NCBI GenBank assembly: GCA_046759445.1
Contig: JBHICG010000042.1
Coordinates: forward strand, 1-29,562
Direction of reading: 5' to 3'
Origin: Candidatus Scalinduaceae bacterium
GTDB taxonomy: Bacteria; Planctomycetota; Brocadiia; Brocadiales; Scalinduaceae
Length of the DNA: 29,562 nt
Shown in pieces: positions 1 through 29,562 of this stretch. Under the pieces are notes generated by a model, which had not been told where the DNA came from, made no database searches, and saw nothing but the letters and a program-made list of their open reading frames with translations. Within the stretch, counting starts at the first letter, position 1. Each line of letters begins with the position of its first letter. The translations under genes were made by a program, and so were the position numbers.

Positions 1-1
1 G

Positions 2-151
2 GGGGATATGGATGGGAATGGTAAGGACGAGGTCATAATAGACTTTGGTCCTGGTCCTGGTATATGGGTGAGGAAGAACAATGCCAGTTGGATACAGCTT
101 CACACCTCAAGCCCTGAGGCTATGGTTACAGGAAATATGGATGGGAACTAA
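2..151 (+). CDS. 3' end of an FG-GAP/VCBS-repeat (beta-propeller) protein, truncated by the window start
   Basis: Frame 2 reads GDMDGNGKDEVIIDFGPGPGIWVRKNNASWIQLHTSSPEAMVTGNMDGN* (TAA 149-151); GDxDGNGxDE is the FG-GAP Ca-binding blade motif. Confidence 0.8.
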   Translation, partial: GDMDGNGKDEVIIDFGPGPGIWVRKNNASWIQLHTSSPEAMVTGNMDGN

Positions 152-178
152 AGATAAACGGTAGGATTTTAGGTAAAT

Positions 179-748
179 TTAAAGAATGAAAACGGCGGCG
201 GTGACAACCGTTGACCATAGTCCTCTCTTGTCACCAATAGCTGATTGGGTTGTGTTTCTGGTTTTAACGATTTTACCACTCATACGAAAAATTTCTTTAC
301 GTTCATCATAATTCTTTTCCGGATCAAATTCAATGCCTAAGGTGCTGGCGAGCATAGATGCGGCAAGGTCTTCTGCATAATCGCCTGCTTTTTCACCTGT
401 TTCACCGAATGCATGGTGTTCACTCAGGTATCCGTAAGTGTCAGGTTCAGCAGGTAACGCCAATCCAATGGATGCAGAAATCATTCTATTTGGCTCGTTA
501 GTTGAATTTTCACTCATAACACAGAATACAATCTGACCGGGTTTGACAAGCTTAATGCCTTGCGCTCTTGTTATAATTTTGCAGTTTGGCGGAAAAATAC
601 TTGATACCCTGACAAGGTTGCATTTTTCTATGCCGGCCTTTCGTAAAGCGAGTTCCAGCGACTGTAATTTTTCCTTATGTTTGCCTACTCCTTTTGTGAA
701 GAAGATTTTTTTGGGAATCAAATTTATGCCTGTTTTGTAATGAACCAT
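179..748 (-). CDS. pdaD: Pyruvoyl-dependent arginine decarboxylase (PdaD/AaxB family)
   Basis: [33 protein letters not shown] (Ser-Ser autocleavage site), GYLSEHH, and C-terminal [10 protein letters not shown]. Confidence 0.9.
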
Positions 749-897
749 TTCTATTCTATTTTACGTCTCTAAGCATGTTTGCTCATAATCAGTCCTGCCT
801 GTATAGAGCGTTACAGATATTTATTGCACAATGAATGAAAAAAATATTTTGGAGTAATGAAGCAAATTTTTATCCTAATTACAACATAATTTTAAAT

Positions 898-1203
898 TTA
901 TTTTTTTAAGCTTTTGCCTAATTTCCTTTCCACAGATTTAACTTTTTCAACTATTCGGTCTGTTTTGCCTTTACGATCATCGATTGTAATCGTAGTTACT
1001 ACACGATCCGAGCTTTTTAGTATGTTGTTGTGACATTTCTTTATGAGCATTAATATTTTATCCCAATCACCTTCTAGAATGGTACCCATGGCATGAAGTT
1101 TGTAATTTATTCCACTTTTATCAACTATCTTTAGTACTTCTGCTATATGTGTACTTAAACTGCTTCCCTTTCCTATTGGTGTGATACTGAAATTTGCTAT
1201 CAT
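898..1203 (-). CDS. MTH1187/YkoF-like thiamine-binding family protein (UPF0045)
   Basis: FSITPIGKG.SLS, SGINYKLHAMGTILEG, RVVTTITIDDR and EKVKSV motifs; GGAG-type RBS upstream on the minus strand. Confidence 0.88.
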   Translation of the reverse strand: MIANFSITPIGKGSSLSTHIAEVLKIVDKSGINYKLHAMGTILEGDWDKILMLIKKCHNNILKSSDRVVTTITIDDRKGKTDRIVEKVKSVERKLGKSLKK

Positions 1204-1231
1204 CTTTTGTCTCCTTTTTATAGAAACATGT

Positions 1232-1259
1232 TTGACATTTATTTGTATGGAGTTAGAAT
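1232..1259 (+). promoter_or_regulatory. Putative sigma70 promoter of tRNA-Leu
   Basis: TTGACA (1232-1237), 16-nt spacer, TAGAAT (1254-1259), ending 14 nt before the tRNA 5' end. Confidence 0.7.
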
Positions 1260-1273
1260 AAATCTTTCTTCTA

Positions 1274-1359
<86 letters not shown>

Positions 1360-1362
1360 TTA

Positions 1363-2877
1363 TCATCCTACTCTTTCAACTACTGCCTTTACCAAACCAG
1401 GAATTGTATATTCATCGGCTTTTATAGAGACCTCAATATCCATTTCCTCTGCCGTCTTAGTAGTTATTGGCCCTATACTTGCAAACTGAATATTCTTCTT
1501 AAATGCAGATAAATTATTTTCACCAACGATCTTGACAAAATTTCTCACTGTAGAAGAACTTGTGAAGGTTACAATATCAACCATTCCCTCTTTCAGATTC
1601 TTTAGAATCATAGCGTCTCCATTACTTGCAACGACTGTTTTATAGGCAACAACATCCGCAACGTTTGCCCCCAGTTTTTGTAATTCTTCAGGAAGGTAAC
1701 TTCGTGCAATATCTGCTCGAGGCATTAAGATTTGCTTCCCTTTGAGGTCTTCAATTTCTTTAAGTACTTCAACCACACTTTCAGCAACGTATTTAGGCGG
1801 TTGGCAGTCTACTTTGATAAAAAACCCTTTTATCCTTTCCGCTGTTGCAGGGCCTATAGCGCATATCTTTACGCCTTTAAGATCCCTGATATCACCGCCT
1901 AAATCAAATAGTCTATGGAAAAAAGAGTCAACGCCATTCACGCTTGTAAAAATAATCCAGTCAGTGGATGCCAATCTCTTTATCCCTTTATCGAGAGGGT
2001 CAAAATTGTCCGGATTGGCTATACTTATGGTTGGAAACTCCAGAACGTTCGCACCAAGGTCAATGAGTTTCTCGGAAAACTCACTTGCCTGATCTCTCGA
2101 TCGAGTGACTATAACAGTCTTGCCGAAAAGGGGTTTCGTTTCGTACCAATTTAGTTGGTTTCTGAGTTTTACGACTTCTCCCACTATTGTGATAGCGGGT
2201 GGTTTTATATTTTTTGCCTTTTCTACAATATTCGACAATGTCCCTGTTACTGTTTGTTGTACGGGAGTGGTTCCCCACCTTATTACGGCAACCGGTGTAT
2301 CCTTGGAACGACCATGTTTGATAAGCTGTTCAACTATATTGGGAAGGTTTTTAATTCCCATATAAAACGTCAGCGTACCCAGACCTGTGCTTATTTTCCC
2401 CCAGTCGATTTCACTTTGATCCTTTGTTGGGTCTTCATGGCCTGTGATAAGGCCAAAAGTAGACGTACAAGACCGATGCGTCACCGGTATGCCCGCATAT
2501 GCAGGTGTGGCAATGGCTGCGGTTATACCAGGAACAACTTCAAAGGGAATATTGTTTTCTTTCAGGACTAAAGCCTCTTCTCCTCCCCTACCAAATACAT
2601 ACGGATCCCCACCCTTTAACCTTGTCACTATTTTGTTTTCCTTAGCCTTATCTACAAGCAGTTTATTGATGTCTTCCTGCTCCATAGTATGTTTGTTTCC
2701 CTGTTTTCCAACATAGATTATTTCGGCATTATCTTTGGCTTCTTTCAATAGAGAAGCGTTAACGAGATAATCATAAACAAGGACATCAGCCTTTTTAATA
2801 CAGGTCTTTCCCTTTACGGTAATTAGTCCCGGATCACCAGGACCCGCCCCAACAAGATAAACGATACTCTTATTCAT
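1363..2877 (-). CDS. cobA: Bifunctional uroporphyrinogen-III C-methyltransferase / uroporphyrinogen-III synthase (CobA-HemD fusion)
   Basis: VYLVGAGPGDPGLIT, RLKGGDPYVFGRGGEE and VVPGITAA (SUMT domain); then PLFGKTVIVTR, FTSVNGV, IGPATA, FTSSSTV (HemD domain). Confidence 0.95.
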   Translation of the reverse strand: MNKSIVYLVGAGPGDPGLITVKGKTCIKKADVLVYDYLVNASLLKEAKDNAEIIYVGKQGNKHTMEQEDINKLLVDKAKENKIVTRLKGGDPYVFGRGGEEALVLKENNIPFEVVPGITAAIATPAYAGIPVTHRSCTSTFGLITGHEDPTKDQSEIDWGKISTGLGTLTFYMGIKNLPNIVEQLIKHGRSKDTPVAVIRWGTTPVQQTVTGTLSNIVEKAKNIKPPAITIVGEVVKLRNQLNWYETKPLFGKTVIVTRSRDQASEFSEKLIDLGANVLEFPTISIANPDNFDPLDKGIKRLASTDWIIFTSVNGVDSFFHRLFDLGGDIRDLKGVKICAIGPATAERIKGFFIKVDCQPPKYVAESVVEVLKEIEDLKGKQILMPRADIARSYLPEELQKLGANVADVVAYKTVVASNGDAMILKNLKEGMVDIVTFTSSSTVRNFVKIVGENNLSAFKKNIQFASIGPITTKTAEEMDIEVSIKADEYTIPGLVKAVVERVG

Positions 2878-2918
2878 TGATTCATTAATTCCTTATCACT
2901 TGATTTTAATTGTCAAAG

Positions 2919-4745
2919 TTATAATCGAATCCTTCGTATTGCTTCTCTTACGTATTTTACTACTTCTTCATCCTGATCGTTGAGCGCCTCTTTAAGTACA
3001 TTTTCTGCTTCAACTTTTCCGATCTTTCCAAGTGCCCATGCTGCCATTTTTCTTACTTCTGGGTCTTGATCATCAAGTGCCCATGATAGAGGAACAATTG
3101 CGCTATTGTTTCCTATCCATCCCAGCACCATTGCAGATCTTGCGCGGGCCAGTTTATTTCTATCCCGTAATTTAGAGGTTAAGTGTGGTACTGCTGCATT
3201 TCCTATTTTTATCAATGCCCAACTGGCTCTTCTGCGTGTGCTCCTTTCATTGTCTCCTAATGAGGATATAAGCGATTCTATTGCACCTTCCCCAATTTCT
3301 GCTAATGCCCATGCTGTCATATCGCGTGCCAAAGAAGCTTCCGCTCCTGCATCAGTTGTTAAAATAGTCTTAAGTGCATTTACGGCTTTTTTATTACCGA
3401 TTTTCCCCAGAGCACCAGCACAACCTCTTTTAACCATCCAGTTGTTATCCTTTTTAAGTGCTGTTATCAAGGTGAAAATAGAGTCTGGATTTTTTATCTC
3501 TCCTAAAGCCCTTGCAGCATCGTATCTAATATAGGGGTCATCCTCATTTAATAGTACTTCATTTAGTATTGGTACTGCTTGCTCATCTGATATTCTCTTA
3601 AGTGCCAGTATTATATCTCTTTTAAATTCTGTATCATTGTTTTTCAATTGTATGACTAATGGTCTTAAGGCGTTTTTAGCTTTGATAAGGCCCAAGGCCC
3701 AAGCAGCATTTTTTCTCACCATAATTGCGGGAAGTGAAATGTCCTTTTCCTTTTTGAAGGTGGAAATAATTTTACGTACTGGATTGAAATGCTTAGTAGT
3801 TTTCTTATAAGTTAAGAGTTTGACTAATGGGGGAATAGAGATTTCTTTTTGTAGTTTACTTATTATTAGTGCGGCCATTCTCGACTTGTCGGGTGAATCA
3901 TGTATCATTGTATTGATGAGGGCATCTACTTGTTCCTTGTTACTATTCTGTTCGATTTCTAATTCTTTTTTTTTGTTTATGTTTTTTGGCTTATTTCTTT
4001 TCTTGTTATAATGTAGCAGATCAACTGCAACACTTGGGTAATCTGTCAGTATTACATCAACGCTATTAATCATTCTTTCTTTCATTTTATCTCTGTTATC
4101 TGTGCCAATAAGACGTGTTCCAACATGTTTATGTCTTTCATGAATATATTCTATTACATCATTAGTCAATTCATTAGGTGGTATGAAAAATAGCTGTGTC
4201 CCCTTAATGTCTGTTTCTGTATTACGAAGTGCTTCCAATGCCCCCCCGAAGTAAATTTGATTTATAATGTCAAATTCTTTGATAAGGGACAGGGTTTGTT
4301 GTTCGATACCGTGTTCTTTCACATTTAATAAAATTTTGATATTTTTTTCTTTTGCATATTTTAGAACATCAGATAGAAGTGGTACATTTTCTCCGGCGAA
4401 TTCTTCTCCTTTCCATGCGCCAGCATCATACTGTTTTATCTCATCGTACAATAATTTGTTAACATAGCCCTTACCATCTGTTGTTCGGTCTATTGTGCTA
4501 TCATGCATTAAGATTAATTTATTATCCTTTGTTTTTCTCACGTCTATCTCTAAACCACCCACACCTATATTTATTGCATTCTCGAATGCGGCAAATGTAT
4601 TTTCTGGTGTATTTTCCAGGGAACCATGCCGCGCAATGACAATAATATTTTGGGACAATTCTGAAGATATTACTGTTTTCGAATGTACTATAAAAACTAT
4701 TACTAAAAGGATAATTTTGAAAGGTAATTTATTTAACTTTTTCAT
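2919..4745 (-). CDS. Exported/anchored glycerophosphodiester phosphodiesterase-like domain fused to HEAT (PBS-lyase) repeats
   Basis: Hydrophobic N-terminus; PENT..AF, LEIDV, MHD..IDRTTDGKG and ILTDYP (GDPD fold); C-terminal half has repeated xRxxAAxALGxIG units. Confidence 0.85.
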   Translation of the reverse strand: MKKLNKLPFKIILLVIVFIVHSKTVISSELSQNIIVIARHGSLENTPENTFAAFENAINIGVGGLEIDVRKTKDNKLILMHDSTIDRTTDGKGYVNKLLYDEIKQYDAGAWKGEEFAGENVPLLSDVLKYAKEKNIKILLNVKEHGIEQQTLSLIKEFDIINQIYFGGALEALRNTETDIKGTQLFFIPPNELTNDVIEYIHERHKHVGTRLIGTDNRDKMKERMINSVDVILTDYPSVAVDLLHYNKKRNKPKNINKKKELEIEQNSNKEQVDALINTMIHDSPDKSRMAALIISKLQKEISIPPLVKLLTYKKTTKHFNPVRKIISTFKKEKDISLPAIMVRKNAAWALGLIKAKNALRPLVIQLKNNDTEFKRDIILALKRISDEQAVPILNEVLLNEDDPYIRYDAARALGEIKNPDSIFTLITALKKDNNWMVKRGCAGALGKIGNKKAVNALKTILTTDAGAEASLARDMTAWALAEIGEGAIESLISSLGDNERSTRRRASWALIKIGNAAVPHLTSKLRDRNKLARARSAMVLGWIGNNSAIVPLSWALDDQDPEVRKMAAWALGKIGKVEAENVLKEALNDQDEEVVKYVREAIRRIRL

Positions 4746-4750
4746 GGTAT

Positions 4751-6712
4751 TTATTGCAGTCCTTCATAGATTTGCCAGTGCGGCCTCCCTTCCCAGTGGA
4801 CTCTTTGTGAATTTATATCAAAATAGATCTTCTCTGAAAATGTTTGAATTCCTGAGCGCCTTAATTCCGCAAGGGGTGTACCGCTCAGGACTGCAACATC
4901 TTCTAGTAAATCCCATACGAGTAATGTGCCTATTCCTTCTGTATTCTCTAATTTTGGAGTTGCAAAATAAACATTTCCTGTTGCTGTGACTTTTTTTATC
5001 TTATCTTCTTCATCGAAAAATACGTCCAGTTTGTCGCAATCAAGGTTTTCATTTCCTTTAATGACTTTAACCTTTTTATAGAAGTTTGCGGTTTTGTTTT
5101 TACCATTATATACCATCTTCTCATTCCAGTTAATCTTGGTTAATTCAGAATCTTCTTTATTCTTTGTAGAAGATTTAACCAATAGATTTCCTTTCCCTTC
5201 TGCAAAAATTATCTTTTCAATTTCTGAAAAGATAATTTTTGGTGCAGATATATGTCTTTCATCGTCTTTAAATGACGCCAGTGGGCTTCCGTATAAATCA
5301 ACATAATCTCCTGCAGAAGTCCATATCATTTTTGTTCCTCGTGCTTCTCTAAACGAATTATCTTTTTTTTCAATTAAGTGAACGCCCTTGGTGGCTTCCA
5401 GCTTTTGCACAGTTCCGTCTTCGTCATTTATTATTAACAATTTGCCACAGTATAATTTTGTTCCTCCCCTATTCATAATAACATCATCTTCAAAAATAGT
5501 CTGGTTTTTTTCTTGTTGAAAAGACATTCTACCCTTCCAGTTAATTTTGATAGTTTCATTGTTATTATTAGAATTGGCAAAAAATGATTTTGCTTCTTTG
5601 TTCTCATTTTCAGTACTGACAATTGTGGTTAATTGTCCACTTACAGGGACATCCATTTTACCTTGATTTTTAAAGAACATAATTCTGGCAGCATTTATTG
5701 ATATCTTGTCATCAAAGAATTCGGCGACAGGGTCATCATCTAGTATTATGATTTGTTTTTCTGCATCCCACGATAAAGTTTCTCCTTTCGCAGTTTTTGT
5801 GCCATCGGATGCCAGGACGTCTCCGCTTGTTATTGCTTTTTGTATATTTTTCATATCAGAGTCAAAAGAAATTAATAACTTGTCCGAGAAAACAGTAGAC
5901 TTACCCTTTGAAATGCGTACGTCATCATGAAATGTTACAAATTTTCTTTCGTTTTCAAAAACCAATTTTCCACTGGATCGTATGAAGAGTTTCTCCGCGG
6001 TATTTTTATTTGTAGTAATTGTTTGATTTTTAAGACTTGAATTGGGAGTTGATTTCTTAGATAGAGAGAACAAATTGTCCTTGTTACTTTCTAGTTCCAT
6101 TTCAGGATCATTTTTGATAAGGGCCGTTGAATCAGCCAGGCTAATCTCGAAACCCGTTCCAGTAATTTTCATACCTTTACTTTTGACTGTAACTGGGCCA
6201 TCTGTATTAATTATTTTCTCATCAGGTAAGTACTTTAAATCATCGGTATGTATTTCTAAATCTTCTTCTAATCTGGTTATTACATTTTTGTAGAGGAATC
6301 CTTTGTTAGTTGTTTTGTCAATGTCTGCAAAATCGGATGTTATAATTATGTCTTTTGGTTGGTTTGTATCTACATCACCGGTACTTAAAAATTCAATCTC
6401 TGGTTTTGTAATCCTGTAAATTTCATTTTTAATAAAGACAGTATATGCGCCTCTAATCACTGAAGTTTCCTTTCCATCTTTGTCGTAGTTTGGCAAATAA
6501 AGGCCATATATTTCCTGAGTTATGTCTTTTGGATTAATATCTAGATTTAACCTTTGTTCTTTTTTAGAGTTTTCGTCTATAATCTCTTTTAACATAGGTT
6601 GTTCTTCTTTCTTGATGTAAGCTGTATATTCGAATAGGCCGGAGATTGAAAGAGCCAAAATTAGAAAGCAAATAACTATTATCCCCATAAAAAAGAAACG
6701 TCGTTTTCTCAT
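4751..6712 (-). CDS. lptC: LPS export protein: N-terminal TM, LptC-like domain and tandem OstA/LptA-like domains
   Basis: Single N-terminal TM; LptC-like IHTDDLKY...INTDGPVTV..GMKITGTG; three repeats of F..xVxIxxG...LxxDKL; lies directly after kdsD-kdsC, the canonical lptC position. Confidence 0.72.
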   Translation of the reverse strand: MRKRRFFFMGIIVICFLILALSISGLFEYTAYIKKEEQPMLKEIIDENSKKEQRLNLDINPKDITQEIYGLYLPNYDKDGKETSVIRGAYTVFIKNEIYRITKPEIEFLSTGDVDTNQPKDIIITSDFADIDKTTNKGFLYKNVITRLEEDLEIHTDDLKYLPDEKIINTDGPVTVKSKGMKITGTGFEISLADSTALIKNDPEMELESNKDNLFSLSKKSTPNSSLKNQTITTNKNTAEKLFIRSSGKLVFENERKFVTFHDDVRISKGKSTVFSDKLLISFDSDMKNIQKAITSGDVLASDGTKTAKGETLSWDAEKQIIILDDDPVAEFFDDKISINAARIMFFKNQGKMDVPVSGQLTTIVSTENENKEAKSFFANSNNNNETIKINWKGRMSFQQEKNQTIFEDDVIMNRGGTKLYCGKLLIINDEDGTVQKLEATKGVHLIEKKDNSFREARGTKMIWTSAGDYVDLYGSPLASFKDDERHISAPKIIFSEIEKIIFAEGKGNLLVKSSTKNKEDSELTKINWNEKMVYNGKNKTANFYKKVKVIKGNENLDCDKLDVFFDEEDKIKKVTATGNVYFATPKLENTEGIGTLLVWDLLEDVAVLSGTPLAELRRSGIQTFSEKIYFDINSQRVHWEGRPHWQIYEGLQ

Positions 6713-6777
6713 AATTAACCTAAATTTCTTTTCAAATGTTAATTTATACTAGGCCAGTTTTTAAAAAATCCAAGGCT

Positions 6778-7278
6778 TTAATAATATCTAGAAATTATCA
6801 TATCCCATTTTCCCTGTGATTTCAGGATTTTTTCTGTTACTTCGCGTATAGCGCCAGAACCTCCTGGTGCGTTAGTTACATAGGAAACGTTTTCCTTTAC
6901 TTCTAAAGTGGCGTTGGGTACAGCAACTGAAAACCCAACTCTTCTTAAGATTGGGAGGTCAATAAGGTCATCGCCGATATAACAAGTTTCATTGTCTTTT
7001 AATTTATGTTTTTTGAGGATTTTTTCATAAGCCTCTACCTTGTTATGTATGCCTAAGTATACGTCTTCTATACAGAGTTCCTTGGCTCGTTGTTCAACAA
7101 CCTTACTTTCCCTTCCACTGATGATTGCCGTCTTTATGCCCACACGGTGCAAATAAGAAATGCCAGTACCGTCCTGTACACAAAAGCTTTTTGATTCGTT
7201 ACCGTTTACGTCTAATGTAATTTTTCCATCTGTGAGAACACCGTCTACGTCAATAATAACCATTCTTATATCATTCAA
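6778..7278 (-). CDS. kdsC: 3-deoxy-D-manno-octulosonate 8-phosphate phosphatase (HAD family)
   Basis: DVDGVLTDG, QDGTGI, YIGDDLIDLP, GGSGAIRE; TTG start with a GGAG RBS. Confidence 0.93.
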   Translation of the reverse strand: MNDIRMVIIDVDGVLTDGKITLDVNGNESKSFCVQDGTGISYLHRVGIKTAIISGRESKVVEQRAKELCIEDVYLGIHNKVEAYEKILKKHKLKDNETCYIGDDLIDLPILRRVGFSVAVPNATLEVKENVSYVTNAPGGSGAIREVTEKILKSQGKWDMIISRYY

Positions 7279-7447
7279 TATTTATAAGTCTCCAGGTAAA
7301 AGAACATAAAGGTTGTTTTTTAAAATTCTTGTACATTTTCAATTTGAAGAAGGTTCAGTTAGAGGCAAATTATTAAGATCTTCTATGAAGGATGTAATAC
7401 ACTAAAATCACTTAATCAGGGTTTTCTGGTTTGACTGCATTAGTAGT

Positions 7448-8419
7448 TTAAAATCCTGTATCAAGCAAATCCTGCACATCAATAATACCAACAGGGATGT
7501 TATTATTGTCTACGACAGGAAGTTGGTCTATTTTGTTTCCTTGTAACAACTTGTAGGCCTCAGATGCAAGACTGCCAGTTTTTATGAATTTTGGATTTTT
7601 TGTCATAACTTCTTTAATTGCATTTTTAAGAAATGCAGTCCCCTCTTGAAGGTTTCTTCTAAGATTACCATCTGTAAAGAAACCTACTAGTTTTTTATTT
7701 GAGTCGAGGATACTTACAGCCCCGGGTTTGCCTTTTGTATTTGTCATAATACCAAGCGCATCTATGACAACTGTATCTTCATTTGTAACCGGGTTTTCTT
7801 CACCCTTTCGCATTATTGCATCTACAGTTAAAAGTTTTCTTCCAATCTCTCCACCTGGATGGAAAAAGACGTATTCTTCTTTACTTAAATTTCTCTCTTT
7901 CAAAACTGTTAATGCCAGTGCGTCGCCTAATGCAAGCATGGCTGTAGAGCTTGCTGTAGGAGCAAGTCCCAAAGGGCAAGCTTCATCTATATTGCCTATG
8001 TACAGGACAATGTCACTGTACTTTGCTAAGCTGGATTCATTATTACCGGTTATAGCAATGATTTTTGAGCCAATTTGTTTTAGAAAGGGTATAAGTTGAG
8101 AGACTTCAGTTTCGCCACTGTTTGAAAGAGCTAAAACCACGTCTTCTGCAACAACCCTTCCAAGATCACCATGCCTTGCTTCAGAAGAATGCAGCCAATA
8201 TGAGGGTGTGCCAGTACTTGCCAATGTGGCTGATATTTTTTGGCCGATTATACCTGCCTTACCAATTCCTGTCACAACGACCCTGCCGTTGCATTTAATA
8301 ATGAGGTCAACTGCATCCTTAAAATTATTATCTATATGGTAGATAAGGTTTTTAACCGCATCGGCTTCTATTTCTATAACTTTTCTACCATATTCTATTT
8401 CCTTTGAAGATACTTTCAT
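7448..8419 (-). CDS. kdsD: Arabinose-5-phosphate isomerase (KpsF/GutQ family; SIS plus CBS domains)
   Basis: GRVVVTGIGKAG, ATLASTGTPS, EARHGDLG, SNSGET, EACPLGLAPTASS, FHPGG and a CBS pair; start moved to the ATG at 8419 (MKVSS). Confidence 0.93.
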   Translation of the reverse strand: MKVSSKEIEYGRKVIEIEADAVKNLIYHIDNNFKDAVDLIIKCNGRVVVTGIGKAGIIGQKISATLASTGTPSYWLHSSEARHGDLGRVVAEDVVLALSNSGETEVSQLIPFLKQIGSKIIAITGNNESSLAKYSDIVLYIGNIDEACPLGLAPTASSTAMLALGDALALTVLKERNLSKEEYVFFHPGGEIGRKLLTVDAIMRKGEENPVTNEDTVVIDALGIMTNTKGKPGAVSILDSNKKLVGFFTDGNLRRNLQEGTAFLKNAIKEVMTKNPKFIKTGSLASEAYKLLQGNKIDQLPVVDNNNIPVGIIDVQDLLDTGF

Positions 8420-8755
8420 TATTAGGTTAATACACAACTTGAAAACTTATTATAAACTCATATGTATTATATGCATACGTTTTTTTTATTCAAGTGAAAA
8501 AGGAATCTGGGTAATACTCATGGTTTATAGTAAAGAAGAGGCAACAGCAAGACGGGGCATTAGATTACAATGGGTATAAATAGTATTAAATTTACTCATA
8601 GTAATAGTTCGTGAATAATTTTACGCCTGTAAAGTTTCTCCATCATTATCATTTTATTAATGCAGTACATCGGCCTTATATTTACTACAGTGAGGAAATT
8701 AAAAAAAGAGATTCTCTCAGGGTACTCTATATATTATGTAAAATGTGTTCTTTGC

Positions 8756-8784
8756 TTGACATACCAAATGAAGAGTGATAATAT
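8756..8784 (+). promoter_or_regulatory. Putative sigma70 promoter for M50 protease-scpA-Trm112
   Basis: TTGACA (8756-8761), 17-nt spacer, TAATAT (8779-8784) preceded by TGn. Confidence 0.6.
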
Positions 8785-8820
8785 AACTCAAATTTTCTAT
8801 AAAGAACAAATGCAACAAGA

Positions 8821-9456
8821 ATGGATATTAAAAATATACTAATTTTTGCAATTGCAATATTATATGCCTTGACAATTCATGAATTTTTTCATGCTTGGAC
8901 AGCTAATCGTTTGGGTGATCCTACGGCTAAAATGCAAGGGCGTCTAACCCTCAATCCAATGGCACATCTCGACCCTCTTGGAGTTATATGTTTCATCATA
9001 GCGCATTTTGGATGGGGGAAACCTGTACCCGTAAATCCAAATAATTTCAAACATCCGCGGCGAGATGACATAATTGTTTCTGCTGCAGGACCTATTTCTA
9101 ATTTTGCTTCGGCATTTTTTTTTGGTTTGATCTTTCAAATAACATACAAATTCACGAGTGATACAAGTTATCTTGTTGGCGATTTGTGTAACTTATTATT
9201 AAAAGCAATTCAAATAAACTTATTATTAGCTATTTTTAATTTTATTCCACTTTATCCTTTAGATGGTTCACATATTTTAAAAGGATTCTTGCCCCGTCAT
9301 ATGCTTCCCGGATACGAAGATATATGTAAATATAGTCCTCTTATTTTACTAGGGTTAATTCTCCTTGGGAATTTTGCTAATATACCGATATTATCTTATA
9401 TAATATTACCACCAATGATTTTCTTTTTTAAAATTTTTTCTGGCATGTATATTTGA
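8821..9456 (+). CDS. Site-2 protease family (peptidase M50) membrane metalloprotease
   Basis: HEFFH, LGDPTAK.QGRLTLNPMAHLDP, GWGKPVP, AAGPISN and FNFIPLYPLDG motifs. Confidence 0.92.
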   Translation: MDIKNILIFAIAILYALTIHEFFHAWTANRLGDPTAKMQGRLTLNPMAHLDPLGVICFIIAHFGWGKPVPVNPNNFKHPRRDDIIVSAAGPISNFASAFFFGLIFQITYKFTSDTSYLVGDLCNLLLKAIQINLLLAIFNFIPLYPLDGSHILKGFLPRHMLPGYEDICKYSPLILLGLILLGNFANIPILSYIILPPMIFFFKIFSGMYI

Positions 9457-9467
9457 TTAATAGTTAA

Positions 9468-10187
9468 ATGCAAACAGAATATAAAATTGATCTTGAGATT
9501 TACAATGGCCCTTTAGACTTACTTCTTTACTTAATTCGTAGGGAAGAGGTTGACATTTGTGATATTCCAATTGCTAAGATTACTGACCAGTACATGGTGT
9601 ATCTGGACAAATTGCAAAAAGTAGATATTGGATTGGCGGGGGATTTCTTGGTTATGTCTTCGACTTTAATGTACATAAAATCTCAAATGCTTTTGCCTCA
9701 AACAGAAGGAGTAGAAAGTGGTGAAGAAGATCCGAGATTGGAATTAGTGAAACAGCTTCTTGAATATAAAAGGTACAAGGAAACTACATCTACAATGGTG
9801 AAGATGGCAGAAGAAAGGAGCATGAGATGTTCAAGACCGGAAGTAAAAATGATAGACGAGGAAGAAGTCGAACTAATGAATTTGGAAGAAATAGAAGTGT
9901 GGAAACTTTCGTATTTTTTTGCTAATTTTATGAATCAAACACTCGGTGATATGGATACCACAATAGTATCTGATGAGATACCAGTACAGACATATATGGA
10001 TAATGTTATTAATAGTTTAGTTAGTGCTTATGTTATTTCATTTAACGAGTTATACTTTAACACCAGGTGTAAGACAGATATTATAGGTTTCTTTCTTGCT
10101 TTGCTTGAATTGGTGCGTTTAAAAAAGATTAAGCTTGAGCAGTGCGAGGATTTTGGTGAAATTAAAATAATATCAAATAATAATTAA
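9468..10187 (+). CDS. scpA: Segregation and condensation protein A (kleisin)
   Basis: YNGPLDLLLYLI, DIPIAKITDQY, GDFLVM, DPRLELVKQLLEYK, and C-terminal FLALLELVR...Q...FGEI. Confidence 0.93.
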   Translation: MQTEYKIDLEIYNGPLDLLLYLIRREEVDICDIPIAKITDQYMVYLDKLQKVDIGLAGDFLVMSSTLMYIKSQMLLPQTEGVESGEEDPRLELVKQLLEYKRYKETTSTMVKMAEERSMRCSRPEVKMIDEEEVELMNLEEIEVWKLSYFFANFMNQTLGDMDTTIVSDEIPVQTYMDNVINSLVSAYVISFNELYFNTRCKTDIIGFFLALLELVRLKKIKLEQCEDFGEIKIISNNN

Positions 10188-10204
10188 AACTGAGGTCATT
10201 TATT

Positions 10205-10375
10205 ATGATTGATAAAGAATTGTTGGAGATACTTGCTTGCCCGCTTTGTAAGACGGAAGTAAGGCTTGAAAACGACAAGATAGTTTGTACAAGTTGTGGT
10301 AGAAAGTATCCGATAAAGGATAATATTCCAGTAATGTTAATTGATGAAGCAGAGTTGCCGGGGGATGATAAATAA
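10205..10375 (+). CDS. Trm112/YcaR family small Zn-finger protein (56 aa; not in the ORF track)
   Basis: MIDKELLEILACPLCKTEVRLENDKIVCTSCGRKYPIKDNIPVMLIDEAELPGDDK*; LACP.CK, CxxC and YPI.D.IPVML are family hallmarks; GAGG upstream. Confidence 0.9.
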   Translation: MIDKELLEILACPLCKTEVRLENDKIVCTSCGRKYPIKDNIPVMLIDEAELPGDDK

Positions 10376-10648
10376 TACACACAGGAATTTATCATCGACC
10401 AGATTGGAATATCGCAAGTTTTTTGGATATAGTTAAGGTTAAACCATAACCAGTAATTATCTTGGGAAGGAAGGACATTAGAGATTTGTTTTGTAATAAA
10501 AAGGTATAAATATTTATCCTGCCTTTTTTATCCTGATTATAATTGTCACTTCTGTATTCAGTCATCTTTTTTATAACCAGTAAAATGTAATATTGTATTT
10601 GTAAATTTCTAATTGATGAGTTGATAAAAGAGTTTATGGAATAGATAA

Positions 10649-12373
10649 ATGGATAAGAAAGCAATATTGGCCTTTATACTTTGCGCGATAGTAATGCTCT
10701 ACATGCTTCAGCAACTTCCACAACCAATACAGCCAACGGAGGTGGAGAAAAAAGAAGATGTTGCAGAAAAGGCTGTTGAAAGAGAAAAAATAGAGCCGGA
10801 GAAAGAAATAATTACGGCAGAACAAGAGGCAAGAATTAAGAAGATTATTCAAGAAGAAGTAGATTTGCAGGACAACATAGTAATTCAAAATGATTTGATA
10901 AGAATGGTTTGGACTAATGAAGGTGCTGCATTAAAATCTGTTGTATTAACTAAATTTAAAAATCCAGAAAAAATAGAGGTTTTAGAATTACTTAAACCTG
11001 CCAGAAAAGATCAATTACCTTTAAGCATAGAACTGCTGGATAAAAAATACCAGTTAAAGACTCGTAGATATAAGGTGATTGAGAGAGAACAGGATAGGGT
11101 TGTTTTTGTTATTCTCCTGGAGAATGGCCTTCGGATAACGAAGGACATATCATTAAAAAGTGGACAGTATTATCTTGATATGGTCATAACCTTGGAAAAC
11201 ACAATAGATTCGAATATTGATACGTCATATTCAATAACTTCTGCGAGTGGTATCTATCCAGAAACAGATTATATTACTGGCCTTGCATCGGTAGTGGGAA
11301 TAGATGTTGGGCGAGGCAAAGTAAAACTTATACACACAACGGCTGAAGACATACCTTATAAAAATGAATCTGTAGGCATATCATGGGCAGGTTCTGTTAA
11401 TAAATATTTTGCGGCGGTATTAAAGTCTTCATCAAGTGAATGGATAGTTAATACAACTTCCGAGTCAGTTGAAAACCCAGATCCATTTTATAAGGATGAT
11501 TTTATTGTAAATTTACAAACAAAGAGGATGACTTTATCACCTCAAGGTGTACGACGACATGATTATGTCTTCTTCCTCGGGCCTAAAAGGGGAGATATCT
11601 TAAAACAATGCGAGGGTCTTTTAACGCTTTTAGATTATGATTATGGAATGACAAGATCTATTTGTAAGATACTTATAAAAATATTGAATGGCTTTTATAA
11701 GATTATCCCAAATTATGGAGTTGCAATACTTCTGCTGACTGTTTTAGTAAAGCTGGTGCTTTTTCCTTTAACAAGGAAGAGTCAGATGTCAATGTACAAA
11801 ATGCAACAACTCCAACCCCTTATTGGTCAACTAAAGGAGAAGTACAAGGGTGATAAACAGAGGATGGGGCAAGAGCAGATGAAGTTGTTTAAACAATATG
11901 GGGTAAATCCAATGAGTGGTTGTATGCCAATAATGCTGCAAATGCCTGTGTTCTTTGCCTTATTCAGGACACTTCAGTCCTCCTTTGAAGTGAGGCAGGC
12001 TCCTTTCGTATCATGGATTAATGATTTGTCCAAACCAGACACATTAATACAACTACCTTTCAGCATTCCGATTCTTGGGGATGGGTTAAATATCCTACCA
12101 ATAATAATGGGGATTGCATCATTTGTACAAATGAAACTTACTCCAAAAGCCGTTACAGGAGATGACCCTCAAGCAAGGATGCAGCAGAGAATGATGCAAA
12201 TGATGCCTATTATATTTCCTTTCATACTTTACACATTTCCTTCGGGCCTTACCCTTTATTGGACAACCAGTACATTGATTAGTATTGGTGAACAGATGCT
12301 CATCAGAAAGAGCATTAAGAAGGTTGATATTTATTATAAGGGGAAAAGGATAACTAAGGGCAAGGCAAAATAA
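10649..12373 (+). CDS. yidC: Membrane protein insertase YidC
   Basis: N-terminal TM, large periplasmic domain, NYGVAILLLTVLVK..LFPL, YGVNPMSGCMP..LQMPVF, WINDLSKPD, PSGLTLYW. Confidence 0.96.
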   Translation: MDKKAILAFILCAIVMLYMLQQLPQPIQPTEVEKKEDVAEKAVEREKIEPEKEIITAEQEARIKKIIQEEVDLQDNIVIQNDLIRMVWTNEGAALKSVVLTKFKNPEKIEVLELLKPARKDQLPLSIELLDKKYQLKTRRYKVIEREQDRVVFVILLENGLRITKDISLKSGQYYLDMVITLENTIDSNIDTSYSITSASGIYPETDYITGLASVVGIDVGRGKVKLIHTTAEDIPYKNESVGISWAGSVNKYFAAVLKSSSSEWIVNTTSESVENPDPFYKDDFIVNLQTKRMTLSPQGVRRHDYVFFLGPKRGDILKQCEGLLTLLDYDYGMTRSICKILIKILNGFYKIIPNYGVAILLLTVLVKLVLFPLTRKSQMSMYKMQQLQPLIGQLKEKYKGDKQRMGQEQMKLFKQYGVNPMSGCMPIMLQMPVFFALFRTLQSSFEVRQAPFVSWINDLSKPDTLIQLPFSIPILGDGLNILPIIMGIASFVQMKLTPKAVTGDDPQARMQQRMMQMMPIIFPFILYTFPSGLTLYWTTSTLISIGEQMLIRKSIKKVDIYYKGKRITKGKAK

Positions 12374-12399
12374 AAATTCATTTCCCGTAAATAAAAACT

Positions 12400-13833
12400 A
12401 TGACCTTTAACCTCAATGATAATATACTGACGATATCCACGCCCACCGGCAGGTCTCTTAGAGCCATTATCAGACTCAGTGGCAAAGATGTCTTTGGTTA
12501 TTTGCAAAATTATTTTGTGCCTGATGATTGTGAGACGATCACGTATGAGAAAGGTTTTCGTTCTTATGAAGGGCACATTTATGTTGAAAAGGAAAAGATT
12601 AATGTCCCCTCACATATCTATGTTATGAAATCTCCAAATTCGTATACAAGAGAAGATATAGTTGAAATCCATACTTTTGGTTCACCTCCATTGCTTGAAA
12701 TGCTTATGGAGGCAATACTCGCATCAGAAAAAATGACTGACTGCAAAATATGTAATAGTGAGGAGGAAATAAGTATTAGGGTTGCAGAACCTGGAGAGTT
12801 TACTAAAAGAGCTTTTTTAAATGGAAGAATAAACCTCACAGAGGCAGAATCTGTACTGCATATAATACGTTCACAGACAGATTCGGAGTTGTCAGTTGCT
12901 GTTTCAAATTTAAAAGGGCAACTGACACAGTTTATGAATGAAATTCAAAGGGAGCTAATAGATCTCTGTGCTAGGATAGAGGCAGCTATAGATTTCTTTG
13001 ATCAGGATATTGAATTAATCTCATTTAAAGAAAAAGAGAGACAAATTGAGCATATGAAAGAGAAATTGAGTAAAATTATTGAAAAAGATCAAGTATCAAG
13101 AATTTCTTATGACGGTATAAAGACTGTTTTTGTTGGCTTGCCAAATGTTGGCAAATCAAGTTTGTTTAACAAACTATTATATCGTTCAAAGGCAATAGTA
13201 ACGCCAATCCATGGTACAACCAGAGATACTTTGAACGGAGACATAAATTTGGAAGGCATAAATTTTAGTATTATTGATACTGCAGGAATTATGTATGGGA
13301 AGGGAGAATTGAAATCTATAATTATGAAGAGAACGTATGATGTTATAGAACATGCCCAAATAGTCTTGTTCGTTATAGACGGGAGTGTGAAACTCTGCGG
13401 AGAACAAGTTGAATTCTTTAATTCCATAACTACGAAAAACAAGATAATCATTATTAATAAGAGCGACATGTTACGAAAGGTTAATTACAAGGATTTTCCC
13501 TTGACGATGAGAGCATTTCCAATAGTTAAAACATCTGCGCATACGGGTGAGGGAGTAGACAAGCTAAAAAAGATAATTGTTGCAAATATCCTGCAAAAGA
13601 ATGTTGACACATACGCTTCAGGCATAGTTTTTACAGTTAGGCAAAGAATAATACTTCTTCGAGCATTTGATATATTAGAGCATATTATTGATTCCTTAAA
13701 CCATGGGATAAGTCATGAACTTATTGCTATCGACTTGAGAAGTTTGATAGGCACCATTGGTGAAGTTACGGGAGAGGTAATTACAGATGATATACTGGAT
13801 ATAATTTTTTCAGAATTCTGTATTGGCAAATAA
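12400..13833 (+). CDS. mnmE: tRNA U34 modification GTPase MnmE (TrmE)
   Basis: SYTREDIVEIHT, AEPGEFTKRAFLNG, G1 GLPNVGKS, GTTRD, DTAG, NKSD, and C-terminal FCIGK. Confidence 0.96.
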   Translation: MTFNLNDNILTISTPTGRSLRAIIRLSGKDVFGYLQNYFVPDDCETITYEKGFRSYEGHIYVEKEKINVPSHIYVMKSPNSYTREDIVEIHTFGSPPLLEMLMEAILASEKMTDCKICNSEEEISIRVAEPGEFTKRAFLNGRINLTEAESVLHIIRSQTDSELSVAVSNLKGQLTQFMNEIQRELIDLCARIEAAIDFFDQDIELISFKEKERQIEHMKEKLSKIIEKDQVSRISYDGIKTVFVGLPNVGKSSLFNKLLYRSKAIVTPIHGTTRDTLNGDINLEGINFSIIDTAGIMYGKGELKSIIMKRTYDVIEHAQIVLFVIDGSVKLCGEQVEFFNSITTKNKIIIINKSDMLRKVNYKDFPLTMRAFPIVKTSAHTGEGVDKLKKIIVANILQKNVDTYASGIVFTVRQRIILLRAFDILEHIIDSLNHGISHELIAIDLRSLIGTIGEVTGEVITDDILDIIFSEFCIGK

Positions 13834-13861
13834 AAATTCAAGATATTTTTTAGAAATTTGC

Positions 13862-13890
13862 TTGACATTCAATATGTTGTATGTTAGGTT
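13862..13890 (+). promoter_or_regulatory. Putative sigma70 promoter of nrdR-nrdD-nrdG
   Basis: TTGACA (13862-13867), 17-nt spacer, TAGGTT (13885-13890) with extended -10 TG. Confidence 0.7.
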
Positions 13891-13913
13891 TCATCACACT
13901 ATATATGTTGATA
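13867..13913. promoter_or_regulatory. Tandem NrdR boxes
   Basis: attCAATATGTTGtat (13867-13882) and actATATATGTTGata (13898-13913) resemble the consensus acaCwAtATaTwGtgt; offset is 31 bp, the spacing typical of tandem NrdR boxes; directly upstream of nrdR-nrdD. Confidence 0.78.
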
Positions 13914-13954
13914 TTGTAGCTTGCATTTTGTGACTAGGTTAATAAATTGCATTT

Positions 13955-14452
13955 ATGCAGTGTATATTTTGCAAAATTGATAATGATAAAGTTATAAACT
14001 CGAGAGCATCAACGGATGGTTTAAGTGTAAAACGAAGACGTAAATGTTTAAATTGTGGTAGAAGATTTACAACATATGAGAGAGTTGAAGATAGTCCTGT
14101 AAGGGTAATAAAAAAGGATGGTAGCAGGGTAAACTTCGATCGTAATAATATACTCACTGGGTTGCTCAAGGCGTGCGAAAAAAGACCTGTGTCAACCGAA
14201 GCGCTTGAAAACATTGTTTCTGAAATAGAAAAAATCATATATGATAAGTTTGAAAGGGAAGTTGAAACAAAATTTGTTGGTGAACTTGTTATGAAGAAGC
14301 TTAAAATTCTTGATAAAGTGGCTTATGTTAGATTTGCATCAGTATATAGGGAATTCAAAGATATAAATGAGTTTTTTAATGAGTTGGAACCCTTAGTATC
14401 TTCTAAGAGAGTAAAGAAAAGTGATAGAAAAAAGAAAGGGGAGGAGCAATGA
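13955..14452 (+). CDS. nrdR: Transcriptional repressor NrdR
   Basis: MQCIFC...KVINSR...RRRKCLNCGRRFTTYE Zn ribbon, ATP cone VIKKDG..FDR, and VAYVRFASVYREF. Confidence 0.97.
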   Translation: MQCIFCKIDNDKVINSRASTDGLSVKRRRKCLNCGRRFTTYERVEDSPVRVIKKDGSRVNFDRNNILTGLLKACEKRPVSTEALENIVSEIEKIIYDKFEREVETKFVGELVMKKLKILDKVAYVRFASVYREFKDINEFFNELEPLVSSKRVKKSDRKKKGEEQ

Positions 14453-16824
14453 CAATAGAAGTAGTTCAAAAGCGTGATGGCAGGTTAGTGCCTTTTGATG
14501 AAAGCAAGATAACGGATGCAATATTCAAGGCGGCAGAAGCTGTTGGTGGTGAAGATAAATCTATTGCGATAGAGCTTGCAAGTGTTGTGATTCATTTTTT
14601 GCAAAAAAGATTTTGTGAGAAAATCCCGGGAATAGAAGATATCCAGGATTTAGTTGAAGAAGTCTTGATCAAGAATGGGCATGCAAAGACTGCGAAGGCT
14701 TATATATTGTATCGAGAAAAAAGGGCCAAAATCCGCAAAAAGCTTCGTGTTAGAAAGCAGACTAAGAAGAATAAAAATACTACTGATGCCGCATTAATGG
14801 TTGAGCAGATTACGAAAGATGAGTCGCTTCCTTGGGATAAGAGGAAAATCATGATAGCTTTAGAAAAAGAAGCTGATTTGCCGGTAGAAATAGCTCAAAA
14901 GATTGCAAATGCTGTTGAAAATCGTATTTTTACTTCAGGCCTGGATAGAATATCTACATCGTTGATTCGTGAGTTAGTGGATAATGAGCTCTTTGAAAGA
15001 GGATACAATGCGAAACTTGAGAAACAAACTACTTTGGGTATGCCAAAGTATAATATTGACCAACTTATATATTCAAAAAACAAAGAAAATAGTAATATAG
15101 CATCCAATAATCCTGAGGCAATTAACCTTGCTGTTGCCGAAAATACTTTGAAACAGTATGCACTGCAAGAAGTGTTTTCTAAGGATGTTGCAGAAGCACA
15201 CATCACGGGGATGGTTCATATCCATGACCTTGGTTATCCAACCAGGGTGTATTGTTCGTCTCATTCTCTTGAATATCTAAAGAAATATGGATTGTCACTG
15301 GAAAATTTGGATACATCTTCTGCGCCTGCTAAACATGCAGGAACGCTTACGGGTCATCTGAACACATTTCTTGCTTCTATGCAGGCATATTATGCAGGTG
15401 CGTTGGGAATAGGTTATATTAATATAATGTATGCGCCATATCTTGAAAAGATGAATTATGATGAAATGAGGCAGGAAGCCCAGCATCTTATCTTTAGTGG
15501 TTCACAAAGCGCTTTTTCTCGTGGAGGGCAAACGTTATTCCTGGATTTTAACATACATACAGGTATACCAAATTATCTTAGAAAAATTCCGGCTATAGGC
15601 CCTGGTGGTAAACCCACAGGTAAAGTGTATGGAGATTATGACTTAGTTTCACAGAGATTTACAAAAGCGATGTTAGATGTATGGCGTAGTGGTGATAGAT
15701 ATGGGCATGTATTTGCATTCCCCAAATGCGATTTGCACATAAGTGCTGATACTTACAATGACCCTAAACAATACGAGCTACTTGAGTATGCTTGTCAGAT
15801 TGCTAGTGAAAATGGAGTGCCGTATTTTGTTTTTGATAGAGATGAAATAACTTTGTCGGCATGTTGTAGGCTGAGAACGACTATTGAAGATAATTATATG
15901 ATTGACCATCCCGAGAGTATGAGATTTTGTGGATTCCAGAACGTTACTGTAAATCTTCCTCAAGCGGCTTACCGTGCTGGTAAAGGGAATTTTAATGAAC
16001 TTTATAATGAGATTGATAAGGCTATAGATATTGCTATTAAGGCACATCTTCAGAAAAAGAAGTTTATTAGCAGGCTTATGTCGGGTCCAGAAATGCCCTT
16101 ATGGGAAATTGGCAAAAAGGCGGCTGATGGAAGGGTTTACGTTGATTTAGAAGCGGCTACTTACATTGTTGGTATTATAGGCTTAAATGAATGTTTACAG
16201 TATATGATCGGTAGAGAATTACATGAAGGAGATGATGTTCTTAAACTTGGTTTGCGAATCATCTCTCATATGTATTTTAGAGTAAAGGAAGAAGGTAGAA
16301 AATACAATTTGAAGTTTTCGCTTGAAGAATCTCCTGCTGAGAGTGCAAGCAGGAGACTCGCAAAGGTTGATGTTAGAAATTATAAAGAAGCTTTAGAGTT
16401 GATTAAAGGTAACATTGAGAAAGATGAATATTACTATACAAATAGTGTTCATTTGCGTCCTGATGCACCTGTAGATATGATTACAAGGATAGATGTACAG
16501 AGTAAGTTTCATAGCATGATCGAGTCTGGCGCAATAATACATGCGTTTGTAGGTGAGGAGAGACCTCCAGCCTCCAGTATTATGAAATTGGTTAGAAAGA
16601 CATTTGAAAATACACAGGCAGCACAATTAACCATATCGCCAGAATTCACAATTTGCAATGAATGTAACCAAGTTACTCCTAGATTAGTGGATGTGTGTAG
16701 TTTCTGCGATTCATCAAATTTTTATGGAATAAGAAGGCGTGGATCTCATGAAGGAATCAACGGGTGGGATAAAACGAGGATTCAGGATTTGGTTGATAGA
16801 TACAAGGAGAATTATAAATTATAG
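14449..16824 (+). CDS. nrdD: Anaerobic (class III) ribonucleoside-triphosphate reductase with two ATP cones and an atypical glycyl-radical loop
   Basis: ATP cone VQKRDG..PFDESKI; HIHDLG, VYC, SRGGQTLF, FAFPK, ACCRL finger loop, EESPAES, YYTNS and CxxC...CxxC Zn site; ATGA overlap with nrdR. Confidence 0.93.
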   Translation: MTIEVVQKRDGRLVPFDESKITDAIFKAAEAVGGEDKSIAIELASVVIHFLQKRFCEKIPGIEDIQDLVEEVLIKNGHAKTAKAYILYREKRAKIRKKLRVRKQTKKNKNTTDAALMVEQITKDESLPWDKRKIMIALEKEADLPVEIAQKIANAVENRIFTSGLDRISTSLIRELVDNELFERGYNAKLEKQTTLGMPKYNIDQLIYSKNKENSNIASNNPEAINLAVAENTLKQYALQEVFSKDVAEAHITGMVHIHDLGYPTRVYCSSHSLEYLKKYGLSLENLDTSSAPAKHAGTLTGHLNTFLASMQAYYAGALGIGYINIMYAPYLEKMNYDEMRQEAQHLIFSGSQSAFSRGGQTLFLDFNIHTGIPNYLRKIPAIGPGGKPTGKVYGDYDLVSQRFTKAMLDVWRSGDRYGHVFAFPKCDLHISADTYNDPKQYELLEYACQIASENGVPYFVFDRDEITLSACCRLRTTIEDNYMIDHPESMRFCGFQNVTVNLPQAAYRAGKGNFNELYNEIDKAIDIAIKAHLQKKKFISRLMSGPEMPLWEIGKKAADGRVYVDLEAATYIVGIIGLNECLQYMIGRELHEGDDVLKLGLRIISHMYFRVKEEGRKYNLKFSLEESPAESASRRLAKVDVRNYKEALELIKGNIEKDEYYYTNSVHLRPDAPVDMITRIDVQSKFHSMIESGAIIHAFVGEERPPASSIMKLVRKTFENTQAAQLTISPEFTICNECNQVTPRLVDVCSFCDSSNFYGIRRRGSHEGINGWDKTRIQDLVDRYKENYKL

Positions 16825-16891
16825 TTAGAAACTGTTCAGAGAATTTTTAAAGAAATCTTAGTTAAGATAAGATTTGTTTTTGAGCGAAAGT

Positions 16892-17626
16892 ATGTCTATA
16901 ATGATAAAGGGTTTTATTGAAAACAGTTTAATAGAGTGGGAAGGGAATATTGTCTCTATTATCTTTCTCCCACATTGTAATTTGAGATGTCCATATTGTC
17001 ATGCTACACATTTAGTTAGAAAGCCCAATGAGCTTGAAAGTATTCCATTGGAAGTAGTATCAGGAAGAGTAGAGCAAAATAAAGGTTGGTTAGATGGTGT
17101 TGTTATTACGGGTGGGGAACCGACGTTTCATGAAGATATAGATATGCTCATAAAAGTTTTCAAAGAGATGGGTTTAAGGGTCAGGGTAGATACAAATGGT
17201 ACGAATCCCAATAAACTGGAGGATTTGATACAAAGGGAATTAATCGATTGTGTAGCTATGGACATAAAGGCTCCTTTGAGGGAAGAAAAATATAGAATGG
17301 TTGCGGAAGCTCCGTGTAATGTATCTGATATTGAAGAAAGCATAAGGATTATAATGGAAAGTGGAATAGAATACGAATTTCGCACTACGGTTTGCCCTGC
17401 TTTTTTAGATGAATTGGATATTATTGAAATTGCTCAGAGCATAAGCGGGGCCAGGAAATATATTTTACAAACATTTAAACCGAATAATTGTTTGGATAGT
17501 AGTATGTTAGATGTCATACCATACTCAGAGGACAAAATTAAAGGTTTTGCAAAAAGGGCAAGGAGATTTGTGAAAGATTGTTATGTTAGAGGCGAGGAAA
17601 TGAAGGCCTTGAGCTGTAATTGGTGA
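16892..17626 (+). CDS. nrdG: Anaerobic RNR activating protein (radical SAM)
   Basis: CNLRCPYCH, GVVITGGEPT, DTNGT, MDIKAP and YEFRTT; follows nrdD. Start is probably ATG 16892 or 16901 rather than TTG 16874. Confidence 0.92.
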   Translation: MSIMIKGFIENSLIEWEGNIVSIIFLPHCNLRCPYCHATHLVRKPNELESIPLEVVSGRVEQNKGWLDGVVITGGEPTFHEDIDMLIKVFKEMGLRVRVDTNGTNPNKLEDLIQRELIDCVAMDIKAPLREEKYRMVAEAPCNVSDIEESIRIIMESGIEYEFRTTVCPAFLDELDIIEIAQSISGARKYILQTFKPNNCLDSSMLDVIPYSEDKIKGFAKRARRFVKDCYVRGEEMKALSCNW

Positions 17627-17674
17627 CTCTTCAAGATATTTTGGTCCTATTTGCCTGAAAGGGGGTGATATAAT

Positions 17675-17848
17675 ATGGCGGTGAAAAAGGCTTCTCGTAA
17701 GAAACCTGCAGCAAAGAAAAAAGCAACTAAGAAGAGTTCTTGTAAGACAAAAGCAAAGAAGAAAGTAGCAAAGAGGAAACCTGCAGCAAAGAAGAAAGTA
17801 GCAAAGAGAAAACCTGCAGCAAAGAAGAAGACTACAAGGAAAAGATAA
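17675..17848 (+). CDS. Small Lys/Ala-rich histone-H1-like protein (57 aa; not in the ORF track)
   Basis: Strong RBS GAAAGGGGGTGAT, then MAVKKASRKKPAAKKKATKKSSCKTKAKKKVAKRKPAAKKKVAKRKPAAKKKTTRKR*; 25 K and 5 R, no acidic residue, three KPAAKKK motifs. Confidence 0.85.
   Translation: MAVKKASRKKPAAKKKATKKSSCKTKAKKKVAKRKPAAKKKVAKRKPAAKKKTTRKR
17753..17829 (+). repeat. 33-bp coding tandem repeat (2.3 copies; unit AKKKVAKRKPA)
   Basis: GCAAAGAAGAAAGTAGCAAAGAG(G/A)AAACCTGCA twice, plus a partial third copy; the only difference between full copies is synonymous (AGG/AGA). Confidence 0.9.
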
Positions 17849-17994
17849 ATTCTGTTTAGGCCAATTATTAATAAGCTAAACAGGAAGGGAGTTAATTTTT
17901 AATCTTTTTGATATTACCAGCAAAAGGCTTTGAGAGTTTGTAGATGCACAGTTTAAGATTTACTTTTGGGACCAAATATCTTGAGAGAGTTAAT

Positions 17995-18028
17995 GGAGCG
18001 CCCCGATAATGGGACGCTCCTTTTTTTT
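17995..18028 (+). terminator. Intrinsic terminator
   Basis: GGAGCGCCCC-GATAAT-GGGACGCTCC hairpin (9 of 10 bp paired) followed by T8. Confidence 0.85.
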
Positions 18029-18047
18029 AAAAAGGGTTTGAGCAATC

Positions 18048-21000
18048 ATGCAGTTAAAAAAATTAGGATTATTTGGCTTTAAATCTTTCCCAGTTAAGAC
18101 GAGCTTCACTTTTGGGGATGGGATTACCATTATCGTAGGTTCTAATGGATGTGGTAAAAGTAATGTCGTCGACGCTATTAAATGGATACTTGGTGAACAG
18201 AGAGCAAAATCACTCAGGGGTAATGAAATGTCAGATGTGATATTTAATGGGACAAGCAAACGCCCCTCTATGGGATATGCGGAAGTTTCACTTACTATTT
18301 TGAATGATAAAAATATGCTACCGTTAGAGTATGAAGAAGTGTGTATTACCAGGCGTCTGTATACCTCAGGTGAATCAGAATACTTAATAAATAAACAACT
18401 TTGTCGCTTGAGAGATATTAAAGAACTTTTCATGGACACGGGGGTAGGGGCCAATTGTTATTCACTTATCGAACAAGGCAGGGTGGATACCTTGTTACAG
18501 GCAAATGCCCAAGAGAAACGTTTGGTCTTTGAGGAGGCAGCTGGTATCAGTAAATACAAAATTAAAAAAAGGGAAGCCATGTTAAAGTTGGAGAAGGTTG
18601 AACAGAATTTACTTCGCTTAAGTGATATAATCGAAGAGGTACAGAAGCAACTCCGTTCTGTAAAACTTCAAGCGGCAAAGGCTCGCAAATATAATGAGTC
18701 TGTAACCAGATTGAACGATTTAAGACTAAAGCTTTCCTTAAAGAAATATAGAATTTTTAAAGCTGAAAGAGCAGATGTTCTGGAACGTATGCAACAGATG
18801 GGTAATCAAAGTCAAGGGGTACTTTCTAAGATTGAAGAAATGGAGGCTAAAAGGGATAGTTTACGAAATTGTATAGATGAACTTGCTTCTAGCCTTGAAC
18901 AGTCCCAGCTTAATTTTTTAAATCTTGACGCAAAAATTACCAATGCAAATGATAGGATAGAATTTAACCATAAGACGACAGAGGAACTTAATACCCAAAA
19001 GGATAAATATGAGAGACAGATTAATATACTTAAAAATAAAATTAAAGAAGCAGAGGGTGAAATTTCTGATTTGACCCAGGGCTTAGAAGAAATACAGAAG
19101 GATCTATCGGATAAGGTTAATTGCTTATCATCAAAAGAAACGGAGTTAAAACAATATTTATTTGAATGTGATATCCTCCAGCAAAAGATAGATGAGAATA
19201 AAAAGAAGGTAATAGACATGCTTCAAAGGGGTGCTAACCTTCAAAATGAGATAGGCAGTTTGAGCGCAGAGAGGGATACTATTGGCAACAGAAAGACTAA
19301 GTTGTTAAGACGACAGGAAGAGATATCATCAGAATTAGGACGTTTAGAGTGTGAAAAACAAGAGCTCACAGAACAAAAGGATAAAACCATAAACGAAATT
19401 AAATCTCTTGAGGATTGTTTGTCCAGGATTAACGAAGAAATAAAGGCATTGAATGATGAAATTCGATCTGTTGGTAATAAAATAAATTTACAACAGCAGT
19501 TGCGAGGTCGGAAAGAATCGCGCCTGGAAATCCTGGAAGACCTTGAAAAGCGTTATGAGGGGGTGGGTTCAGGCGTGAGGGTGATTTTGGAAGAATCCAG
19601 AAAAAATAATGGATTGATAACGGGAATTTATGGAATGATTGCAGATCTGATTAAGGTAGATAGCGCCTATGTACCTGCTATAGAAGCAGTTTTGCGTGAT
19701 AAAGCGCAAATAATAGTTACTAAATCATTAAAAGAAGCAATTCAAGCAATTAACTTTTTAAAAAAGCATGAGAAAGGGCATGTCAGATTTCTTCCGTTGG
19801 AAGATATTAATACGAACAGGCCTGAGACGACTCTAGATTTAAGTATTCCGGGTGTTATAGGAAAAGCAGTTGATTTAGTAAAAAGCGAAGATTGCTTTAG
19901 TTTATTAATTGAGTATATCTTTATGGATACGATTGTAGTTAAAGATTTTGACACGGCATTGACGTTTGTTAATGATAGAAATGGACCTCACTGTATAGTA
20001 ACACTAGATGGGGAAGTGGTTGAGCCAGGTGGGACAATTTTTGTTGGTATGGGCGATATGCATGTCGGGCTTATTTCTCGGAAGACAGAACTTGAAAACA
20101 TTAAATTAGAGCTTGTAAAGATTGAAAAAGAAATTGAAGGGTATGTAAATGAAAAGAGGATTAAAACCGAGGAAGTTGAGAGCCTTAGTAAGGAATCGTA
20201 TGAGATTAAGAAGAAGATAGATGCAGAAAATACTCTTAGAGTCTCAAATGAAAATGATCTTCACAAGGAAGAGTTCAAAATTGTTGAACTTAATGAAGAA
20301 AAGAATATTAATGAAAGTGAGATTAATGAAATAGACGAGCACATCGAAAACATCGATCAAAGAGAAACGAAAATTATTGATGAGATAAAAATATTAAATG
20401 ATAAGCGAAATAATCTGGAAAATCAGGTTGTAGTTTCAGATAATGAGAGAATCCAAAAGGAAAACAGTAAAGTAGATGTTCAAAATGAAATAACAGAGTT
20501 AAAGGTTATTATAGCACAAAAGGAGGAAAGAAGAGATAATATCAATACTTCTAGAGAAAGATTAAAAGATGAATTCCAGAAAAACAAAGAGGAACTTACG
20601 TCCGTTCATAGCGAAATAAGCAATAGTAAAGAAAGGGTTGAAGAATGCGAAACAGAAATTTCAAGTTTAAATAAGTTATTAGAAGAACTTAAAAAAGAGA
20701 AAATCGACATGGAGAGAAATATCGAGACGTTAAAAGAAAAACAAAGCAACAATAATGAGCAGCTAAATGACGTTGATAAACACCTTGATGAATATAGAGA
20801 GGAATATAGGCGAGATGAGCAGAAGATAAATGATTTGAGGTTGAAGGAGAATGAATTTAAGATAAAGATTGAAGATTTAGAAGAGAGAATGCGCGAAGAT
20901 TATCATGTTGAGCTATCTGATCGAGATTTGGAGTGTAAAGGAGAAGATAGTGAATCTATTGATTGGGAGAATGTTTCTCAGGAGATTGATCTATTAAGGG

Positions 21001-21629
21001 GCAAGATAGAAAGAATGGGCAACGTCAATTTGGAAGCTATTCAGGAGCAGAAAGAACTTGAGGTGAGAGAGGCGCATCTTATGGAGCAAAAAGAGGATAT
21101 TCAAAAGTCAGAGAGAAGTTTGAAAGATATCGTAAAAAAGATAAATGTTACAAGTAGAGAATTATTTGAAAAAGCATTTCACGAAATAAGAAAGAATTTC
21201 CATGAATTGTTTCGTAAATTGTTTGGTGGCGGCAGGGCGGATATTATCTTAGAGGAAGGTGTTGATATTCTGGATGCGGGTATAGACATAATTGCTCAAC
21301 CTCCAGGGAAGGAACTTAAATCAATTACGCTTTTTTCGGGAGGTGAGAACGTTATGACAACGATCGCTCTATTGTTTGCCATATTTCAGTCTAAACCAAG
21401 TCCATTCTGTATACTTGATGAAGTTGATGCAGCCTTAGATGAAAACAACATTAATCGTTTTCTTCAGATACTTAAGGAATTTACAAAAATATCTCAATTT
21501 ATTATTATAACACACAATAAGCAGACTATAAGTATAGCCGATGTATTGTATGGGGTCACAATGGAGGAAGCAGGGGTATCAAAGAAGGTATCAGTAAAAT
21601 TTAAAGAAGAAGCAAGGCAGGTTGCATAA
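18048..21629 (+). CDS. smc: Chromosome segregation protein SMC
   Basis: GFKSF, Walker A GSNGCGKSN, SLRG..MSDVIF, IEQG, long coiled coils around a hinge (GHVRFLPL, VTLDGE), signature FSGGE, Walker B/D-loop LDEVDAALD, and ITH. Confidence 0.97.
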   Translation: MQLKKLGLFGFKSFPVKTSFTFGDGITIIVGSNGCGKSNVVDAIKWILGEQRAKSLRGNEMSDVIFNGTSKRPSMGYAEVSLTILNDKNMLPLEYEEVCITRRLYTSGESEYLINKQLCRLRDIKELFMDTGVGANCYSLIEQGRVDTLLQANAQEKRLVFEEAAGISKYKIKKREAMLKLEKVEQNLLRLSDIIEEVQKQLRSVKLQAAKARKYNESVTRLNDLRLKLSLKKYRIFKAERADVLERMQQMGNQSQGVLSKIEEMEAKRDSLRNCIDELASSLEQSQLNFLNLDAKITNANDRIEFNHKTTEELNTQKDKYERQINILKNKIKEAEGEISDLTQGLEEIQKDLSDKVNCLSSKETELKQYLFECDILQQKIDENKKKVIDMLQRGANLQNEIGSLSAERDTIGNRKTKLLRRQEEISSELGRLECEKQELTEQKDKTINEIKSLEDCLSRINEEIKALNDEIRSVGNKINLQQQLRGRKESRLEILEDLEKRYEGVGSGVRVILEESRKNNGLITGIYGMIADLIKVDSAYVPAIEAVLRDKAQIIVTKSLKEAIQAINFLKKHEKGHVRFLPLEDINTNRPETTLDLSIPGVIGKAVDLVKSEDCFSLLIEYIFMDTIVVKDFDTALTFVNDRNGPHCIVTLDGEVVEPGGTIFVGMGDMHVGLISRKTELENIKLELVKIEKEIEGYVNEKRIKTEEVESLSKESYEIKKKIDAENTLRVSNENDLHKEEFKIVELNEEKNINESEINEIDEHIENIDQRETKIIDEIKILNDKRNNLENQVVVSDNERIQKENSKVDVQNEITELKVIIAQKEERRDNINTSRERLKDEFQKNKEELTSVHSEISNSKERVEECETEISSLNKLLEELKKEKIDMERNIETLKEKQSNNNEQLNDVDKHLDEYREEYRRDEQKINDLRLKENEFKIKIEDLEERMREDYHVELSDRDLECKGEDSESIDWENVSQEIDLLRGKIERMGNVNLEAIQEQKELEVREAHLMEQKEDIQKSERSLKDIVKKINVTSRELFEKAFHEIRKNFHELFRKLFGGGRADIILEEGVDILDAGIDIIAQPPGKELKSITLFSGGENVMTTIALLFAIFQSKPSPFCILDEVDAALDENNINRFLQILKEFTKISQFIIITHNKQTISIADVLYGVTMEEAGVSKKVSVKFKEEARQVA

Positions 21630-21738
21630 GTCAATATATATAGTATTACTTTGTAAAATCTTCTTTTGTGTTGTTAAATCGATTTTGGTTATAGCTCTGC
21701 TGCACTGTGGAATATTATATGATCGCCCATATTTACCT

Positions 21739-22422
21739 TTATTCGGTTACATTACAATATTTTTCTAATGTCTTAATCAGTTTTTTTGCCTCATCAGGCA
21801 TATCGGCCTCGTTGTCGAATATTTCTTTTACGGTCACTTCCTTACCGTAGAATTTTTCATTAGCGCCGTTATCCTGTGTTATAATTCCACCTTCAAAAGT
21901 TAGTCCTCCATATAATCCTTTAGCCCTTGCATAGACTAGGAACGCAGTATCCGGCCCTATCTTCGCATCTGCATCCCTTCCAACAGGACCTGCCGCAATA
22001 GAGGCATCAACACCTAATTTGCATTTCAACTTCAGCATAGACTCTATACCGCTCTTATTCATTATCAAAAGTATCGCATCAACCAATTGCCCTCCAATTT
22101 GAAGTCCAAAACTCCCCTCCGCACTTGTAACAAAGGAGGGCGCACTCCATTTACCAGTATTTTTATCTTTCTTCAATGCTACTCCTTTGCCGCCCTTCAC
22201 GCCGAAAATAAATCCAGCCTTATACTGGCGTATTATTACAACACCGTAGCACTTCTTTAAAAGTAATGACGGTATCGCTGTATCCGGTGTCTCCATTATC
22301 TCTTCAAGATAATTATTGGCCCTTTCAATTCTCTCGTTCAATTTCTTCTTCGATACTGCGTATACATCAGGGGTAATTAGAACGAAACAAATAATTATCA
22401 GCAATACAAATTTCATTCGCAA
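21739..22422 (-). CDS. Exported SYLF/Ysc84 lipid-binding domain protein
   Basis: KAGFIFGVKGGKG, WSAPSF, SFGLQIGGQ, LGVDASIAAGPVGR, YARAKGLYGG and NEKFYG; signal-peptide-like N-terminus. Start moved to TTG 22422 (8 nt after GGAGGG) or ATG 22416. Confidence 0.88.
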   Translation of the reverse strand: MRMKFVLLIIICFVLITPDVYAVSKKKLNERIERANNYLEEIMETPDTAIPSLLLKKCYGVVIIRQYKAGFIFGVKGGKGVALKKDKNTGKWSAPSFVTSAEGSFGLQIGGQLVDAILLIMNKSGIESMLKLKCKLGVDASIAAGPVGRDADAKIGPDTAFLVYARAKGLYGGLTFEGGIITQDNGANEKFYGKEVTVKEIFDNEADMPDEAKKLIKTLEKYCNVTE

Positions 22423-22474
22423 TTTATAAACCCTCCTATGTATTTTATGAAACCATGAGATGATAAGAATTTGT

Positions 22475-22513
22475 CCCGTTAGAAAGAAAGCCACATCCGA
22501 TCTTTCTAACGGG
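22475..22513. repeat. REP-like palindromic element
   Basis: CCCGTTAGAAAGA-(13 nt)-TCTTTCTAACGGG, a perfect 13-bp stem in intergenic DNA. Confidence 0.75.
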
Positions 22514-22648
22514 GTTTACATTATTCGTAATTTGTTAAGTGTATATTGTAGGTTTGACCCCACTCTTCCTCTCTCTCAAGTTATTCTTCTAATGCTTAAT
22601 ATAAGATATTATATTTATTCTTGAGTTTTTTCTTTAAGATAATAGCGC

Positions 22649-23506
22649 CTAATCTTTTTTTAATAAAAGTCTGGCAAAGTTGTACATTACAAAATACTCC
22701 CACGCAAATGGGCCAAAGCCAAGGAAACCTACAACTGGCATTTCAAATATCTTTATGTCTTGCATGAAGGGTGCAGTATAGACCCATTTTGAAGCTGCCC
22801 AGTAGTTCCAGAATTCCCACAATAATCCACAAATAAAACCTGCCGTAAAAAGGTTGAGGATTCTTTTTAAAACACCATTTTCTAAATCTCTTAATAGAGA
22901 ACCTCCATTGCTTGAGTACACAATTGGTTCCAACAACATTACAAACCCGGTCCATACAAGTCCAAAAAGATACCTGGCATAGTATTCACTCACTAATAAT
23001 GGCGCCATTATGAAAATGAAACCAAGCACAATGCCACTATAAATTATTTTGTTCGTTACCTTGAGTTTTGCTATACGAAATCTGTCAAAGATATGAAGTG
23101 TATCCAGGAGTTCTGCCGTTAAAAACAAGCCGGGCATTATTGTTGCAAAGGATAAACTAGTTCCCAGATAAAGTTCTATTGGATTTTCCGGTAAGCCTAT
23201 ATACTTCCAATTTGCAAGATGTAAATTGTAAACCTCAAAGAGTAGCCAGATTAATATGGAAAGTGGGAGTTGTAGCAGGAAATTTTTTCTCCTGTTGCAT
23301 ATGAGTGAATTTCCCTTTAATTTGAATATTATGGCATCGATTAGGAATATGTATCCCCACCAGCATAAGGGAGTCGTCCACACACTCATCCTGTGTGCTA
23401 TATAGAGTTTATATTGAAGGATAACTCCCAGTTCGGCTAATAAGATTAAGAAAATACCGATCCAGCCGTGTAATTTAAATTCATATTTTTTATTTACGTC
23501 TAGCAT
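22649..23506 (-). CDS. Conserved-looking integral membrane protein of unknown function with an internal duplication
   Basis: About 8 hydrophobic segments; two similar halves (GNSLI...LFEVYN...NWKY and GGSLL...LWEFWN...KWVY). Confidence 0.75.
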   Translation of the reverse strand: MLDVNKKYEFKLHGWIGIFLILLAELGVILQYKLYIAHRMSVWTTPLCWWGYIFLIDAIIFKLKGNSLICNRRKNFLLQLPLSILIWLLFEVYNLHLANWKYIGLPENPIELYLGTSLSFATIMPGLFLTAELLDTLHIFDRFRIAKLKVTNKIIYSGIVLGFIFIMAPLLVSEYYARYLFGLVWTGFVMLLEPIVYSSNGGSLLRDLENGVLKRILNLFTAGFICGLLWEFWNYWAASKWVYTAPFMQDIKIFEMPVVGFLGFGPFAWEYFVMYNFARLLLKKD

Positions 23507-23662
23507 TGTCTAAATCTATCAATTTATTTATGACTTTAATATTCAATAAATAAACGTAGCTTGTCAGTAAAATTAGCAGTAACATTTTGCATAATCAAGG
23601 GAAATTTTTGGTAAGAAGGAAGGGGTTAAATGTAAACGGGCTGTTACGAGGAAGGCCTTTTA

Positions 23663-24124
23663 TTAGGAATCCTTTTTGTGGTGTCTAATGAACCACTTTA
23701 CGGCATTTAGTACATCGTCTATATATACGTCTGTATCGACGCAGTAGCCATGAGGCCTTAGGTTTGGTACTGCGACTATAGCTTTTGGCATGGCGGCCAT
23801 TAATCCTGTGCGTAATTCTCTTTCACAAGCAATGGCCACGACTCCCTGGACTTCTTCGGCCATTACTCTTTTAAGTGCAATTCGGCCACCGCTAGCTACA
23901 GCTATACTTATACCGTATTCTTCTGATAACTCCAGCAGGTCTTTTACCTTGCAATTTCCACAGCGTTTGCACTCATTAAGGTCATGTTTGATGTTTTGTT
24001 TGCATTTTGAATTCTGTATGCAGTGAGGAAAAAGGAGTAATAAACCCTCTGGTGGGCATTTTTTCTTCCTTAATTTGGTCATCAAATTGTTAAGTGAAAC
24101 AACCTGTTTATCCAGGACTTCCAT
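23663..24124 (-). CDS. DUF116 family Cys-rich protein
   Basis: LLLFPHCIQ, CKRCGNC, VASGG, VAIACEREL..G, PN.RPHG.CVDT; lies after def-fmt, a known DUF116 context. Confidence 0.85.
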   Translation of the reverse strand: MEVLDKQVVSLNNLMTKLRKKKCPPEGLLLLFPHCIQNSKCKQNIKHDLNECKRCGNCKVKDLLELSEEYGISIAVASGGRIALKRVMAEEVQGVVAIACERELRTGLMAAMPKAIVAVPNLRPHGYCVDTDVYIDDVLNAVKWFIRHHKKDS

Positions 24125-24172
24125 TTTATGAATACCTCTTTTTCTTAAAGGATATTTTTATGTTTTGTATTT

Positions 24173-25129
24173 TTAACTGAATAAATAACCAACTTTGACA
24201 TCGTGTCCTCTGGAGAATGCACCAGCGCTCATACTTTGTTTACCTTCAGGTTTGATTTCTTTAATCCATATGCAACCATTTTTTGTAGCCGTTTTTATAC
24301 CACGGTCAGAAATATCCATGATAGTGCCAGGGTTCTCAATTGTCTCAGTATTATAAGGAGTATCTCTTTCAGTTTTGAGAATTATGATTCTTTCCTTTGA
24401 ATCGCTTTTGTTTAATGTTGTATAAGCAGATGGCCATGGATTCATTGCTCGTACGTGATTGTGTATCTCTTTGGTGTCTCGATTCCAGTTAACAAGGCCA
24501 TTTTCCTTTTTTAATTTTGGCGCATAAGTAACGGCCTTCTCATCTTGCTGTGTATATTTTACATCTCCTGTTTCTATTAGCTTTAAGCTGTCTATTAAAA
24601 TTGCGGCACTCAGTATGCTTAATCTTTTCTCGAGCTCACCTGATGTTTCTTCAGGCTCTATCCTTATTGATTTTTGCATAATAATCTCACCAGCATCCAT
24701 TTTTTCTCGCATTACGATGGTGGTTATACCAGTTTCTTCCTCCCCCTTGGCAATTGCCCAGTTAATGGGCGCAGCTCCACGATATTTTGGGAGTAGCGAT
24801 GCATGGCAATTAATGCATTTATATTTTGGTAAATCTAGTATCTTGGTCGAAATCTTTTGGCCAAAAGCTACTACGACTATAACGTCAGGATTTATCTCCT
24901 TGAGTTTCTCCGTAATTATTTTATCATTTACGTTTTCTGGTTGAAGGGCTTGAAGGCCTGAATCTAGGGCAACATTTTTAATAGGTGGTGCGCAAGGTTT
25001 ACTCTTTCGTCCTCTAGGTTTATCTGTTTGTGTAATAACAGTTGCAACGTTGTATTTTGATTTTATCAGAGATTTTAAGCTTGGGACTGCAAAATCCGGC
25101 GTGCCCATAAAAACGATATTCATGTGCAT
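24173..25129 (-). CDS. fmt: Methionyl-tRNA formyltransferase
   Basis: IVFMGTPDFAVPSL, VVVAFGQ, INCHASLLPKYRGAAPI, MDAG, TYAPKL and RAMNPWP. Confidence 0.97.
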   Translation of the reverse strand: MHMNIVFMGTPDFAVPSLKSLIKSKYNVATVITQTDKPRGRKSKPCAPPIKNVALDSGLQALQPENVNDKIITEKLKEINPDVIVVVAFGQKISTKILDLPKYKCINCHASLLPKYRGAAPINWAIAKGEEETGITTIVMREKMDAGEIIMQKSIRIEPEETSGELEKRLSILSAAILIDSLKLIETGDVKYTQQDEKAVTYAPKLKKENGLVNWNRDTKEIHNHVRAMNPWPSAYTTLNKSDSKERIIILKTERDTPYNTETIENPGTIMDISDRGIKTATKNGCIWIKEIKPEGKQSMSAGAFSRGHDVKVGYLFS

Positions 25130-25149
25130 TGAGTATGAAAGATTACTAT

Positions 25150-25665
25150 TTAACTAACGCCGGCCTGGTTATTCTGAAAATCTAACTCAAATTCCTTTAT
25201 CTTTTGTTTATTGGCTATCATGCTTGCAGGGGTCATCTTGTCGATAAAAAGGTAACCGTTTATGTGATCAATTTCATGCTGCCACGCACGACTTAATAGG
25301 CCTTCAGCTTCAATTTTAAGTTTTCCCCCTTCGAGGTTGTAAGCAATGATAGTAACAAATTGTGAACGTATAACCTTTCCCATTACACCAGGAAAGGATA
25401 AACAACCTTCTTCTTCTATAATATCACCCCTTTCTTCTATGATATACGGGTTTATGAAGATTCTTTCTCCAGTTTTTGAACCAGTTATATCAAGAACAAC
25501 CAGGCGTTTTGATAGTCCTATTTGTGGAGCTGCAAGCCCTATCCCATCAACATTGTACAGAGTATCAAGCATTTCTTCTGCAATTTGACAAATCTCATTG
25601 TCAATTTCTTCAATTGGTTTAGCCTTGTTTCTTAAGATTGGATTTGGGTAAGTTACTATTTCCAT
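25150..25665 (-). CDS. def: Peptide deformylase
   Basis: GIGLAAPQIG, EGCLS and QHEIDH motifs. Confidence 0.97.
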   Translation of the reverse strand: MEIVTYPNPILRNKAKPIEEIDNEICQIAEEMLDTLYNVDGIGLAAPQIGLSKRLVVLDITGSKTGERIFINPYIIEERGDIIEEEGCLSFPGVMGKVIRSQFVTIIAYNLEGGKLKIEAEGLLSRAWQHEIDHINGYLFIDKMTPASMIANKQKIKEFELDFQNNQAGVS

Positions 25666-25786
25666 TGCTTTGCAGAGTGTTAATTCTCTTTAAAATCAGG
25701 GTTTGTGGCTTACGAAAATGTAAAATTTATTAGAAAATAGTATATAATATCATCCTCTTAAAAAGCAAGTGTTATTTGTTTTTTTG

Positions 25787-25815
25787 TTGACATTGGTCTT
25801 CGCATTTTTTAAACT
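25787..25815 (+). promoter_or_regulatory. Putative sigma70 promoter of rpsT
   Basis: TTGACA (25787-25792), 17-nt spacer, TAAACT (25810-25815). Confidence 0.65.
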
Positions 25816-25900
25816 CTCTAACGTTAGCTAGTAATGAGATTGTATGTAATATATGTATAATTATACGACTGAATTAAGTTATTAATAAGGGAAAAGTTTA

Positions 25901-26176
25901 ATGCCAACAAGCAAATCTGCAAAGAAAAGAGTAAGACAAAATATTAAGCGTAGGATGAGAAACAGGGGGCATAAATCTGCTTTAAGAACTCAAATAAAAA
26001 AGTTCGTTTTGGCTGTCAGGAACACAAACATAGAGGATGCAGAGAATCACCTGTCATTAACTACAAAGAAATTGGATAAAATTGCGGCCAAAGGGATTAT
26101 ACACAAAAACACAGCGTCAAGAAAAAAATCTCGTTTGACAAAGGCGCTTAATAAACTCAAAGCAACCAAATCATAA
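25901..26176 (+). CDS. rpsT: 30S ribosomal protein S20
   Basis: MPTSKSAKKRVRQ..KRR.RN, and KGIIHKNTASRKKSRL. Confidence 0.97.
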   Translation: MPTSKSAKKRVRQNIKRRMRNRGHKSALRTQIKKFVLAVRNTNIEDAENHLSLTTKKLDKIAAKGIIHKNTASRKKSRLTKALNKLKATKS

Positions 26177-26202
26177 ATATTGCAAGTTTGTTCTGTTTAT
26201 TT

Positions 26203-27138
26203 CTATATATTGTCTAGCCCCTTAAGGTGTTCTTCTATACATCTTGGTAAATCTAGTAAATGATATCCACCTTCTAAACAAGAAACAATTCTACCTTCAC
26301 AGCAATCCTTAGCGATATTTTTCGTGATTTTGGTTAATGTATTGTATTCGACAGCACTTAAACCTAATCCACCTACAGGATCGAGATGATAGGCATCAAA
26401 CCCTGAAGATATAAGCATAAACTGTGGCTTGAAAGGTTTGATTTTATTTTCCATTACATCATTGAAAGTTTTTAAATATTTTTGTGGTTCTGTATCATAA
26501 GCCATTGGCATATTTATTGTAAAACCTGAGCCTTTGCCTGTTCCGATTTCTTCTTTTTTCCCTGTCCCCGGGTAGAAGGGATACCTGTGTATGGAGAAAT
26601 ACATTACTGATGGGTCTTCGTAAAAGGTATCTTGTGTGCCATTACCGTGGTGTACGTCCCAATCAATTATTACAATTCTATCGAGATTATATTTTGATTG
26701 AATATACTTTGCTGCAATAGCTACGTTATTAAATAAGCAAAAACCCATACCCCTTGTTGGAGTGGCATGGTGACCAGGAGGACGTACCAGACAAAATGCA
26801 TTATTTGATTTTTTATTCATTATCAAATCAATAGCCGTAAGCAGTGCGCCAGTGGCATATAATGCTGCATTATATGAATTGGATGAAACATAGGTGTCAG
26901 GGTCTAGATATCCGCCACCTGTTCTAGCAAGTTCAGCAACTTTTTCAATATGAATTGTACTATGAACCATAGATATTTCTTCCTTTGTTGCAACTCTTGG
27001 TTTGTTAATATTTAGCTTTTGCCAGATGCCTTTTGCCTCTAGGTGTTTGATTGTATTTATTAACCTTGTGGAATTCTCGGGATGATTGGGGCCTGTATCA
27101 TGTTTCAAGTAAATGTCATCATAAATAACAGTGGTCAT
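26203..27138 (-). CDS. Zn-dependent histone deacetylase family protein (class II-like / AcuC-like)
   Basis: HPE..RL, DPDTY, RPPGHHA, MGFCLFNNVAIAA, DWDVHHGNGTQ, YPGTG, SSGFDA..DP and LEGGY; start moved to ATG 27138 (MTTVIYD). Confidence 0.93.
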   Translation of the reverse strand: MTTVIYDDIYLKHDTGPNHPENSTRLINTIKHLEAKGIWQKLNINKPRVATKEEISMVHSTIHIEKVAELARTGGGYLDPDTYVSSNSYNAALYATGALLTAIDLIMNKKSNNAFCLVRPPGHHATPTRGMGFCLFNNVAIAAKYIQSKYNLDRIVIIDWDVHHGNGTQDTFYEDPSVMYFSIHRYPFYPGTGKKEEIGTGKGSGFTINMPMAYDTEPQKYLKTFNDVMENKIKPFKPQFMLISSGFDAYHLDPVGGLGLSAVEYNTLTKITKNIAKDCCEGRIVSCLEGGYHLLDLPRCIEEHLKGLDNI

Positions 27139-27265
27139 AATAAGTTTTTGGATAATACAAAAATAGGTATTCACGGAATTCTGGCTGGTTGGGCTTGACC
27201 CCTTAAATGGTGATTCTAATGTTAAGTGTTTTTCCTGTCAAATCAAGCTAATTATAAACGAAATA

Positions 27266-27291
27266 CTGCCTGTCTGCCGACAGGCAGGCAG
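27266..27291. repeat. Short REP-like palindrome
   Basis: CTGCCTGTC-TGCC-GACAGGCAG(GCAG): perfect 9-bp GC-rich stem, 11 bp in an alternative register with one G-U. Confidence 0.7.
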
Positions 27292-27300
27292 GTGAATGGT

Positions 27301-27993
27301 ATGAAAAAAGATAGCATTTCTGACTACGAGTTATTAGCTTTAATACATAAGAACATAGATGTAAGAAGATTAAAAAAACAGAATGAGACAATAACAAAGA
27401 CGAGAATAGACAAACTTTTTCAAAACCTTAGAACCCATGTAAAAAAAAGTAGGTTATCCATCTCAACGGGGTCAGAAGAAAAAGATGTTTCTAGTAATAA
27501 GCAGTTTGATATTCTCATAATAAATATTGACGGTGCTTCAAGGGGAAATCCCGGTAAAGCAGGTATTGGAGTTGCCATATTTGATAAAGATTCAAAATTG
27601 GTAAAAGAATGTAGTGAATATATTGGTATAGCAACTAACAATGTGGCAGAGTATAAAGCACTGATATTAGGTGTCAAAGAGGTCATTAAGTGTAGCGCTC
27701 AAGAAATATTATTTAAAACAGACAGCGAGCTTTTGGCCAGGCAAATTATGGGTGAATATAAAGTTAAAAACACACAGCTTATGCATCTTTTTACTGAAGT
27801 GCAGGGGCTCTTGAAAAAGTTGCCAAAGTGGAAGATAAAGCACATCCCAAGAGGGGAAAATAAAAAAGCGGATATGTTAGCAAACAAAGGAATTGAAAAG
27901 TCTAATAAAAACAAGTTGACAAATCCCCCTAAATCCCCATATCCCCCTTTAGAAAAGGGGGAAAGAGGGGAATTTGAAGGGGAATTTATTTAA
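27301..27993 (+). CDS. rnhA: Ribonuclease HI family protein with N-terminal extension and repeat-derived C-terminal tail
   Basis: IDGASRGNPG, TNNVAEY, TDSEL and ENKKADMLAN supply the DEDD catalytic set; likely start ATG 27301. Confidence 0.85.
   Translation: MKKDSISDYELLALIHKNIDVRRLKKQNETITKTRIDKLFQNLRTHVKKSRLSISTGSEEKDVSSNKQFDILIINIDGASRGNPGKAGIGVAIFDKDSKLVKECSEYIGIATNNVAEYKALILGVKEVIKCSAQEILFKTDSELLARQIMGEYKVKNTQLMHLFTEVQGLLKKLPKWKIKHIPRGENKKADMLANKGIEKSNKNKLTNPPKSPYPPLEKGERGEFEGEFI
27921..27987. repeat. Nested C-run/G-run palindromic repeat inside the rnhA 3' end
   Basis: Core TCCCCCTTT-AGA-AAAGGGGGA (27942-27962), flanked by two AAATCCCC units that pair imperfectly with two GGGGAATTT units. 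Confidence 0.8.
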
Positions 27994-28046
27994 TTCGTCT
28001 ACTATAGTCACATTAGCATAGCTGGTAGTTTACCAAATTAAGTAAA

Positions 28047-29375
28047 ATGTTAAAGAAACTCCTGAAGATTAAATTACGGGTATTTTTCACTCCCTTTGCG
28101 TGTTTTCTCTTTTTGTGTAATTGTCTTTTTGCAGAATATAATGCTCACAAAATCGGGGACAAAAAAGAATTCTGGACATGGAATCTTAATGTAATGCCCC
28201 CGGAAAATGCCAAGCTACAAGCAACGTGCCGCGGTGTTGGAGAAAATGTATACGTTTTCGTCTCTGACGATGTATGGATGGTTAATGTCTTTCAAAAGGA
28301 TGTAGAAAGGATAATACAAACATTTGATCACGCTACTCCTGAAATATCAATAGATGGCGATAAAGGGATTTATGAAATTCTTACCGAGACATTTGGTAAG
28401 CCACCGGATGTAGATAATGACCCTAGAATATACTTCTTGATTTCTCAATTAGGTATGTATCATGGTCATCACTTTGACGGTTTCTTTCGCTTTATTGATG
28501 AGATTAAAGGCAAATATAGTAATCGTGCAGAAATATTGTACCTGGATTGTGACAACCCTTCTGATGACTATCATCTTGGAATCATCGCACACGAGTTCCA
28601 ACACCTGATCCACTGGCAATATGATCGTAATGAGGCATCATGGGTTAACGAGTCATTGTCAGAAGTTGCGATGATTCTTTGCGGATATTACACAGACAAG
28701 AAACAAGTTACCAGATATTTAAACAATACAGATAGTCCTTTAATATCGAAGGCTCATATGTCGAATTATGGGGCATGTCTTCTGTGGGGTACATATATAT
28801 ATGAACGTTTTGGAAGGACGTTTCTTAAAAATTTGGTGCTTGAAGAAGCTGATGGTATAGAGGGATTTAAAAGAGTTCTAACCAGTATGAATATTAAAGA
28901 TGATTTTTCAAAAATTTTTGGAGATTGGTTAGTTACGAACTATATAAACACTAACCTGCTTAGAAGTAAAGATTATAAATACAAATCTATAACACTTCCT
29001 ACTTTTCCTACTATTAAACACTTTTTCTCATTGCCGGCACATGATACCGGAAAAGTTTCTGGATATGCAGTAAATTATTTGAAGTTTAGTATAGAACGAG
29101 CAAGGAGTAAGAAACTAAGAATAACCTTTAGAAGTGATTCACCTAACGATTTTCTTATAAAGATCATTAAGATAGACAATGATGATTTGTCCAATTCTAA
29201 GGTAGAAGATGTTGTACTAAGTGCACCAATAGAGGTTTTTGATGTGACTGATGTGGGAGTGAATTATAGAGAAATAATATTGGTAGTATCAATATTGAAG
29301 ACGACAAAAGAACCTGTTTCATATAGTCTTTCGGCGTCTTTAATTCCATGTGTAGAAACAGCCTTGAGTCAATGA
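28047..29375 (+). CDS. Exported zinc metallopeptidase (gluzincin-type; M30/M6-like)
   Basis: Signal-peptide-like N-terminus; FGKPPDVDNDPRI, IAHEFQHLIH (HExxH) and downstream WVNESLSE with a third-ligand Glu. Confidence 0.8.
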   Translation: MLKKLLKIKLRVFFTPFACFLFLCNCLFAEYNAHKIGDKKEFWTWNLNVMPPENAKLQATCRGVGENVYVFVSDDVWMVNVFQKDVERIIQTFDHATPEISIDGDKGIYEILTETFGKPPDVDNDPRIYFLISQLGMYHGHHFDGFFRFIDEIKGKYSNRAEILYLDCDNPSDDYHLGIIAHEFQHLIHWQYDRNEASWVNESLSEVAMILCGYYTDKKQVTRYLNNTDSPLISKAHMSNYGACLLWGTYIYERFGRTFLKNLVLEEADGIEGFKRVLTSMNIKDDFSKIFGDWLVTNYINTNLLRSKDYKYKSITLPTFPTIKHFFSLPAHDTGKVSGYAVNYLKFSIERARSKKLRITFRSDSPNDFLIKIIKIDNDDLSNSKVEDVVLSAPIEVFDVTDVGVNYREIILVVSILKTTKEPVSYSLSASLIPCVETALSQ

Positions 29376-29397
29376 TGAGATATTAAAAAGATTGTGG

Positions 29398-29456
29398 CAA
29401 GATGTAACACCTTTCCCGCCTATCCTTTCATATTGTATTCTCCAAGGCTGTGCCAT
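29398..29456 (-). pseudogene. Probable relic of a REP-associated tyrosine transposase (Y1/RAYT): N-terminal stub plus terminal-like motif
   Basis: Minus strand from ATG 29456 reads MAQPWRIQYE, resembling the MARPxRIxYxGAxYHV start of these transposases, then diverges; CAAGATGTAACACC lies at 29398-29411. Confidence 0.4.
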
Positions 29457-29562
29457 AATCCACATTGTTAATCAAATATTGTAGCATGCCAAGTATATTC
29501 TGCTTTCAAGGTCTGATAATATGAGAGATGATTCCTCACAAGAACTGTTAAAATAAGGATGA

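Follow-up and report, generated by a model that had tools for sequence, protein, structure and literature searches.

Class I RNRs (NrdA + NrdB) keep a stable radical on a separate subunit and hand it to the catalytic subunit. The introduction of PMC9669993 likewise places the class I radical on a separate subunit. In canonical class III enzymes, the glycine that bears the radical belongs to an RxxGY loop of the catalytic subunit itself. These enzymes, NrdD with its activase NrdG, are represented by the proteins of P. copri (8P23), phage T4 (1H78/1H79) and Thermotoga maritima (4COI/4U3E), and they share a family with the protein described herein. Passages in two papers describe the radical domain of P. 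copri NrdD as highly mobile (PMC11226230) and the zinc ribbon as thought to stabilize the canonical radical loop (PMC9669993).

Two other systems are instructive. For pyruvate formate-lyase (PFL), small cofactor proteins, GrcA/YfiD of E. coli and Y06I of phage T4, have a C-terminus that copies the loop of the large enzyme. In vivo, E. coli PflB G734A yields formate with GrcA (scored “++”) and does not do so in its absence (PMC12338860, Table 1). The pertinent sections of a 2026 review (PMC13450708) present spare-part proteins as known for formate lyases only; as far as such sections go, a design that supplies the radical in trans has so far been described for pyruvate formate-lyase alone. A search of largely open-access literature returned no account of a stand-alone NrdD radical protein or of a split class III RNR. 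A split class II enzyme does exist: in NrdJa/NrdJb of Pseudomonas aeruginosa, according to a section of PMC9669993, a C-terminal RNR module resides on a separate polypeptide.

The window, by which we mean the whole 29,562-nucleotide stretch of Scalinduaceae DNA that was analyzed, encodes a class III system (Table 1). It resembles the canonical one in its ATP-cone, ten-stranded barrel, finger-loop cysteines, C-terminal zinc ribbon and adjacent nrdG. NrdD exceeds the cut-offs of the family models PF13597 (3e-113, 379.7 bits; cut-off 26.2) and TIGR02487 (362 bits; cut-off 326.35), contains two ATP-cone stretches, and finds its best solved-structure match in 8P23 (1.2e-31). Mean column identity over 30 orthologs is 79%, and C269, C472, C473 (in an ACCRL motif) and E631 show no variation among them. 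These residues are assigned putatively to the active site (C269) and the finger loop (C472/C473), with E631 as the putative glutamate of the thioredoxin-type subclass. At 30 of 30 ortholog loci nrdR adjoins nrdD, and an nrdG with an intact CX3CX2C motif (CNLRCPYC in the window) likewise lies beside nrdD at 30 of 30; the nrdG of the window is the sole above-cut-off NrdG2 match in its genome. An earlier, sequence-only reading of this DNA had listed these four residues and NrdG as retained and the zinc site as intact. It had also listed NrdR boxes; a search near nrdR with a box consensus, allowing up to 2 mismatches, gave no match, and only an AT-rich, palindromic, box-like sequence is present at about 13870-13911.

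Table 1. Positions of the nrd genes, of the segments of NrdD discussed in the text, and of the genes for the small protein
Feature	Position	Strand	Basis or remark
nrdR, repressor gene, 165 aa, upstream of nrdD	13955..14452	+	PF22811 Zn_ribbon_NrdR 8e-19; ATP-cone 1e-23
nrdD, class III RNR catalytic subunit, 791 aa	14449..16824	+	PF13597 and TIGR02487
Zinc ribbon CxxC...CxxC of NrdD, retained (C736, C739, C750, C753)	16654..16707	+	All 4 Cys invariant in 30 orthologs
Putative vestigial glycyl-radical loop, residues 762-770 (RRRGSHEGI), in place of canonical RIVGYFSRI	16732..16758	+	Entropy, alignments
Conserved C-terminal tail N771-R784 (NxW[DN]..[KR]..[ED]L..R), constrained	16759..16800	+	W773 invariant; N771, L781 and R784 at least 90% (30 orthologs)
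nrdG, radical-SAM activase, 250 aa	16874..17626	+	TIGR02495 NrdG2, 184.5 bits (cut-off 131.15)
Small radical-loop protein, 154 aa, outside the window	G000:C139:599-1060	minus	PF13597 end match
Small gene after nrdD in other genomes	Loci L110, L115, L117, L125, L130, L141, L143, L147		

The departure from the canonical enzyme follows the zinc ribbon. Unlike 8P23, whose loop is LQRITGYL, the NrdD of the window has RRRGSH without a conserved glycine, and a canonical loop is found on a second polypeptide. The chain reads YGIRRRGSHEGINGWDKTRIQDLVDR after the intact ribbon and ends in ...CNECNQVTPRLVDVCSFCDSSNFYGIRRRGSHEGINGWDKTRIQDLVDRYKENYKL; positions 16726-16803 encode G760-Y785, and G765 is specified by GGA at 16741-16743. 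The degenerate loop noted in the sequence-only reading is therein correctly described: G765 has an Arg at -3 and a Trp at +8, and the segment is one residue short, with 16 positions from N757 to W773 here and family-wide versus 17 in canonical relatives (GISRIVGYFSRINNW). No other forward frame holds an ORF of 60 aa or more over the site, in keeping with that reading's view that this is not a simple frameshift. A contig from a separate DNA run, X3, which belongs to a study other than the likely source, spans 16674-16939 with 0 differences, and RxxGY is absent from all 19 same-family orthologs read. Thus, an assembly error, which had also been considered, is ruled out.

Residues 762-770 line up with the radical loop in the NrdD of P. 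copri (8P23). One conceivable explanation is a divergent site that still works in cis, with G765 or another NrdD residue bearing the radical. The sequence-only reading had proposed such a loop, centered on G765. The canonical distance between G765 and W773, the Arg at -3, and a Gly one or two positions off in some relatives (RMGCNG in f5, KGGCC in f3; labels f1 to f5 denote families of the order) are consistent with this idea. However, G765 is Gly in only one of 19 same-family orthologs; both same-genus genomes have Val, and the rest have Asp, Ala or Glu. No Tyr follows the glycine, and the loop of L033 (f3) is without any Gly. Further, residues 762-770 form the most variable nine-residue window of the protein (1.48 bits of entropy versus a mean of 0.34 in 19 family members). 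A working radical site in this segment thus appears extremely unlikely.

The sequence-only reading had also envisaged that a glycyl-radical domain on another chain complements the enzyme in trans, and the genome does encode one small stand-alone RxxGY protein. Besides NrdD, PF13597 matches one other frame in the genome, which has 170 codons and lies on contig C139. The match covers profile positions 532-560 only, and the frame reads ...VLNGITRIVGYYSRVTNWNKSKVGELRDRANGQY. The 154-residue product carries the canonical NrdD-type loop GITRIVGYYSRVTNWNKSKVGELRDR, the only RxxGY loop of that type found in the genome, and has neither barrel nor zinc ribbon; its match to PF13597 is restricted to the last ~30 positions. 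The loop segment of NrdD aligns with that of the small protein at an hhalign probability of 97.5, and homology between the two proteins is confined to the last 39 columns. We dropped the idea that the N-terminal domain copies part of the NrdD barrel because the homology is limited in this way. The small protein has the family motif, [TS]R[IV]VGY[YF]S...NWN.SK..EL.DR..G.Y, which members of ~100-170 aa, devoid of a zinc ribbon, carry at their C-terminus. As a stand-alone small protein with a copy of its parent enzyme's radical loop, it is of the GrcA kind. Unlike GrcA, it has an NrdD-type loop and is not a member of PF01228 (Gly_radical, GrcA/YfiD), matching only the end of PF13597; the ten members scanned matched no dedicated Pfam or NCBIfam model. 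PF01228 detected no other glycyl-radical enzyme family in this 97% complete genome at E<=0.001.

In 30 small proteins from the order, T106, R107, I108, V109, G110, Y111, S113, N117, W118, N119, S121, K122, E125, L126, D128 and R129 are invariant, as is the loop pattern TRIVGY..S...NWN.SK..EL.DR. An AlphaFold2 model of the small protein alone has a pLDDT of 65.5, with loop residues 97-120 at 30-37 and the N-terminal part predicted to be folded (~80), whereas a section of PMC13450708 describes the N-terminus of GrcA as disordered. The N-terminal domain has no recognizable fold: Foldseek on the PDB gave no match at E<=0.001, and a wide VIA search gave a best Z of 4.5. This result counts against a two-piece enzyme, as does the missing zinc ribbon, which in canonical NrdD would stabilize the radical loop. 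A third adverse point is genomic: here the gene for the small protein lies apart from the nrd operon, on a contig of 1,976 bp in an assembly with an estimated contamination of 2.3%.

The genome also encodes a class II-type RNR (576 aa, PF02867), so NrdD need not be essential. With the cis radical site lost and the small gene unlinked, one could suppose that NrdD is an inactive relic or non-catalytic, that the class II enzyme makes the dNTPs and that the small protein is unrelated to NrdD; an enzyme losing activity had been among the proposals of the sequence-only reading. Yet strong purifying selection acts on the small protein and on NrdD apart from its loop. The dN/dS of NrdD residues 200-755 is 0.014-0.064 in glycine-less lineages, in the same range as the 0.014-0.019 of the canonical-loop relatives in f4, and that of the small protein is 0.045-0.26. 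The invariance of C269, C472, C473, E631 and the zinc cysteines and the adjacency of nrdG and nrdR at every ortholog locus also speak against decay. In addition, contigs from a DNase-treated RNA library match parts of nrdD and nrdG with 0 differences; they are weak evidence for transcription, which such contigs cannot prove. An inactive NrdD is therefore improbable.

In the order, the two proteins mostly occur together. Of 41 genomes sampled, a set that contains this one (G000), 38 yielded NrdD and 40 the small protein. RxxGY is absent from 25 of the 30 NrdD C-termini read (19 in f1, three in f2, two in f3 and one in f5) and present in five, all from f4. The sequence-only reading had allowed that the variant might be common among active NrdDs; glycine-less NrdDs are indeed common, but they nearly always come with a small protein. 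The exceptions count against a two-piece enzyme: no small protein was found, profiles included, in G025 (f2, 96% complete) or G074 (93%), whose NrdDs are glycine-less, and no NrdD in G018, G022 and G040 (79%, 93% and 85% complete), which have the small protein.

The neighborhood of the small gene is a further adverse point. Among 30 small-gene loci from the order, 22, that of this genome among them, have a gene for a BadF/BcrA-type ATPase fusion, and no nrd gene, as the downstream neighbor. The small protein might thus serve another system, such as this ATPase-dehydratase-like neighbor, and be like NrdD in its tail only. This synteny is, however, limited to f1 and f3, and the small gene has other neighbors in f4. 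Its loop fits NrdD models and not PF01228, which detects no other glycyl-radical enzyme family in this genome, and in other phyla its neighbors are nrdD, nrdG and nrdR. We regard a role in another system as very unlikely.

A profile search of 1.84 billion representatives returned 843 matches at E<=1e-3. The best 150 of these are all 74-207 aa long; R..G[YF] is present in 148 and a zinc ribbon in two. Searching genome contigs for loci with a 12-row alignment confirmed 594 of 599 stretches, and 80 loci were kept. In eight of the 80, the small gene follows nrdD directly, with gaps of -8 to 136 nt; these eight come from Elusimicrobiota, Auribacterota, UBP3 and unclassified MAGs. The same locus includes nrdG in seven of the eight; the exception, L125, is cut by the contig end. 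None of the eight linked NrdDs has RxxGY, and four end 12-16 residues past the zinc ribbon. Each of four complete Planctomycetota chromosomes has one glycine-less NrdD and an unlinked small protein. In an NrdD tree of 55 rows, from which the trait's own columns were excluded, the glycine state changes at least six times, and the starred branches alone force 2-3 changes. The glycine-less condition of NrdD is polyphyletic.

In f4 and one Clostridia genome, the small protein accompanies a canonical NrdD. This GrcA-like situation is compatible with a small protein that is only a spare part or regulator, like GrcA, while glycine-less NrdDs obtain the thiyl radical by another route. Against this, the only NrdD-type RxxGY loop found in the genome is that of the small protein. 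No alternative source of the radical is apparent, the genome has NrdG as its sole activase of this type, and the cis glycine has disappeared repeatedly only in lineages with the small protein, which fits dependence on it. We consider a mere auxiliary role quite improbable.

Given the variable G765, the unlinked gene with a canonical loop and the operon linkage elsewhere, we favor a two-piece class III RNR with a GrcA-like subunit. Judging from sequence, this NrdD probably has a vestigial loop without a conserved glycine, and the radical is likely to be borne by the separate 154-residue protein, which would be activated by NrdG and insert its loop into the barrel. The small protein would bind NrdD, possibly with its N-terminal alpha/beta domain (~95 residues) making the contact, and NrdG would take a hydrogen from G110 of the small protein. 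The loop would then enter the NrdD barrel beside the C472/C473 finger loop, and the radical would move from G110 to the thiyl cysteine of NrdD. Because O2 would destroy only the small chain, the latter could act as a replaceable radical cartridge. This two-piece model leaves the constrained tail N771-R784 unaccounted for, and that tail could compete for the same site, which is a point against it. An AlphaFold2 model of NrdD alone, from a 30-row alignment, had a mean pLDDT of 54, too low to place the tail.

The proposed enzyme differs from each of its described counterparts. GrcA backs up an enzyme that has its own glycine; the large subunit here has none, and the small protein would therefore be obligatory. 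The combination of GrcA with full-length PflB G734A, as tabulated in PMC12338860, is a laboratory analog of the natural state here. The NrdJa/NrdJb split removes a zinc-finger/cysteine-pair reduction module and not the radical store, and its genes are adjacent, unlike those of this genome. Class I RNRs use a tyrosyl/metal radical, a ferritin-like protein and long-range transfer, with no glycyl loop in a barrel.

The stand-alone radical-domain protein may have arisen first alongside a canonical NrdD, a state kept in f4 and a Clostridia genome. There it would have made the cis glycine dispensable, and several decays could have followed, leaving a vestigial tail here and a truncation right after the zinc ribbon in Elusimicrobiota. 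The freed NrdD tail, with its CC pair, may have taken on a new role as a redox shuttle in some lineages. More broadly, and as a tentative proposal toward which we do not yet lean, nature may hold a two-subunit class III RNR with a detachable glycyl-radical protein. Once this spare part had arisen, the large subunit could do without its built-in glycine and would have lost it many times independently. Scalindua-type anammox bacteria would then stand at an intermediate stage, in which NrdD still has its full length but the loop is a fossil.

If correct, an NrdD dependent on a detached radical subunit would alter the way in which class III RNRs are identified in genomes. A large RNR phylogeny, in the relevant section of PMC9531940, excluded sequences of <400 residues, and the small proteins would therefore escape it. 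The pair would also be a natural, obligate counterpart to the GrcA-PflB G734A experiment and a means to study the transfer of a glycyl loop from an activase into the barrel. Further, to replace a radical destroyed by O2, a cell could exchange a 17-kDa cartridge and keep the 90-kDa enzyme. For anaerobes exposed to oxygen, such as marine anammox bacteria, this might bear on the continued supply of dNTPs.

Set against the NrdD family, the large subunit encoded in the window fits every tested feature except the defining one, the cis glycine of the RxxGY motif. The residues beyond the zinc ribbon (CNEC...CSFC) are SSNFYGIRRRGSHEGINGWDKTRIQDLVDRYKENYKL, and the span from N757 to W773 occupies 16 positions, versus 17 in canonical relatives. 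The sequence-only reading had described this stretch as a degenerate glycyl-radical loop, apparently one residue short, and the description is accurate on both counts. Nor is the loop an artefact: a contig of X3, an independent DNA run from a study other than the probable source, spans 16674-16939 with no differences, and RxxGY is also absent from 19 of 19 orthologs read from the window's taxonomic family (f1; the families of the order are coded f1-f5). The flanking genes look ordinary; the upstream GTPase-like product is, from its sequence, probably MnmE/TrmE. The AT-rich, partly palindromic stretch upstream of nrdR resembles NrdR boxes in look (e.g., ACACTATATATGTTGA at 13896-13911), and a search upstream of nrdR with an NrdR-box consensus gave no match at two or fewer mismatches.

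Features of the window and of related loci
Feature	Location	Strand	Remarks
GTPase-like ORF	12400-13833		477 aa
AT-rich stretch	13860-13915		upstream of nrdR
nrdR	13955..14452		upstream of nrdD
nrdD	14449..16824	+	791 aa; Pfam NRDD 3e-113, two ATP-cone stretches, TIGR02487 above cut-off
NrdD G760-Y785	16726-16803
G765 codon	16741-16743		GGA
nrdG	16874..17626		downstream of nrdD; TIGR02495 above cut-off
SMC-like coiled-coil ATPase	18048-21629		1193 aa
Small radical-loop protein	G000:C139:599-1060	-	window's own genome (G000), contig C139
ATPase fusion, L002	2..364	-	on G000:C139
ATPase fusion, L046	2316..3470	+
Class II-type RNR, L003	G000:C52:507-2237		576 aa; PF02867 in two stretches
NrdD in two overlapping pieces	G031:C5:1880183-1882556		f4
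Frame with radical loop, L104	4714..6333	+	Planctomycetota MAG; 540 codons

NrdD loci were collected across the order, from 40 relatives; with the window's own genome counted, NrdD was found in 38 of 41 genomes. Among the 30 loci returned for which C-termini were read, the canonical GISRIVGYFSRINNWNKSKIGELADR is kept in five, all of f4, and is missing from 25 (f1, 19; f2, three; f3, two; f5, one). The f1 loops are one residue shorter (RRLVSH, RKRVSH, KRRDSH, KRSALQ, KRNATQ and similar); the glycine position is Ser in f2 (RTDSY) and Cys in f3 and f5 (KGGCCSKK, SNSCCSKK, RMGCNG). It had been proposed that the window's loop is a divergent radical site. The position of G765 is Gly in only one of the 19 f1 sequences and Val in both same-genus genomes, and an entropy scan of these 19 sequences gives residues 762-770 as the most variable nine-residue window of NrdD (1.48 bits; the mean is 0.34 bits over the whole protein and 0.25 bits over residues 200-755). 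Together, these facts argue against a divergent radical site, and the loop is best read as a vestige. The tail that follows, N771-R784, remains conserved.

In several glycine-less tails, two neighbouring cysteines occupy the former Gly-Tyr site or lie close to it (KGGCCSKK, SNSCCSKK, SNCC.WN, ENCCAW; loci L029 and L033 of f3, L153-L156 of genomes G041-G044, and L182 of G075). The pair, missing from f1, could be redox-active, by analogy with class I/II RNR tails. In one near-complete f4 genome, the NrdD reading is broken into two pieces that overlap and contains a single in-frame TGA; this could represent a frameshift, selenocysteine or a sequencing error.

Another possibility raised earlier, that the enzyme is losing its activity, is at odds with the constraint upon it. 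Mean column identity is 79% in 30 orthologs, all of which keep C269, C472, C473, E631, W773 and the four cysteines of the zinc site. Pairwise dN/dS (NG86) over residues 200-755 is 0.014-0.064 in the glycine-less lineages and 0.014-0.019 in f4. At all 30 loci nrdD is flanked by nrdR and by an nrdG whose CX3CX2C motif is intact, and the window's nrdG encodes the sole NrdG2 above cut-off in its genome. By these sequence measures, the enzyme is not decaying. Two DNase-treated RNA libraries yielded contigs identical to parts of nrdD and nrdG, a weak hint at transcription. The genome also encodes a class II-type RNR, giving it an oxygen-tolerant dNTP route besides the class III enzyme.

The sequence-only reading had also called for a genome search for a stand-alone RxxGY protein, and one was found. 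In the whole assembly (3.62 Mb, 97% complete, 2.3% contamination), PF13597 has a second, short match, at profile positions 532-560 only, on a 1,976-bp contig. That match lies in an ORF with the sequence ...RSPIVLNGITRIVGYYSRVTNWNKSKVGELRDRANGQYGLTGKK..., a radical loop of the canonical NrdD type; the ORF has neither barrel nor zinc ribbon and encodes 154 aa from a conserved GTG start. PF01228, the PFL/GrcA-type radical domain, was not found in this genome. Of the 41 order genomes, the small protein was found in 40, those of f4 with their canonical NrdD included; identity is 65-79% inside f1 and about 40-54% for the other families. Its dN/dS is 0.045-0.26, and 30 members share invariant T106, R107, I108, V109, G110, Y111, S113, N117, W118, N119, S121, K122, E125, L126, D128 and R129. 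Homology to NrdD is confined to the last 39 columns (profile-profile; residues 102-141 vs NrdD 758-791, probability 97.5). In the AlphaFold2 model of the isolated protein, an alpha/beta domain at the N-terminus is predicted to fold (residues about 10-95, pLDDT about 80) and matches no solved fold; the radical loop is unstructured (97-120, pLDDT 30-37).

The f1 small proteins have a conserved C-terminal extension of ~20 residues (YGLTG..P.FQ.DRL.MIDSL; columns 155-191 of alignment A1) that is missing in f2, f3 and f4 but shared by many metagenomic homologues. Immediately 3' of the small gene, 22 of 30 order loci carry a fusion of a BadF/BcrA-type ATPase with a dehydratase-like domain, a neighbourhood confined to f1 and f3.

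The small proteins form a large family, which outside the order is linked to nrd operons. Among 1.84 billion representatives, a profile built from the 30 sequences matched 843 (E<=1e-3), with 338 of them reaching E<=1e-10. All of the top 150 of the 843 are 74-207 aa long; 148 have R..G[YF], and the only two with a zinc ribbon are NrdD fragments. Ten members scanned against Pfam and NCBIfam matched only the last ~30 positions of NrdD models, mostly below cut-off, and revealed no dedicated family; source annotations read "hypothetical protein" or [quoted passage not shown]. A one-genome-per-species scan gave at least 599 stretches, of which 594 were confirmed. Among 80 loci kept (Planctomycetota, Elusimicrobiota, Omnitrophota, Clostridia, Auribacterota, UBP3 and Brocadiales), 78 have the motif in an open frame that does not exceed 220 codons and lacks a zinc ribbon. 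In eight of the 80 (L110, L115, L117, L125, L130, L141, L143 and L147; gaps -8 to 136 nt), nrdD is followed directly by the small gene; nrdG is in the same locus in seven, as nrdR-nrdD-small-nrdG or nrdG-nrdD-small, and unseen in L125, at a contig edge. All eight NrdDs lack RxxGY: four stop 12-16 residues past the zinc ribbon, that of L125 stops at 10, and three have an unrelated tail; as a control, the same scan supplied L146, whose NrdD is canonical and in one piece. On each of four complete Planctomycetota chromosomes, a single glycine-less NrdD (...RRE.SD.SNCC.WN...) is encoded, with the small protein unlinked to it; one Clostridia genome has a canonical NrdD and a small protein. The L104 frame, with an NrdD-type loop at residue 505 and no zinc ribbon, may be a radical module fused to another protein.

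We propose that the small protein would dock on NrdD, that NrdG would form the radical on its G110, and that its loop would then enter the NrdD barrel and oxidise the finger-loop cysteine. Two published observations make this plausible: the radical domain of P. copri NrdD is a highly mobile unit (cryo-EM, HDX; PMC11226230), and GrcA restores in vivo formate production to full-length PflB G734A ("++" vs none without GrcA; PMC12338860, Table 1).

The phyletic pattern bears on this two-piece model. In 81 Planctomycetota genomes of at least 90% completeness, glycine-less NrdD and small protein co-occur in G056 and G075, none of ten genomes with canonical same-subclass NrdD has the small protein, and the three f4 genomes each have canonical NrdD with it. 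In the same sample, the small protein was not found beside the glycine-less NrdD of G074, nor in G057, which carries a distant glycine-less NrdD-like protein. Within the order, it was not found, profile search included, in G025 (96% complete; glycine-less NrdD), and NrdD was not found in G018, G022 and G040 (79%, 93% and 85% complete), which have the small protein. Five of these mismatches (G025, G074, G018, G022 and G040) count against the model; they may be assembly gaps. Because a 55-row NrdD tree, with columns after the zinc ribbon left out, needs at least six changes of glycine state (well-supported branches alone force two to three), loss of the cis glycine is recurrent, in agreement with the differing types of decay in f1, f2 and f3/f5.

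The small protein may be likened to GrcA in its putative mode of working, but its sequence family is a different one. A 2026 review (PMC13450708) states that, among glycyl-radical enzymes, spare-part proteins are known for formate lyases alone, and an RNR-wide phylogeny dropped sequences below 400 residues (PMC9531940). The literature searched, mostly outside subscription journals, yielded no description of a split or two-piece NrdD. What the window adds is a putative intermediate stage: an NrdD that is full-length and under constraint and keeps only the fossil of a radical loop.

Follow-up and report, generated by a model that had tools for sequence, protein, structure and literature searches.

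The analysed window is a 29,562-nucleotide stretch from a Candidatus Scalindua-like anammox planctomycete, whose assembly comprises 145 contigs and 3.62 Mb at 97% completeness. Within it, the order of elements is nrdG stop, 5' arm of a long-range RNA helix, very strong Shine-Dalgarno (SD) sequence, Lys-rich open reading frame (ORF; 22–120 aa across species), 3' UTR, 3' arm, terminator and smc. The identities of nrdR, nrdD, nrdG (radical SAM) and smc were confirmed by Pfam. We found the nrdG-(ORF)-smc layout in 43 Brocadiales species, and throughout the order the mini-gene keeps its place between nrdG and smc. In the more distant L063 (Candidatus Brocadiia bacterium JP1), nrdG adjoins smc with neither ORF nor arms. 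The features of the window are:

16874..17626, + strand: nrdG, anaerobic ribonucleotide reductase activase (Pfam Radical_SAM and Fer4_12; ORF list)
17624..17649, + strand: 5' arm of the long-range RNA helix (minimum free energy (MFE) fold; conserved complementarity in relatives; RNAalifold de novo)
17658..17669, + strand: extended SD AAAGGGGGTGAT, 5 nt before the ATG, with 11–12 pairs possible with the 16S 3' end GGATCACCTCCTT
17675..17848, + strand: 57-aa Lys-rich ORF, 53% K+R, no acidic residues (ORF list)
17851..17884, + strand: local hairpin right behind the ORF stop (MFE and centroid folds)
17909..17945, + strand: conserved 3'-UTR block (ATATTACC AGC AAAGGCTTT.AGAG..TGTA.ATGCA; near-invariant columns in 18 Scalinduaceae)
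17967..17992, + strand: 3' arm of the long-range RNA helix, 2 nt before the terminator stem (MFE fold; relatives' alignments; RNAalifold)
17995..18028, + strand: intrinsic terminator, a 26-nt GC-rich hairpin (17995-18020) followed by T8 (18021-18028) (RNAfold scan, -17.0 kcal/mol)
18048..21629, + strand: smc (Pfam SMC_N and SMC_hinge)

The nrdG TGA (17624-17626) doubles as the opening three bases of the 5' arm, and the T run of the terminator ends 19 nt upstream of the smc ATG at 18048. Synonymous-codon identity in nrdG peaks in the last 10 codons (0.87, compared with a mean of 0.71 across 16 Scalinduaceae). Searched against Rfam, the whole window gives a tRNA at 1274-1359 as its sole family match at gathering score, and the best hit within 17500-18150 has an E value of 0.16, that is, no family match.

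In the MFE fold of 17600-18030 the helix has 25 pairs (18 + 7) and a single unpaired base in each arm, and it occurs together with the hairpin at approximately 17851-17884. By the column table, 23 of these pairs are Watson-Crick and 2 are G.U. Sequence and fold therefore agree with the initial annotation, which had described a 25-bp helix with one bulge per arm, running from the nrdG stop to 2 nt before the terminator. Neither arm reaches into the ORF; they lie 25 nt upstream of its ATG and 119 nt downstream of its stop, and the helix ends approximately 9 nt upstream of the SD without contacting it. The energy of the whole 431-nt fold is ordinary (z = -0.11), and helix-specific tests were used instead. 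The duplex between the 5' window and the 3' UTR reaches -32.7 kcal/mol, compared with -17.1 +/- 3.0 kcal/mol for shuffled sequences, none of which (0/40) is as good. When the 32 nt before each predicted terminator of the genome were paired with the preceding 50-800 nt, this site ranked 2 of 385 (-32.5 compared with a mean of -18.0, sd 4.4).

The complementarity is kept across the order while the sequence changes. Among the 43 species with the interval, the cognate duplex of 5' window and 3' UTR averages -23.8 kcal/mol, whereas cross-group pairings are weaker (-17.7 kcal/mol, n=900). In 33 of the 43 no shuffle (0/40) matches the cognate duplex, and in 33 of 43 the MFE fold of the modelled transcript holds at least 10 long-range pairs. 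The helix is no better than shuffles in L045, L048 and L061, and marginal in L059, L016, L017, L035 and L013. Its outer part occurs in three sequence versions, each complementary within itself: AACTCTTCGA with TTGAGAGAGTT in Scalinduaceae, TTTCATTATAC with GTATAATGAGAA in Brocadiaceae and CTTCTTACAA with TTGTAAGAAG in L062. Variants of the inner part are GGTCCC/GGGACC, GGTCTC/GAGACC, GGTTCT/AGAACC and GGTTCC/GGAACC. The helix spans 20–25 pairs in the window and most Scalinduaceae; in Brocadiaceae an asymmetric loop, 3 nt on one side and approximately 8–14 nt on the other, divides it into 11 + 9 pairs, with the layout equally conserved.

In an arms-only alignment of 24 rows, 89.5% of cells are paired and 16 cells in 4 pairs are double-changed; 0/500 shuffles reach either value. 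RNAalifold finds the helix de novo in 18 Scalinduaceae. Within this family alone 2 pairs are double-changed, and 5/500 shuffles reach the observed percentage paired; by the tool's own text, related sequences may in such tests beat shuffles without any structure. Covariation within families is modest and largely made up of wobble changes.

Two further observations concern the strand. G.U cells exceed A.C cells (57 versus 11, and 40 versus 10), and when the best duplex was sought separately on each strand, the + strand was the stronger in 40 of 43 species, with one tie and two weaker. This bears out the proposal in the initial annotation that the pairing is selected as + strand RNA. A blastn-short search of the 145-contig, 3.62 Mb assembly returned no other copy of the arms or of the whole element, which argues against a dispersed MITE. 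Because of the conserved complementarity, the G.U bias, the + strand preference, the lack of dispersal and the rank of 2 among 385, we consider it highly probable that the helix is a selected RNA structure, neither a MITE nor a product of chance.

The ORF enclosed by the helix is preceded by an SD that is itself conserved. GG[AG]GGTGAT is found across the Brocadiales intervals, with L014, L016 and L017 (Scalinduaceae) as exceptions (GGAGGGCA). The 16S 3' end GGATCACCTCCTT was taken from the same-family genome L115, as the window genome's own (G000) is not assembled. The full AAAGG(A/G)GGTGAT also occurs at other ORF-linked sites in this genome, two cold-shock genes among them. The search for such arms extended to paralogous Lys-rich genes; in another genus of Scalinduaceae, the (PAAKKK)n genes carry this SD but not the arms.

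Orthologous ORFs in the 43 species encode 22–120 aa with 31–73% K+R, and most share an M-x-x-K-K start and a KKCG(T/S) motif. A hydrophobic stretch is absent from the 57-aa protein and from all 43 orthologues. The initial annotation had called the mini-gene basic and histone-like. The basic gene is real and conserved; as to the histone-like label, the orthologue L018 passes the Pfam PF07382 HC2 gathering cut-off of 40 bits and the window copy (16.2 bits) does not. L018 is alone in passing (50.4 bits) among the seven orthologues scanned, L013 reaches 37.3 bits, short Brocadia forms (27–34 aa) have no HC2 score, and the matches are largely compositional. None of the seven proteins scanned reaches an NCBIfam cut-off. 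A homologue search among proteins of 31–100 aa gave no hit at E <= 0.001, probably owing to composition correction, and the ESM Atlas returned unnamed small Lys-rich clusters only; both are uninformative on the range of the family. The product is a polycationic protein that probably binds the nucleoid. A literature search returned no paper on this element or on a Lys-rich or Hc2-like anammox protein, in a search to which most subscription journals were closed.

At the 3' side, the terminator stem has 97.8% of cells paired with compensatory changes present in 18 Scalinduaceae, and a second alignment shows double changes at 5 pairs. The RNAfold-based scan scores it at -17.0 kcal/mol, unlike a consensus terminator scan, which called 0 terminators in the stretch; the same consensus scan does call the orthologous hairpin in L065. 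Most Scalinduaceae have a differently sequenced hairpin at the post-stop site, as read informally from the alignment. A GCCT/AGGC helix was rejected, with merely 68% of cells paired. We also dropped an antiterminator formed by the 3' arm and the 3' half of the terminator, both of which read TGGGAC in the window; by eye, the likeness is lost in other genera.

In none of the three intervals scanned (the window, L036 and L065) was a consensus promoter found ahead of the ORF. A candidate promoter in the 3' end of nrdG, read by hand (TTGAGC or TTTACA with a weak -10), was not confirmed by the scans. The match TTGAGA-18-GATAAT at 17981-18010, which resembles a promoter and coincides in part with the 3' arm and the loop of the terminator, is weak, given that the scan yields 7 matches with 5.3 expected by chance. 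A transcription start inside the 5' arm would leave only the inner helix in that transcript. The RNA data are assembled contigs from three metatranscriptome runs of one study; they give neither molecule ends nor strand nor expression level, may derive in part from DNA, and one run contributed no contig here. RNA-library contigs match at full identity over 17411-17618, 17596-17860 and 17971-18205. The genome has genes for RNase Y, RNase E/G and RNase III; no RNase J was found in it (97% complete).

Judged by its sequence signature, the region is one cis-acting mRNA architecture kept across the anammox order Brocadiales. Reasoning by analogy with the Bacillus subtilis hbs mRNA, we put at about even the chance that the main role of the helix is to stabilize and protect a highly translated message. 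The 20–25-bp helix would close the mini-gene transcript by joining the 5'-UTR strand that starts at the nrdG stop to the last part of the 3' UTR. As the 3' arm stands directly against the terminator hairpin, helix and hairpin can stack, and since both arms lie outside the ORF, ribosomes could translate the loop with the helix still shut. We infer that, with the closure in place, endonucleases that depend on the 5' end or cut single strands would be kept from the 5' end and from the short A/U-rich linker ahead of the SD, while the terminator hairpin would stop 3' exonucleases and a 30S subunit parked on the 11–12-bp SD would shelter the stretch still exposed. The expected outcome is an mRNA that persists and is translated heavily, to supply a polycationic protein in abundance. 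Anammox bacteria divide very slowly and are not available in pure culture, and longevity of mRNA should matter to them.

A rather unlikely but still credible alternative is that the helix is an RNase III processing stem, formed on read-through nrdRDG transcripts and cut on both strands to free the mini-mRNA, whose leftover paired ends would protect it and separate its fate from that of the nrd message. The 25 nearly continuous pairs of the window, the 5' arm that begins at the nrdG stop, the lack of a + strand consensus promoter from 16800 to the ORF and the presence of the enzyme in the genome are all consistent with this. So is the RNA-library contig 17596-17860, which runs from the end of nrdG across the 5' arm and the ORF, although it is possibly DNA and is not proof of a single transcript. 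RNase III thus fits the Scalindua helix and fits Brocadiaceae poorly, because there the helix is split by a large asymmetric loop and its 11 + 9 pairs are unlike a two-turn substrate, even though the layout is equally conserved. Cutting by RNase III is also compatible with the stabilizing closure, to which it could be an added step.

Three other readings of the locus seem improbable to us. The first is that the transcript is locked against translation, as in hok or icaR, by an anti-SD block in the 3' UTR (17911-17918, ATATTACC) that would cover the SD bases GGTGATAT; the mRNA would be silent until processed or remodelled, which would limit a protein harmful in excess. One SD/3'-UTR register does stand out (83% of cells paired versus 65% for the next best; 80% versus 71% in a second alignment), both the MFE and the centroid fold of the window show helix and block, and a 3'-UTR/SD pairing of like kind is described for icaR (PMC3868564). 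However, the candidate pairing is just 6–8 bp and rich in wobbles, the changes flanking the SD in L014, L016 and L017 lack compensation in the partner, RNAalifold places the block in a local hairpin, the main helix leaves the SD untouched, and the ORF product is no hydrophobic type I toxin; we therefore regard a lock as doubtful.

The second is that the 3' arm and terminator (~17967-18028, ~62 nt) are made or released as a small RNA whose single-stranded 5' part would pair with the nrdG-stop/5'-UTR region, be it in cis or in trans. A typical 3'-UTR-derived sRNA has a seed, then a hairpin, then a U tail, and this is the shape seen here. A promoter-like TTGAGA-18-TAAGAT at 17930-17959 would set transcription off close to where the 3' arm begins, and the 3' UTR of the Brocadia L036 holds TTTACT-16-TATAAT (10/12 match). 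Such matches are at chance level (7 versus 5.3 in the window, 2 versus 2.6 in L036, none in L065) and the segment has no Rfam family match, which makes a separate small RNA improbable.

The third, to which we give a small chance, makes the helix a switch that responds to the ribosome terminating on nrdG. In every family the 5' arm opens with the nrdG stop, and each termination on a read-through nrdRDG transcript would therefore melt the outer helix. The inner helix and terminator stack would persist, the lifetime or translation of the polycation message would be tied to nrdG translation, and the shared terminator/promoter region would extend the tie to smc. If true, this would be an anammox-specific cis-RNA link from dNTP supply to chromosome compaction. 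The coupling of dNTP supply to nucleoid compaction, raised in the initial annotation, is speculation from conserved gene order alone.

Least probable is a DNA-level feature, be it the decayed terminal inverted repeats of an old insertion that carried the mini-gene in between nrdG and smc, or coincidentally complementary protein-binding or promoter sequences: L063, with nrdG next to smc and neither ORF nor arms, makes an insertion in the anammox ancestor possible, and promoter-like hexamers overlap the 3' arm, but unselected repeats are disfavoured because a single copy in this genome, a position fixed order-wide, complementarity retained while sequence diverges, and the G.U and + strand (40/43) bias are not expected of them.

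To our knowledge, validated 5'/3'-UTR pairings in bacterial mRNAs are few, namely hbs, icaR and the hok family. In fold-back inhibition of the hok/sok type, the 5' and 3' ends of a type I toxin mRNA of ~400 nt pair with each other. The mini-gene has similarly paired ends, a size of ~400 nt and an enclosed small ORF of ~50 aa, but it encodes a soluble polycation (31–73% K+R) where the hok type encodes a hydrophobic membrane peptide, neither an antisense RNA gene nor an overlapping leader ORF is seen here, and the locus is chromosomal and fixed order-wide. Chlamydial Hc1 and Hc2, from the same PVC superphylum, are Lys/Ala-rich repetitive basic proteins, and control of hctA by the sRNA IhtA acts in trans, with no 5'/3' closure. 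The protein likeness lies in L018, which exceeds the Pfam HC2 cut-off (50.4 versus 40 bits), whereas the window protein (16.2 bits) and the short Brocadia forms, which score nothing, differ. In Staphylococcus aureus icaR, 5'/3'-UTR pairing covers the SD and represses translation (PMC3868564); there the pairing is on the SD, while here the main helix lies ~9 nt upstream and the separate anti-SD block is weakly supported.

Among known systems the layout appears to resemble hbs most. The initial annotation knew of no described system with this layout; hbs (PMC5737220) has it, and icaR (PMC3868564) is another pairing. The hbs mRNA carries a 14-bp 5'/3'-UTR interaction just before its terminator and an exceptionally strong SD; compensatory mutations showed that the pairing forms in RNA, RNase Y cleavage beside the SD is restricted by the pairing, and the ribosomes occupying the mRNA give it protection (Braun, Durand and Condon 2017, PMC5737220). 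Both loci have a monocistronic-sized message for a small, basic, histone-like protein, abundant and nucleoid-bound in hbs and presumably so here, and in both a segment upstream of the SD pairs with a segment right before the intrinsic terminator; the ~12 bp between SD and 16S 3' end that mark hbs are also reached by AAAGGGGGTGAT with GGATCACCTCCTT. They differ in that the helix is 20–25 bp here and 14 bp in hbs, that the 5' arm here starts at the stop of the upstream gene whereas that of hbs follows the 5' hairpins of a mapped primary transcript, and that no RNase J1, on which the hbs model centres, was found in the genome studied here. The protein here, in the phylum Planctomycetota, is Lys-rich and Hc2-like and not HU, and the parallel is therefore functional, not homologous. 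The locus adds a 5'/3'-UTR pairing with comparative backing across a whole order and a compact ~400-nt cassette as a candidate mRNA-stabilizing part; its conserved, unannotated mini-protein (22–120 aa), encoded next to smc, may be a component of the anammox nucleoid. A second, unrelated histone-like gene that combines terminator-adjacent end pairing with a very long SD, as hbs does, suggests that abundant nucleoid proteins may share a general message design that gives stability and high yield.

The nrdG-smc interval of the window holds a compact arrangement of gene, helix and terminator, and Pfam places NrdR, NrdD, the nrdG radical-SAM activase and SMC around the small Lys-rich ORF, all on the + strand.

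Features of the nrdG-smc interval in the window
16874-17626, + strand: nrdG, TGA stop at 17624-17626 (ORF list; Pfam radical-SAM activase)
17675-17848, + strand: 57-aa Lys-rich ORF (ORF list)
17995-18020, + strand: terminator, a GC-rich hairpin of 26 nt followed by eight T (own scan, -17.0 kcal/mol)
18048, + strand: start of smc (ORF list; Pfam SMC)

Direct reading and an RNA minimum free energy (MFE) fold of 17600-18030 agree with the initial annotation on arms at 17624-17649 and 17967-17992, on a helix of 25 bp (18 + 7 pairs; 23 Watson-Crick and 2 G.U in the pair table) with one unpaired base in each arm, and on a strong intrinsic terminator 2 nt past the 3' arm. That terminator is absent from the consensus terminator scan, which does call its orthologue in the related interval L065. 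The arms lie 25 nt ahead of the ATG and 119 nt past the stop, so the mini-gene could be translated with the helix closed, and a short A/U-rich linker (17650-17657) separates the helix from the Shine-Dalgarno sequence (SD). In all families the 5' arm starts at the nrdG stop codon or within 2 nt of it, and the 3' arm ends 1-3 nt ahead of the terminator stem, close enough for stacking of the two helices.

Taken as a whole, the 431-nt fold has an unexceptional energy (z = -0.11); the pairing of the 5' window (32 nt) with the 3' UTR reaches -32.7 kcal/mol, against -17.1 +/- 3.0 kcal/mol for shuffles, none of 40 being as good. Of 406 terminators predicted in the window's genome, 385 could be scored for how well the 32-nt segment directly ahead of the hairpin pairs with the 50-800 nt that precede it; the nrdG-smc locus comes second (-32.5; mean -18.0, sd 4.4), and its helix is the most continuous among the top matches. 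The initial annotation had raised the possibility of dispersed MITE ends; in the 145-contig assembly blastn-short finds neither the arms nor the whole element anywhere else, so the MITE reading fails its defining test and is rejected.

In a species-representative genome collection, the nearest nrdG relatives belong to Candidatus Scalindua and to the rest of the Scalinduaceae, with identities of up to 81%, followed by Brocadia, Kuenenia, Loosdrechtia, Wunengus and unnamed Brocadiales; this assigns the window to an anammox planctomycete. Intervals from nrdG to smc were drawn from this collection and a relatives search (37 of 41 genomes matched), leaving 42 unique intervals after 10 duplicates were dropped. 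L006, L009 and L024, truncated at contig ends, were added, and L024 (cut short, no ORF) and L063 (no ORF, no arms) were left out, giving 43 species. In all 43 an ORF beginning with ATG encodes 22-120 aa, of which 31-73% are K+R; an M-x-x-K-K start and the motif KKCG(T/S) are common to most, and the length differences are in-frame repeat expansions. The SD form GG(A/G)GGTGAT precedes the ORF in 40 species and is replaced by GGAGGGCA in L014, L016 and L017. In L063 (Candidatus Brocadiia bacterium JP1) nrdG adjoins smc with a terminator and without Lys-rich ORF or arms; the module was either gained in the anammox lineage or lost in L063.

With Pfam HC2 (cut-off 40 bits) the window ORF reaches 16.2 bits; only L018 (50.4 bits) passes among seven orthologues scanned, and none of those scanned reaches an NCBIfam cut-off. 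With scores mostly below cut-off, "histone H1-like" describes composition rather than demonstrated homology or function, and the proposed link to dNTP supply is speculation drawn only from conserved gene order. Paralogous Lys-rich (PAAKKK)n genes of 23 to >98 aa with the same strong SD occur in another Scalinduaceae genus (loci L101-L105, L107 and L109-L111; genomes G016, G017, G014, G015, G013, G008, G023, G019 and G022). Where downstream sequence is available (eight loci, L111 excepted) these genes lie ~35 nt upstream of a 66-aa CPKC (CxxC) ORF, whose glutaredoxin match is sub-threshold (16.9 vs 22.9 bits; only L101 scanned), a curious echo of the dNTP-supply link. The (PAAKKK)n loci are without the nrdG-smc arms, and none of these paralogues turned up in the window's own genome (G000). 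The sole other Hc2-like stretch in G000 belongs to a 138-aa protein (contig C41, ~28100-28660, minus strand) whose N-terminal part is coiled-coil-like and whose C-terminal tail is Lys-rich (KKAATTKKASAKKTVAKKPTAKKPAAKKKTAKK).

Across the 43 species the cognate duplex of 5' window and 3' UTR averages -23.8 kcal/mol, against -17.7 kcal/mol for cross-group pairing (n = 900), and none of 40 shuffles is as good in 33 species. In L059, L016, L017, L035, L013, L014 and L020, 1-10 of 40 shuffles match the cognate duplex; in L045, L048 and L061 it is no better than shuffles, and L045 and L048 are without the GGT(T/C)C core in the 5' arm and retain GAACC in the 3' arm. When the transcript is modelled from stop codon to T run, its MFE structure has 10 or more long-range pairs in 33 of the 43 species. 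Of the other ten, six form one genus-like group (L035, L040, L043, L046, L047, L049), for which the duplex analysis finds a good helix, so the chosen 3' end of the modelled transcript may be at fault.

Covariation of the arms, proposed as a check in the initial annotation, is stronger between clades and modest within Scalinduaceae. RNAalifold without an input structure predicts the long-range helix and the terminator from 18 Scalinduaceae, in which the arms are mostly sequence-conserved: 91.9% of cells are paired (reached by 5 of 500 shuffles), only 2 pairs are changed on both sides, 24 of 500 shuffles reach the covariation score, and the whole-structure count is even weaker than the arms-only count. 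Pairing holds for 89.5% of cells in the arms-only alignment of Brocadiaceae and further Brocadiales (24 rows), where both partners have changed in 16 cells spread over 4 pairs; none of 500 shuffles reaches either figure (covariation score, 10 of 500), and sliding the partner by 1-3 columns lowers pairing to 30-49%. Relatedness alone can lift an alignment above its shuffles even where no structure exists, and we take these values as support short of proof. The inner helix varies as GGTCCC/GGGACC, GGTCTC/GAGACC, GGTTCT/AGAACC and GGTTCC/GGAACC, and the outer helix has three sequence versions, each matching its own partner.

Outer-helix versions
Scalinduaceae: 5' strand AACTCTTCGA, 3' strand TTGAGAGAGTT
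Brocadiaceae: 5' strand TTTCATTATAC, 3' strand GTATAATGAGAA
L062, a single related interval: 5' strand CTTCTTACAA, 3' strand TTGTAAGAAG

Were the arms a DNA inverted repeat, transitions would be expected to produce similar numbers of G.T and A.C mismatches. We observe 57 G.U against 11 A.C cells in Scalinduaceae and 40 against 10 in the second alignment. When the best duplex is searched independently per strand, the + strand RNA is stabler in 40 of 43 species, equal in L055 and weaker in L059 and L062 (means -23.8 and -18.3 kcal/mol); shared ancestry among the species makes the Wilcoxon p-value too favourable, but the direction of the bias is still consistent. As the element is also single-copy and keeps its position, these results point to selection acting on a + strand transcript with both arms, as the initial annotation had argued from G-U pairs, and we consider it highly probable that the helix has been selected as an RNA structure.

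Of 24 ten-codon segments of nrdG, the last (17595-17626) scores highest for synonymous-codon identity in 16 Scalinduaceae (0.87 vs mean 0.71), and its identity is raised in 24 other Brocadiales (0.75 vs 0.66), which suggests a further overlapping nucleotide-level element, perhaps a promoter or more structure. The 3' UTR contains a block (17909-17945) strongly conserved in 18 of 18 Scalinduaceae, ATTACC.GCTAAAGGCTTTAAGAG.ATGTAAATGCA, and Brocadiaceae carry a different one, TAATG(A/G)TTA.TGTATAAAG. The smc ATG lies 19 nt past the T run with no space for a promoter between; smc may thus depend on terminator read-through or on a terminator-embedded promoter, and a promoter-like TTGAGA-18-GATAAT (17981-18010) overlaps the 3' arm and the terminator loop. 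Variable insertions between terminator and smc (L035, L040, L043, L049; also L007, L012, L013, L046, L047, L059) leave the module upstream intact; one group has among them a GC-rich palindromic element of the CCCCTCACCC...GGGTGAGGG type, and in L059 the extra sequence appears to contain two small ORFs. Rfam matches nothing in the whole window besides a tRNA gene at 1274-1359 (RF00005, 55.6 bits).

Between the SD AAAGGGGGTGAT and the 16S 3' end GGATCACCTCCTT, 11-12 base pairs are possible. The latter motif was taken from relatives, being single-copy in four of them and 3'-terminal in the 16S rRNA match of same-family L115; the rRNA end of the window's own genome is not assembled. In that genome the GG(A/G)GGTGAT 9-mer occurs 51 times, and ORF-linked full AAAGG...GGTGAT sites include the Lys-rich ORF and two cold-shock protein genes, which is consistent with, not proof of, a highly expressed gene class. 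The cold-shock genes (C8:50046 and C41:3346) share the extended SD A(A/G)AGGGGGTGAT with the Lys-rich ORF. RNase III, an RNase E/G-type enzyme and RNase Y are encoded in the genome, and RNase J was not found at 97% completeness.

By analogy with the Bacillus subtilis hbs mRNA, we favour, at about even odds, the proposal that the helix would act as a protective closure of a heavily translated message. Excision of a mini-mRNA by RNase III from nrdRDG read-through transcripts suits the 25 pairs of the window and the lack of a consensus promoter in the scan, but is unlikely and fits poorly to Brocadiaceae, whose helix of 11 + 9 pairs is split by a large asymmetric loop. Improbable, too, is a translational lock through an anti-SD block in the 3' UTR: one SD-pairing register is prominent in both alignments, yet its partner shows no compensatory change and RNAalifold favours a local hairpin for the block. 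We would give similarly little credence to a 3'-UTR-derived sRNA made of 3' arm and terminator; promoter-like matches are not above chance. A DNA-level relic is hardly credible.

Protective closure has a published counterpart, and the initial annotation was not right that no system with this layout had been described. The hbs mRNA encodes the histone-like protein HBsu and, in Braun, Durand and Condon 2017 (PMC5737220), compensatory mutants establish that 5'/3'-UTR pairing occurs in vivo and restricts RNase Y cleavage beside the SD. Another such pairing, in Staphylococcus aureus icaR, is described (PMC3868564) as repressive and RNase III-cut. No published description of this particular anammox element was found in the literature searched. 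The predicted anammox layout agrees with that of hbs on each structural point, but differs in helix length, protein family and phylum, and in a helix that starts at the upstream stop codon.
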